Positions 1-38,035 of a stretch of 38,035 nucleotides of DNA are shown here, in pieces. Below the pieces are notes generated by a model, which searched no databases, was not told the origin of the DNA, and worked only from the letters and a program-made list of their open reading frames with translations. Position 1 is the first letter of the stretch, and each line of letters begins with the position of its first letter. Where the stretch lies: the UHGV virus genome UHGV-0072754. One strand, 5' to 3'. The position numbers were made by a program, and so were the translations under genes. This DNA comes from a virus.

Positions 1-148
1 CCAGCTTTTCCAGCTTGAGAATTTTTCTGTCTTTGGCTTCCAGCTCATCCAGCAGCGCCAGAACATCGCGAGTTTCCACGAACATATTCGGGTCGAAGTT
101 ATCGACAGCTTTAGCCGCGGCTGCTTTCAATTTGTCGATGTTGGTCAT
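1..148 (-). CDS. Hypothetical early protein, N-terminal 49 codons only (gene continues past window edge)
   Basis: ATG at 148-146 with AAGGAG 8 nt upstream; start overlaps stop of upstream gene (ATGA); translation MTNIDKLKAAAAKAVDNFDPNMFVETRDVLALLDELEAKDRKILKLEKL. Confidence 0.4.
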   Translation of the reverse strand, partial: MTNIDKLKAAAAKAVDNFDPNMFVETRDVLALLDELEAKDRKILKLEKL

Positions 149-375
149 TGGGCGGCTCCTTCTGCTTTCTTTTCGTCAACGCTCCAGGCTGTAGCCAGTG
201 CTCCAGTCACCTGCATAAACGAGTGTTTTACTTTCACCGAGAAGGTTTCTCCTGTTGGCGATACCGTTTCAATGGTGGTCAGTTCGCCGCCGCTATCAAA
301 ATCAGGGTAGAACTGCGTTACCAGGTTACTTTCGACAATCACCGATCCGTCTGGCGTGTGCATTTTAAGTTTCAT
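145..375 (-). CDS. Hypothetical early protein (76 aa)
   Basis: ORF in tightly coupled leftward operon; start overlaps stop of the 372..908 gene. Confidence 0.5.
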   Translation of the reverse strand: MKLKMHTPDGSVIVESNLVTQFYPDFDSGGELTTIETVSPTGETFSVKVKHSFMQVTGALATAWSVDEKKAEGAAQ

Positions 376-908
376 TGCTGCACTCCTTTGCGAAGCTCCT
401 TCAAAACAGCGCGCACAATTGCGTTACCGCGAGACACATATTCGAGGTGCCAAACGTCGCCGTCAGGCTCTGGCGGCTGCCCAGACCAAATAACGGTCTG
501 GAGCGTTGCATCATCAACGTTGTCGTAATCAGCCAACACAGTTGCAATTTGATAAGGTAATTGGCTACCTCTCAGAAACTCATCCACACCCTGCGCGCGC
601 ACTTCAGCCAGGAAAGCATCGGTTGCCGGGGTTTCTGGCTTGAAGTCGCTGGCACACCGCGGTTCGATGTCATCGCTTGTGTAAATAAAACAGTCATCTT
701 TGATGAATTTATTTAGCCCCGCATTCTCCGCAGCCAGCGCCGCAGCATCATTGCGAACCTTACGCAGTTCCAGAACAGCAACCTGAACTGCATAAGCGAA
801 CATAGCGGAAGGGCGGTTACAATCGGTCTCAGCATCGCGCTGCATGTTGACTGCAACAGTCATCAGTTCATCCAGTTGTTCGATGGTCATCGGTTTATTG
901 GCTTTCAT
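372..908 (-). CDS. Hypothetical early protein (179 aa; start at internal Met MKANKP of the track ORF)
   Basis: Track ORF 372..1049 trimmed to the ATG at 908, which overlaps the stop (895) of the upstream gene; no family recognised. Confidence 0.45.
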   Translation of the reverse strand: MKANKPMTIEQLDELMTVAVNMQRDAETDCNRPSAMFAYAVQVAVLELRKVRNDAAALAAENAGLNKFIKDDCFIYTSDDIEPRCASDFKPETPATDAFLAEVRAQGVDEFLRGSQLPYQIATVLADYDNVDDATLQTVIWSGQPPEPDGDVWHLEYVSRGNAIVRAVLKELRKGVQQ

Positions 909-1929
909 GATTCTTTTCCTGCTGCAGTTTGTGTTGCTTAACGAAGTGGGCCACAGCCTTTGACTGGCTAGCGGCAATGGTTTTGTCACCAATGTCCAGC
1001 CAAACGGTTTTTCCGCGATACAGTGAGGCCCGACCAATGTCTTTACCATCGAGCATCACATACAGAGTTCGTCCGCGAATTTCTGTGGTCGGGACTGGCT
1101 GTGACAAGCGATACGTTTCACGCGCTTCAGCAATGGCTTTGTGCTCGTCGATAATTGCCAGTGCTTCCGCCAGCGCCGCACCTTCAAGAGTGAAAACACC
1201 TTCATCACTGATTGCAGCCTGAGCCATAAGCTCAACGAAACGGCGCGCGTTCTTGATGCTCAGTTCGGGGGCGATAGAACTGCGGGTAACTTTCGATTTC
1301 CCTTGGGCAGCAGCGACTGCTTTGTCATGCTGGAGAACTTCACCCGCCTGTTCGCCATACTCGCGGACACGGTCCACAGCAACGTCAACAGATACTGCAC
1401 CGGATTTAACTTCCCTCTGCACGTCATGGTTTGCTGTGCTGAGGAGTAATAACTTCTCGACGGTGGCCACGGATTTATTAACCAGCTTTGCAATTTCGCT
1501 GGTGGTCTGGTTGAAGGCGTTATGCAGCTCCTGAATAACTGCAGCCTGCTCCATATCTGAGAGCGGCAGCTGGTTGTTACTGGTCATGATGCGCGCCAGA
1601 CGCTGAACATCGCTACCGTTGAACGGCATGATGTGGATGCGGTCAACTGGCTTGCCAGCTTCAGCGCAGCGCGCATAGCAGCGACGCCGACGGTGGCCTT
1701 CAACAACCCACACTCCACCTTCATCACGGGCGATAACCTCCAGCGGGGGAACGGAGCCACCGTTCATCAGGTAGTTGAACAAATCATCATCAGCCTGGCG
1801 GGTGCGTTCATCGTCTTCACGCTTGTTGAAACCTTCACGAACGTGGATATCTGAAAGAGCGATAAACATCCCGGTATCGGTGCGCTTAATTACACCGGCC
1901 TTGGTCATTTGCTTGAATGAGTTAGCCAT
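895..1929 (-). CDS. ParB-like nuclease domain protein (ParB/Srx N-terminal domain, 344 aa)
   Basis: N-terminal motif VVEGHRRRRCYARCAEAG typical of the ParB/sulfiredoxin fold (recalled signature, not searched); start overlaps stop of the 1929..2288 gene. Confidence 0.65.
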   Translation of the reverse strand: MANSFKQMTKAGVIKRTDTGMFIALSDIHVREGFNKREDDERTRQADDDLFNYLMNGGSVPPLEVIARDEGGVWVVEGHRRRRCYARCAEAGKPVDRIHIMPFNGSDVQRLARIMTSNNQLPLSDMEQAAVIQELHNAFNQTTSEIAKLVNKSVATVEKLLLLSTANHDVQREVKSGAVSVDVAVDRVREYGEQAGEVLQHDKAVAAAQGKSKVTRSSIAPELSIKNARRFVELMAQAAISDEGVFTLEGAALAEALAIIDEHKAIAEARETYRLSQPVPTTEIRGRTLYVMLDGKDIGRASLYRGKTVWLDIGDKTIAASQSKAVAHFVKQHKLQQEKNHESQ

Positions 1930-2288
1930 TAGAGAACAACCTCGTTATTCAGGGAAATGACGACACTAGGCAGTTCACGGAGTTCTCGCTGAGCTTCCAG
2001 CAGGTGCATGTTGGTAGGCGTTTTTGTGTAGCGCTCTTCGATACGGTCACACTCTTTGGCCCAGCTGGTGACATCCTCACGTAGCGTAGCGTTCTGCTCA
2101 GCCAGTTCCTTCCGCTGCGCCATCGCTTCACACAGCGCGACGCTGGTATAGTCAAGACGGTTAGCCAGTTCGTTAACCATCCAACCATAAGCGGCAGGAA
2201 GGAGAGGGGCGGCCTTGCGAGCTGCGTCAATAAGCTGCTCTCTGGTCATGCGTGGTTGTAACTCGGTGACGTTCTGTGTGTTCGTCAT
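1929..2288 (-). CDS. Hypothetical early protein (119 aa), first gene of leftward operon
   Basis: ATG at 2288-2286 preceded by GGAGAAAC; track ORF extends to 2432 only through a GTG with no SD. Confidence 0.55.
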   Translation of the reverse strand: MTNTQNVTELQPRMTREQLIDAARKAAPLLPAAYGWMVNELANRLDYTSVALCEAMAQRKELAEQNATLREDVTSWAKECDRIEERYTKTPTNMHLLEAQRELRELPSVVISLNNEVVL

Positions 2289-2884
2289 GGTTAGTTTCTC
2301 CGTGTTATAAGCGCTCTGCACAGCGCTGATTTTTGGTTGCACGAATCCCTCGCCTGATAGCGACAAAACATAAAGGGGGTTCGTTTTAGTAAGCACCCAA
2401 CCAGGGCACTTAGTGAAACGGGCGGCTGCCACCGCCAGTTAGCTTCTCCACAATTGGGAGCGCGTTCTCCTGAGTTGATCTAACGACTGAGGCCTCTCAA
2501 GGAACCGGCTGAACGCGCTTTCAGTTGTGAAAAGGGGCGGTCGACATTAAGGACATTCAAAACTGCCGACCGCCAAGACTACACACAGCATCTGGTACAG
2601 CTACGACGGTTTACACAACTGGAAGCGCACTCCGTTCGTTTACTTACCTGTCATCCACAACCGATAGTTGATGGAATGCGCTTTCATGTTATGTGCCGGG
2701 ATTCCACCGGCTCCCATCTGTTTTTTAAGCCACTCAGATATCGTCTGGGCTGTCACCTGATCGCCACGCTGGTGAAACGTCTCTGGCTGTCGTACACAAC
2801 TGGCTTGCACATTCCGGCTGCCCGCTGGATCGGGATACTGCCTAAGGAATCCCCAGACCGCTGCGGCACATGTGCCATATGCCG

Positions 2885-2945
2885 ATGACTAGAAGATAAT
2901 CATTAATTGCGAGTAACGCAAGTATTAAAATGCATATTACGCAAT
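2885..2945 (-). promoter_or_regulatory. Candidate leftward early promoter with operator-like palindromes (OL analogue)
   Basis: TTGCGAGTAACGCAA (2907-2921; perfect 5-bp inverted arms) and TACGCAA half-site at 2936-2942 share the motif of the cI-cro operators; on the minus strand TTGCGT-N17-TATCTT reads as -35/-10. Confidence 0.3.
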
Positions 2946-2953
2946 TTTGTGGA

Positions 2954-2985
2954 CAAAAAAAAACCTCACGTGAGGTCTTTTTTTC
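2954..2985. terminator. Bidirectional intrinsic terminator downstream of repressor gene
   Basis: A9 - perfect 14-bp palindrome ACCTCACGTGAGGT (2963-2976) - T-run. Confidence 0.7.
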
Positions 2986-2997
2986 CTGTAAATCTTG

Positions 2998-3693
2998 CTA
3001 GCCGTGCCGTTTAAAGGATTGCGACTGGCTTATTAAAACCTTTCCATAAATGTAGAATCTATGCTCGTTATCTTTTGTGATACTCCATTCCCGATATTTT
3101 GGATTGTCAGAGATAACAAGAAGCTGGTCAGGAATCATCTGGAGCCGTTTTACGTATATTTTTCCATCAAAACCAAACACATATATACCATCGCCATCAA
3201 ATTCATTTATGTTGACGTCAACAAAAATGAGGTCTCCTGGCTCGATGGTTGACGCCATACTGTCACCACGAACGTTAATAACTTTAACGCCAGAAGATGA
3301 CCTGCCTCCAAACATAGTTAATGCCTGATCATTGCTGTATTCAATAGCATGTATGACATCAATAACATCACTGCTCTGTATGTGTCCTGCTCCGGCGCTT
3401 GCGCTCACATCAAGTACCTCGACTCTATAAACATCACCAATGCTACGTGATGATGAATCACTTTCACTGTTTAAATATACAGTAGCCTCATTTTCTGCCG
3501 AGGTAAATAGGTCAGGGACTTTTACGCTTAAAGCGTGAGCAAGTCGGTTAAGTGTTTGTTCTGAAAACTGCTTTTGCTTGCCTGTTTCCAGGCGGGAAAT
3601 GTTGGCAGCATCAACCCCCACAGTTTCAGCAAGCTCTGCGATTTTCATGTTCTTCGCGAGGCGAAGTTGTCTGATGCGAGATCCTATATTCAT
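2998..3693 (-). CDS. CI-like prophage repressor, HTH N-domain plus S24 LexA-like autopeptidase C-domain (231 aa)
   Basis: HTH (IGSRIRQLRLAKNMKIAELAETVGVDAANISRLETGKQ); S24 motifs VRGDSMASTIEPGDLIFVD and GKIYVKRL (Ser/Lys dyad); AG in linker; start ATG 3693 with almost no SD (leaderless-type, as lambda cI from pRM). Confidence 0.8.
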   Translation of the reverse strand: MNIGSRIRQLRLAKNMKIAELAETVGVDAANISRLETGKQKQFSEQTLNRLAHALSVKVPDLFTSAENEATVYLNSESDSSSRSIGDVYRVEVLDVSASAGAGHIQSSDVIDVIHAIEYSNDQALTMFGGRSSSGVKVINVRGDSMASTIEPGDLIFVDVNINEFDGDGIYVFGFDGKIYVKRLQMIPDQLLVISDNPKYREWSITKDNEHRFYIYGKVLISQSQSFKRHG

Positions 3694-3790
3694 GCGTCCA
3701 TTACAAGTGTTTTTTGCGTGTCGTGCAAAGCAACTTGCGCAATTCGCCTGCATGGAATAACATGCGTAATACGCAAATAAAGGAGGCTTT
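3694..3790. promoter_or_regulatory. Immunity operator/promoter region (OR analogue) with divergent pRM-like and pR-like promoters
   Basis: Three operator-like sites: TTGCGTGTCGTGCAA (3714-3728), palindrome TTGCGCAA (3735-3742), perfect 13-bp palindrome TGCGTAATACGCA (3763-3775); plus strand TTGCGC-N17-TAACAT, minus strand TTGCAC-N17-TGTAAT. Confidence 0.6.
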
Positions 3791-4048
3791 ATGCAATCAC
3801 CGTTAAGAAAATTGCGTAAATCGCACGGTATGACCTTGTTGCATGTTGCAACAGGCGTACAGGTCGACCCGGCAACTTTAAGTCGCATTGAAAGATGTGA
3901 ACAGGTTCCATCAGTTGAACTGGCAGAACGTTTAGCCAAGTTCTTCAAAGGCGAGATCAGCGAATTACATATTTTATACCCGAGCCGCTACCAGGTTGCT
4001 GATGACGCATCGGGTAAAGGCAATCGTAATGCGAAAGCAGCCGTCTGA
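3791..4048 (+). CDS. Cro-like HTH regulator (85 aa)
   Basis: AAGGAGG SD then ATG; HTH-like LRKSHGMTLLHVATGVQVDPATLSRIER; divergent from repressor. Confidence 0.65.
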   Translation: MQSPLRKLRKSHGMTLLHVATGVQVDPATLSRIERCEQVPSVELAERLAKFFKGEISELHILYPSRYQVADDASGKGNRNAKAAV

Positions 4049-4070
4049 AAACTACCAAAGGAAAAACAAC

Positions 4071-4541
4071 ATGGTAGAGCCAAGCCTGAAAGAAGTAGTG
4101 AAAGCGATGTGCAAAGCGTACCCCGGAGGCCGTGAGGCTATGGCAGGTGCTCTTGGCATGTCAGTCACGCAGTTCAATAACAATCTGTACGAGAAGAACG
4201 GCTGCCGGTTCTTCGAGGTGAACGAGCTGGAAGCGATGGAGGACATTTCAAACACGTCTTTCCTGGCTGATTACTTCGCGCAACGTCGCGGCGCTCTCCT
4301 GGTGGAAGTTCCGCAACTTGAAGACCTCGATCGCGTTGACCTATTCACCCGTGCAATGAGAACTGCAGCAGCACGCGGTCAGGTTGATCAGATCATTCAG
4401 AAGGCGCTGGAAGATGGAGTGATTGAAGCGCATGAAGCGGAAGAAATTAACGAGTATCACCGCCGTCATCTGGCAGCGCGTGAAGAAGAAATCCGCGCGA
4501 TTGTCGCGCTGTTTAGCCGTAAGCAAAGCCAAAAAAAGTGA
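4071..4541 (+). CDS. cII-position regulatory protein (YdaT-like by position; family not verified)
   Basis: ATG 4071 with AAGGA SD; immediately downstream of cro-like gene; GC-rich hairpin GACGCCCG...CGGGCGTC follows the stop. Confidence 0.45.
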   Translation: MVEPSLKEVVKAMCKAYPGGREAMAGALGMSVTQFNNNLYEKNGCRFFEVNELEAMEDISNTSFLADYFAQRRGALLVEVPQLEDLDRVDLFTRAMRTAAARGQVDQIIQKALEDGVIEAHEAEEINEYHRRHLAAREEEIRAIVALFSRKQSQKK

Positions 4542-4602
4542 CGCCCGCGAGTGTGCAGCTCCGGGCGTCTTGGCGTGTCGTATTCAGTGGAGAAACTAAC
4601 GC

Positions 4603-4941
4603 ATGAACAGTTTAAACCGATTGAGACCAGCGAAGCAATTCAGATGCCTTCCGCTGGTGGGAAAAGATTCCCCGTTCGGCTATGTGGAGAGATTAAACGA
4701 CCAGGCTGATACGAACAACTACCAGCCTGAGAACGCGATGGTAGAGGCTTTTGCTCAGATGAACGAGAAGGGGCGCGAGGAATGGCTGAAGTTAACCGGC
4801 GATTCAAAGACCACTACGGCGTCCCGGTCCGTGTCATCAGATGGGAGCCACAGACCCGACGCGTTATATACCTTCGCGAAGGGTACGATCATGAGTGCTT
4901 CAGCCCTCTTGAGCAATTCCAGCGTAAATTTACAGAGTTAA
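4603..4941 (+). CDS. Hypothetical protein (112 aa); C-terminal half is overlapped by a better-looking ORF in the -1 frame (4782..4994)
   Basis: Strong SD GGAGAAAC before ATG 4603; Ser/Thr-rich low-complexity C-terminus while the overlapping 4782..4994 frame gives a more protein-like sequence (possible frameshift). Confidence 0.35.
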   Translation: MNSLNRLRPAKQFRCLPLVGKDSPFGYVERLNDQADTNNYQPENAMVEAFAQMNEKGREEWLKLTGDSKTTTASRSVSSDGSHRPDALYTFAKGTIMSASALLSNSSVNLQS

Positions 4942-4950
4942 AGGACGACC

Positions 4951-5877
4951 ATGAGCCTGTTGATGCCATCCCGGCCGATAGTGATAAACCCTGACCTTGC
5001 ATACAGCATTGGCCTGAACGAGGCCATTGCGTTGCAGCAGGTTAACTACTGGCTTAAAGAAACCACCTCCGGACTGGAGCGTGACGGCGTGCGCTGGATT
5101 TACAACACCAACGAGCAGTGGCTGGAGCAGTTCCCGTTCTGGTCTGAGTCTACGCTGAAGCGCACATTCACCCGCCTGAAGCAGCTCGGCGTGCTCAAAG
5201 TTGAGCAGCTGAACAAGTCTCAGCGCGACATGACGAACTACTACACGATCAACTACGAAAGCGAGCTTTTAGATGAGCTCAAAGTGACCAAATCGAAGAG
5301 TTCAAAATGCACTCTTCCATCAGGTCAAAATGAACCGATGGAAGAGGTCAAAGTGGAACGCTCCATCGGTTCAAAACGAACCGCTCTCATCAGGTCAAAT
5401 TGCACTGATGTTCTTACAGAGAATACAACAGAGAATACTACAGATATTAAAAACCCTATTTGTCCGGTTGCGCCGCAACCAGACGGTGATGTGTTGATCA
5501 CCGATCAGGCTAAACAGGTTTTAACCCATCTGAACCAGGTGACCAGTTCGCGTTATCAGGTTTCAACAACCTCGCTGCAAAATATTCGTGCCCGAATCGG
5601 GGAGGGCTACACCGTTGAAGAATTGTCGCTGGTGGTGGACTACTGCAACGCCAAGTGGAGCGAAGACCTGACGATGGCGACCTACCTTCGACCACAGACG
5701 CTTTTCCAGCCGTCCAAGTTCCCTGGCTACCTGAAGTCAGCGAACAGTTGGGCCAAAGCTGGGCGACCTCCTCGCGTAAACGGAGAGTGGGCCCGAGAGG
5801 ATGGGGTTTTCCGCTCCAGTTTCCAGAACACTGACTACAGCAAAGTCCCGGCAGGCTTCAGAGGAGCGAACTCATGA
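4951..5877 (+). CDS. Replication initiator, lambda O-like (308 aa)
   Basis: AAGGA SD; position after the cII-like gene; iteron array lies inside the linker-coding region as in lambda O; conserved-looking C-terminal domain. Confidence 0.7.
   Translation: MSLLMPSRPIVINPDLAYSIGLNEAIALQQVNYWLKETTSGLERDGVRWIYNTNEQWLEQFPFWSESTLKRTFTRLKQLGVLKVEQLNKSQRDMTNYYTINYESELLDELKVTKSKSSKCTLPSGQNEPMEEVKVERSIGSKRTALIRSNCTDVLTENTTENTTDIKNPICPVAPQPDGDVLITDQAKQVLTHLNQVTSSRYQVSTTSLQNIRARIGEGYTVEELSLVVDYCNAKWSEDLTMATYLRPQTLFQPSKFPGYLKSANSWAKAGRPPRVNGEWAREDGVFRSSFQNTDYSKVPAGFRGANS
5297..5462. repeat. Candidate replication origin: 4-5 iterons plus adjacent AT-rich segment inside the O-like gene
   Basis: Repeats of ~GGT(T)CAAAAYGMAC with inverted symmetry (CATCAGGTCAAAATGAACCGATG 5319-5341, GGTTCAAAACGAACC 5368-5382, CATCAGGTCAAATTGCACTGATG 5388-5410) followed by cagagaatacaacagagaatactacagatattaaaaa. 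Confidence 0.55.
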
Positions 5878-6368
5878 GCCTTCTGAAAGATATTCAAATT
5901 TTCATCGCTGAAAACCCTGGGTTAACTAACAAACAGATCGCAGCATCAATGCCTCAATACCGACTTCATGCTGTTCAGCGCGGTGTATGCCATCTGGTCA
6001 AATTGAATCGCGCAACACGGCAGCATAACGGTAAGTGCTACCAGTATTTTGCCAAAGCGCCGGGAGGTGACGTTAGCGAGGGGCGTTCTGCACTGAAAAT
6101 TAACCGGGCAGATACACCAGCTGTATCGGAACAGGAAGAAGCGCCGAATCCAGCTGTAACCAGGATGATGGATAAGGCTAAAGGCCTGTTTGAAAAAGGG
6201 CTCTACCAGCGTGCGGCCACAGTTTTGATGGATGCCTTCAATCGCTCAAAAGACGAAGAGCAGCGAATGAAGATACTCATTGAGCGCCAGCGTTGTCTGC
6301 GCATGTCCCCGAAAGTTAAAGCGCCAACTGATGCATGGTGTCTGGCAGGTCAGGGGAGGAATATCTAA
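5874..6368 (+). CDS. Hypothetical replication-module protein in the lambda P position (164 aa)
   Basis: ATGA overlap with the O-like gene; no helicase-loader motif recognised. Confidence 0.4.
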   Translation: MSLLKDIQIFIAENPGLTNKQIAASMPQYRLHAVQRGVCHLVKLNRATRQHNGKCYQYFAKAPGGDVSEGRSALKINRADTPAVSEQEEAPNPAVTRMMDKAKGLFEKGLYQRAATVLMDAFNRSKDEEQRMKILIERQRCLRMSPKVKAPTDAWCLAGQGRNI

Positions 6369-7027
6369 TGAAATACTCTCTGATTTACGCAGACCCAGCC
6401 TGGGAATACGGCAACACCGTCAGCAACGGCGCGGCTACTAATCACTACGGCACAATGAAGCTGGTCGACATGAAGCGTCTTCCGGTCTGGGACCTTGCTG
6501 CTGACGATGCTGTTTTGGCTATGTGGTTCACCGGCACGCATACCCGCGAAGCGATTGAACTGGCTGAAGCATGGGGCTTTAAGGTCCGCACTATGAAGGG
6601 ATTCACCTGGGTGAAGCTCAACCAGCTCGCAGAGCAGCACATCAACAAAGCACTTCAGGCTGGTGGAGTAGAGGACTTTTACGACTTCCTCGACCTGCTT
6701 AACGAGCAGACCCGCATGAACGGCGGAAACTACACCCGAGCCAATACAGAAGACCTGCTTATAGCCACCAGGGGGAATGGACTTGAACGCCAGTGCGCGA
6801 GCATCAAGCAGGTTATCTACAGCCCACTGGGCAAGCACAGCCAGAAGCCAGCAGAGGCGCGCTTCCGCCTGGAGAAGCTTTACGGTGACGTTCCGCGCAT
6901 CGAACTCTTCAGCCGCTGCGGTGCACCAGGATGGCACCACTGGGGTAATCAGAGTGAGTCCGCTGCAGTTGAGTTGATTCCTGGCGTTGCTGTTCCGGTG
7001 GCAGATAACCGGGAGCATGCAGCATGA
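6368..7027 (+). CDS. MT-A70 family DNA N6-adenine methyltransferase (219 aa)
   Basis: IYADPAWEY (DPPW-type catalytic motif) near the N-terminus, HSQKP later; GGAGG SD; TAATG overlap with upstream gene. Confidence 0.75.
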   Translation: MKYSLIYADPAWEYGNTVSNGAATNHYGTMKLVDMKRLPVWDLAADDAVLAMWFTGTHTREAIELAEAWGFKVRTMKGFTWVKLNQLAEQHINKALQAGGVEDFYDFLDLLNEQTRMNGGNYTRANTEDLLIATRGNGLERQCASIKQVIYSPLGKHSQKPAEARFRLEKLYGDVPRIELFSRCGAPGWHHWGNQSESAAVELIPGVAVPVADNREHAA

Positions 7028-7251
7028 AGAAGCTATCAACCGAGCAGGAGAACGCGGTTCGTGACGTTGCCCGTCAATGCTCCGATGCCATTAAGAAAGC
7101 CTTGAAGAAAAAGCCGAAGCCAAGCTGGAACGTCGTTGTACCTCCGATCCTGAAGGAGTACCACGAGAAGGTAAAACCGATGGGCGTAAGTCTGGTGATG
7201 TTCAACAGCGTAATCGGACGCCTGAACGGGCGCTATGGAGTGGAGTCATGA
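7024..7251 (+). CDS. Hypothetical small protein (75 aa)
   Basis: ATGA-coupled between the methylase and RusA genes. Confidence 0.5.
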   Translation: MKKLSTEQENAVRDVARQCSDAIKKALKKKPKPSWNVVVPPILKEYHEKVKPMGVSLVMFNSVIGRLNGRYGVES

Positions 7252-7658
7252 TGAAACTGGTTCTCCCGTTCCCACCGAGCGTAAACACCTACTGGCGAGC
7301 CCCCAATAAGGGGCCGTTGGCAGGACGCCATCTCATCAGTGCTGCTGGCCGCAAATATCAGAGCGCTGCTTGCGCTGCGATTATTGAACAATTACGCCGC
7401 CTGCCTAAACCAACCACAGCGCCAGCGGCGGTTGAGATCATTCTCTATCCACCAGATGCCCGCCGCCGCGATATCGACAATTACAACAAGGCGCTTTTTG
7501 ATGCACTGACACATGCAGGCATCTGGGAGGATGACAGTCAGGTTAAACGAATGCTGGTGGAGTGGGCACCGCAGGTACCTGGCGGGAAGGTTGAAATAAC
7601 GATCGCCAGCTATGTCGAAAATGGTAGGCAAAATAGCAATGCATTGGTACGCGCATGA
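7248..7658 (+). CDS. rusA: RusA-family Holliday junction resolvase
   Basis: PPSVNTYW ... DIDNYNKALFDALTHAGIWEDDSQV, characteristic RusA motifs; nin-region position. Confidence 0.85.
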   Translation: MMKLVLPFPPSVNTYWRAPNKGPLAGRHLISAAGRKYQSAACAAIIEQLRRLPKPTTAPAAVEIILYPPDARRRDIDNYNKALFDALTHAGIWEDDSQVKRMLVEWAPQVPGGKVEITIASYVENGRQNSNALVRA

Positions 7659-7728
7659 GTGTTAGATTAAAAAGTGTCAGCGAAGCGGGAGTGCAGACCC
7701 GCTCGCACTACAACAAGTGGAGAAACAT

Positions 7729-8523
7729 ATGAATCAGTTATTCGTAATTGATGGCGTTTCCGTACGCCGTGATTTTGATGGTCGTTACTGCCTGAATGAT
7801 TTGCATCGTGCGGCGGGAGGTGAAAAACGTCACCAGCCTTCCAACTGGTCCTGTCTTACCCAAACGCAAGAACTCATCGCTGAAATTTCGAGCGCTCCTG
7901 GAATTACAGGAGCGGCCCCGTTGGTCACCCTTACTGGTGGTGTTAACCAGGGGACATTCGTCTGCAAGGAGTTGGTTTATTCCTATGCAATGTGGATCAG
8001 CCCGAAATTTAACCTCAAAGTCATCAGAACGTTCGATGCCGTACAGAACCCTGCATCCAATGCGCCGACATCCGACAAAATTCAGGCTGGCGTGATCCTG
8101 CTTGAATCGGCGGCGAAAATGCTGAACCTCTCAAACTCTTCAAGGCTCGGTGCTTATCAAAAACTCCAGCAGGTAGCTGGTCTTCCAGATCTGATGCCGC
8201 ATTACGCGATCGATGCACCTGCCGGTGCGCAGGATGGGTCCAGCCGTCCCACACAATCACTCAGCGCTCTGCTTAAAGCAAAAAACATCCGCATCACCGC
8301 CAATCAGGTTTATCACATGATGTCCCGCTTTGGGATTGTGGAACAAAAAGAGCGAAACAGTCGGTCTGGAGTGAATGGTGTTAAAAAGTTCTGGTCACTT
8401 ACTGCCAAAGGCTGCATGTATGGCAAGAACATCACCAGTCCTGCGAACCCGCGAGAAACTCAGCCTCATTTCTTTGAGTCGAAGTTTGCGGAGCTTCTTA
8501 AAATAATCGACATCGTAGCCTGA
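7729..8523 (+). CDS. KilA-N domain protein with antirepressor-like C-terminal region (264 aa)
   Basis: N-terminal KilA-N signature (VRRDFDGRYCLNDLHRAAGG ... GTFVCKELVYSYAMWISPKF); GGAG SD before ATG 7729 (track start 7717 is GTG); hairpin GCGGG...CCCGC upstream. Confidence 0.75.
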   Translation: MNQLFVIDGVSVRRDFDGRYCLNDLHRAAGGEKRHQPSNWSCLTQTQELIAEISSAPGITGAAPLVTLTGGVNQGTFVCKELVYSYAMWISPKFNLKVIRTFDAVQNPASNAPTSDKIQAGVILLESAAKMLNLSNSSRLGAYQKLQQVAGLPDLMPHYAIDAPAGAQDGSSRPTQSLSALLKAKNIRITANQVYHMMSRFGIVEQKERNSRSGVNGVKKFWSLTAKGCMYGKNITSPANPRETQPHFFESKFAELLKIIDIVA

Positions 8524-8530
8524 GGTAACA

Positions 8531-9520
8531 GTGAGAGCATTACTGACACCTGAAGTTGCACCAATGTCCGGGGTGGTACTGTTTCGCCCCGGAAACGAAC
8601 TGCTGTGGTTGTTTCGCCGTGGCAGGGTGGTGATTGAAACGCCTTCCGAAGCAATCAAGCACCTGCCATCTGGACTGATTCCTGAAGCCCACCAGCCACT
8701 GACAGATGATGTCAGTGTGCAGGAGCTTTTCCTGAATGAGAGAGTTATTCAGCGTGCTGGTGGACTGAGTGGCCTTGATGCCTGGCTGGAACGTAAATTC
8801 GAATGTCAGTGGCCGCACAACGAATGGCACTCAAAGGACTTTACACTTCTACGCCACGCCCCCGGCAGCATTCGCCTGTGCTGGGGATGTGATAACCAAC
8901 TGCGTGAACAAACTACAGAAAGACTGGCAGGAATTGCCATGCAGAACCTGGTAAAATGGCTGCTCGAAAGGGTGAATATCATGCTGGGTTTCAGCGCTGA
9001 CCACACCCTGACGCTGCCGGAGTTTTGCTGGTGGATGATACGTAACGATCTGGCTGACCTGATTCCTGAATCAGTGGCTAGCCAGGCGCTCCGGATTAAG
9101 CCTGAATCGCACAGTTCAGTGATGCGTGAAAGCGACATTGTTCCGTCATTACCAGCAACTGAAATCCTCCAGGAGAAAGTTAAGAAGATAGTCTCGGTGA
9201 AGGTCGATCCTGAATCACCTGAATCTTTCATGCTGAGGCCAAAGCGCCGTCGCTGGGAGAACGACAAGTACACCCGCTGGGTGAAGTCGCAGCAGTGCAG
9301 TTGCTGCAATAACCCGGCAGACGACCCCCATCACCTGATTGGCCACGGGCAAGGTGGAATGGGTACCAAAGCGCATGACCTGTTTGTGATACCGCTGTGC
9401 AGAGCGCATCACGATGAGTTACACGCTGATCCTGTGGCATTTGAAGCGAAGCACGGCGACCAGTTAACGCTGTTGTTTCGGTTTTTAGATCGTGCGCTGG
9501 CAATCGGCGCACTGGCGTAA
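8531..9520 (+). CDS. DUF968-like nin-region protein with C-terminal Cys/His (HNH-like) motif (329 aa)
   Basis: GTG start with GAGG SD; C-terminus CSCCNNPADDPHHLIGHG...CRAHHDELH; recalled resemblance to DUF968 prophage proteins. Confidence 0.55.
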   Translation: MRALLTPEVAPMSGVVLFRPGNELLWLFRRGRVVIETPSEAIKHLPSGLIPEAHQPLTDDVSVQELFLNERVIQRAGGLSGLDAWLERKFECQWPHNEWHSKDFTLLRHAPGSIRLCWGCDNQLREQTTERLAGIAMQNLVKWLLERVNIMLGFSADHTLTLPEFCWWMIRNDLADLIPESVASQALRIKPESHSSVMRESDIVPSLPATEILQEKVKKIVSVKVDPESPESFMLRPKRRRWENDKYTRWVKSQQCSCCNNPADDPHHLIGHGQGGMGTKAHDLFVIPLCRAHHDELHADPVAFEAKHGDQLTLLFRFLDRALAIGALA

Positions 9521-9533
9521 GTGGAGACGCAGC

Positions 9534-10112
9534 ATGATCAATCCTTCAGAAGTTGGCAAATCGGGCGAGATGGTTCGCCTTCGCACTCTCGAAAGTATCT
9601 GGGTACAGGGTAAGCTCCGTATGTGGGGCCGCTGGTCTTATATCGGTGGTGGCTCTGGCGGAAACATGTTCAACCAGCTGCTGGCATCGGGGAAAATCAC
9701 CAAGACCGCTATCAACGATGCGCTGCGCCGCATGAAGAAATCCGGTATCACCAAACCCGAGCTGGAAGCGTACCTGCAAGAAATTCTCGACAGTAAAAAC
9801 AAAACTGGCCTGACGTTCTGCTCGGACGAAGAGGGGCTTAAGATTGACGGCGTTATTGCGGCAGTGCTGATGAACGAAGAATACCGTGGGCTGTATAGTG
9901 TGATTGTTGATCGTCATCGTCTGCGTAAAAGCAAACTCCAGATGGCTAAAGAGCTTAATTCAAAACACCCCGACTGGACCCTTATTACATGCCGTCGTCG
10001 TATTGATACATGGGTAAGTCTTGCAGAATCGATCATTTACGCACCACTTTGTGACGCGTTTGGCACAAATAGCGACAGATTTAAGTTGCATAGTGAGCAA
10101 GAAAGTGCTTAA
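9534..10112 (+). CDS. Late-gene antitermination protein Q
   Basis: GGAG SD before ATG 9534; motif LRMWGRWSYIGGG recalled from the phage antiterminator Q family; upstream of a terminator-rich leader and the lysis cassette. Confidence 0.7.
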   Translation: MINPSEVGKSGEMVRLRTLESIWVQGKLRMWGRWSYIGGGSGGNMFNQLLASGKITKTAINDALRRMKKSGITKPELEAYLQEILDSKNKTGLTFCSDEEGLKIDGVIAAVLMNEEYRGLYSVIVDRHRLRKSKLQMAKELNSKHPDWTLITCRRRIDTWVSLAESIIYAPLCDAFGTNSDRFKLHSEQESA

Positions 10113-10114
10113 AT
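10086..10114 (+). promoter_or_regulatory. Candidate late promoter (pR'-like) overlapping the Q stop
   Basis: TTGCAT-N17-TTAAAT; alternative weaker candidate TTGACC-N17-GTAACT at 10261-10289. Confidence 0.3.
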
Positions 10115-10164
10115 TGTGGTAGGCTCGGGACAGTAAAGCGTACTGAGCAACAAATCAAAACATA

Positions 10165-10195
10165 AACCCGCCACTGCTGCGGGTTTTTTATTTTA
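10165..10195 (+). terminator. Intrinsic terminator in late leader
   Basis: CCCGC-cactgct-GCGGG followed by TTTTTTATTTT. Confidence 0.65.
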
Positions 10196-10435
10196 AGGGC
10201 TGCCTCCGGGTGGCCTTTTTTGTTTCCCCTCGTTCTGAGAGGACTCATGGCGATGATGTATTGACCGCTAGAATGGATTAGTCGTAACTTATTATTGTGG
10301 TGAATCCTTTCTAAGCGAAAGGGCGTTCCAGTCAACTGCTATCTGCAGGTATGCGCGCGGCTTTGCTGACTTGGGTAGAGTCACCGGGAGGCACCCGGCA
10401 CCATGACAATAACAATACAGTTTCAAATTCCTTGA

Positions 10436-10467
10436 GAGCCTGCCGTAAAAAGCAGGCCTTTTTTTAT
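10436..10467 (+). terminator. Intrinsic terminator in late leader
   Basis: GCCTGC-cgtaaaaa-GCAGGC followed by CTTTTTTTAT. Confidence 0.65.
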
Positions 10468-10618
10468 GAATTTGCAAACTGCTGCTACGCTTGAAATGTG
10501 TGTTGAAGGTAATTGCCTGATGGTTCTCCTGAACCGTTGTGAACCAGCCCGATACTGTCTCACTCAGGTCAGTTAGCAAGACTCACGACTACCTACCTTA
10601 CTTACTAATAGTCACTCA

Positions 10619-10650
10619 TTAGCCCGCCTTCAAAAGCGGGCTTTTTTTAT
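10619..10650 (+). terminator. Intrinsic terminator 45 bp upstream of the holin gene
   Basis: AGCCCGC-cttcaaa-GCGGGCT followed by TTTTTTTAT. Confidence 0.65.
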
Positions 10651-10695
10651 TCCCCTCATCACTGAGAGGATTCACGGCAATAAGAGGGGGACTAG

Positions 10696-11091
10696 ATGTC
10701 CGATCCTGTTTCTGGCACGACAGTAGCGGCTGGTGGTCTGATGGGGGCCAGCATGTTCGGCCTGGCAACAGGCATAGACTACGGTGTGGTGTTTGGCGCA
10801 TTCGCTGGTGCCGTGTTCTACGTCGCTACGGCAGTTAATATCAGCCGCCTTAAGCTGGTGGGCTACTTCATCACCTCATTCATCTTCGGCGTTATCGGCG
10901 CTCCACTGCTTGGCTCTTACTTCTCCAAATGGACGGGGTATAGCGACAGGCCACTCGATGCGCTGGGCGCGGTAATCGTAGCCGCTATTGCTATTAAGCT
11001 GCTGACGTTCGTAAACAGTCAGGATTTGGGTAGCCTGTTTGGAATTCTCTCGCGTTTACGTGGTGGAGGGGCCAGCAATGGTAACAAGTGA
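10696..11091 (+). CDS. Holin-like membrane protein (131 aa)
   Basis: Several hydrophobic helices, Gly/Ala-rich; first gene of lysis cassette. Confidence 0.55.
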   Translation: MSDPVSGTTVAAGGLMGASMFGLATGIDYGVVFGAFAGAVFYVATAVNISRLKLVGYFITSFIFGVIGAPLLGSYFSKWTGYSDRPLDALGAVIVAAIAIKLLTFVNSQDLGSLFGILSRLRGGGASNGNK

Positions 11092-11359
11092 TCCGAGTGC
11101 GATGGCAAACGCAATTATCTCTGCTGTTATCGTTATTGCACTGATGTTCTACCAGCGCGGCGGGGCGAGACATCGCCCTCTGATATCGCTGATGGCTTAT
11201 TTCACGGTGCTGGTATACGCCAGCGTCCCGTTCCGTTACCTGTTCGGCTTGTACCATGAATCGCACTGGTTCGTGGTGCTGGTGAACGTCCTGATATGCG
11301 CCGCCGTTCTCTGGGCTCGGGGAAACGTAGCACGCCTGGTTGATGCACTGAGGCACTAA
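11078..11359 (+). CDS. Second small membrane protein of the lysis cassette (holin/antiholin candidate, 93 aa)
   Basis: ATG 11078 overlaps upstream stop; 2-3 predicted TM segments; immediately precedes endolysin. Confidence 0.5.
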   Translation: MVTSDPSAMANAIISAVIVIALMFYQRGGARHRPLISLMAYFTVLVYASVPFRYLFGLYHESHWFVVLVNVLICAAVLWARGNVARLVDALRH

Positions 11360-11985
11360 TGAACCAATCACAATTTCAAAAGGCGGCTGGGCTAAGCGCC
11401 GAGTTAGCTGCACGCTGGTTTCAGCCAGTGAGTGATGCGATGAAAGAGTTCGGCATTACGAAACCGGTAGACCAGGCAATGTTCATAGCTCAGGCAGGGC
11501 ATGAATCAGCAGGCTTCACTCTGCTGGTGGAGAGCTTCAACTACCGCATTGCAGCACTCGTGAATTTCATCCGTGCCGGACGTCTCACAGCAGACCAGGC
11601 AAATGCGCTTGGCCGCCGTCCTGAGGAACGAACATTACCGATTGAGCGCCAGCGAGCCATTGCTAACCTGGTATACAGCAAGCGAATGGGGAACAACGCT
11701 CCCGGTGACGGCTGGTTATACCGTGGGCGTGGACTTATCCAGATTACCGGACTCAATAACTACCGTGATTGCGGGAACGGCCTGAAGGTTGATTTGGTTA
11801 AGCAGCCTGAGCTGTTGGCCGAAGATGTTTATGCATCCAGAAGCGCGGCGTGGTTCTTCGCCACTAAGGGATGCCTGAAGTATTCCGGCGACCTGATGCA
11901 GGTGACGAAGATTATCAACGGCGGAACGAACGGACTGGAAGATCGTCGCGCTCGTTTCGGTCAGGCCAAAACGGTATTGGTGTGA
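11359..11985 (+). CDS. Endolysin, glycoside hydrolase family 19 (chitinase-like lysozyme)
   Basis: Motifs FIAQAGHESAGF, YRGRGLIQITGLNNY, YSGDLMQVTKIINGG typical of GH19 phage endolysins. Confidence 0.8.
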   Translation: MNQSQFQKAAGLSAELAARWFQPVSDAMKEFGITKPVDQAMFIAQAGHESAGFTLLVESFNYRIAALVNFIRAGRLTADQANALGRRPEERTLPIERQRAIANLVYSKRMGNNAPGDGWLYRGRGLIQITGLNNYRDCGNGLKVDLVKQPELLAEDVYASRSAAWFFATKGCLKYSGDLMQVTKIINGGTNGLEDRRARFGQAKTVLV

Positions 11986-11992
11986 GGTTGAT

Positions 11993-12268
11993 ATGGGATT
12001 AGAAACAATCGTCGGTATTGCTGCCCTGATAATGGCGGCTATCGCAGGTGCCTTTGGCATTGGTCACTCACGCGGCACCAGCAAAGCGGAAGCTAAAGCC
12101 GACCAACTGCGCACCGAAGAAAAGGCCGCAGCCACTGAAGCAGTAGCCGAACGCCGGGTAGAAGCAACGAAAGAGGCCAGCAATGTACAGCAGACTGTTA
12201 ACCGCATGCCTGATGACGATGTTGATCGCGAGCTGCGCACCACGTGGAAGCGTCCCGGTGGTGGTTGA
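11993..12268 (+). CDS. i-spanin (Rz-like)
   Basis: N-terminal TM helix then charged coiled-coil region; follows endolysin. Confidence 0.7.
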   Translation: MGLETIVGIAALIMAAIAGAFGIGHSRGTSKAEAKADQLRTEEKAAATEAVAERRVEATKEASNVQQTVNRMPDDDVDRELRTTWKRPGGG

Positions 12269-12419
12269 TACCGCCTGTGACTGGGTAAAGCCAATCTACC
12301 TGACCGATCACGACATCGACGTTATGGACCGCCAGACGAAGAAAGACATCCTGGCGCATAACAAAGCGTGGCAGGCGAACTGCCAGAAACCAATAGCAGT
12401 CACCATTCCAAAAGGATAA
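12183..12419 (+). CDS. o-spanin lipoprotein (Rz1-like), overlapping i-spanin in another frame
   Basis: Lipobox LIASC after signal peptide; gene starts inside the Rz-like gene in a different frame (classic Rz/Rz1 architecture). Confidence 0.7.
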   Translation: MYSRLLTACLMTMLIASCAPRGSVPVVVDTACDWVKPIYLTDHDIDVMDRQTKKDILAHNKAWQANCQKPIAVTIPKG

Positions 12420-12474
12420 GCATGACAGCAGGCATTCAATTATCGCCTATGATGATGCTCTTTTATTTAGTTGC

Positions 12475-12483
12475 TGATATAAT
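12475..12483 (+). promoter_or_regulatory. Extended -10 promoter (TGaTATAAT) for the AT-rich moron
   Basis: TGATATAAT 32 nt upstream of the moron start; strong AGGAGGG SD follows. Confidence 0.35.
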
Positions 12484-12514
12484 CCCCCCTAAATGATTTC
12501 AGGAGGGATCTGCG

Positions 12515-12823
12515 TTGTCCGCGATAAACCACATAAAAAACCCGTTAACGATTATCGGTATTTTTGCGGGGATAGTAGAGGTCTCTGCAAACCTCGTATT
12601 ACCTTTTCTTAATGATTCCCAGCAAAGTACATATCTTTGGTTTTTAATGTTTTTCCCGGCAGGGCTTGTAATAGTGTTTTTTTTGACGCTGAATTTTAAT
12701 CATGTTGCACTTTATGCTCCAAGCGATTATAGCAACGATAGAGGATTCATGCAGGCCAATGGTAAAATGATCGGTAATGATGTTCAGGATACTGATGCAA
12801 CACAAGGCTTTGAATTAACATGA
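12515..12823 (+). CDS. Small membrane protein, AT-rich moron gene 1 (102 aa, TTG start)
   Basis: TTG start 7 nt after AGGAGGG; two hydrophobic helices; markedly lower GC than flanking phage genes. Confidence 0.5.
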   Translation: MSAINHIKNPLTIIGIFAGIVEVSANLVLPFLNDSQQSTYLWFLMFFPAGLVIVFFLTLNFNHVALYAPSDYSNDRGFMQANGKMIGNDVQDTDATQGFELT

Positions 12824-13086
12824 ATAAATTCATCTCAAGCACTTTTAATAATACTATCGTCGAACTGGATGGCAACCATTACGAAAAGTGCGTTTTTGAA
12901 AATTGCGAAATTGTATATAAGGGGTTACAGCCTTTTAATTTAATTAATTGTAATTTTATTGCATGCAAATGGAAATTTGAAGGTGCAGCGTCAAACACAA
13001 TTAATTTTTTAAAGGTTATGTATAAAGATATGGGTGAGTTTGGAAAGAAAATGGTAGAAGCCACTTTCGAAAACATAAAAAAATAG
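12820..13086 (+). CDS. Small Cys-containing soluble protein, AT-rich moron gene 2 (88 aa)
   Basis: ATGA overlap with gene 1; repeated motifs resembling pentapeptide repeats (FENCEI, LINCNF, FIACKW); low GC. Confidence 0.5.
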   Translation: MNKFISSTFNNTIVELDGNHYEKCVFENCEIVYKGLQPFNLINCNFIACKWKFEGAASNTINFLKVMYKDMGEFGKKMVEATFENIKK

Positions 13087-13118
13087 TTTCATCCATTTAC
13101 TTTCAATTTATGAGATAT

Positions 13119-13145
13119 TGCCCTGCAATCGCGGGGCTTTTTTAT
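13119..13145 (+). terminator. Intrinsic terminator closing the moron
   Basis: CCCTGC-aatc-GCGGGG then CTTTTTTAT. Confidence 0.55.
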
Positions 13146-13256
13146 GCGCATCGCACGCGCACATCAAAGAAAGTCTTTCAGCTGTGAGCCTGGGCAAACC
13201 GTTAACTTTCGGCGGCCTTGCCGTGCGACAGGCTCACGTCTAAAAGGAAATAAATC

Positions 13257-13838
13257 ATGGGTCAGAAAATTATTACGTTGTCCGGCGCGGCGACGGATGT
13301 TCTGTATGCGCTGTTTTTCCGTGGCGCGCTTCAGTCTGGTGACCTGCCAGCTAAATCTGGTGCCGCTGAGCTTCGAGAGTTGGGATTCGCTGAAACACGC
13401 CATACCGCGACGGAGTATCAAAAGGAAAATTATTTCACCTTCCTGACTGCTGAAGGGCAGGAGTTTGCCATTAAGCATCTGGTAAATACGCGCTTTGGTG
13501 TGCCAGTGGGTAAGCAGTATTGCAGCGCAATCAAAATTGATGTTGAGCTGGACACGTCAGACGCACAAAAGGTTCTTGACGAATTGGACGACAAAATCCG
13601 AAACAACGATGCATTTAAGGCCATGAAAGACGGATGGCAGCTCGAAAAAAACGGAACGATGATTATTAATAACGGCCAGGTATTCATAAAAGATGCCTTC
13701 ATCGATCCCGAAATTAAGACCAGTGTGAAGCTATCCCCTGAAATGGAAAAAGCTATTTCTGATGCTGTGTCAGCCGAACTTAAAAAGAATCTTAAGCCCG
13801 GTGGCATAATCTGGGATTGCTTACGGCGTGGAATCTGA
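13257..13838 (+). CDS. Hypothetical protein (193 aa), first gene of glycosyltransferase module
   Basis: AAGGAAA SD; no family recognised. Confidence 0.55.
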   Translation: MGQKIITLSGAATDVLYALFFRGALQSGDLPAKSGAAELRELGFAETRHTATEYQKENYFTFLTAEGQEFAIKHLVNTRFGVPVGKQYCSAIKIDVELDTSDAQKVLDELDDKIRNNDAFKAMKDGWQLEKNGTMIINNGQVFIKDAFIDPEIKTSVKLSPEMEKAISDAVSAELKKNLKPGGIIWDCLRRGI

Positions 13839-13849
13839 AGGGAGATTTT

Positions 13850-15307
13850 ATGCAGGTCACTATTAATGGTGTCCCATACGCTCCCGCCAGCGTCGTTTCA
13901 TCACGGATCGGCATTGCAATTTCGACACATCAGCGCACAGACGTATTAAAACGAGCACTCGAACAGCACATGAAGCATCTTCCCGCCAGCGCGCTGGTGG
14001 TGGTGGTCGATGATGGTTCAAAACCTGCAGCTGTAGTTCCCCACGGCGTTCAGCTGCATCGACATGAAACATCACTCGGCATTGTTGCTTCGAAGAACAC
14101 TAGCCTGTCAGCCCTGATGGACGCCGGGTGTGAGCATCTCTTCCTGTGGGACGATGACGCCTGGCCCATCGCTGATAACTGGCACTTGCCTTACATTGAA
14201 TCACCCGAGCCACACCTGGCTTACCAGTTTCTCGATCTGGCTGGCCGCAATAAGTTGAATGACCTTTCGGTGCTTTACCGTGACGATCAGCATGTGGCGT
14301 ATACCGGGCAGCGCGGCGTGATGCTGTATTACCACCGCAGCGCCATCGAGAAGGTGGGCGGATTCGATCCGGTTTATGGTCGCGGCATGTACGAACATAG
14401 TGACCTCGCCCTGCGCATCCATAATGCTGGCCTGACGACATGGGCTTACGGTGATGTGGTCGGTTCAGAAAAGCTGATTCACTCTCTCGATGAGCATGAA
14501 GCAGTGGAGCGTTCGGTACCGAAACCAGACCGGCAGGCGCTGGTGGAACGTAACGTTAAAATCCACAACGAACGGCGCGATACCGGGTTTACTGGTTACG
14601 TTGAATACCGCCAGCAGCGCGACGTGGTTATCACTACGTTACTGACCAGCCAGCCTGACCCTCAGCGCGGCACAAAAATGACGGCCTCGCCTGACATGCT
14701 GAGTAAATGGGCGGCATCGCTGCGTAATTGTGGACGTATCGCGCTGGTGGATGAACTTCAGACGGCCCCGGCAGACGTTGAGCTGTACCGCGTCCCTGAC
14801 GTGAAGATGAATGTCTACTTTCGTCGCTGGTTGCACATCTGGCAGCACCTGCGAGAACACCCTGAATACCGGTTCGTCTGGTGTACCGATGGGACCGATG
14901 TCGAAATGCTTCGCGCACCGTGGGAAGAAATGCAGCCCGGTAATGTTTATGTCGGTTCAGAACCGAAGACATACGCCGACGCATGGGCAAAACAGAATCA
15001 TCCTGAGCGTATCTATCAGGAGTTCATTGAAGCGCACCGCAATAATGTGATGCTTAACGCTGGTCTGCTGGGTGGCACCCGCGCTGATGTAATGGCGTTC
15101 GCTCACGGCATCATCCGTCTTTACTACCGGATCGAGAGTTATCGTTTCTGGAAGAAAGAACAGGCTGGCGCCGCGGTGGGGGATATGATCGCTTTTGGCA
15201 TTGTCTCGCAGTCATTCGCTGACAGGCTGGTCACCGGCCCTCTGGTACATACCGTTTTCAAAACTGATGGTATCGGTAAGGAGGCCGCATGGTGGAAACA
15301 CAAGTGA
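13850..15307 (+). CDS. Glycosyltransferase, GT-A fold (family 2-like) N-domain plus unknown C-terminal domain (485 aa)
   Basis: GAAGGGAGA SD before ATG 13850; motifs VVVVDDGS, FLWDDDAWP (DXD-type), GGFDP...GMYEHSDL characteristic of GT2 enzymes. Confidence 0.65.
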   Translation: MQVTINGVPYAPASVVSSRIGIAISTHQRTDVLKRALEQHMKHLPASALVVVVDDGSKPAAVVPHGVQLHRHETSLGIVASKNTSLSALMDAGCEHLFLWDDDAWPIADNWHLPYIESPEPHLAYQFLDLAGRNKLNDLSVLYRDDQHVAYTGQRGVMLYYHRSAIEKVGGFDPVYGRGMYEHSDLALRIHNAGLTTWAYGDVVGSEKLIHSLDEHEAVERSVPKPDRQALVERNVKIHNERRDTGFTGYVEYRQQRDVVITTLLTSQPDPQRGTKMTASPDMLSKWAASLRNCGRIALVDELQTAPADVELYRVPDVKMNVYFRRWLHIWQHLREHPEYRFVWCTDGTDVEMLRAPWEEMQPGNVYVGSEPKTYADAWAKQNHPERIYQEFIEAHRNNVMLNAGLLGGTRADVMAFAHGIIRLYYRIESYRFWKKEQAGAAVGDMIAFGIVSQSFADRLVTGPLVHTVFKTDGIGKEAAWWKHK

Positions 15308-15879
15308 AGTTTATTGTGGTTGGCCATCACTCTCGCATAGGTCATGCGCAACGACTTGCCGCGCAGCTGGATGCTCATCTGCTTATTGATGACGGTAACC
15401 GCGGCGCGAACTGGAATCATCGGCGTGCGCTTGAGTGGGCAGCAGAGCAAACATGCCGGGTAGTGATGTTGGAAGACGACGCGATTCCTGTGCAGGGCTT
15501 CACCGATAAGGTAACTGAATGGCTGGTGCGCTTCCCTGACGACATGCTGAGCTTTTATCTCGGTACCGGCCGACCGCCGCAATATCAGAAAGAGATTGCC
15601 GGAATGCTGGTGGATGCGGATCGCGTCTGTGGTGACCACATCGTATTAAGCAAACTGATACACGGAGTATGTTACAGCCCTCCGCAGGGCAGGCTGGCGC
15701 GCATGCTTAACGCATGGAATAAAACGCTGGCAGCTGATTACGCCGTCGGTGAGGCATTCGGTGGCCGGGTGATTTATCCGTGTTACTCGCTGGTGGACCA
15801 CGCTGACCTCCAGACGGTTGAGCGTCACCCTGACAACGAGCCGAGGACAGAACGCCGCCGCGCATGGAGGCTGGCATGA
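15289..15879 (+). CDS. Hypothetical protein (196 aa), possibly nucleotide-sugar transferase-like
   Basis: AAGGAGG SD; overlaps the end of the GT gene; acidic motif VVMLEDDAIP; ATGA-coupled to HNH gene. Confidence 0.5.
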   Translation: MVETQVKFIVVGHHSRIGHAQRLAAQLDAHLLIDDGNRGANWNHRRALEWAAEQTCRVVMLEDDAIPVQGFTDKVTEWLVRFPDDMLSFYLGTGRPPQYQKEIAGMLVDADRVCGDHIVLSKLIHGVCYSPPQGRLARMLNAWNKTLAADYAVGEAFGGRVIYPCYSLVDHADLQTVERHPDNEPRTERRRAWRLA

Positions 15880-16217
15880 ACAAAGAGCCCCGCGTATATG
15901 GCAGCCGATGGGATAAGGCCCGTCTGCGTTTCCTGCAGCAGCACCCACTATGTGTGATGTGTGAGCAACAGGGGCGCATTACCCCAGCAACGGTGGTTGA
16001 CCATATCGAGCCCCACAAACTTAAAGATGCGCTTAAGTCAGGTAACCCTCTGGCCATATCGAAAGCACAGCACCTGTTCTGGAGTAAAGAGAACTGGCAG
16101 CCACTGTGCAAAGCGCATCATGACTCAACGAAACAGAGAATGGAGAAGAGCGGCGCGGTAATAGGCTGTGATGCCAACGGCTACCCGCTCGATCCTGCGT
16201 CTCACTGGAGCACGTAA
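15876..16217 (+). CDS. HNH endonuclease (packaging-associated)
   Basis: CVMCEQQGRITPATVVDHIEPH...CKAHH HNH motif; immediately upstream of terminase genes as in HK97-like cos phages. Confidence 0.8.
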   Translation: MNKEPRVYGSRWDKARLRFLQQHPLCVMCEQQGRITPATVVDHIEPHKLKDALKSGNPLAISKAQHLFWSKENWQPLCKAHHDSTKQRMEKSGAVIGCDANGYPLDPASHWST

Positions 16218-16420
16218 TGAAAGACCTCAGCATTGAATACCGCGATGGAAAATTCGTTCGCCTGGTGATTGATGGCGTGGAGATGAAGAACGTGACATCC
16301 ATTCAGTTCTCGCACGCTGTAGGGCAGGAGGTGCCGACAGTGACCGTCTCAGGGCATGTTGTCTCCGGGCGTGTGAAAGGCACTCAGAAACTCGAACAGG
16401 TAGACAAACATTCGGCATAG
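16217..16420 (+). CDS. Hypothetical small protein (67 aa)
   Basis: TAATG overlap with the HNH gene. Confidence 0.4.
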   Translation: MKDLSIEYRDGKFVRLVIDGVEMKNVTSIQFSHAVGQEVPTVTVSGHVVSGRVKGTQKLEQVDKHSA

Positions 16421-16602
16421 CGCGGCGGCGGCAAGTCGATTACCAATTATGTGAAATCATTTCAAATGCAACGATATCAAATGAGAATGAATCGCATCAG
16501 GGCAGGGGGGGATCAAATCTTCAAAACCTTTGCCCCAAATGACCGCCGCCAAAGTTTGATTTTAACGCTAACCCGATTTTTTTAGTTTTAAGGTGTTGAC
16601 AT
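16421..16602. other. Candidate cos / terminase recognition region
   Basis: Noncoding gap between HNH and TerS with GC-rich inverted elements (GCGCGGCGGCGGC at 16420-16432 and GACCGCCGCC at 16540-16549) and a G-run (CAGGGCAGGGGGGG). Confidence 0.25.
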
Positions 16603-17088
16603 ATGGCAGATAAACGAACCCGTTCCGACAGTTCGGCGGCAGCGGTTCAGGCCATGAAAAATGCAGCAGTGGACACCATCGATCCTCCGTCCCATGCAGG
16701 TTTGGAAAAAAAAGCCGAACCATTCTGGCATGACAATATCAGATCGAAAGCTCTGGACAGCTGGACCCCGGCCGACCTTCTGGCAGCTGTAGAGCTGGCA
16801 AATAACCAGCTCTATATAACGGTTTTACGTAAGGATTTACGCAAAGAAGAGCGAGCACGCGGAGAGGGCCGCGACGAAGGGCTTATCAAAGACCTACGCA
16901 AGCAGATTGTTGAGCTGCAGCGAACTATTCTGGCTCAGCGCCGTGACCTCCAGATCCATTCCCACGCAACCAACGGCGAAAGCCGCGACCAGAAGAAACG
17001 CAATCAGAATGATCGTGATGCACGAAATACCAAAAACGAGCATCAGGACCAGGATGACAACCTGATCGCCTTTCCCAAGCATGGATAA
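16603..17088 (+). CDS. Terminase small subunit (P27-family-like)
   Basis: Size, charged C-terminus, and position between HNH and large terminase. Confidence 0.65.
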   Translation: MADKRTRSDSSAAAVQAMKNAAVDTIDPPSHAGLEKKAEPFWHDNIRSKALDSWTPADLLAAVELANNQLYITVLRKDLRKEERARGEGRDEGLIKDLRKQIVELQRTILAQRRDLQIHSHATNGESRDQKKRNQNDRDARNTKNEHQDQDDNLIAFPKHG

Positions 17089-17094
17089 AAGACT

Positions 17095-18609
17095 ATGACG
17101 CGAGGTAAGCGTGTAATAGCGTTCATCGAGCGCTTTTGCATCGTGCCGGAAGGCAAGCTTATTGGCCAGCCCATGAGGCTGGACCCCTTTCAGAAAGAAT
17201 TCATCCTGGCGGTTTACGACAATCCAGCCGGAACGGATATGGCGATCCTCAGCATCGCCCGAAAAAATGGTAAGACTGGCCTAATTGCCGGAATTCTGCT
17301 GGCTCACCTGGTGGGTCCTGAAGCGGTGCAGAACACGCAGATTGTCAGCGGTGCACTCAGCCGGGAACAGGCGGCCATCGTTTTTAACCTCGCGGTGAAG
17401 ATGGTTAACCTGAACCCCAAGCTGCAGGAGATTGTGCACATTACGCCCAGCGGCAAAAAGCTGATCGGCCTGCCGTGTAACGTCGAATACAAGGCTTTAT
17501 CCGCAGAAGGAAAGACGACGCACGGACTTTCCCCCATTCTGGCCATTCTCGATGAAACCGGGCAGGTTAGGGGGCCGCAGGATGATTTTATCGATGCAAT
17601 AACTACCGCGCAGGGGGCGCATGAAAACCCGCTGCTGATTGTTATCAGTACGCAGGCAGCAAACGATGCTGACCTGCTGAGCATCTGGATTGATGATGCG
17701 GTCAAATCGAAAGATCCGCACATCGTGTGCCACGTTTATGAAGCGCCAAAAGACGCTGATATCAGTAAACGCGAGTCCTGGCTGGCTGCGAACCCGGCAC
17801 TGGGAACATTCAGGTCAGAAAAAGACATGGCGCGCCAGGCTGAGAAAGCTGGCCGAATGCCAAGCTTCGAAAACACCTTCCGAAACCTCAACCTCAATCA
17901 GCGCGTGTCTACCGTATCGCCGTTTATCTCCCGCAGCGTGTGGGAGCTTTGCGGAGAGATGCCGTTTAACACGCCGAGGAAGTGGTACGCGGGGCTGGAT
18001 CTGTCAGCCAGGAACGACTTAACGGCGCTGGTTATCGCTGGTGAAGCAGATGATGGTGTTTGGGATGTTTTCCCCTTCTTCTGGACACCGCAAAAAACCC
18101 TTGAAGAGCGAACCAAAACGGACCGCGCCCCCTATGACGTTTGGGTGAGAGAGGGGCTGCTGCGCACCACGCCAGGCGCTTCGGTGGATTACTCATTCGT
18201 CGTTGCGGATATCGCTGAAATTATCGGTGATTTCGACCTTACGTCGATGGCTTTTGACCGCTGGCGCATTGACCAGTTCAGGAAGGATGCCGATGCCATT
18301 GGGCTTAGCCTCCCGCTGGTCGAGTTCGGCCAGGGCTTTAAGGATATGGGGCCAGCTGTAGACACGCTGGAGTCTCTGATGCTTAACGGGCGTGTGAGGC
18401 ATGGCATGCACCCCGTATTAACGATGTGTGCTGTGAATGCGGTGGTGGTGAAAGATGCTGCTGGCAACCGCAAGCTCGATAAATCCAAAGCAACGGGCCG
18501 TATTGATGGCATGGTCGCAATGACAATGTCCGTTGGTGCTGCTAATGGGGAAGTTACCGAACAGGGTGGTGACTTCGACGACTTCATTTTCCGACCGCTG
18601 AGCATGTGA
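17095..18609 (+). CDS. Terminase large subunit
   Basis: Walker A-like ARKNGKTG; ATPase plus nuclease-sized protein (504 aa); followed by portal. Confidence 0.9.
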   Translation: MTRGKRVIAFIERFCIVPEGKLIGQPMRLDPFQKEFILAVYDNPAGTDMAILSIARKNGKTGLIAGILLAHLVGPEAVQNTQIVSGALSREQAAIVFNLAVKMVNLNPKLQEIVHITPSGKKLIGLPCNVEYKALSAEGKTTHGLSPILAILDETGQVRGPQDDFIDAITTAQGAHENPLLIVISTQAANDADLLSIWIDDAVKSKDPHIVCHVYEAPKDADISKRESWLAANPALGTFRSEKDMARQAEKAGRMPSFENTFRNLNLNQRVSTVSPFISRSVWELCGEMPFNTPRKWYAGLDLSARNDLTALVIAGEADDGVWDVFPFFWTPQKTLEERTKTDRAPYDVWVREGLLRTTPGASVDYSFVVADIAEIIGDFDLTSMAFDRWRIDQFRKDADAIGLSLPLVEFGQGFKDMGPAVDTLESLMLNGRVRHGMHPVLTMCAVNAVVVKDAAGNRKLDKSKATGRIDGMVAMTMSVGAANGEVTEQGGDFDDFIFRPLSM

Positions 18610-19883
18610 TGGAAGAACCTAAATACACGATTGACCTGCGAACCAATAACGGCTGGTGGGCAAGGCTGCAGTCCTGGTTTGTCGGCGGGCGTTTAGTCAC
18701 CCCAAATCAGGGCTCACAGACGGGGCCTGTTTCGGCCCACGGACACCTGGGCGATTCATCCATTAACGATGAACGGATACTGCAAATTTCGACTGTGTGG
18801 CGCTGCGTGAGTCTGATTTCAACGCTCACGGCATGCTTACCGCTTGATGTCTTCGAAACTGACCAGAATGACAACCGCAAAAAAGTGGGTTTGAGCAATC
18901 CGCTGGCGCGACTGCTGCGCTACTCACCGAATCAGTACATGACCGCCCAGGAATTCAGGGAGGCCATGACGATGCAGCTCTGTTTCTACGGTAACGCGTA
19001 TGCACTGGTGGACCGCAATAGCGCGGGTGACGTGATCAGCCTTCTCCCGCTTCAGTCTGCCAATATGGATGTGAAACTCGTCGGAAAAAAAGTGGTTTAT
19101 CGCTATCAACGCGACAGCGAATACGCCGACTTTTCGCAGAGAGAGATTTTTCACCTTAAAGGCTTCGGATTCACCGGGCTGGTCGGCCTGTCACCAATTG
19201 CTTTTGCCTGTAAATCGGCAGGTGTGGCAGTTGCGATGGAGGACCAGCAGCGAGATTTCTTTGCCAATGGCGCCAAGTCTCCGCAAATCCTCTCAACCGG
19301 CGAAAAAGTGCTAACTGAACAGCAGCGCTCGCAGGTCGAAGAGAACTTCAAAGAGATCGCCGGCGGTCCGGTTAAAAAACGCCTCTGGATTCTGGAAGCG
19401 GGCTTTTCCACATCGGCAATTGGCGTAACGCCACAGGATGCCGAAATGATGGCGTCCCGAAAATTTCAGGTAAGTGAACTGGCGCGATTCTTTGGCGTAC
19501 CGCCTCACCTTGTTGGCGACGTCGAGAAATCAACGAGCTGGGGATCGGGCATCGAGCAGCAGAATCTCGGCTTCCTGCAGTACACCTTGCAGCCCTATAT
19601 CTCCCGGTGGGAAAACAGCATTCAGCGGTGGCTTATTCCTGCTAAGGATGTTGGCCGCATTCATGCTGAGCACAACCTCGATGGCCTGCTGAGGGGCGAT
19701 TCTGCCTCCCGTGCCGCGTTCATGAAGGCAATGGGAGAGTCCGGCCTCCGTACCATCAACGAAATGCGCCGAACGGACAACATGCCGCCATTACCTGGTG
19801 GCGATGTGGCGATGCGACAGGCGCAGTATGTGCCAATTACCGACTTAGGAACCAACAAAGAGCCCCGTAATGACGGGGCTTAA
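18609..19883 (+). CDS. Portal protein (HK97 family)
   Basis: ATG overlaps TerL stop (TGATG); size and conserved portal core recalled from the HK97 family. Confidence 0.85.
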   Translation: MEEPKYTIDLRTNNGWWARLQSWFVGGRLVTPNQGSQTGPVSAHGHLGDSSINDERILQISTVWRCVSLISTLTACLPLDVFETDQNDNRKKVGLSNPLARLLRYSPNQYMTAQEFREAMTMQLCFYGNAYALVDRNSAGDVISLLPLQSANMDVKLVGKKVVYRYQRDSEYADFSQREIFHLKGFGFTGLVGLSPIAFACKSAGVAVAMEDQQRDFFANGAKSPQILSTGEKVLTEQQRSQVEENFKEIAGGPVKKRLWILEAGFSTSAIGVTPQDAEMMASRKFQVSELARFFGVPPHLVGDVEKSTSWGSGIEQQNLGFLQYTLQPYISRWENSIQRWLIPAKDVGRIHAEHNLDGLLRGDSASRAAFMKAMGESGLRTINEMRRTDNMPPLPGGDVAMRQAQYVPITDLGTNKEPRNDGA

Positions 19884-19900
19884 TTTTTATGGGGGCCGTG

Positions 19901-20578
19901 ATGCCTGAAATTGTAAAAACGCTGTCTTTCGACGAGACAGAAATCAAGTTCACCGGTGACGGGAAGCAGGGGATTTTCGAAGGCTATGCCTCAGTTTTCA
20001 ATAACACCGATTCCGATGGCGACATCATTCTGCCCGGGGCGTTTAAGAACGCACTGGTGAACCAGACCCGCAAAGTGGCGATGTTTTTCAACCACAAGAC
20101 GTGGGAGCTGCCGGTTGGTAAATGGGACAGCCTGGCCGAAGACGAAAAAGGCCTGTATGTGCGCGGTCAACTTACCCCAGGGCACAGCGGCGCCGCCGAC
20201 CTGAAAGCGGCAATGCAGCACGGTACGGTTGAGGGTATGTCGGTTGGCTTTTCCGTTGCGAAAGACGATTACACCATCATTCCAACAGGCCGCATTTTTA
20301 AGAATATCCAGGCTCTGCGCGAAATCAGCGTCTGCACTTTCCCCGCCAACGAACAGGCTGGCATCGCAGCCATGAAAAGTGTCGACGGCATTGAAACGAT
20401 TCGTGATGTGGAGAACTGGCTGAGGGATTCAGTCGGGCTCACCAAATCACAGGCAGTTGGGTTAATAGCCCGGTTTAAGTCAGCGATTCGGAGCGAGTCC
20501 GAGGGCGACGGAAACGAAGCACAAATCAACGCTCTGCTTCAGAGCATTAAATCTTTCCCTTCCAATTTAGGTAATTAA
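19901..20578 (+). CDS. Prohead protease (HK97 family)
   Basis: Follows portal; in-frame ATG at 19889 lacks an SD while 19901 follows GGGGG. Confidence 0.8.
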   Translation: MPEIVKTLSFDETEIKFTGDGKQGIFEGYASVFNNTDSDGDIILPGAFKNALVNQTRKVAMFFNHKTWELPVGKWDSLAEDEKGLYVRGQLTPGHSGAADLKAAMQHGTVEGMSVGFSVAKDDYTIIPTGRIFKNIQALREISVCTFPANEQAGIAAMKSVDGIETIRDVENWLRDSVGLTKSQAVGLIARFKSAIRSESEGDGNEAQINALLQSIKSFPSNLGN

Positions 20579-20580
20579 TT

Positions 20581-21738
20581 ATGTCTGAACTCGCTCTCAT
20601 TCAAAAAGCAATCGAAGAATCCCAGCAGAAAATGACCCAGCTGTTCGATGCGCAGAAAGCTGAAATCGAAAGCACGGGCCAGGTTTCAAAACAGCTGCAG
20701 TCCGACCTGGCAAAAGTACAGGAAGAACTGTCCAAATCCGGTACCCGCCTCTTCGATCTGGAACAGAAACTGGCTTCCGGTGCTGAAAATCCGGGTGAGA
20801 AGAAATCCTTCTCTGAACGTGCTGCTGAAGATCTCATCAAGTCATGGGACGGTAAACAGGGCACTTTCGACGCGAAGACGTTTAACAAGTCTCTCGGCAG
20901 TGACGCTGATTCTGCTGGCTCACTGATCCAGCCGATGCAGATCCCTGGCATCATCATGCCGGGCCTGCGCCGTCTGACTATTCGTGACCTGCTGGCTCAG
21001 GGCCGTATGACCAGTAACGCTCTCGAATACGTGCGTGAAGAGGTGTTTACCAATAACGCCGACGTAGTGGCAGAGAAGGCGCTTAAGCCAGCGTCGGATA
21101 TCACCTTCAGCAAACAGACCGCGAACGTAAAGACCATCGCGCACTGGGTGCAGGCATCACGTCAGGTGATGGACGATGCGCCAATGCTGCAGTCCTACGT
21201 TAACAACCGCCTCATGTACGGTCTGGCACTGAAGGAAGAAGGCCAGCTGCTGAACGGCGACGGCACCGGGGATAACCTAGAAGGTCTGAACAAAGTGGCA
21301 ACCGCCTACGACACCTCGCTGAATGCCACCGGCGACACCCGCGCTGACATTATCGCTCACGCCATTTATCAGGTGACCGAATCTGAGTTTAGCGCTTCCG
21401 GTATCGTCCTGAACCCGCGCGACTGGCACAACATTGCGCTGCTGAAAGACAATGAAGGCCGTTATATTTTCGGCGGCCCTCAGGCGTTTACCAGCAACAT
21501 CATGTGGGGGCTGCCAGTAGTTCCGACTAAGGCACAGGCCGCCGGTACCTTTACGGTGGGCGGTTTCGATATGGCCTCTCAGGTGTGGGATCGCATGGAT
21601 GCCACCGTGGAAGTCAGCCGAGAAGACCGCGATAACTTCGTGAAAAACATGCTGACCATCCTGTGCGAAGAGCGCCTGGCGCTGGCGCACTATCGCCCGA
21701 CGGCAATCATCAAGGGCAGTTTCTCTTCTGGCTCATGA
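20581..21738 (+). CDS. Major capsid protein (HK97 fold) with N-terminal delta/scaffold-like coiled coil
   Basis: Coiled-coil N-terminal ~100 aa then capsid-like domain; canonical position after the protease. Confidence 0.9.
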   Translation: MSELALIQKAIEESQQKMTQLFDAQKAEIESTGQVSKQLQSDLAKVQEELSKSGTRLFDLEQKLASGAENPGEKKSFSERAAEDLIKSWDGKQGTFDAKTFNKSLGSDADSAGSLIQPMQIPGIIMPGLRRLTIRDLLAQGRMTSNALEYVREEVFTNNADVVAEKALKPASDITFSKQTANVKTIAHWVQASRQVMDDAPMLQSYVNNRLMYGLALKEEGQLLNGDGTGDNLEGLNKVATAYDTSLNATGDTRADIIAHAIYQVTESEFSASGIVLNPRDWHNIALLKDNEGRYIFGGPQAFTSNIMWGLPVVPTKAQAAGTFTVGGFDMASQVWDRMDATVEVSREDRDNFVKNMLTILCEERLALAHYRPTAIIKGSFSSGS

Positions 21739-21771
21739 TGGAGGGGGCGGGGTGACCCGCCCTTTTAACTT

Positions 21772-22098
21772 ATGGCGATAGATGTTCTGGATGTAATTGG
21801 CCTCCGCCTGTTTAAGCAGCAGATTGAATTTGAGGAAGACGACAGGGACGAGCTGATCACCCTTTACGCGCAGGCTGCTTTTGATTACTGCATACGCTGG
21901 TGCGATGAACCAGCGTGGAAAGTTGCAGCTGATATTCCTGCAGCCGTTAAGGGCGCCGTTCTCCTTGTCTTTGCTGACATGTTTGAACACCGCACCGCGC
22001 AAAGCGAAGTACAGCTTTATGAGAACGCCGCAGCAGAACGCATGATGTTCATCCATCGCAACTGGCGCGGTAAATCTGAACCTGAGGAGGGCTCCTGA
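21772..22098 (+). CDS. Head-tail connector (gp6-like)
   Basis: 108 aa, first gene after capsid. Confidence 0.55.
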   Translation: MAIDVLDVIGLRLFKQQIEFEEDDRDELITLYAQAAFDYCIRWCDEPAWKVAADIPAAVKGAVLLVFADMFEHRTAQSEVQLYENAAAERMMFIHRNWRGKSEPEEGS

Positions 22099-22436
22099 TG
22101 GAACCTGGACGATTCAGGCACCGGGTAAAAATTCTCACCTTCACGACTTCGCGCGATCCCTCTGGCCAGCCGGTTGAATCGTGGACTGGTGGCAACCCGG
22201 TCCCGGCTGAGGTGAAGGGGATCAGCGGCAGAGAGCAGCTTTCAGGCGGCGCGGAAACGGCGCAGGCAACCATTCGCGTCTGGATGCGCTTCAGGGCAGA
22301 GCTGAACGCCTCTTCTCGTCTGGAAGTGCTCAGCGGACCGTATAAAGGTCAGGTGCTAAATATCATCGGTCCTCCTGTAGCAAATACGACTGGCACTCGC
22401 CTGGAAATTCTTTGCAAAACGGGAGCCGAAAAATGA
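22098..22436 (+). CDS. Head closure / head-tail joining protein
   Basis: 112 aa; HRVKI...IRVWMR...LEILC pattern recalled from this family; ATGA coupling. Confidence 0.65.
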   Translation: MEPGRFRHRVKILTFTTSRDPSGQPVESWTGGNPVPAEVKGISGREQLSGGAETAQATIRVWMRFRAELNASSRLEVLSGPYKGQVLNIIGPPVANTTGTRLEILCKTGAEK

Positions 22437-22882
22437 TTGAGACGAGCCTCGATTTTTCCGGGTTAAATGACATCGCAAAGGACCTGGAGGCGTTGAGTCG
22501 CGCTGAAAACAACAAGGTTCTGCGTGATGCCACGCGCGCCGGTGCTGAAGTGCTGAAGGAAGAAGTGATCGCTCGCGCGCCAGTGCGTACCGGGAAATTG
22601 AAAAAAAACGTGGTGGTGGTGACCCAAAAAAGCCGCCGCCGCGGGGAAATTTCTTCCGGTGTCCACATTCGTGGTGTCAACCCGCGTACCGGGAACAGCG
22701 ATAACACGATGAAGGCGAATAACCCGAGAAACGCCTTTTACTGGCGATTCGTCGAAATGGGTACTGTTAACATGCCGCCGCACCCGTTCATTCGTCCAGC
22801 GTTCGATGTTCGCCAGGAGCAGGCGACGGAGGTCGCGATCAGGCGCATGAACCAGGCCATTGACGAGGCATTAAGCAAATGA
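22433..22882 (+). CDS. Tail component (HK97 gp10-like)
   Basis: GGAG SD before ATG 22433; ATGA overlap; position. Confidence 0.6.
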   Translation: MIETSLDFSGLNDIAKDLEALSRAENNKVLRDATRAGAEVLKEEVIARAPVRTGKLKKNVVVVTQKSRRRGEISSGVHIRGVNPRTGNSDNTMKANNPRNAFYWRFVEMGTVNMPPHPFIRPAFDVRQEQATEVAIRRMNQAIDEALSK

Positions 22883-23226
22883 CGGAAGACGATCTCTATC
22901 CTCTGCTGGCGCCGCTGGCCGGAGGGCAGGTTTATCCCTACGTTGCGCCGCTCGGCAGTGACGGGAAGCCTTCAGTCTCTCCGCCCTGGGTAATTTTCTC
23001 GATTATTACCGACGTGGCCGCAGACGTTCTTTGCGGTCAGGCTGAATCTGCCGTTTCTGTGCAGGTTGATGTCTATTCCAGCACCATTACTGAAGCGCGC
23101 ACGATCAGGAATCTGGCGCTTGATGCCCTGCAGGTGCTGAAACCGGAAAGCATTGTGAAAACGCCAGGATATGAGCCTGATCTGCGTTATCACCGGGCGA
23201 CGCTCGAATTTCAGGTCACCGTCTGA
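22879..23226 (+). CDS. Tail terminator-like protein
   Basis: 115 aa; last gene before the major tail protein. Confidence 0.5.
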   Translation: MTEDDLYPLLAPLAGGQVYPYVAPLGSDGKPSVSPPWVIFSIITDVAADVLCGQAESAVSVQVDVYSSTITEARTIRNLALDALQVLKPESIVKTPGYEPDLRYHRATLEFQVTV

Positions 23227-23243
23227 CCAGACCTAAACCATCC

Positions 23244-23268
23244 CACCCGCTCAGGCGGGTTTTTTATT
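23244..23268 (+). terminator. Intrinsic terminator/attenuator before major tail gene
   Basis: ACCCGC-tcag-GCGGGT then TTTTTTATTT. Confidence 0.6.
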
Positions 23269-23281
23269 TCAGGAGACAGTT

Positions 23282-23725
23282 ATGTCCTCACTTTATGAAA
23301 AATCACAGGGCACGAAGATTCAGATCACTTCTGCCCCGGCAACGCCAGAAACGGTCGGTTCAGCAACCTATCTGGATTTGCAGTGCACCATTAAAGAGGT
23401 GCAGTTCACTGGCGGTCAGAAACAGGATATCGACGTCACAACCCTGTGTTCTACAGAGCAGGAGAATATCAACGGCCTGGGTGCGCAGTCAGAAATTTCA
23501 CTGTCGGGTAACTTCTACTCCAACCCGGCACAGGATGCCCTACGTGAGGCCTACGACAACGACACCACATACGGTTTCAAAATCATTTTCCCTTCCGGGA
23601 TCGGCTTCCAGTTCCTGGCTGAAGTTCGCCAGCACACCTGGTCATCAGGTACAAACAGCGTCGTGGCCGCCACATTCTCGCTGCGTCTGAAGGGCAAGCC
23701 CCAGAAAATTGATCCGGGTTCATAA
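23282..23725 (+). CDS. Major tail (tube) protein
   Basis: Strong SD CAGGAGACAGTT-ATG; follows an attenuator; position before tail chaperones. Confidence 0.65.
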   Translation: MSSLYEKSQGTKIQITSAPATPETVGSATYLDLQCTIKEVQFTGGQKQDIDVTTLCSTEQENINGLGAQSEISLSGNFYSNPAQDALREAYDNDTTYGFKIIFPSGIGFQFLAEVRQHTWSSGTNSVVAATFSLRLKGKPQKIDPGS

Positions 23726-23735
23726 GGAGTAACCG

Positions 23736-24119
23736 ATGAAATCCATTAAGAATCTTGCCCTGGCGAAGATGTCAGGTTTTCGTCATAAAACAGTCATTGT
23801 TCCCGAATGGAAAGGTGTCAAAGTTATTCTGCGTGAGCCCTCTGGTGAGGCCTGGTTACGCTGGCAGGAGGTCGTGAAATCGGGTACAGACGATGAAAAT
23901 GTGTCGGTATCGGAAAAGGCGCACCGTAATCTCTGCGCTGACGTGGTTCTCTTCATTGACGTTCTATGCGACACCGATAAGCAACCGGTATTTAGTGTCG
24001 ATGAGGAAGAACAAGTTCGTGAAATTTACGGGCCTGTTCACTCACGTCTGCTCAAACAAGCTCTGGACCTGATCAACAACGCGGACGAAGCGCGGGAAAA
24101 GTCTCAACCCCCGGCGTAA
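23736..24119 (+). CDS. Tail assembly chaperone (gpG-like)
   Basis: Position between major tail and tape measure genes; overlapped at its 3' end by an open -1 frame. Confidence 0.65.
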   Translation: MKSIKNLALAKMSGFRHKTVIVPEWKGVKVILREPSGEAWLRWQEVVKSGTDDENVSVSEKAHRNLCADVVLFIDVLCDTDKQPVFSVDEEEQVREIYGPVHSRLLKQALDLINNADEAREKSQPPA

Positions 24120-24406
24120 AGTTTCTGATGTCGCTTGCGCTCCGGATGGGGCGCACGCTCTCAGAGCTTCGGCAGAATATGACGGCAAGCGAGTTACTGA
24201 TGTGGATTGAGTTCGACAGGCAAAGCCCGGTTGGAGATATTCGCGGAGATATTCAGGCTGCCCAGATCGTCTCTGCCATCTACGGCTCACAGGGGGCAAA
24301 AGTACAACTGGACGATGCAATACTGCGCTGGGGTGAGGGCGAGCAATCAGAAACGAAAGACCCGTTTTCAGGACTTGAGGCCGCACTTACAGCTGCAACT
24401 CAGTGA
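24023..24406 (+). CDS. Tail assembly chaperone -1 frameshift extension (gpT-like; expressed as G-T fusion)
   Basis: -1 frame open from 24023 and overlapping the last ~95 nt of G; candidate slip site cGG GAA AAG at 24093-24101; first ATG at 24128. Confidence 0.55.
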   Translation, partial: NLRACSLTSAQTSSGPDQQRGRSAGKVSTPGVKFLMSLALRMGRTLSELRQNMTASELLMWIEFDRQSPVGDIRGDIQAAQIVSAIYGSQGAKVQLDDAILRWGEGEQSETKDPFSGLEAALTAATQ

Positions 24407-24462
24407 CTTTCATCCCGGAAGATATTAGGATTTATTCGACTAATACTTCTGGAGCTAATTTA

Positions 24463-24876
24463 ATGGAAAAAATACTTCTGGGTGCTGCGTTAATATTATT
24501 GGCTGGTTGCTCTACCCAACCTGTAAATACAGAACAAGCCTCTATTGTTCCCCCTGAGAGGGTTTGGGATAAGAAGATAACAAGTAAGTCTCCAGAAACC
24601 GGTGTTGTAATAGTTAAGCGAGACTCGGGATTTATTGGGAGTGCATGTCTTGCAAGTGTTTACTTAGATGGAAACCCGGTAGCTGATTTAAGCACAAGAG
24701 AAAAAGTTACACTGTATACAAAGCCAGGAAGACACATTTTAAGTGCAACTCCCCATGGGTGGTGTGCAGGAGGAATGGTTGAGGTGGGTGCAGATGTGGT
24801 TCTGGATAAAACATTAATTTATAGAATTGGTTATGGAGCTAATGGTGATTACAGGTTTTCACCAACAGCATTTTAA
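24463..24876 (+). CDS. Lipoprotein moron inside the tail operon (137 aa)
   Basis: Signal peptide with lipobox LLAGC; GGAG SD; low GC; own terminator downstream. Confidence 0.6.
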   Translation: MEKILLGAALILLAGCSTQPVNTEQASIVPPERVWDKKITSKSPETGVVIVKRDSGFIGSACLASVYLDGNPVADLSTREKVTLYTKPGRHILSATPHGWCAGGMVEVGADVVLDKTLIYRIGYGANGDYRFSPTAF

Positions 24877-24894
24877 CTATCTAAGTGAATAAGA

Positions 24895-24920
24895 AGCCCG
24901 CCTAATTGGCGGGTTTTTTA
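24895..24920 (+). terminator. Intrinsic terminator after lipoprotein moron
   Basis: GCCCGCC-taatt-GGCGGG then TTTTTTAAT. Confidence 0.6.
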
Positions 24921-24931
24921 ATGGGTGAAAT

Positions 24932-27900
24932 ATGGCTACGTTGCGCGAACTGATCATCAAGATATCCGCCAATTCACAGTCTTTCCAGACAGAGATTTCA
25001 CGCGCCTCGCGAATGGGGCAGGATTATTATCGGACTATGCAAAATGGTGGCCGTCAGGCCGCCGCTGCCGCGCGTGAAAGCGAAAGAGCGTTATCCGATC
25101 TGACTAACGGTTTTGCCTCTGCAGGAAGGGCTGCTGCTGCAGCTACGGCAGCATTTGCAACGGGCAAGCTTGTACAAATCGCCGATGAGTGGAATTCCGT
25201 AAACGCGCGCCTCAAGCAGGCATCATCCTCTGCTGATGATTTTGCTGCTTCCCAGCGTCAGTTAATGGAAATCAGTCAAAGAACAGGCACGGCGTTTTCC
25301 GATAACGCAAACCTTTTTTCACGCGCAGCTGCTTCAATGCGAGAATACGGGTATAGCTCTGACGAAGTTCTGAAAATTACAGAGGCTGTTTCAACCGGTC
25401 TTAAGCTTTCCGGGGCAAATACGCAGGAGGCAAGCTCGGTTATAACCCAATTCAGCCAGGCTCTGGCGCAAGGTGTTCTTCGCGGTGAAGAATTTAACGC
25501 GGTTAACGAAGCGGGTGATCGGGTAATCCGAGCTCTGGCCGCCGGAATGGGCGTGGCTCGAAAAGACCTGAAAAGTATGGCTGATCAGGGGCAACTTACT
25601 ATTGATAAGGTTGTTCCGGCGTTAATGAGCCAACTCGGTGCATTGCAGGGTGAATTTGCCAGCATGCCGCAAACCGTATCCGGGTCCCTACAAAAAGTAA
25701 CAAACTCATTCATGGCCTGGGTTGGTGGTGTCAATCAGGCTACTGGGGCTACCGATGCGTTGTCTGGTGGGCTGGACGGTATCGCACAGACGCTTGATTC
25801 TTTTACATCATCAGCAGTTAGCGGTGCTCTCAGTGAAGTTGCTGACAATATGTCCACCATAACAACAGTTGCTGGAGCGCTAGTTGGCGTTGGGTTAGCA
25901 AAATACCTCAGCGGAGTTGTAACCAGTGCCACGAGTGCAACAGGTGCGTTAATTTCAGCTGCGAAATCAGAGGTTGCTCTTGCAGTCGCGCAGGATAAAG
26001 CGGCGCAGTCTGCTGTTGCGGCTTCCAGGGCTGAAGTTTATCGGGCTCAGCAAGCAGTACAGAGTTCAAGAAGTGCAGATGTTCAGGCGGCTCAGCAAGA
26101 AAAAGTCGCGGCGGCTGAAGCAAAAGTCACTGCGGCCCATACCAGACTTACGACCGCTCTTGCCAGCGGTACAGCTACGGAAAAGGTGCGAGCCAGAACA
26201 GCACTTGAACGCGCGCAGGCAGGGCTGGTAGCAGCTAAAAATGCCGACGCTCAGGCTGTAGCTGAAAGGCGTCTGGCTGCCGCTCAGGCTGCTTTAAACC
26301 GTAACATCTCAAATCGTGTTTCGACCCAAAGTAATCTCAATAGTGTGACATCTGTCGGCACTCGGCTCATGAGTGGTGCCCTTGGACTTATTGGCGGCGT
26401 ACCGGGTTTGGTGATGCTCGGGGCAGGTGCCTGGTATGCGATGTATCAGAATCAGGAGCAGGCTCGGCGTTCTGCTCAGGAATATGCCAGTCAAATCGAC
26501 GAGATACGAGAAAAAACTTCCCGCATGTCTTTGTCTGAAACAGACGATAATAGGGGGAGGACTGTTGGTGCTCTGGTAGAGCAAAATCGTCTGATTAATG
26601 AGCAAGCCAAAAAGGTTGGTGAGCTGAAGACCCAGATCGATGATTTGAACGCATCGCGTGGAAAGCCGGGCATTAACAGCGAGAACGATGCAAATATACT
26701 GAGAGCGATAGCTATTGTTACTGATCAACTTGCTGTTGAAGAGGGAAAATTAAATGACATGCGAGATAAATCTCGCGGCATACAGCAGGCTCTCGAAGAA
26801 ATTGAACGGCGTCGTAATGATTTAATTCGCGAACAAGCCTGGCGACAGAATGCGGTATATCAGTCGATGATCATGATGAATGGTCAGCATACTGAATTTA
26901 ACCGCCTGTTGGGGCTAGGTAACCAACTTCTTATGGCGCGTCAGGGGCTGGCTAACGTCCCGCTCAGACTTCCACAGGCAGATCTTGACAAAAAGCAAAC
27001 CGATGCCCTCGAAAAGAGCCGTCGGGATCTGGAGTTGTCACGCCTGAAGGGTGAGGCCAAAGAACGTTTACGGTTGAGTTATGCCGCCGATGACCTGGGA
27101 TTAACCAGTGAACCGCAATTCCAGACAGCCCGTCAGGAGTTGATAAATAACGGTCTTATGGAATGGAAAAATAATGAGACCAACAAGCCCAGGGCAAAAG
27201 GTGGTAAAACCGAAGGCGAAAAAACAGAGGATGTTTATAAACGCCTTATAAAGCAGCAAAAAGAGCAGATCGCCTTGCAGGGTCAAAATACCGAACTGGC
27301 AAAACTGAAATACCAGGTTAGCCAGGGCGAACTGGCGACGTTGACAGCGTCCCAGAAGCAGACCCTTTTGCAGAATGCCGCGCTTATTGATCAGCAGAAA
27401 ATTCGTGAGCAACTGGCAGCATATGAAGCAAACCTTGCTGATGCCAACGCCAGCTCGCGTGCATCAAATCAAGCTGAGCTCACTGGATACGGGCAGGGGA
27501 GCCGTACGCGTGAGCGTATGCAGGAAATGCTGCGTATCAGGGAGGAATTTCAGCAGAAAAACGTTGACCTTCAGCGCCAGTATCAGTCCGGTGATATCTC
27601 TGAGGAACTGTATCGCCAGGAGCTGGCACTGAATAAACGTTATCTCGATGAACGCTTACGCGATCAGGCGGGTTTCTACGCTGCGTCTGATGCCCAAAGA
27701 AGTGACTGGGCTGCTGGGATGCGGGAGGGCTTTGCTAACTGGGTAGATACTGCTTCCGATTACGCCTCACAGTCAGCAGACCTGGTGAACAATACCATGT
27801 CTGGGCTGGTGGGGAATATTTCTGAAGCGCTGGCCGGTAACAAAGTTGACTGGGAGGACTGGTCAAAATCGGTACTGGCATCCATGCAGAAAATTATCCT

Positions 27901-28414
27901 TAACGCGATGATCGTCAATTCGCTGCAGTCTTCTATGGGCGGTGGTGGATTCCTGGGCGGATTGTTTGGCGGCTCTGCTGGTGGATCAACACCGTCAGGT
28001 TCTTACAACTCTGCGGCATCAGGTCTTCAGCTCAACGCTAAGGGGGGCGCTTACGCTTCCGCCAGCCTCAGTGCTTACAGTAACAGCATTGTCAGATCAC
28101 CGACATACTTTGCTTTTGCGAAAGGCGCTGGGCTGATGGGGGAGGCAGGCCCGGAAGCCATCATGCCGCTAACGCGATCTGCAGATGGTTCACTTGGCGT
28201 TCGGGTAACAGGAGCTCAAATGGCCCCAGGAGGCGGCGGAGAAATCCATATCACCCAGCATATCAATGTTTCTGGTAACGGTGACGCCGCGCTTAATCGT
28301 GCCATGCAGGAGGCCGCGCGTCAGGGAGCTGCCGATGGTGCTAAAAAAGCGCGTCAGGACATGCTGAGTGATTTTCAGACCAACGGTCAGGCCAGGAGGA
28401 TGCTTGGCGTTTAA
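24932..28414 (+). CDS. Tail tape measure protein (1160 aa)
   Basis: Very long, Ala/Gln-rich coiled-coil protein with Gly-rich C-terminal region; canonical position. Confidence 0.9.
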   Translation: MATLRELIIKISANSQSFQTEISRASRMGQDYYRTMQNGGRQAAAAARESERALSDLTNGFASAGRAAAAATAAFATGKLVQIADEWNSVNARLKQASSSADDFAASQRQLMEISQRTGTAFSDNANLFSRAAASMREYGYSSDEVLKITEAVSTGLKLSGANTQEASSVITQFSQALAQGVLRGEEFNAVNEAGDRVIRALAAGMGVARKDLKSMADQGQLTIDKVVPALMSQLGALQGEFASMPQTVSGSLQKVTNSFMAWVGGVNQATGATDALSGGLDGIAQTLDSFTSSAVSGALSEVADNMSTITTVAGALVGVGLAKYLSGVVTSATSATGALISAAKSEVALAVAQDKAAQSAVAASRAEVYRAQQAVQSSRSADVQAAQQEKVAAAEAKVTAAHTRLTTALASGTATEKVRARTALERAQAGLVAAKNADAQAVAERRLAAAQAALNRNISNRVSTQSNLNSVTSVGTRLMSGALGLIGGVPGLVMLGAGAWYAMYQNQEQARRSAQEYASQIDEIREKTSRMSLSETDDNRGRTVGALVEQNRLINEQAKKVGELKTQIDDLNASRGKPGINSENDANILRAIAIVTDQLAVEEGKLNDMRDKSRGIQQALEEIERRRNDLIREQAWRQNAVYQSMIMMNGQHTEFNRLLGLGNQLLMARQGLANVPLRLPQADLDKKQTDALEKSRRDLELSRLKGEAKERLRLSYAADDLGLTSEPQFQTARQELINNGLMEWKNNETNKPRAKGGKTEGEKTEDVYKRLIKQQKEQIALQGQNTELAKLKYQVSQGELATLTASQKQTLLQNAALIDQQKIREQLAAYEANLADANASSRASNQAELTGYGQGSRTRERMQEMLRIREEFQQKNVDLQRQYQSGDISEELYRQELALNKRYLDERLRDQAGFYAASDAQRSDWAAGMREGFANWVDTASDYASQSADLVNNTMSGLVGNISEALAGNKVDWEDWSKSVLASMQKIILNAMIVNSLQSSMGGGGFLGGLFGGSAGGSTPSGSYNSAASGLQLNAKGGAYASASLSAYSNSIVRSPTYFAFAKGAGLMGEAGPEAIMPLTRSADGSLGVRVTGAQMAPGGGGEIHITQHINVSGNGDAALNRAMQEAARQGAADGAKKARQDMLSDFQTNGQARRMLGV

Positions 28415-28421
28415 ATAAGGA

Positions 28422-29021
28422 GTGACTATGTCTGTGCTTGAATGGCCTGAAGATGTATGTCCGGCGTCGCTGACGTGGCGGCCGGAAAGTAACACAAAAA
28501 CATTTCGTTCCCCGTTTAATGGTGCATCACAGACCGTCCGTTTCCCCGGTACCCGCTGGATCTGTTCCCTGACGTTTAGCAACCTTACAGATGATAAATC
28601 CCGGCGCATTGATGCGCTGGTGGCCGATCTGGATGGTGAATATGGCAGGGTGAAGATCCGGGACTGGGGGAGGATAGGCAGGACGCCAGCCGGAAACCCG
28701 GTGGTTTCTGACGCGAACCAGACCGGTACGCAGCTCGGAAGTAAGGGCTGGACACCCGGCACACTGGTACTGCGCACCGGTGATTACTTTACCGTTAATG
28801 ACGAGCTGAAGATGGTCACCGCTGATGTGACCAGCACTGCTGCAGGAACTGCCGTTATTCCTTTTGCGCCTATGCTGCGCGCCTCTCCCCCGGCTAACGG
28901 AAAAATCGAAGTCGCTAAGCCATACGGCATTTTCAAGCTGAAGGATAACCAGCAGGGGGCAGGTAACCGCGTGCCGGGCATTTTTACCAGCTACACGCTG
29001 GAGTTTGAGGAGGCTTTCTGA
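28422..29021 (+). CDS. Minor tail protein (gpM-like region)
   Basis: First gene after tape measure; weak recalled resemblance to lambda M. Confidence 0.55.
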   Translation: MTMSVLEWPEDVCPASLTWRPESNTKTFRSPFNGASQTVRFPGTRWICSLTFSNLTDDKSRRIDALVADLDGEYGRVKIRDWGRIGRTPAGNPVVSDANQTGTQLGSKGWTPGTLVLRTGDYFTVNDELKMVTADVTSTAAGTAVIPFAPMLRASPPANGKIEVAKPYGIFKLKDNQQGAGNRVPGIFTSYTLEFEEAF

Positions 29022-29605
29022 TGCTGTATTCACCGTTTTCTGATTCGATGGTGGACTGGCTATCCCGCGACAGGGTTACCGCCGTGCTGGCGGCCAATGT
29101 CCAGTTTGAGTCCGGTACCGCCTACGTGCATTCCGGTACCGGCACGCTGGTGCTGGGTGGTTATGTCTATTACGGCATGGGGACAATGGGCGCCATCGAC
29201 GATGTAGGCGAAACCAACACAACAAGCCCGACGCAGCTCAGGATGACGCTATCCGGGCTGGATATGTCGCTGTTTGCCAAAACGCTCAATGAGCGCTGTG
29301 TGGGAAGGCCTGCAGAGCTGTATCTGGTGGCTATGGATGATAACGGCGTCGTTCAGGTGGCCGACCTTATTTTTAAGGGGCGGGTTTCCGGCACCGGGGC
29401 AACGGCGGGTGAAACGAATGCCCTGCAGTACACCGTCAGTAATATTTTTGAGGACTGGCAGCGACCGTTCCCGGACCGCTATTCCGACGAGTCACACCAG
29501 GCCACCCAGCCAGGCGACCGCATATTTCGTTACGTCGCGCAGATGGCAGAACGTTCAATTTACTGGGGCAGCAAAAAAGATGCGCCAGGGTTTACCTATT
29601 CGTGA
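29021..29605 (+). CDS. Minor tail / tip protein
   Basis: ATGA-coupled; position. Confidence 0.55.
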   Translation: MLYSPFSDSMVDWLSRDRVTAVLAANVQFESGTAYVHSGTGTLVLGGYVYYGMGTMGAIDDVGETNTTSPTQLRMTLSGLDMSLFAKTLNERCVGRPAELYLVAMDDNGVVQVADLIFKGRVSGTGATAGETNALQYTVSNIFEDWQRPFPDRYSDESHQATQPGDRIFRYVAQMAERSIYWGSKKDAPGFTYS

Positions 29606-29611
29606 GGAAGC

Positions 29612-30010
29612 ATGAAGCATCCAGACTGGCATAACAGATTAATCGCCGTGATAAGGGCCGCTGAAAAGCGGCCTTTTTTATGGGGCGAACATGACTGCTG
29701 CCTGTTTGCGGCAGACTGCGCGGAAGCGATGACCGGGGATAATTTCGCCGACGGCTGGCGCGGGACCTACGACAGCGAAACGGGCGCAAAAAAGGCGCTG
29801 CTGCGCGGCGGCGGCTCACTTGAAAAGGTGCTGGCTAAATACCTCGCTGAAGTGCCGGTGAAGATGGCTCAGCGCGGCGATATCGCGGTAGTGGAAAACG
29901 CGGGTACCCGCTGCGCCGGGGTAATTTACGGTGGTGCAGTGTGGGTACCGGGAGAAACGGGGCTGGTTTGCCTGCGAATTAAGCCCCTTAGTGCGTGGAG
30001 GGTTCGCTGA
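29612..30010 (+). CDS. Tail tip-associated protein, possible NlpC/P60-like peptidase
   Basis: WGEHDCCLFAADC resembles the catalytic Cys region of NlpC/P60-type tail proteins (tentative). Confidence 0.45.
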   Translation: MKHPDWHNRLIAVIRAAEKRPFLWGEHDCCLFAADCAEAMTGDNFADGWRGTYDSETGAKKALLRGGGSLEKVLAKYLAEVPVKMAQRGDIAVVENAGTRCAGVIYGGAVWVPGETGLVCLRIKPLSAWRVR

Positions 30011-32718
30011 TGCCTGCTGCAATCCCTATCATCGCGACGGTAGCCGCTGGCGCCGCGGCGGCCAATGGAGCCTACGCTATCGCAATGGCAATCACCATTG
30101 CCGCTCAGGTCGCCACACAGATGATGACGAAAAAGCCATCACTGGGGTCTTACCGCGACACTGCAGAACGGAAGCAGGTGCTGCGCGCGGCTGCCAGCCC
30201 TAAAACGGTTGTTTATGGCAGGACCGTATCTGCAGGCACTCTGTTTTTCGCTGAAGAACAGCCTGGCGAGCAGACTGATGGCGAATGGGTTCACCTTGCC
30301 ATTACCCTGGCGGGACACCCAATATCAGGCACGGGCACCATTTACCTGGGCGATGATGATATTGGCTCGTATGGCGAGAACGCCACGTATGAAGTGCATA
30401 TCGACCGCCAGACAGCAGACCCGTTTATGCTGGAAAATTGCCCGTCGTGGAAAGATGACATGATCGGCAAGGGGATTTCCTGGCTTCGTCTGTCACTGAA
30501 ATACAATGCTGAGAAATTCCCGTCCGGCATCCCGAACGTGAAGGTTGAGAAGACGGGCAGGAAAGTATACGACCCGCGCACAGGCCGCACGGAGTACAGC
30601 AACAATCTGGCGCTGTGCGTGCTCGACTATTACCGGAGTTACCTGAAAGTCGCTGATGCTGATATTAACTGGGATCAGTTTCAGGAGGCGGCCAACATCT
30701 GCGACGAGCTGGTGACTAACGGCGACGGCACGACGGAAAAACGTTACACGCTTAACGGGGAATTTGACCTTAGCGAAAATAAGGCGAGCATTCTTGAGGC
30801 GATGCTGACAGCTGGTGCAGCGGAGCCAACCTACATCGCCGGTAAACATGGCATCCTCGTTGGCGCGTATTACGGCCCCGCAACCGAAATTATCACCGAG
30901 AGTCAGCTGGCCGGCGATATCGAGATCATGCCTGAGGTGTCACAGTCAGAGCGCGTTAACACCATCAGCGGTACGTTTGTCGATCCTAAACAGACCTACT
31001 CTGAAGCCGATTTTCCCTCAGTATCTGTCAGCGAGTGGGTAACCGAAGACGGCGTGGAGATATCGCAGGATCTTAAGCTGCGTTTCGTTACGTCTGAATT
31101 TCAGGCTCAGCGTCTGTCGGACATCAAGCTCAAGCGGACCCGCATTTCCCGCACAATGAATCTCACACTTAACCTGAGCGGGTATCGTTACCGTCCAGGT
31201 ATGTACGTAAAAGTTAATTTCCCTTCTCTTGGGATCGTTAACGTTGAGATGCGCGTGACAGACTGGAAATTTGGCGTGCAGAACGGCGTGCAAATTACAC
31301 TGAAGCAGGAAACTGCTGACGTGTGGGGTGATGCCATCGGTAAGCCCATAGATCGCCCCGATTTTACCAATCTCCCGCTGGGTGGGGTGGCGCAGCCTCA
31401 GAATCTGAAGTACACCGTGGAGGAAATAGGTCAGGTGGTGCAGGGCGTTCTCTCATGGCAGAACATCGGGCAGTTTGTCTATAACCAGGTTGTCATTCGC
31501 AGGAATGGCCACCCGGTGCTCACAGCACAGGTTCCCGGCTCGTTCACGCGATTAACTGGCCTGCTGCAGGATACTTACACAGCCCACGTCACCGCCGTTA
31601 ATCAGATGGGGGCAGCTTCGCCAGAGGCATATCTTGAATTCAGCATTGAGGCACCGCCTCCGCCGTCAGGTGTCACTGTAGAGCAGGCATTTTTTGCCGT
31701 GATGCTTATTCCCCGCCTCGCAGCCGTGACAAACGTCTCCACCCAGTTCGATTTCTGGACGTCAGGTGAGCAGCAGCTTGCCAATACAGATACGGCGACC
31801 GTGGAGGCCGAAGCCACGCGCGCGGGTATTGGCACGACGTGGACAAGCCACAACCTGAAAAATGGACATACCTATTACTGGTATATCAGAACCATCAACG
31901 CGTTTGGTGCGTCTGCCTTCGTCGAGGTGGCCGCGCTGTGCCAGACCGAAACCGGTGAACTCATCGACATTATTGATGATGCCGTGCGTGACTCTGATGC
32001 TTTCAAAAATGTTTCTGAAGGCGTGGACACCAACCTCGAAGCAGCCATGCAGAATTCCCTGGCAAATCACGGAACGGTTGAACACCAGTATCAGCAGTAC
32101 GGGGAGGTGCGCGCTGATATCCTGGTTGTTAAAACAACGGTCGCAGAAGTGGATAAAGGCCTTGCAGACCTGTCTACCTATGTGCAGGCCCAGGTAGGGG
32201 ATTTGACCGCCGCTGTTAACCAGAAATTGACGGCAGAAGTAAACAGTGATGGAACGGGAAAGGCGTCCTATACGCTCAACCTTGGGATAGTCAGAAGTGG
32301 GGTGAAGTACAACACTGGTTTCGGGATGTCTATTGAGCCATCTGGCGGGTCTTACAAATCCACAGTGGTCTTTGCTGCTGACCAGTTTGGTATCTACTCG
32401 GGAAGCGATCCGGGAAATTACCAGGCTGCTTTTTTTGTCTATAACGGCCAGGTGTTCATCCGTGATGCCTTTATCCAGGACGGCAGCATTACTAACGCGA
32501 AGATTGGTAATTACATCCGCTCATCAAACTATGTGGCAGGTCCTGGTGGTGCCGGGTGGAATATTGATAAGGGCGGGAATTGTGAGCTGCACGGCGCGCT
32601 GTATGCCGCCAGCGGTAATTTTGCGTTCACCGGGAATGGCAATGGCGTCACCATTGACGGAAGGGGCGTAAGAATTGATCTCGGTGGCGGGAACCTGATT
32701 GTTCTTGGAGAGTGGTAA
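30010..32718 (+). CDS. Host specificity / central tail fibre protein, lambda J-like (902 aa)
   Basis: Recalled similarity to lambda J C-proximal region (HVTAVNQMGAASPEAYLEFSIEAPPPPS; VSTQFDFWTSGEQQ; GHTYYWYIRTINAFGASAFVEVAA); hydrophobic Gly/Ala-rich N-terminus. Confidence 0.8.
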   Translation: MPAAIPIIATVAAGAAAANGAYAIAMAITIAAQVATQMMTKKPSLGSYRDTAERKQVLRAAASPKTVVYGRTVSAGTLFFAEEQPGEQTDGEWVHLAITLAGHPISGTGTIYLGDDDIGSYGENATYEVHIDRQTADPFMLENCPSWKDDMIGKGISWLRLSLKYNAEKFPSGIPNVKVEKTGRKVYDPRTGRTEYSNNLALCVLDYYRSYLKVADADINWDQFQEAANICDELVTNGDGTTEKRYTLNGEFDLSENKASILEAMLTAGAAEPTYIAGKHGILVGAYYGPATEIITESQLAGDIEIMPEVSQSERVNTISGTFVDPKQTYSEADFPSVSVSEWVTEDGVEISQDLKLRFVTSEFQAQRLSDIKLKRTRISRTMNLTLNLSGYRYRPGMYVKVNFPSLGIVNVEMRVTDWKFGVQNGVQITLKQETADVWGDAIGKPIDRPDFTNLPLGGVAQPQNLKYTVEEIGQVVQGVLSWQNIGQFVYNQVVIRRNGHPVLTAQVPGSFTRLTGLLQDTYTAHVTAVNQMGAASPEAYLEFSIEAPPPPSGVTVEQAFFAVMLIPRLAAVTNVSTQFDFWTSGEQQLANTDTATVEAEATRAGIGTTWTSHNLKNGHTYYWYIRTINAFGASAFVEVAALCQTETGELIDIIDDAVRDSDAFKNVSEGVDTNLEAAMQNSLANHGTVEHQYQQYGEVRADILVVKTTVAEVDKGLADLSTYVQAQVGDLTAAVNQKLTAEVNSDGTGKASYTLNLGIVRSGVKYNTGFGMSIEPSGGSYKSTVVFAADQFGIYSGSDPGNYQAAFFVYNGQVFIRDAFIQDGSITNAKIGNYIRSSNYVAGPGGAGWNIDKGGNCELHGALYAASGNFAFTGNGNGVTIDGRGVRIDLGGGNLIVLGEW

Positions 32719-32720
32719 CA

Positions 32721-33674
32721 ATGCCAAAAGGATTACGTCTTACCTACGACGACGGTGGCCCGGCAATGGAAATAACTGCCGGGCTCCGCTGCCCTTCGTT
32801 TTGCCAGAATGTTGGCGATGCCGGATCGGGCAATCAGTTCACAATCAACCAGCGAGTAGATGGAAGTCAGATCGTCCTTATTCCGCGCAATACTGTCGAC
32901 AGGTTTTGGGTGGGCACCAACCTTATACCAACAATTGTTATGCTGGATAGTTTTACCGTAAACGGCAATACCATCACCATGAATAACTGGCGTAGTGATG
33001 GGCTGGGAAGCCCTCGAACGTTTGCATCATCAATCTGGCAAATTCTTCCAGCCTCGTCAGGGAGGGGACTACTGATCAAGGACAGTACTGATTTCCTCTC
33101 AATCACCGATGCCACGATGTCGGGATACTGCGTCTGGCGCGGTACCGTCACCTTCACAGGAAGCTGGGCTACCCCAACGACAAACATCTCCCGCGACCGC
33201 TATATGGTGTTCGCCAAATGGAGTGCTGATAACGTCACCATTGAATTCGACGGCTCGAATATTATTGCGACAATAGACCATGCTGGTCTCGATCAGGATG
33301 CGACAGTTACCATGCAGATCGCTATTTTTGCCAGTGGCGTAAGCCCGACCCCGGGAAGAGGCCTGAATATCATAAAGGGTGGTGTCTGCGTGTTCTCCAC
33401 CACGCGCCGGCCGTTTGTGTACCGGAACCAGACCTACGCGCCATCATGGGGAAATACCGATATCGGGGATAGCATGATACTGCTTGGCCGCTATGGCTAT
33501 AACAGCGAGGTTTACACTGGCTGGGACTATTTGAAATGGGCGGGCCTGATCCGCAGCGGCAATCTGGTACGCGCCGGGAGGGGAAGAAATGTCGCTTCGT
33601 GGACATCGAAATACAGCGTCGTAGGACGAAGGCTGACAAGTCTATCCATCCCCGTTATTGATGCAATTTACTGA
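32721..33674 (+). CDS. Tail tip-associated protein of unknown function (317 aa; possible separate receptor-binding module)
   Basis: GGAGAG SD, ATG 3 nt after the J-like stop; no family recognised. Confidence 0.45.
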   Translation: MPKGLRLTYDDGGPAMEITAGLRCPSFCQNVGDAGSGNQFTINQRVDGSQIVLIPRNTVDRFWVGTNLIPTIVMLDSFTVNGNTITMNNWRSDGLGSPRTFASSIWQILPASSGRGLLIKDSTDFLSITDATMSGYCVWRGTVTFTGSWATPTTNISRDRYMVFAKWSADNVTIEFDGSNIIATIDHAGLDQDATVTMQIAIFASGVSPTPGRGLNIIKGGVCVFSTTRRPFVYRNQTYAPSWGNTDIGDSMILLGRYGYNSEVYTGWDYLKWAGLIRSGNLVRAGRGRNVASWTSKYSVVGRRLTSLSIPVIDAIY

Positions 33675-33675
33675 C

Positions 33676-33700
33676 AACCCGCTCCGGCGGGTTTTTTATT
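33676..33700 (+). terminator. Intrinsic terminator before tail fibre gene
   Basis: AACCCGC-tccg-GCGGGTT then TTTTTATT. Confidence 0.6.
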
Positions 33701-33721
33701 ATCTGAATTCAGGAGTCCATT

Positions 33722-35056
33722 ATGTCGGCAGGAACCATTACCCTGACAAACGGGTCCGCTATTGTTGGCGGTGCCGGAACCTCATTCGCAACCGAACTCT
33801 CCGGAGGTGATTTCATTGTTTCGACTGTGGGCGGTGTGCCCTACACGCTGCCGGTGAAAACGGTCGACAATAATACCCAGGTGACGCTGGTCAGCAACTT
33901 CACCGGGCCAACACAATCCGGCGCTGCCTGGTCAGCCGTTCCCCGCGTTGCGCTGAACATGGTAACTGCTGCGCTGGTGGCACAAAGTGCAGAAGCGCTG
34001 CGTGGACTGAATTACGACAAAAAGAACTGGCAAAGTATTTTTTCTGGAAACGGCAATGTAACAGTGACTTTGCCGAATGGGACGAAATGGACGGGACCAG
34101 CATGGAATGGCATTGCCACTACTCTCTCAGGCAAGGCGGCAAAAGGTGCAAACGATGACATTACCTCGCTAAGCGGGCTGACTACAGCGCTAAGTATTTC
34201 ACAGGGAGGGACTGGTGATAAAACTGCCGCTGGCGCTCGCAAAAACCTCGGTCTGGGAACTTCTGCAACGAAAAACACAGGAACAACGAGCAATGATGTC
34301 ATGCAGCCAGGCATGTTTGGGCTTGGTCGTCCGGATGGGGCATTAATATTCAACACAACGAGCCAGGATGATCTTCTTGTTGGATTGACAGGGTATGGGC
34401 TTACGGTTCTTCGAAATAATGCACAGATACCAGAGCCATGGAATATATGGAACTATTCACCGACAATATTTGCCCGTGCAGGTGATACGTATAGCCTTTT
34501 TTCAATGCCTTTTCAGTCATCTGGAAAAGTACGTATTTTGGGTGGCGCTGCAGGATCAGGTTGGAATCACAGCAGGATATTATACGATGATAAAAACACA
34601 GTCGTGGATAGCAATGGCTTTATAAAGAAGGCATCCCCGGTCGTCAAAATCTTCACTGATGGTAAGTATGAAACTAACGACGAATCAGAAGGCGTCACGG
34701 TCACTCGTCTGGATGTCGGGCAATATCTTATTGAAGGCTGTAAAGCACTCAATTCAGACGCTGCATGGGGAGGTATCGACGGAGGGTTTGAGATTCCCAC
34801 AGACAGGAATAAGCAACCGCTTATATGGCTGGACTACGAGGTTAACGCAGATGGCTCTGTGCTGGTAAAAACCTATCACCGCGAACATCCTTCTGCGCCA
34901 GCATTTGCCAGGAATGAGCGTGATGGATTGGCAGATGGCGAGCCGGTTGACATCCCGGCTGACCAGTTCGTCAGCGTTCGTGTAGAAATGCCAGCTGACA
35001 GCATCTGGAATAAGAAACAAGCGGAAGAGGCTTTAAAGCAGGAACAGGGCTCGTAA
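33722..35056 (+). CDS. Side tail fibre protein (444 aa)
   Basis: Conserved fibre N-terminus MSAGTITLTNGSAIVGGAGTSFATELSGGDFIV; Gly/Thr-rich shaft; AT-richer distal part. Confidence 0.75.
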   Translation: MSAGTITLTNGSAIVGGAGTSFATELSGGDFIVSTVGGVPYTLPVKTVDNNTQVTLVSNFTGPTQSGAAWSAVPRVALNMVTAALVAQSAEALRGLNYDKKNWQSIFSGNGNVTVTLPNGTKWTGPAWNGIATTLSGKAAKGANDDITSLSGLTTALSISQGGTGDKTAAGARKNLGLGTSATKNTGTTSNDVMQPGMFGLGRPDGALIFNTTSQDDLLVGLTGYGLTVLRNNAQIPEPWNIWNYSPTIFARAGDTYSLFSMPFQSSGKVRILGGAAGSGWNHSRILYDDKNTVVDSNGFIKKASPVVKIFTDGKYETNDESEGVTVTRLDVGQYLIEGCKALNSDAAWGGIDGGFEIPTDRNKQPLIWLDYEVNADGSVLVKTYHREHPSAPAFARNERDGLADGEPVDIPADQFVSVRVEMPADSIWNKKQAEEALKQEQGS

Positions 35057-35096
35057 AAAAAACCGCCGCCATTTTTCGTAAGAATGAGCGGCGGTT
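35054..35096 (-). terminator. Terminator for the leftward DinI-like gene
   Basis: On minus strand: 8-bp stem ACCGCCGC/GCGGCGGT with 18-nt loop followed by U-run. Confidence 0.45.
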
Positions 35097-35150
35097 GATT
35101 GCTCAGAGTTCATGCCCAAACAAACGTAGGGAATATTACCTGAACAAGAT

Positions 35151-35417
35151 TTACAGGCCAACCTGGCGAACGGTCGGGAACTCAGAAACCAGCCACATAT
35201 CGGACTCTTCAAACATTTCCTCCAGCATGCGGTTCAGTTTTTCCCGATCGCTTTTGCTGGCATCGCTATTCAGGCCGTTTGCCTGCATCGGCTTCACCTT
35301 CACTTCGGCATCAGGGAAAATCTGGTGCACCCGCTTCTTCAACTCGGCCAGTATGATCTCTCTGGCCCCTTCGAGCCCCTCTACATTTCGCTTGTCATAA
35401 ACCAACTCAACGAACAT
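35151..35417 (-). CDS. DinI-like damage-inducible protein (88 aa)
   Basis: C-terminus EEMFEESDMWLVSE matches the DinI signature (E. coli DinI ends ...ETWESADDWFVSE); GGAGAG SD; LexA box in promoter. Confidence 0.75.
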   Translation of the reverse strand: MFVELVYDKRNVEGLEGAREIILAELKKRVHQIFPDAEVKVKPMQANGLNSDASKSDREKLNRMLEEMFEESDMWLVSEFPTVRQVGL

Positions 35418-35460
35418 CACTCTCCATCCTTGCTGACTTGATCTGGTGAAACAAAAATAC

Positions 35461-35480
35461 TACTGTATATGCATACAGTC
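35461..35480. promoter_or_regulatory. LexA box (SOS operator) between divergent genes
   Basis: TACTGTATATGCATACAGTC, perfect CTGT-N8-ACAG palindrome; on minus strand it sits in the spacer of TTGACT-N17-TATTTT. Confidence 0.75.
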
Positions 35481-35503
35481 AATAATCAAGTGAGGGTGCT
35501 GCT

Positions 35504-35743
35504 ATGCCTCGCCAATATGATATTCACGCAGCTTTTTTAGCCTCTATAGAACAGAATCCAAAGGGCTACCTTTGCCTAAAAACAAACAAATTCATCAATA
35601 ATTTGCGCGAGAAGAACTGGCATTTCAGCCAGGCAGACGCTAACGCATGGATTGAGAGATACCAGCCTGATTTTGCTGATAAGACGACGGATGGCAGTGA
35701 TAACCGTTACTGGATCTTGCGAAATATGGGGAGGGTATTCTGA
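35504..35743 (+). CDS. Hypothetical protein (79 aa), first gene of LexA-box-proximal operon
   Basis: GAGGG SD; 24 nt downstream of the LexA box; ATGA-coupled to next gene. Confidence 0.5.
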   Translation: MPRQYDIHAAFLASIEQNPKGYLCLKTNKFINNLREKNWHFSQADANAWIERYQPDFADKTTDGSDNRYWILRNMGRVF

Positions 35744-36063
35744 TGGGCTTTCCTTCACCAGCAATGGATTACCAGGAACAACGGTTAACCATCGATCTGT
35801 TATGCGGAATTGATGGAAACTGCAGGGTAATAGAAACGTCATGCGGTTGGGCTGTCATTAACGTTGCCATGAGGCCAGAGCAGGGAGATACGCTACTGGT
35901 AAGAATGGATAACAGGAACGAGTTTGCAAAGCTATACGGGGCGGCATTGATAACTGAAGATGGTGAAGCGATAGAAGGCGACGCGCTGGATGACGTGGAG
36001 GTTTTTGGCGTGCTAACGCATAGTCTTAACCGGGTTGGTAATGATGACTGCCCGGCAATTTAA
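35743..36063 (+). CDS. UmuD'-like protein lacking the Ser/Lys catalytic dyad (106 aa)
   Basis: N-terminus MGFPSPAMDYQEQR matches UmuD residues 25-38 (GFPSPAADYVEQR) and C-terminus DVEVFGVLTHSL matches DTLDVFGVVIHV; no GDSM motif. Confidence 0.55.
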   Translation: MGFPSPAMDYQEQRLTIDLLCGIDGNCRVIETSCGWAVINVAMRPEQGDTLLVRMDNRNEFAKLYGAALITEDGEAIEGDALDDVEVFGVLTHSLNRVGNDDCPAI

Positions 36064-36115
36064 AGCAGGGTTCAACCATCATTTCATCATCGTTTCGCCA
36101 TCATGGTTTACGGGA

Positions 36116-36146
36116 ACAAAAAACCAGCCTCTTACGGCTGGTTTTC
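36116..36146. terminator. Bidirectional-type terminator adjacent to tRNA-Pro fragment
   Basis: A-run, CCAGCC-tcttac-GGCTGG, T-run. Confidence 0.55.
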
Positions 36147-36156
36147 AAAGTGTTTT

Positions 36157-36205
36157 TGGTCGGCACGAGAGGATTTGAACCTCCGACCCCCGACACCCCA
36201 TGATG
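36157..36205 (-). other. tRNA-Pro(GGG) 3' fragment (~47 nt, anticodon loop to CCA); relic attachment-site candidate
   Basis: Minus-strand sequence TCATGGGGTGTCGGGGGTCGGAGGTTCAAATCCTCTCGTGCCGACCA matches the 3' part of E. coli proL as recalled; no 5' half present. Confidence 0.65.
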
Positions 36206-36211
36206 GTGACC

Positions 36212-36625
36212 TTACTTAACGTAAGTACCGCAAGTATTGCATTTATACTTACCGGCAAAACGAAATTGACCGTTTACTGCGCTCATTGAAGACATTTTCT
36301 TTTCTGAACTTTCATAGCATTTGGGACAAAAAGGGCCATTAGGCTTTCCTTCAATTTCATTAGCCCGCCAGTAAACTGCTTCACGGAAAACAAGCTCATC
36401 AGAAGCGTCCAGTTTTCCTTGCAATTCTGTAACCTTGCGCTTCAGTTCATACATCTCCAATTGCGTATCAGCCAATTCGATTTTTGCTTCTGATAAGGCG
36501 CTGTAAAGATCACTGATCTTTAACCTCATCTCGGCATCATTGTATGCTCCAGAGGCGTTTTTAATGTCTTTGGCTAAATCAAATGCGGTTTTCAGTGCGG
36601 TTAAACCTGTGACGATGTCTGCCAT
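36212..36625 (-). CDS. Hypothetical coiled-coil protein with C-terminal zinc-ribbon (137 aa)
   Basis: AAGAGGG SD; CPKC-x17-CNTC; low GC; sits between two tRNA fragments. Confidence 0.55.
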   Translation of the reverse strand: MADIVTGLTALKTAFDLAKDIKNASGAYNDAEMRLKISDLYSALSEAKIELADTQLEMYELKRKVTELQGKLDASDELVFREAVYWRANEIEGKPNGPFCPKCYESSEKKMSSMSAVNGQFRFAGKYKCNTCGTYVK

Positions 36626-36840
36626 AGTACCCTCTTATATTCAGAAAAATGATCTTCAAAACAACGAGTTTACATCCAGCGAAAGATTTTTTTTGTGAAT
36701 AAAATCAAACCAATTTCAGGCTCAACCATTCGCCATTGTGACTGTAGGATAACCGTAAACCATTGATTCAATTGATGTTAAAATTATGAATTAATGGCGA
36801 ACAATAAACATATGTATTTGATTTTTATAGAAAACACGCG

Positions 36841-36897
36841 TGATTTAAAATCCCTCGGCGTTCGCGCTGTGTGGGTTCAAGTCCCACTCCGGCTACC
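36841..36897 (+). other. tRNA-Leu(UAA) 3' fragment (57 nt); candidate prophage attR core
   Basis: GATTTAAAATCCCTCGGCGTTCGCGCTGTGTGGGTTCAAGTCCCACTCCGGCTACCA matches the leuZ-type tRNA-Leu 3' part from anticodon loop to CCA; upstream 30 nt are AT-rich non-tRNA sequence. Confidence 0.7.
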
Positions 36898-36937
36898 ATG
36901 GGAAACAAAGAATAATCAAAGCAATAAGCAGTGTCGT

Positions 36938-36962
36938 GAAACCACCGAAAGGTGGTTTTTTT
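36938..36962 (+). terminator. Intrinsic terminator of the host tRNA locus
   Basis: CCACC-gaaa-GGTGG then TTTTTTTT. Confidence 0.6.
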
Positions 36963-37200
36963 GTGCCTCTGGCTTAGCGCGAAGTGAGCGCATCTCATCG
37001 TCATCACGATCGTGCTGTGCCCGGAAATTTGCTGCCATACCAGAACGTTAAGCCTAACTCTCTAATATCAAGCCCGGAAAGCAGGGCGATTGTCAGCTAA
37101 CCTGCAACCAATCTTAAACAAATATTTCACTCGCCAGACACAGGTTGCCGCCGCTGATAAACTGGTTGGTATCCACCCTGGAGAGCGGAAGGTTATTGTC

Positions 37201-37878
37201 ATGCAATATGAAGAACAGCAGCTTATCAACGGCCTTTTCGAGCGTCTTAAACAGGCCGGACAACAAAACAGCAAACGTGATGCAGATGCAGAGCGTCAGA
37301 TCGCTGAATTTGTCAGACAGCAGCCTGCGGCCCCCTACTATATGGCGCAGTCGATTTTGATTCAGGAAACGGCGCTGAAACGTCTGCAGGCCCGGGTTCA
37401 GGAGCTTGAAAGCGAATTAGCCGCGCAAAAAAGCAAACCCTCGACGGGCGGCAGTTTCCTCGGCGGCCTGTTTGGTGGCGGGAAAAGTAACCCGCAGCCT
37501 GACAACAGCTGGAATGCCCAGCCGCAACAGCCACCGGCGCAGGATTACTCTCGGGCGCCAGCGCCAGCTACTCGCGGCGGCGGTTTTATGGCTGGCGCGC
37601 TCCAGACAGCCGCTGGCGTGGCCGGTGGCATCGCGCTTGCCGAGATGCTTACCAGCATGTTCCATCAGTCGCGGCCGGAAGAGATCGTGAACATCATCGA
37701 AGAACCGACAATGCCCGTCGGTGGTGGACCGTTTGTCGGTAATCAATACGGCGACGTTAATAACGTCTCTGACACCCGTTTCCTCAACCAGAACGATCCG
37801 TTCGGCAGTAATAACGACATCTGGCAGAACGACGATGTAGATGACGACTACAGCAATGACGACGACAGTTTTATTTAA
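37201..37878 (+). CDS. Host-side hypothetical protein, Gly-rich centre and Asp-rich C-terminus (225 aa from ATG 37201)
   Basis: Track ORF begins at TTG 37090; first ATG with plausible SD at 37201; GC content and codon use differ from the AT-rich islet. Confidence 0.45.
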   Translation: MQYEEQQLINGLFERLKQAGQQNSKRDADAERQIAEFVRQQPAAPYYMAQSILIQETALKRLQARVQELESELAAQKSKPSTGGSFLGGLFGGGKSNPQPDNSWNAQPQQPPAQDYSRAPAPATRGGGFMAGALQTAAGVAGGIALAEMLTSMFHQSRPEEIVNIIEEPTMPVGGGPFVGNQYGDVNNVSDTRFLNQNDPFGSNNDIWQNDDVDDDYSNDDDSFI

Positions 37879-38035
37879 CGACGTTATCGTGAAACTACCG
37901 AAATGAAGTGAACCCCGAAAGTTGGGTATCCAACGATTAGGGGTTTTGCGTTTCTGAATCAAAAAAACCTTTGAGGCTAAGCCTGAAGGCTCATAAATCA
38001 CATTCTTTTTACTATTTTTCTTACTAACAAACCTG

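Follow-up and report, generated by a model that had tools for sequence, protein, structure and literature searches.

A candidate LexA operator between a dinI-like gene and a divergent operon encoding a shortened HumD homologue in a lambdoid prophage

Organization and distribution of the module

We have described here a gene module in a lambdoid prophage represented by a 38,035-nucleotide stretch of viral DNA (UHGV-0072754; hereafter the window). The window carries a CI-type repressor gene (2998-3693, minus strand) encoding HTH_3 and Peptidase_S24 domains, homologues of cro and cII, and late genes ending with the tail-fibre genes (33722-35056), after which the module follows near the prophage end; its position beside the tail-fibre genes had been claimed in an earlier note on this DNA, and that placement is correct. 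A DinI-family gene coding for 88 residues is transcribed leftward (35151..35417, minus strand), and a 79-residue protein with a predicted winged-helix fold (35504..35743, plus strand; PHROG 3893) and a 106-residue HumD/UmuD'-like protein (35743..36063, plus strand; PHROG 3469), which we call mini-HumD, are encoded rightward. The 79-aa and 106-aa reading frames overlap by one base within the sequence TGATG (35741-35745), and a LexA-like palindrome (35461-35480) lies between the dinI-like start codon (ATG 35417) and that of the 79-aa gene (ATG 35504). All three module genes are under purifying selection, with a dN/dS of 0.06 for the dinI-like gene.

Both transcripts have predicted intrinsic terminators. 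That of dinI (35053..35096, minus strand) is a hairpin followed by U8 (fold -20.3 kcal/mol, z -3.9), and read on the plus strand the same hairpin follows the tail-fibre gene (-24.5 kcal/mol, z -5.3). The operon terminator (36120..36150, plus strand) consists of a CCAGCC/GGCUGG hairpin and then a U-tract (-21.9 kcal/mol, z -3.2), and it is kept in the E. coli and Gifsy-2 copies too. A search of positions 35000-38035 against Rfam for structured RNA gave only one sub-threshold match. Beyond the operon terminator, positions 36157..36207 (minus strand) align with the 3' part of an intact tRNA-Pro beside the same module in E. coli ECONIH4 and then diverge, and we read this fragment as a fossil attachment-site core that travels with the module; there is no complete tRNA in the window.

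The same module occupies the same place in phages mEp390, HK140, HK225, and Flotzy, where its genes are annotated as 'DinI', 'hypothetical', and 'UmuD-like', and a few E. coli chromosomes carry it as well, adjoining tRNA-Pro. A LexA site is not among the features annotated around the module in those phage and E. coli records, and we found no paper on the module. Relatives of the 79-aa protein are common, with 388 matches in IMG/VR and further matches in 27 species-representative genomes, and the module resides in prophages of Enterobacter, Escherichia, Klebsiella, Cronobacter, and their relatives.

The predicted operator and its two overlapping promoters

The palindrome at 35461-35480 reads TACTGTATATGCATACAGTC, is common to both promoters, and is assigned to neither strand. 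The earlier note had reported a CTGT-N8-ACAG box between the leftward DinI-like gene and the rightward two-gene operon, and had called it perfect; the box is present there and conserved, and the adjective holds for the 16-nt palindromic core (16/16) but not for the classical full 20-nt LexA consensus TACTGTATATATATACAGTA, to which there are three mismatches (17/20). The annotated P1 LexA site TACTGTATAAATGAACAGTA and the Gifsy-2 dinI box TACTGTGTTTATATACAGTG likewise have three mismatches to that consensus, and the Gifsy-2 box is required for regulation (Lemire 2011, PMC3121763). In the pattern TACTGTATAT-NN-ATACAGTA the site has a single mismatch, and 0.02 chance matches are expected at three or fewer mismatches.

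The behavior of this site in related prophages was followed in 27 loci from species-representative genomes and 80 from IMG/VR, each encoding a relative of the 79-aa protein, which together gave 85 distinct 120-nt upstream regions. The strict CTGT-N8-ACAG box is present in 76 of these, 32-42 nt before the 79-aa start codon, a one-base variant in three, and none in the remaining six; over all of the fetched sequence strict boxes occur at 0.24 per kb, and nearly all of them are these upstream sites. Fixed half-sites flank eight central bases that vary (ATATGCAT, ATATACAT, ATGCATGT, ATATAAAA, and others), which is the signature of a protein-binding palindrome and not of recent common descent. A second conserved island in the alignment is CTTGATC, and of the 79 regions with a box, 76 have TTGA[TC][CA] ahead of TACTGT, with a spacing of 17 nt in 67 cases and 18 nt in nine. 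Both islands are retained in loci that lack dinI (L010-L028), where the rest of the upstream DNA cannot be aligned, and the arrangement of box and -35 element recurs at 50% protein identity in Klebsiella phage RothD and at 31% in Cronobacter phage phiES15. For CTGT-N8-ACAG alone, 0.44 occurrences are expected per window and two are present in these 38 kb, such that a chance match, or a relic without any regulatory role, deserves consideration. However, with 76 of the 85 distinct loci keeping position, half-sites, and -35 spacing, to a protein identity as low as 31%, and with flanks and central bases diverging around fixed half-sites, we consider this explanation very improbable and have rejected it on the conservation data.

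The leftward promoter, PdinI (35454..35482, minus strand), has a -35 element TTGACT (35482-35477) and a -10 element TATTTT (35459-35454) separated by a 17-nt spacer. It was found by a promoter scan with 9/12 matches, which thus recovers the minus-strand TTGACT-N17-TATTTT promoter, with the box in its spacer, that had been proposed previously. Its elements, AGTCAAT and AAAATA on the plus strand, are kept in the aligned dinI-bearing loci and differ where dinI is absent. The rightward promoter, P79 (35438..35466, plus strand), does not appear in the earlier note; it has a -35 element TTGATC (35438-35443), a 17-nt spacer, and a -10 element TACTGT (35461-35466), and is conserved together with the box even in the dinI-less loci. 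P79 is weak relative to the consensus (7/12) and was missed by the promoter scan, and the evidence for it is comparative throughout. On that evidence TACTGT, which makes up the left half of the box, is also the predicted -10 element of the rightward promoter, because the half-sites are fixed and TTGATC is conserved 17-18 nt upstream. A Shine-Dalgarno sequence GAGGG (35492-35496, plus strand) can be read 7 nt before the 79-aa ATG, and a G-rich block at this position is conserved in the upstream alignment.

The geometry of these elements is compact. At P79 the operator forms the -10 element and reaches over the expected start site (~35473), and at PdinI, with an expected start at ~35447, it takes up the spacer and reaches the -35 element. 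The two core promoters interdigitate, with each -35 element lying beyond the predicted start of the other and the predicted starts ~26 bp apart, and therefore a single LexA dimer should block both; RNA polymerase, for its part, can presumably occupy only one of the two promoters at a time. The site is a consensus palindrome that overlaps core promoter elements and is conserved at orthologous positions despite diverging non-coding flanks, and by all comparative criteria at hand 35461-35480 is a real and functional SOS operator. LexA binding and DNA-damage inducibility of the module are predicted from it.

The encoded proteins and their possible roles

The 88-aa protein belongs to the DinI family, matching Pfam PF06183 with an E-value of 1.3e-22 and 80.4 bits (cut-off 24.2) and falling in PHROG 189, 'RecA filament binding protein DinI'. 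It is not an orthologue of chromosomal DinI by the NCBIfam equivalog PRK10597, against which it scores 40.2 bits with a cut-off of 111, and is best described as a prophage MsgA/DinI-like paralogue. Aligned with what we take to be the E. coli DinI sequence, it is 38% identical, and the similarity includes the acidic C-terminal helix (LEEMFEESDMWLVSE versus LQETWESADDWFVSE), by which the family binds RecA filaments.

The second product of the operon, the 106-aa protein, is by profile comparison a full-length homologue of P1 HumD (98.4%), in agreement with the earlier suggestion of a UmuD'-like product. It has an S24 beta-fold most similar to UmuD', and it begins at the equivalent of UmuD Gly25, with M-GFPSPAMDYQEQR aligning with UmuD 25-GFPSPAADYVEQR, and so has none of the N-terminal 24 residues. 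The GFPSPAxDY arm is invariant in the mini-HumD family, the extended arm MGFPSPAxDYxE and the C-terminal strand VxGVxTH are invariant or nearly so, and the C-terminal DDCPxI is held in common with HumD. It is nonetheless a distinct form, assigned to a separate PHROG (3469 versus 811) and 23 residues shorter than HumD, with ~11 residues missing around Ser60 and ~6 more later. The Ser60/Lys97 catalytic dyad is absent, as the loop with Ser60 is missing and family members vary at the Lys position; this dyad is dispensable once UmuD has been cleaved. The protein scores 34.6 bits against the NCBIfam HumD equivalog NF051876, which requires 120, with residues 1-60 alone aligned; no Pfam match, including Peptidase_S24, was found at E <= 0.1, and the predicted model is moderately confident (pLDDT 66.5). 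Because of the sub-threshold HumD score, the missing residues, and the moderate model, the protein may no longer act with UmuC as UmuD' does, or may do so differently. We also asked whether the protein could be a copy of the C-terminal domain of the resident CI, and rejected this (hhalign probability 2.6%); by these comparisons it is of the HumD lineage, not the CI lineage, and appears to share only its fold with the resident repressor.

The 79-aa protein received no functional assignment from any library searched. It is always coupled to a UmuD'-type gene, and in nearly all of ~100 related loci the UmuD'-like match begins at a constant offset after it; identical 79-aa proteins are found with different downstream partners, and 22 loci have a complete 129-aa HumD gene in the downstream position, of which the E. 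coli copy that was compared is 71% identical to P1 HumD. A BFVD fold search returned as its only match the query's own orthologue, and PADLOC gave no anti-phage defence match for any of four proteins tested. Two candidate identities were rejected. In a tblastn search P1 was not among the best 40 of 47 phage records matching the 79-aa protein, and Lxr is the product of a 190-aa divergent gene, which together argue against homology with P1 Lxr; nor is there similarity to the candidate GftA ORF, as would be expected for a Gifsy-type antirepressor.

Several known SOS-regulated systems resemble the module in part. In P1, one annotated LexA site serves the two divergent genes lxr and humD, as the operator appears to do here, and both P1 and N15 have a pre-cleaved UmuD' homologue behind a LexA box; N15 gene 26, which is UmuD-like, lies right after a tail-fibre gene with its own box TACTGTATAAAAAAACAGTT upstream. 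P1 HumD was reportedly found by McLenigan et al. in 1999 (ref. 78 of PMC4713147) to be a functional UmuD' homologue, able to form active Pol V with UmuC and to support SOS mutagenesis. The divergent partner in P1 is lxr, whereas here it is a dinI-like gene; in P1 and N15 humD has no 79-aa gene, whereas here that gene separates the operator from the UmuD'-like gene, to which it is translationally coupled; and the UmuD'-like protein itself departs from P1 HumD in its shortening by 23 residues, its missing Ser60 loop, and its score below the HumD family threshold. The dinI homologues of Gifsy-1, -2, and -3 are LexA-controlled (PMC3121763), with 14-23-fold induction of the Gifsy prophage dinI genes (PMC8072944). 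Deleting dinI non-polarly leaves Gifsy induction visibly unchanged (PMC3121763). In the Gifsy-2 dinI operon, TTGAAT-N17-TACTGT and a box give the same promoter layout as in P79. In Gifsy, however, dinI heads a unidirectional operon of the early region and is followed by the antirepressor (dinI-antirepressor-irsA), whereas here it stands alone, divergent, and at the late end, the genes that share its operator have no relationship to the candidate GftA ORF, and the resident repressor can be cleaved. The host umuDC and dinI genes have the same class of LexA operator and encode members of the same families, whose targets are RecA filaments and Pol V, but the module has no umuC partner nearby, its UmuD-type protein needs no RecA*-mediated activation, and its DinI is a divergent paralogue below the equivalog cut-off. 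The 186 tum gene and the split tum-dinI genes of PSP3 and Fels-2 likewise combine a LexA-controlled DinI-like sequence with a small effector (PMC3121763), but there the antirepressor is fused to or followed by DinI on one transcript, whereas here DinI is divergent and the effectors are a winged-helix protein and a UmuD'-like protein. The Acinetobacter UmuDAb-DdrR pair, a UmuD-family protein with a small dedicated partner, is similar by analogy only (PMC11332147). Because LexA-controlled phage humD and dinI genes are already documented, the LexA box alone is ordinary, and to judge from these parallels the module works like the P1, N15 gp26, and Gifsy precedents. New with respect to them, as far as the comparison reaches, are the divergent pairing of dinI with a humD-type gene, the constant 79-aa partner, and the shortened HumD.

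From the anatomy and conservation of the locus we infer LexA binding, co-induction, and the biochemical roles of the products, and we think it probable that one LexA dimer controls both divergent promoters and that the SOS response releases the DinI-like protein together with the 79-aa/106-aa pair, with the operon supplying a UmuD'-type subunit. A LexA dimer at 35461-35480 would repress two overlapping divergent sigma-70 promoters, and RecA*, by triggering LexA self-cleavage, would free both together. The products would then be a DinI-like protein that binds RecA filaments and the coupled pair of the 79-aa protein and a 106-aa protein that is in effect already 'cleaved'. To judge from the homology of its second product with P1 HumD, what the operon most likely provides is a UmuD'-type subunit that is ready for use and would feed host UmuC and RecA* transactions during SOS without awaiting UmuD cleavage, and meanwhile DinI would modulate the same RecA filaments.

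Several less likely roles for the 79-aa and 106-aa proteins were also considered. One is that mini-HumD is a decoy and not an activator of translesion synthesis, heterodimerizing with host UmuD or UmuD' (or occupying RecA* or UmuC), and acting with DinI to damp mutagenesis or RecA*-dependent cleavage. DinI inhibits UmuD cleavage, which can occur in trans, and UmuD associates preferentially with UmuD' in heterodimers that are degraded; a protein that is shorter overall and without its active-site loop, yet retains the arm and the C-terminal strand, could be understood in this way, as could co-regulation with the DinI-like protein from one operator. However, the homology to functional HumD is full-length and includes the C-terminal DDCPxI, UmuD' needs no catalytic dyad after cleavage, and HumD and the mini form interchange at one position behind identical 79-aa genes, an interchangeability that suggests the same role, and we regard a decoy as unlikely. 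A similarly unlikely configuration is that an SOS-induced device of two proteins, the 79-aa protein and the catalytically gutted mini-HumD, has a function of its own and is more than a UmuD' substitute, either as a modulator of RecA* or an S24 protease, with the GFPSPAxDY arm as a product mimic, or as a split LexA-like module in which the winged helix and the S24 domain are divided between two coupled genes. Were this so, then together with the DinI-like protein and the LexA promoter that may lie inside cI (see below), the prophage would have layered, LexA-timed control of induction and of host mutagenesis.

The two remaining alternatives center on the 79-aa protein. Its winged helix could make it an SOS-induced DNA-binding regulator of other phage or host promoters, with the UmuD'-like gene merely on the same transcript, and we find this rather improbable. 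A winged helix could equally serve as a protein-binding module, and the 79-aa protein, by itself or in concert with its 106-aa partner, could be a LexA-controlled antirepressor following the logic of Tum, GfoA, or AntC, acting on the repressor of this or another prophage and thereby coupling induction between prophages. That the module may tune induction or couple to other prophages had been suggested in the earlier note, and we found nothing that ties it to either role. Small LexA-controlled phage proteins beside a dinI homologue do have this role in the Gifsy dinI-antirepressor operons and, with Tum, in phage 186 (PMC3121763), and the lack of a function from any library searched leaves room for it. 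Against this, the 79-aa protein shows no sequence similarity to the candidate GftA ORF, the known antirepressor with which it was compared; a UmuD'-type gene invariably accompanies its gene, unlike known antirepressors, and the partners behind identical 79-aa proteins differ. Moreover, antirepressors of this class act on non-cleavable cognate repressors, and the resident repressor is of the CI type, HTH_3 plus Peptidase_S24 (74 bits) with a SASA/G cleavage motif; being cleavable, it does not need an antirepressor. We consider an antirepressor role highly doubtful.

The favored reading, in which the operator times the release of a DinI-like protein and a UmuD'-type subunit, implies that with LexA-timed accessory genes a prophage would act on the host RecA filament and error-prone polymerase just when it is deciding to leave. 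The module is widespread and therefore could affect SOS mutagenesis, and hence how antibiotic resistance evolves, in lysogens that encounter quinolones or comparable drugs. Two uncharacterized and testable protein families are also defined, the 79-aa winged-helix partner and the minimal HumD, which together would show which parts of UmuD' are retained when catalysis is dispensable.

A second LexA-like box within cI

The window's only other site of this kind, TACTGTATATTTAAACAGTG (3484..3465, minus strand), lies inside the cI gene at codons 70-76, which encode the linker between the HTH and S24 domains. We note that the module had been described earlier as separate from the cI-type repressor; this is correct in that a separate CI gene with HTH and Peptidase_S24 domains is present, but needs qualifying because the cI gene contains this second conserved LexA box. 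We found nothing on the cI-internal box in the literature.

Over 56 distinct cI genes (87-100% amino acid identity) the half-sites of the cI box are essentially invariant, with one of the 56 departing at each, and the center varies along with the residues it encodes (TVYLNS, TVCINS, TVYIDS, TVYKYS, and others). A box is found at the same position of cI in the Stx2a-converting phage WGPS2 (TACTGTATATAAAAACAGTA), Salmonella phage 118970_sal3, and Cronobacter phage ENT47670 (71%, 73%, and 54% identity, respectively), and is absent in more distant CI proteins. The windows of lowest synonymous diversity in cI are codons 70-80, which hold the box, 90-96, and 61-67 (permutation p <= 1e-5). Codons 61-64 include TTTACC, 17 nt upstream of TACTGT, a promoter design as in P79, and codons 90-96 contain an in-frame GAGG-N8-GTG just before the SASA/G cleavage motif, although the GTG is lost in more distant box-bearing cI genes. 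An antisense promoter at the box was considered and rejected, as the stretch that would hold its -35 element, cI codons 77-86, varies more than any other part of the gene.

Taken on these patterns, the cI box looks like an SOS-controlled internal promoter. A terminator lies immediately 3' of cI, and such a promoter could thus express only the C-terminal part of CI without its DNA-binding part, a product that could plausibly serve as a built-in dominant-negative. As a feature, the cI-internal box may be more novel than the operator at 35461-35480.

A LexA box within the repressor gene

In addition to the LexA box shared by the dinI-like gene and the 79-aa/106-aa operon, the window contains a second box, TACTGTATATTTAAACAGTG, at 3465-3484 on the minus strand, which is a strong match and lies in the linker-coding part of the CI-type repressor gene (cI, 2998-3693, minus strand). 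Across 56 distinct cI genes the half-sites are near-invariant, with only one gene deviating at each; the centre of the box, together with the residues encoded there, differs among the same genes. The equivalent position in cI also has a box in the Stx2a phage WGPS2, Salmonella phage 118970_sal3, and Cronobacter phage ENT47670.

Along cI, synonymous variation has its gene-wide minima at the LexA box, at an upstream TTTACC situated 17 nt ahead of TACTGT, and at an in-frame GAGG-N8-GTG at codons 90-96, and a terminator lies directly 3' of the gene. Conservation of the box, the three synonymous minima, and the terminator together suggest that the box marks a candidate SOS-derepressed promoter internal to cI, the product of which would be the CI C-terminal domain only. 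A literature search found no report of a LexA box within cI.

tRNA fragments and a possible origin of the cassette

Downstream of the module there is a 3' fragment of a tRNA-Pro gene (36157-36207, minus strand), and approximately 640 bp beyond it a second 3' fragment (36837-36900, plus strand), from tRNA-Leu(UAA), the tRNA encoded by E. coli leuZ; no complete tRNA was found within the 38,035-nt window. Between the two fragments is a 137-aa open reading frame (36212-36625, minus strand) with a coiled-coil/zinc-ribbon-like product, for which all Pfam matches are sub-threshold. The tRNA-Leu(UAA) fragment matches a tRNA-like stretch inside the annotated attP region of phage mEp390 and is probably the real attR. 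In that case the tRNA-Pro fragment looks like a fossil att core that travelled together with the dinI/79-aa/106-aa cassette out of a phage integrating at proL.

At the right end of Gifsy-2 (L202), a stretch without annotated features contains a dinI/msgA-like sequence (45340-45527, minus strand) that resembles the dinI-like gene of the window at the DNA level and has a LexA-like box, AACTGTTTGTATATACAGTA, ahead of it at 45544-45563. A tRNA-Pro-like fragment is located at approximately 44260-44330, accompanied by the terminator seen in the window. The 79-aa and 106-aa genes are absent.

Rearrangements within and beside the module

In three viral contigs (L053, L070, and L080) unrelated sequence takes the place of the LexA box's left half and of all the DNA that precedes it. 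The junction, GAAGACCC|ATATGTATACAGTCAAT, which is about 40-50 nt ahead of the 79-aa gene, marks a rearrangement breakpoint that splits the operator in its middle and removes both the -35 motif and dinI.

At the other end of the 79-aa gene, mini-HumD and full HumD are exchanged through recombination at or near their junction with it, and the two forms have in common the MGFPSPAxDY-coding sequence at the gene junction. We observe 79-aa genes that are 100% identical and are followed by either the 106-aa mini-HumD or the full 129-aa HumD (L031-L033 and other loci).

On the chromosome of E. coli ECONIH4 (L193) the annotation lists the 79-aa gene (1879-2118) as a pseudogene interrupted by an internal stop, while its two companions, dinI and the 106-aa gene, remain intact; just upstream are a recombinase gene of the invertase type and inverted tail-fibre assembly genes. 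In the window, the convergent tail-fibre (plus strand) and dinI-like (minus strand) genes have in common a bidirectional terminator formed by a single hairpin at 35053-35096, with a good U-tract on the dinI side only.

Follow-up and report, generated by a model that had tools for sequence, protein, structure and literature searches.

A reduced, apparently pre-processed relative of phage HumD under a LexA box at the end of a lambdoid prophage: a candidate UmuD' surrogate

One of the main safeguards of the SOS response is when error-prone repair takes place: UmuC turns active only after UmuD has been cleaved on RecA filaments. Assembly of Pol V is delayed until ~45 min after SOS induction (PMC6375631). 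In an AlphaFold-based model of Pol V, one UmuD' N-terminal arm is inserted beside UmuC's active site, and UmuD' that is armless, or that has lost one N-terminal residue, is impaired in mutagenesis (PMC11791011). The same in-silico model places the C-terminus of UmuC in a pocket formed by UmuD' residues S36, T71, K73, and E69, which correspond to S60, T95, K97, and E93 of UmuD (PMC11791011). The PDB contains no solved Pol V structure, only those of DinB/Dpo4 relatives.

The concept of a pre-processed phage UmuD' has been known since HumD of phage P1, a phage analogue of UmuD' (as are N15 gp26 and HK639 UmuD) that begins with MGFPSPA at the equivalent of UmuD Gly25. P1 HumD is 43% identical to UmuD and keeps the catalytic Ser and Lys in register. 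Its gene has its own LexA site and no umuC alongside, and in the phage P1 record HumD is annotated with the words 'functionally complements E. coli UmuD''. That LexA site is common to humD and the divergent lxr, annotated as 'LexA regulated function' (L004, 1754-2890). Two further systems invite comparison. LexA-controlled antirepressors, such as 186 Tum, Gifsy GfoA/GftA, and N15 AntC, are likewise products of small SOS-controlled phage genes near a dinI homologue (PMC3121763); in the Gifsy prophages, the antirepressor gene points the same way as dinI, and the small repressors there are non-cleavable (PMC3121763). In LexA and UmuDAb, a winged-HTH DNA-binding domain precedes an S24-type domain on a single chain, and UmuDAb is an example of a UmuD homologue that is able to function as a repressor (PMC4807011).

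The window analyzed here (the whole stretch of 38,035 nucleotides from virus genome UHGV-0072754) includes the right-hand end of a prophage that is lambdoid (HK97/mEp390-like) and most likely comes from an Enterobacter. Its tail fibre genes (32712..35056) lie upstream of a small module in which dinI (35151..35420, minus strand) diverges from two overlapping plus-strand genes, one for a 79-residue protein (P79; 35504..35743) and one for a 106-residue UmuD'/HumD-like protein (U106; 35743..36063). The 3' 52 nt of tRNA-Pro (36157..36208, minus strand) form the attachment-site core and mark the end of the prophage; in E. coli ECONIH4, the same module adjoins an intact tRNA-Pro beside yejM. Essentially the same protein is found in the same module (dinI, LexA box, P79, U106, attP) in phage mEp390, whose gp26 is 97% identical to U106. 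The mEp390 RefSeq entry (NC_019721.1) and PHROGs call this protein UmuD-like, and the original GenBank record calls it a hypothetical protein; our literature searches found no functional study of it. The mEp390 record (L001) has no P79 open reading frame, and a 129-bp minus-strand gp25 is annotated inside P79 instead.

Past the tRNA-Pro fragment, positions 36212..36625 (minus strand) encode a 137-aa protein with a coiled coil and a zinc-ribbon-like region (phrog_1244), and the plus strand at 36838-36897 resembles the 3' portion of a tRNA-Leu(UAA)-like gene (...GGTTCAAGTCCCACTCCGGCTACCA). ARAGORN detected no whole tRNA in the window, and an Rfam scan of 35000-38035 identified neither an RNA family nor a partial tRNA. 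The region between the two tRNA fragments looks like the remnant of a second integrated element. A PADLOC scan for defence and anti-defence systems gave nothing relevant.

The divergent genes are separated by an 83-bp intergenic region that contains a LexA (SOS) box, TACTGTATATGCATACAGTC (35461..35480), 41 nt before the ATG of P79. The box has one mismatch to the LexA consensus, and 0.02 such matches are expected per window by chance. The divergent gene encodes a member of the DinI family of RecA-filament binding proteins (Pfam DinI, 1.3e-22). A consensus scan placed a sigma-70-like dinI promoter (TTGACT, 17 nt, TATTTT) at 35454..35482 on the minus strand, where it overlaps the LexA box, the box sitting between the -35 and -10 elements. 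No plus-strand promoter for the P79-U106 operon passed the consensus scan; a weak candidate picked out manually consists of TTGATC (35438-35443), a 17-nt spacer, and TACTGT (35461-35466). Both P79 and U106 have a Shine-Dalgarno sequence, which for U106 is a GGAGG located 8 nt 5' of the start. The stop codon of P79 and the start codon of U106 have one base in common (TGATG), and a terminator-like element (36120..36157, plus strand), made up of a hairpin (AAAACCAGCC-TCTTAC-GGCTGGTTTT; 36120-36145) and a T-rich run after it, lies 57 nt past the U106 stop. An initial sequence-only reading of this stretch had placed U106 in one transcript with the 79-aa gene, downstream of a LexA box. Co-transcription under the LexA box is supported, and the overlap indicates that U106 is translationally coupled to P79. 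The divergent layout of humD and lxr in P1 mirrors the layout of dinI and the P79-U106 operon.

A CTGT-N8-ACAG box is present at 79 of the 80 IMG/VR loci and at 61 of the 76 genome loci with relatives of U106, and in both sets it always lies 34-41 nt 5' of the operon's first gene. Among the 80 IMG/VR loci, the box is found mostly 271-281 nt 5' of the U106 start where P79 precedes U106, and mostly 38-39 nt 5' of that start where P79 is missing. DinI is a frequent but facultative neighbour, missing from many of the viral and genome loci.

The longest possible reading of U106 begins with the ATG at 35743 and the sequence MGFPSPA. Because this ATG is the first start codon past the upstream in-frame stop, no propeptide can be encoded before it; U106 has no N-terminal propeptide with a Cys/Ala-Gly cleavage site and starts at the equivalent of Gly25. 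A phmmer search against PDB sequences aligned residues 2-39 of U106 with UmuD 25-62 and UmuD' 1-39. With a family profile built from 29 members, hhalign aligned residues 2-98 with E. coli UmuD 25-138 (probability 97%, E 7e-11) and set VEVFGVLTHSL of U106 over LDVFGVVIHVV of UmuD. The alignment from Gly25 and the UmuD-like C-terminal strand that the sequence-only reading had described are both recovered in this way. P1 HumD was matched over its full length by the family profile (98.4%, E 4.7e-15), and the match includes a C-terminal tail (DDCPAI in U106, DDCPVI in P1 HumD) that UmuD lacks.

The active-site region was compared by means of the hhalign profile and of a MAFFT alignment of 66 sequences (64 family members, HumD, and UmuD). 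Two deletions are common to all short members in the MAFFT alignment, the first of 11-12 residues including UmuD 58-68, that is, the GDSM loop with Ser60, and the second of about 15 residues around UmuD 103-117; together, they leave U106 about 23 residues shorter than HumD. The column of UmuD Lys97 is occupied by Ala62 in U106 and by A or G across the short family in both the profile and the MAFFT alignment, and in the phmmer alignment, which is ungapped, Ser60 falls opposite Ala37. None of the three alignments (phmmer, hhalign profile, MAFFT) puts a Ser-Lys dyad in register in U106. The segment carrying Ser and Lys had been described as replaced. This holds insofar as the dyad is absent and Lys97 has given way to alanine, but both the profile and the MAFFT alignment show a deletion, not a replacement, of the Ser60 loop (UmuD about 55-68, KASGDSMIDGGISD). 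The proposal that U106 is made directly in the processed form, and cannot cleave itself, is supported by the MGFPSPA start and by the lack of a propeptide and of a dyad. In the MAFFT alignment, several HumD-type members of 120-130 aa also lack Ser or Lys. Taken alone, the missing dyad does not point to a new function and is compatible with a relaxation of selection once self-cleavage is no longer needed.

The AF2 model of U106 is weak (pLDDT 62.7), and its top Foldseek matches are all C-terminal domains of LexA, UmuD, UmuD', and lambda CI, at TM about 0.55, among them RecA-bound UmuD (8gmt, TM 0.55). The UmuD fold postulated from the letters is thus what structure prediction returned, and a C-terminal domain of the S24-type beta fold is predicted for U106 by this model of pLDDT 62.7 together with the profile alignments. 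A Pfam scan of U106 gave no match, including none to PF00717 (Peptidase S24). The NCBIfam HumD model NF051876 scores 34.6 bits over residues 1-60 only, against a cut-off of 120, which places U106 outside the HumD equivalog.

With E. coli UmuD and UmuD', U106 therefore has in common the predicted fold, the arm motif GFPSPAxDYxE, the C-terminal strand VFGVV.H, and LexA control, whereas it lacks the 24-residue propeptide, the cleavage site, the Ser60 loop, Lys97, an adjacent umuC, and the Pfam S24 match of UmuD. With P1 HumD it has in common the start at the Gly25 equivalent, a LexA box of its own, the absence of umuC alongside, and the ..DDCPxI tail. The two proteins are about 30% identical, and U106 is 23 residues shorter through its two deletions. 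Whereas P1 HumD keeps both Ser and Lys, U106 has neither, and only U106 has a new invariant acidic motif. This motif, LITEDGEAIEGDALDDV (GEAIEGxAL), is invariant in U106-type proteins and lies within the acidic stretch LITEDGEAIEGxALDDV that is the signature of the short form; U106 as a whole is strongly acidic (pI 4.1, net charge -12.4). The motif suggests an altered binding surface. On the strength of these alignments, U106 is a reduced relative of HumD.

PHROG 3469 ('UmuD-like protein') matches U106 end to end (9.7e-48). The family comprises at least 400 protein clusters (at 90% identity) of 104-109 aa in Enterobacter, Klebsiella, Escherichia, Raoultella, and Lelliottia; it is carried by 98 phage records, and a relative of U106 is encoded on at least 516 IMG/VR contigs. 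The viral contigs with the family belong to Enterobacterales. A genome scan adds Erwinia, Pantoea, and more distant relatives of HumD length from Rahnella (30-40% identity), and the best genome match to the U106 protein comes from Enterobacter sp. ECC-219 (98%). The genes occupy moron-like positions, flanked by the tail fibre genes and att/int or placed immediately 5' of the terminase genes. With a pairwise dN/dS of 0.097 (745 pairs), the U106 family is under strong purifying selection, and the gene is real. Residues M1-A7, E12, N26, E31, T32, G35, L52, F61, G66, and I70 are invariant, as are T71, G74, E78, L82, G89, and T92. The N-terminal arm is the best-conserved part of the family, with D9 and Y10 kept in at least 90% of members.

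Based on these data, a simple model would have U106 serve as an SOS-induced, pre-processed UmuD' surrogate for host UmuC, as a reduced variant of HumD; we give this reading an even chance of being correct. U106 would then be an accessory subunit for a UmuC-type translesion polymerase, made only once LexA has been inactivated. An initiator Met is removed when the next residue is Gly, and such removal would give U106 a GFPSPA end, the same that RecA*-mediated cleavage of UmuD creates. Because this N-terminus is ready-made, U106 would require neither RecA* nor the Ser-Lys dyad and would escape the ~45 min delay that gates host Pol V. The protein may dimerize via its conserved C-terminal strand, with one arm reaching the active-site region of host UmuC, and a prophage that is induced with damage in its own DNA would obtain immediate lesion bypass, a self-supplied form of Weigle-type reactivation, possibly together with more host mutagenesis. 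The winged helix of P79 may act as a stoichiometric cofactor, and DinI, expressed across the same LexA box, may tune RecA*. The surrogate reading is supported because the arm that the Pol V model places beside the UmuC active site is what U106 conserves best. In addition, U106-type (54 loci) and HumD-type (17 loci) genes fill the same slot behind P79, and the conserved LexA box, the purifying selection, and the linkage to umuC in other prophages (see below) speak for a surrogate as well.

The main caveat is that the pocket for the UmuC C-terminus is absent from U106, which counts against a surrogate, as do the loss of ~23 residues relative to HumD, the altered acidic surface, the score of 34.6 bits against 120, and the weak AF2 model. 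Because this pocket has been lost while the arm and the dimer strand have been kept, U106 could instead be a decoy or anti-mutator that draws host UmuC into dead-end complexes, or UmuD/UmuD' into mixed dimers, so that Pol V or the UmuD2C checkpoint is restrained during phage replication. We regard such a role as unlikely. It would explain why the equivalents of the Ser60 loop, Lys97, and Glu93/Thr95, which the model ties to UmuC C-terminus binding (PMC11791011), are missing; it would also suit the C-terminal strand as the part of U106 most similar to UmuD, the very acidic character of the protein, and a window without umuC. As the sequence-only reading had stated, no umuC lies nearby: the window has no Y-family polymerase, and the best tblastn match for umuC has E 0.15. 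U106 may, as that reading further suggested, titrate UmuC, UmuD, or RecA*. Against a decoy, U106-type genes swap with HumD-type genes at the same locus, and P1 HumD is recorded as complementing UmuD'. Nohmi et al. reportedly found in 1988 that S60A UmuD' still supports mutagenesis, which would likewise count against inhibition.

The short-form family is linked to umuC in other prophages. In Kosakonia prophages, a LexA box is followed by a 94-aa U106-type gene and then by an intact 421-aa umuC (IMS, IMS_C, and DUF4113 domains), the start of which lies within one or two bases of the stop of the 94-aa gene or overlaps it. This layout occurs in at least six contigs and in the slot after the tail fibre genes (the tail-fibre-to-integrase position). 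The 94-aa protein has the reduced U106-type body and the signature (SLITEEGEAIEGDALDDV...FDDYPVM, with SLITEEGEAIEGDALDDVEMLGVVTHII..FDDYPVM), but its N-terminus differs and is degenerate (MTHPLFSISGLSPQAQY), making it an imperfect proxy for U106, and the operon also differs from the U106 locus in having no P79. An inhibitory role is hard to reconcile with the finding that the same body type shares its operon with a umuC that is both intact and conserved. The UmuC paired with the 94-aa protein (L142 4980-6531; L247-L251, Kosakonia) ends in ...TDVPRVF, and the umuC product of locus L128, encoded after a full-length, self-cleaving-type umuD, ends in ...SDLLVVR.

Vestiges of umuC accompany other copies of the gene. 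On one IMG/VR contig (L070, 3300031133_000418, 4319-4450), a P79-U106 operon is followed, after the U106 stop, by a (TGTGA)n microsatellite and then by umuC codons 1-34 (76% identity to E. coli UmuC), where the homology stops. The fragment is a scar left by a phage umuC that has since been lost. At locus L140, the U106-type gene is followed by a C-terminal remnant of umuC, and at two Phytobacter/Kosakonia loci (L127 and L128) a truncated U106-like open reading frame lies between umuDC and integrase. Such vestiges, along with the deleted central loops, are what would be expected if U106 were the decaying, functionless relic of a lost phage umuD'C operon. A relic is nevertheless very improbable in view of the dN/dS of 0.097, the constant length of 104-109 aa, the motifs that do not vary between Erwinia and Enterobacter proteins of about 33% identity, and the conservation of the LexA box and the ribosome-binding site.

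The partner gene adds a second component. P79 is confidently modelled as a winged helix (topology alpha1-beta1-alpha2-alpha3-beta2-beta3). It is only mildly basic (pI 8.85) and has no match to LexA_DNA_bind or another DNA-binding Pfam family. The P79 family is small (155 representatives at 50% identity), with a pairwise dN/dS of 0.085. Across 80 P79-centred loci, the neighbouring gene, always joined by an ATGA overlap, is U106-type in 54 cases and HumD-type (~129 aa) in 17, the remainder being variant or truncated copies of either type. Because all 80 loci have such a gene next to it, P79 is never alone and occurs only in front of UmuD'-like genes. P79 itself is missing from at least a quarter of the family loci, namely, by manual count of the locus tables, from about 30 of the 80 viral loci and about 23 of the 76 genome loci, and P1 humD has no P79 gene. 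In E. coli ECONIH4 (L253), P79 is a pseudogene with an internal stop next to an intact U106. The 80-aa P79 homologues of Erwinia phages (L087/L088) are annotated as 'DNA polymerase V'. Candidate P79-UmuD' fusion proteins were rejected, as the longer representatives are frameshifted read-throughs.

Together, P79 (winged helix) and U106 (S24 fold) reproduce the domain order of LexA and UmuDAb, with the break at the cleavage point. The pair could thus be a LexA-like protein split at its cleavage site, in which the winged helix would bring a UmuD'-like dimer to DNA. The two pieces would rebuild a non-cleavable, SOS-induced DNA-binding complex that controls phage or host genes, or acts as an antirepressor, a reading that we consider improbable. 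The confident winged-helix model, the coupling of P79 to U106 and its confinement to UmuD'-like genes, the start of U106 at the LexA/UmuD cleavage point, and the example of UmuDAb (PMC4807011) all speak for it. However, P79 and U106 are separate polypeptides that lack a dyad, no relation in sequence between P79 and the LexA DNA-binding domain was detected, and no true fusions were found. The lack of P79 from at least a quarter of the loci and from P1 humD, its mild basicity and lack of a DNA-binding Pfam match, the canonical self-cleaving CI of the prophage, and the linkage of the family to umuC also argue against a two-piece regulator. If it were correct, the P79-U106 unit could direct lesion bypass to phage DNA or, alternatively, regulate SOS or phage genes in a second stage that is insensitive to RecA; in both cases, the module would be an SOS effector of a new kind, not a plain copy of HumD.

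The resemblance of the U106 model to RecA-bound UmuD (8gmt, TM 0.55), and the divergent dinI under the same LexA box, would also be in line with an uncleavable S24 domain that docks in the RecA filament groove like UmuD and, with DinI, damps the cleavage of LexA, UmuD, or CI. In LexA-type substrates, the cleavage-site region and the active-site loop engage RecA*. Both are absent from U106, DinI is missing from many loci, and competition for RecA* leaves the invariant free GFPSPA arm and the linkage to umuC unexplained. We hold this alternative to be improbable, though less so than a functionless relic.

The sequence-only reading had also considered an antirepressor-like effector. The prophage CI (about 3693..2998, minus strand) combines an HTH with a Peptidase_S24 domain (1.9e-20, domain scan) and keeps the Ala-Gly site (ASAGAG), GDSM, and VKRL; by these features, it is a canonical self-cleaving repressor. 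An antirepressor role is unlikely because CI is of this type, and it is further disfavoured because U106-type genes also sit in operons with umuC. Pfam, PHROGs, NCBIfam, and PADLOC scans gave no antirepressor family match. In contrast to the Gifsy-type arrangement, dinI is divergent here and CI is a standard self-cleaving repressor. With a gene order unlike that of Gifsy and Tum, no family match, and a cleavable CI, the antirepressor was rejected as the main reading.

A second near-consensus LexA box, TACTGTATATTTAAACAGTG, lies inside cI (minus strand, 3465-3484), with two mismatches and 0.02 matches expected per window. Within the gene, it occupies the linker immediately ahead of the Ala-Gly site and the S24 domain. 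Homologues of cI in two Klebsiella phages (~83% identity) retain the CTGT/ACAG arms, with a variable spacer; the box could reflect coding constraint or be a real LexA site.

The surrogate reading thus places U106 beside HumD, in a reduced form. What appears to be undescribed in the literature searched is a reduced subfamily with a lost active-site loop and strict LexA control, its exclusive winged-helix partner, and the intact or vestigial umuC beside some copies. A supply of the cut form of UmuD at once could change the speed and strength with which lysogens mutate after exposure to DNA-damaging antibiotics, and prophages with such a gene are very common in Enterobacter, Klebsiella, and E. 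coli. For the phage, a ready-made UmuD' could improve survival after induction. The winged-helix partner P79, found only with UmuD'-like genes, is an unstudied component of the module. More generally, the short form represented by U106 would be a minimal UmuD' made by nature, in which the arm and the dimer strand are preserved and the active-site pocket is gone, and it can therefore show which parts of UmuD' are required to switch on UmuC.

Follow-up and report, generated by a model that had tools for sequence, protein, structure and literature searches.

Phage mEp390 (NC_019721; Hendrixvirinae) and the Escherichia coli prophages found in leuZ have attachment sites that comprise a tRNA-Leu(UAA) core and a P arm with ATGGCGAA-type sites. 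Both elements are present in the DNA analyzed here, a 38,035-nucleotide stretch of the UHGV virus genome UHGV-0072754 that is referred to below as the window. The same humD-like and dinI genes lie nearby in mEp390 and in the window, and identity across the early region is about 91%. However, mEp390 and the E. coli prophage TST3 lack three elements that the window harbors between humD and the P arm, namely a cargo gene, a tRNA-Pro core and the proL terminator, and mEp390 keeps the arm repeats as remnants only.

A second related arrangement is found in phage Flotzy (PP925827) and in the proL prophage of E. coli CX21, located beside yejM. Both share with the window the order of a humD-like gene, three arm repeats, a terminator and a core of 46-47 nt. 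This arrangement completes an intact, functional tRNA-Pro (proL) in CX21 and is a working attP, with the integrase next to it, in Flotzy. In the Flotzy type the core is followed by a P' arm of about 130 nt and a 395-aa integrase, whereas the window has a cargo gene and a second attachment specificity.

The gene content of the locus also recalls phage cargo regions. The moron concept is said to come from Hendrix and colleagues, and the defence hot spots of P2 and P4 were reportedly described by Rousset et al. in 2022. As in these systems, the window contains a single gene of lower GC with its own terminator, whose presence varies, in a fixed slot with conserved bounds; alternative occupants of the slot include an Abi-type defence gene. 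Unlike moron hot spots, the slot is bounded by two att pieces of different specificity, and the inner tRNA fragment supplies the terminator. The traffic of elements at tRNA and tmRNA genes has reportedly been treated by Williams, and CIME-ICE accretion produces tandem integrative elements at such genes. The window resembles accretion arrays in that leftover tRNA fragments mark past recombination, and tandem leuZ elements occur in relatives. Accretion, however, gives same-core repeats around each element, whereas the single gene here lies between two different cores, Leu and Pro, within one prophage that looks functional.

We conclude from sequence comparison, with a probability of roughly 80%, that an mEp390-like lambdoid prophage occupies the tRNA-Leu(UAA) gene leuZ of Enterobacter roggenkampii and has its right attachment region at positions 36070-36962 of the window, with a proL half-site inside that acts as a joint.

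Attachment site in leuZ

An empty leuZ-DUF2076 locus of the same species, E. roggenkampii (L021; loci are cited by such numbers below), served as the reference for the Leu site. Positions 36842-36898 (plus strand) match the 3' part of its tRNA-Leu(UAA) gene, from the anticodon loop to CCA, at 57 of 57 nt. Identity to the empty site begins at GATTTAAAATCC and continues from 36842 to the end of the window. It includes the native leuZ terminator (36938-36962, plus strand; -12.9 kcal/mol, z = -3.6), which is host DNA and the same in the empty site. The DUF2076 gene that adjoins leuZ in the empty site is found at 37201-37878 (plus strand; Pfam DUF2076, E = 2e-58), encodes exactly the E. roggenkampii protein WP_199557662 and marks host DNA. 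Because the window from 36842 rightward equals unoccupied E. roggenkampii leuZ, the Leu fragment is assigned as the attR of the mEp390-like lambdoid prophage, with the 57 nt as a displaced host copy that forms the attR core. An earlier note, made from the sequence of the window, had proposed this role for the fragment, and the empty-site comparison bears it out.

The phage arm to the left of the Leu core is of the leuZ type and spans about 115 nt (36726-36841, plus strand). Both the attP annotated in mEp390 and the attR of E. coli TST3 are homologous to this arm, which further supports the assignment. Two integrase arm-type sites, TTCGCCATT (36729-36737) and AATGGCGAA (36793-36801), form a perfect inverted pair within this arm, and the P' arms of mEp390 and L303 bear four ATGGCGAA sites each. 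L303 is a relative with an identical ParB-like protein and an integrase 92% identical to that of mEp390. Its integrase is followed by the four arm sites, a terminator and an Enterobacter-type tRNA-Leu 3' end. An intact leuZ followed by an integrase of the mEp390-type family is found in at least 40 IMG/VR contigs, and in close relatives the other prophage end consists of an intact leuZ and a convergent integrase. No integrase was detected in the window by tblastn with the Flotzy and mEp390 integrases; its left edge lies about 3-4 kb short of the point that matches mEp390 int, and the attL and integrase of this prophage are expected further to the left. A contig from the same sample (L302), reached through the ParB-like protein, ends about 1 kb beyond that gene. 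The attR crossover lies in the leuZ anticodon loop, as for integrases of the tyrosine type.

ARAGORN found no tRNA in the whole window and neither did Rfam, so that both the Pro and the Leu fragment lack a 5' half, in agreement with the earlier note. The sole Rfam match on the region, to P9 (E = 0.47), was rejected as a chance match of terminator type.

The tRNA-Pro half-site

The core of a proL-type attP half-site lies on the minus strand at 36157-36203 and comprises the 3'-terminal 47 nt of tRNA-Pro(GGG), which extend from the anticodon stem/loop to CCA. All 47 nt are identical to intact tRNA-Pro(GGG), both in the annotated gene of E. coli CX21 and in intact copies from IMG/VR flanks, and the identity reaches 36208 (52 nt) if one mismatch at 36204 is accepted. 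A 34-nt Pro probe has one match in the window, where shuffled sequences are expected to give 0.00. The 47-nt Pro and 57-nt Leu fragments reported previously are both genuine, and the coordinates given in the earlier note are right within a few bases. No second Pro core was found in the 38 kb with up to 3 mismatches allowed, including on the far side of the cargo gene.

The Pro core is followed by a hairpin terminator with perfect 10-nt arms (36116-36145, minus strand; -17.3 kcal/mol, z = -4.7), which faces the humD-like gene from the opposite side. Compensatory variants of its stem occur in relatives (CCAGCC/GGCTGG, CCAACC/GGTTGG and GCAGCC/GGCTGC). Terminators had been claimed after both tRNA fragments, and the two hairpins agree with this. 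Both were missed by a simple terminator scanner, probably because an A/T extension of the stem consumes the T run.

Beyond the terminator, three arm-type repeats (36070-36102) read ATGGCGAAAC, ATGATGAAAT and ATGGTTGAAC on the minus strand and represent the P arm of a proL-type attP. A ATGGTGAAA-like triple repeat, with an ATGG(C/T)GAAA-like unit, follows the Pro terminator beside Flotzy-type integrases (L144, L277) and in many relatives, and three copies of GGGGAA take the place of the window-type repeats in other phages. The sequence TTCGCCAT (36094-36101) was considered as an arm site of the leuZ type with copies on both sides of an inserted islet, a reading rejected because comparison with L028, L029, L144 and L224 assigns it to the proL triple repeat. 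Short direct or inverted repeats flanking the islet lack conservation in relatives and probably arose by chance.

The last backbone gene (35743-36063, plus strand) encodes a 106-aa humD/UmuD-like protein (PHROG 3469, UmuD-like, E = 1e-47) and runs toward the proL-type terminator in convergent orientation. The same gene stands ahead of the Pro core in Flotzy and CX21 and is also present in mEp390. Pro core, terminator and arm repeats form one continuous stretch with the humD-like, dinI and tail-fibre genes. At functional proL sites the distance between the core and the integrase stop codon is 129-155 nt, and a conserved P' motif is present. Beside the Pro core of the window this P' arm motif (GGCGCGG..., about 130 nt) is absent, and the cargo stop codon is 8 nt from the 47-nt core. 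The same order works as an attachment site in Flotzy and CX21, and the P' motif and integrase are missing here. At the level of sequence, this demonstrates that an ancestral form of the backbone integrated by means of a proL-type module, whose P' arm and integrase have since been replaced by the cargo gene, a leuZ-type attP and int. The Pro fragment thus once served as an attachment site and stayed behind when the integration module was exchanged, which is one of the two origins proposed in the earlier note.

The cargo gene and its slot

The cargo gene (36212-36625, minus strand) is transcribed toward the prophage interior and encodes a 137-aa protein (WP_126348851), in which residues 2-73 form a helical hairpin and the CPKC...CNTC cysteines a C4 zinc ribbon. 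The reading frame is real, as 48 homologues were found in which the cysteines of the CPxC...CxxC pattern are invariant. Over 36200-36899 the GC content is 0.35-0.43, while the phage genes on the left have about 0.48-0.50, so that the previously described low-GC zinc-ribbon gene is confirmed. Upstream of the gene (36626-36725, minus strand), a strong Shine-Dalgarno sequence AAGAGGG at about 36630-36637 and a presumed promoter were read from the sequence. The motif TTTGATTTTA(C/T)TCACA is kept upstream in homologues, and a consensus scan of this region gave no strong sigma-70 site.

We performed searches for proteins related to the 137-aa protein. It matches PHROG 1244, which is labelled as of unknown function, and no family in PADLOC, Pfam or NCBIfam; the best Pfam score, to Zn_ribbon_IS1595, is below threshold (17.6 bits against a cutoff of 25.4). 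Foldseek gave no fold match in the PDB (best E = 0.46). A DksA/TraR-like protein, which also combines a helical hairpin with C4 zinc, was considered and rejected, as there was no such Pfam match and DksA was absent among the 50 best Foldseek matches. The family comprises 844 clusters in a representative library at 50% identity (E <= 1e-10) and is without curated annotation.

The Zn-ribbon gene is cargo because it is absent or replaced in otherwise matching phages, as the earlier note had supposed, and on these sequence comparisons it is classed as a moron. The slot is empty in mEp390, TST3 and L176, the last of which retains the Pro core. In L224, which shares the outer att and is about 91% identical on the backbone side, the slot contains an unrelated 108-aa gene, and different genes also occupy it in L160, L184, L253 and E. 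coli strain 1500. Other occupants are AbiTii (Pfam 4e-27; PADLOC PDLC02334), a protein with a weak HEPN match, Bro-N and proteins without annotation. Judged from position alone, the most likely role of the 137-aa protein would be exclusion of, or defence against, other phages, which we propose with low confidence.

Many enterobacterial prophages contain the sandwich of a live att, one cargo gene and a Pro half-site; its outer att is of at least four types, including leuZ, ssrA and icd, and its cargo of at least seven. The half-site itself is found in Enterobacter, Escherichia, Citrobacter, Klebsiella, Kosakonia and Salmonella Gifsy-2. Between the two cores there is exactly one gene or none, without remnants of integrases or regulators. 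The cargo genes stop 0-15 nt before the Pro core, except for a Bro-N gene in the opposite orientation (L203). Our literature search found no published description of this att, cargo and Pro half-site arrangement. What is new is the recurrence of the sandwich with varied outer sites and cargo; the underlying process is ordinary phage mosaicism.

The Pro core as a putative recombination joint

At four-fold degenerate sites of the cargo gene, loci differ by 60% on average, whereas the adjacent 46-nt core differs by 1.8%; among the loci compared, those from exact-pattern scans were chosen for an intact core, and only the protein-anchored set is unbiased on core conservation. The Pro core thus evolves more than 30 times slower than the silent sites of its neighbor. 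Conservation does not extend to every lineage, however, as the Pro fragment has truly decayed in L037 and Gifsy-2. A profile search of genome contigs with the 137-aa protein returned 3 loci only, none informative on the Pro fragment.

The core is also a sharp mosaic breakpoint. The window and L028 are 98.8% identical over 758 nt to the left of it and unrelated on the right. Conversely, five loci (L224, L191, L145, L134 and L196) are 81-91% identical to the window over 420 nt to the right of the core and unrelated on the left, two of them, L134 and L196, being live proL phages. Furthermore, the core follows host tRNA-Pro alleles. A GTCAGGGG variant is found in intact tRNAs, where a C-to-T change compensates for it. 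Among the half-sites with this variant, L034 has the matching upstream CACTG, L010 a partial match (CACTA) and L005 the upstream sequence of the other allele. Slow core evolution and sharp breakpoints together point to the Pro half-site as a recombination joint rather than a mere fossil.

We infer that backbones and integration or cargo modules are repeatedly re-assorted among phages at this joint, by way of its 46-52 bp of universal tRNA identity. A homology of this length is sufficient for phage enzymes of the Red/RecT type. Exchange at the core may be homologous or mediated by Int(Pro), and its repetition would keep the Pro core looking fresh. The terminator of the retained half-site would now end the cargo transcript.

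Three other explanations of the Pro fragment were weighed against a joint. It might be a one-off relic, inherited vertically with the gene, without a present role and intact because it is recent. The fragment does lack a P' arm and a cognate integrase, decayed versions are known (L037, and Gifsy-2, which has a degraded arm and an internal deletion), and mEp390 is without core and terminator altogether. A recent relic, however, accords poorly with a neighboring gene that is saturated at silent sites beside a nearly invariant core, with the tracking of tRNA-Pro alleles, with breakpoints in both directions and with the variety of outer sites and cargo in the sandwich. Past the terminator, the arm repeats are likewise preserved as full triplets and fall into two classes. 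We therefore regard an inert relic as improbable. The earlier note had called the fragment a fossil attachment site; it was indeed an attachment site, but the passivity implied by that word does not hold for a core that is nearly invariant and a live breakpoint of mosaics.

Decay of a second element was the other origin suggested in that note. A small tRNA-Pro-targeting island or satellite would have entered the proL-like attP of the phage and decayed to its last gene, the Zn-ribbon gene. PICI satellites have been reported to target tRNA-Pro genes (PMC10111431), core-directed cargo genes end close to the core like the last gene of an island at its att repeat, and in Citrobacter (L006, L009) an island with a P4-type integrase stands in tandem with a prophage at leuZ. 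The window, however, has a single Pro core, and for want of another a second-element remnant was rejected. The slot is also devoid of integrase or regulator remnants, and what adjoins the cassette at its left edge is the P arm of the leuZ type and not a second Pro site. This origin is not favored and appears just as doubtful as an inert relic. A function at the RNA level seems very unlikely. The Pro 3' half would form part of the cargo 3' UTR, T-arm/acceptor-like and joined to the terminator, and would stabilize or process the transcript or mimic a tRNA. Cargo genes do read into the Pro half, which begins 0-15 nt after their stop codon; the 106-nt 3' region has a more stable fold than shuffled sequences (z = -2.5), and the stem changes of the terminator are compensatory. 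Conservation of the Pro half, however, consists of strict tRNA identity and not of covariation, and it follows host alleles. Conservation also covers the arm repeats, which lie beyond the terminator and outside the transcript of the gene, and L176 has the core without a cargo gene.

Discussion

A stronger form of recombination at the Pro core can be envisaged. The half-site may be a working docking site, at which the Int of co-resident or co-infecting proL-type phages recombines attP with the half-site. This would explain the cargo stops 0-15 nt from the core, the intact, allele-tracking core with its arm repeats and the breakpoints exactly at the core. If so, the cargo gene and an alternative integration module would be grafted together onto new backbones, and the reverse, in an integron-like, att-mediated system of cassette and module exchange among lambdoid phages. 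We put this forward tentatively and consider it rather unlikely.

Returning to the half-site as a recombination joint inside the right end of a leuZ prophage, the annotation of the region is settled with respect to the prophage end, the tRNA gene that is occupied and the reason for a second tRNA piece inside. In many enterobacterial prophages, half an attachment site can remain as a common landmark that bounds a one-gene cargo slot. The slot offers a testable case of phages that change their integration specificity while keeping their late genes. It is also a cheap route to new candidate defence or exclusion genes, among which the 137-aa family is one candidate.

The two tRNA fragments and the junction at leuZ

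Two tRNA 3' pieces flank a single gene near the right end of the window, as the earlier note described with coordinates off by a few bases at most. On the minus strand, 36157-36203 corresponds exactly to the final 47 nt of a tRNA-Pro(GGG), spanning anticodon stem/loop through CCA; both the gene annotated in E. coli CX21 and intact copies from IMG/VR flanks agree with it, and identity extends to 36208 if one mismatch is allowed. The core is followed on that strand by a hairpin (36116-36145; -17.3 kcal/mol, z = -4.7) that has perfect 10-bp arms together with a U run. A 34-nt probe from the core has a single match where chance expectation is zero. The last 57 nt of a tRNA-Leu(UAA) lie on the plus strand at 36842-36898, followed by a hairpin terminator (36938-36962, plus; -12.9 kcal/mol, z = -3.6). 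Between them is a 137-aa ORF (36212-36625, minus) in DNA of 35-43% GC, whose stop codon is 8 nt from the Pro core. No complete tRNA was detected in the whole window by ARAGORN, nor any tRNA in 35000-38035 by Rfam.

As a prophage the window is lambdoid and HK97-like, with genes for a CI-like repressor, a CII-like activator, replication, terminase, tail and tail fibre. Phage mEp390 shares about 91% identity with the early region of the window. The window contains no integrase. Because position 712 aligns to mEp390 25468 and the mEp390 int gene is at 21664-22674, the integrase is expected about 3-4 kb past the left edge. The attP annotated in mEp390 shares tRNA-Leu core and P arm with the window and is followed by a convergent integrase, and the E. 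coli TST3 prophage at leuZ/yecA has the same attR. Comparison contig L303, which encodes a ParB-like protein identical to that of the window, carries beyond it a 336-aa integrase 92% identical to that of mEp390, followed by four ATGGCGAA arm sites, a terminator and an Enterobacter-type tRNA-Leu 3' end. At least 40 IMG/VR prophage contigs have an intact leuZ and, about 150 nt on, an integrase of this family.

To the right of the Leu piece, the gene at 37201-37878 encodes a DUF2076 protein with an exact match in Enterobacter roggenkampii. The prophage-free locus L021 encodes the same protein in the order uvrY-uvrC-pgsA-tRNA-Gly-tRNA-Cys-tRNA-Leu(UAA)-terminator-DUF2076. The window matches this empty site from the G of GATTTAAAATCC onward; left of that G the host reads ACACAAGG and the window ACACGCGT. 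By this comparison, 36842 marks the phage/host junction region, the Leu piece is the displaced host 3' part, and the crossover lies in or beside the anticodon loop. Such a placement agrees with secondary sites of relatives, which have only GATTTTAAATCA (L005 and L010, about 5760-5860) or TAAATCA (Citrobacter L008, 5754-6001, where the prophage end abuts a DsrC-family gene, PF04358) in common with the core; the leuZ-type integrase uses non-tRNA sites as well. The empty-site comparison proposed in the earlier note, together with the mEp390 attP, the TST3 attR, L303 and the IMG/VR relatives, supports its attR assignment as well as is possible without the rest of the prophage genome.

In Citrobacter braakii loci L006 and L009 (3449-5770), the prophage has a tandem neighbour, an island with a P4-type integrase that lies immediately outside the tRNA-Leu piece; more than one element thus lands at leuZ. 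The island contains an Arm-DNA-bind_3 integrase, DUF2787 and, at the far edge of L009, a GTPase gene. In other E. roggenkampii strains (L019 and L020, 1-5400), the same DUF2076 gene is preceded by an IS3-family transposase and a helicase gene (1911 aa, DUF4011/AAA_11-12), and the 12.7 kb examined contained neither a tRNA nor an exact copy of the Leu piece.

The tRNA-Pro piece and the proL-type attP

The complete attP of phage Flotzy comprises a humD-like gene, three GGGGAA repeats, a hairpin, the 46-nt tRNA-Pro core, an arm of roughly 135 nt and the integrase. A related prophage of E. coli CX21 lies at proL beside yejM, where the tRNA gene is completed by the core and hairpin that the phage brings. 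Of this arrangement the window keeps the half on the backbone side, with three arm repeats of a second class (ATGGCGAAAC, ATGATGAAAT and ATGGTTGAAC; 36070-36102) that L144 and L277 also have beside integrases of the Flotzy type. Missing here are the conserved P' motif and the integrase. The Pro piece is therefore half of a proL-type attP, remaining after other DNA took the place of its P' arm and integrase. This is the exchanged integration module that the earlier note had put forward; its alternative, that a second element decayed here, is unlikely, since no second Pro core was found.

The proL-type arm repeats (ATGG[C/T]GAAA) are nearly the same motif as the leuZ-type ones (ATGGCGAA, 36729-36801; ATGGTGAAAC in the P arms of L029-L032). 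Flotzy-type and mEp390-type integrases share one weak local match only (23% identity over 110 residues). The similar motifs might reflect a shared arm specificity that eases module swaps. The loop of the Pro terminator (36124-36141; compare about 4699-4716 in L002 and L003) reads TCTTAC on the plus strand, the reverse complement of GTAAGA in CX21 and nearly that of GTAAAA in Flotzy. The hairpin as a whole reads as if flipped, and relatives have compensatory stem changes. On the backbone side, a 106-aa UmuD-like protein (35743-36063) matches PHROG 3469 and no Pfam family, Peptidase_S24 included, so it may be a short non-catalytic HumD-type protein; its neighbours are a DinI homologue (35151-35420) and a 79-aa PHROG 3893 protein. 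In Salmonella Gifsy-2 (NC_010393, 44260-44334), an unannotated stretch near the right end holds a decayed tRNA-Pro piece with an internal deletion, a hairpin and GGGGAA-type arm repeats, an older copy of the same half-site.

The 137-aa protein and its slot

The protein between the fragments is exactly WP_126348851 ("hypothetical", Enterobacter), and its homologues with at least 47% identity are confined to Enterobacterales. In an AlphaFold2 model (22 sequences, pLDDT 76), residues 2-73 form a helical hairpin, and a small beta domain carries CPKC...CNTC, whose four cysteines are invariant. The suggested homology and structure searches gave homologues and no curated family or specific fold: Pfam matches were sub-threshold, NCBIfam and PADLOC gave none, PHROG 1244 is "unknown", and a PDB search returned generic helical hairpins only (best E = 0.46). 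A profile search of a library of 50%-identity representatives found 844 clusters at E <= 1e-10 and 2591 at E <= 0.001. Nearly all of the best 150 hits are stand-alone proteins of about 130-160 aa, and none of ten sampled representatives has a Pfam domain. This coiled-coil/zinc-ribbon family is thus large, and neither Pfam nor NCBIfam models it. A representative of 4333 aa (P0143) was matched 22 times, in the coiled-coil part only, probably a low-complexity artefact.

In every readable context this gene is the first inside an att junction, and the same slot may hold other genes or none, which bears out its description as junction cargo. The outer site is a tRNA-Leu(UAA) of two host types, ssrA (Klebsiella L011), icd (L036, L039 and Morganella) or another tRNA (L287). 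Most loci have the tRNA-Pro core, hairpin and arm triplet directly after the stop codon; L025 and L039 have an ssrA 3' fragment with its own arms instead, and L040, Morganella, Dickeya and L037 have nothing or a decayed copy. The Pro half-site is independent of the 137-aa gene: a second tRNA/tmRNA 3' end lies within 3 kb in 29 of the 156 IMG/VR loci that have a Pro core with 300 nt or more upstream of it. With the outer att and backbone as in the window, L224 carries an unrelated 108-aa gene. Other occupants are an AbiTii protein (Pfam 4e-27; PADLOC PDLC02334), a 282-aa membrane protein, a protein with a weak HEPN match, a Bro-N protein and, with ssrA as the outer site, a 272-aa hypothetical protein in E. 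coli strain 1500; in L176 the slot is empty. Strain 1500 (NZ_CP040269, 4282-5629) provides an annotated example, in the order intact ssrA, the 272-aa protein (WP_072020831, without a match in Pfam or PADLOC), the tRNA-Pro fragment and a humD-like gene. mEp390 looks like an empty-slot form that has also lost core and hairpin, and it keeps arm-repeat remnants. Because the slot elsewhere holds an abortive-infection gene, phage exclusion or defence is the leading candidate role for the 137-aa protein, tentatively and at less than even odds.

The half-site as a proposed recombination joint

Where the Pro site is not renewed it does decay, as in L037 and Gifsy-2. Several observations nevertheless speak against an inert fossil. 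Loci differ by a mean of 60%, near saturation, at four-fold degenerate positions in the cargo gene and by 1.8% in the adjacent 46 nt of tRNA-Pro, in a set collected via the protein and thus without bias toward an intact core. The sole recurrent core variant, GTCAGGGG, is a genuine tRNA-Pro allele, which intact tRNAs pair with a compensatory C-to-T. Upstream of this allele, linked fragments have the matching CACTG in L034, only CACTA in L010 and CACAG in L038, and L005 joins the variant to the upstream bases of the other allele. Past the Pro terminator, the arm triplets are intact in most loci, which also counts against an RNA-level role maintaining the piece, since such a role cannot explain them.

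The Pro core is also a sharp mosaic boundary, which again disfavours an inert fossil. Over 758 nt to its left (Leu core, P arm and gene) the window is 98.8% identical to L028, and the right sides are unrelated; over 420 nt to its right it is 81-91% identical to L224, L191, L145, L134 and L196, and the left sides are unrelated. L134 has a P' arm and Int(Pro), the Flotzy-type integrase, and L196 an intact tRNA, so both are live proL phages. The simplest reading is repeated exchange, at 46-52 bp of universal identity, between live proL-type phages and phages with an outer live att site, one cargo gene and the Pro half-site, by homologous or Int(Pro)-catalysed recombination. Phage Red/RecT-type enzymes work on homologies of such length. 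These comparisons are evidence for the half-site as a maintained recombination joint.

The earlier note was essentially right that the prophage has its attR at leuZ, that an exchanged integration module left a former proL attachment site and that the gene at the junction is cargo. We found no description of the two-att arrangement or the joint in the searchable literature, which is weak evidence for their novelty. In kind, the arrangement is ordinary prophage mosaicism. What goes beyond it is that the two-att sandwich recurs, that unrelated cargo genes abut the Pro core precisely, and that there is evidence for the half-site being a maintained joint.
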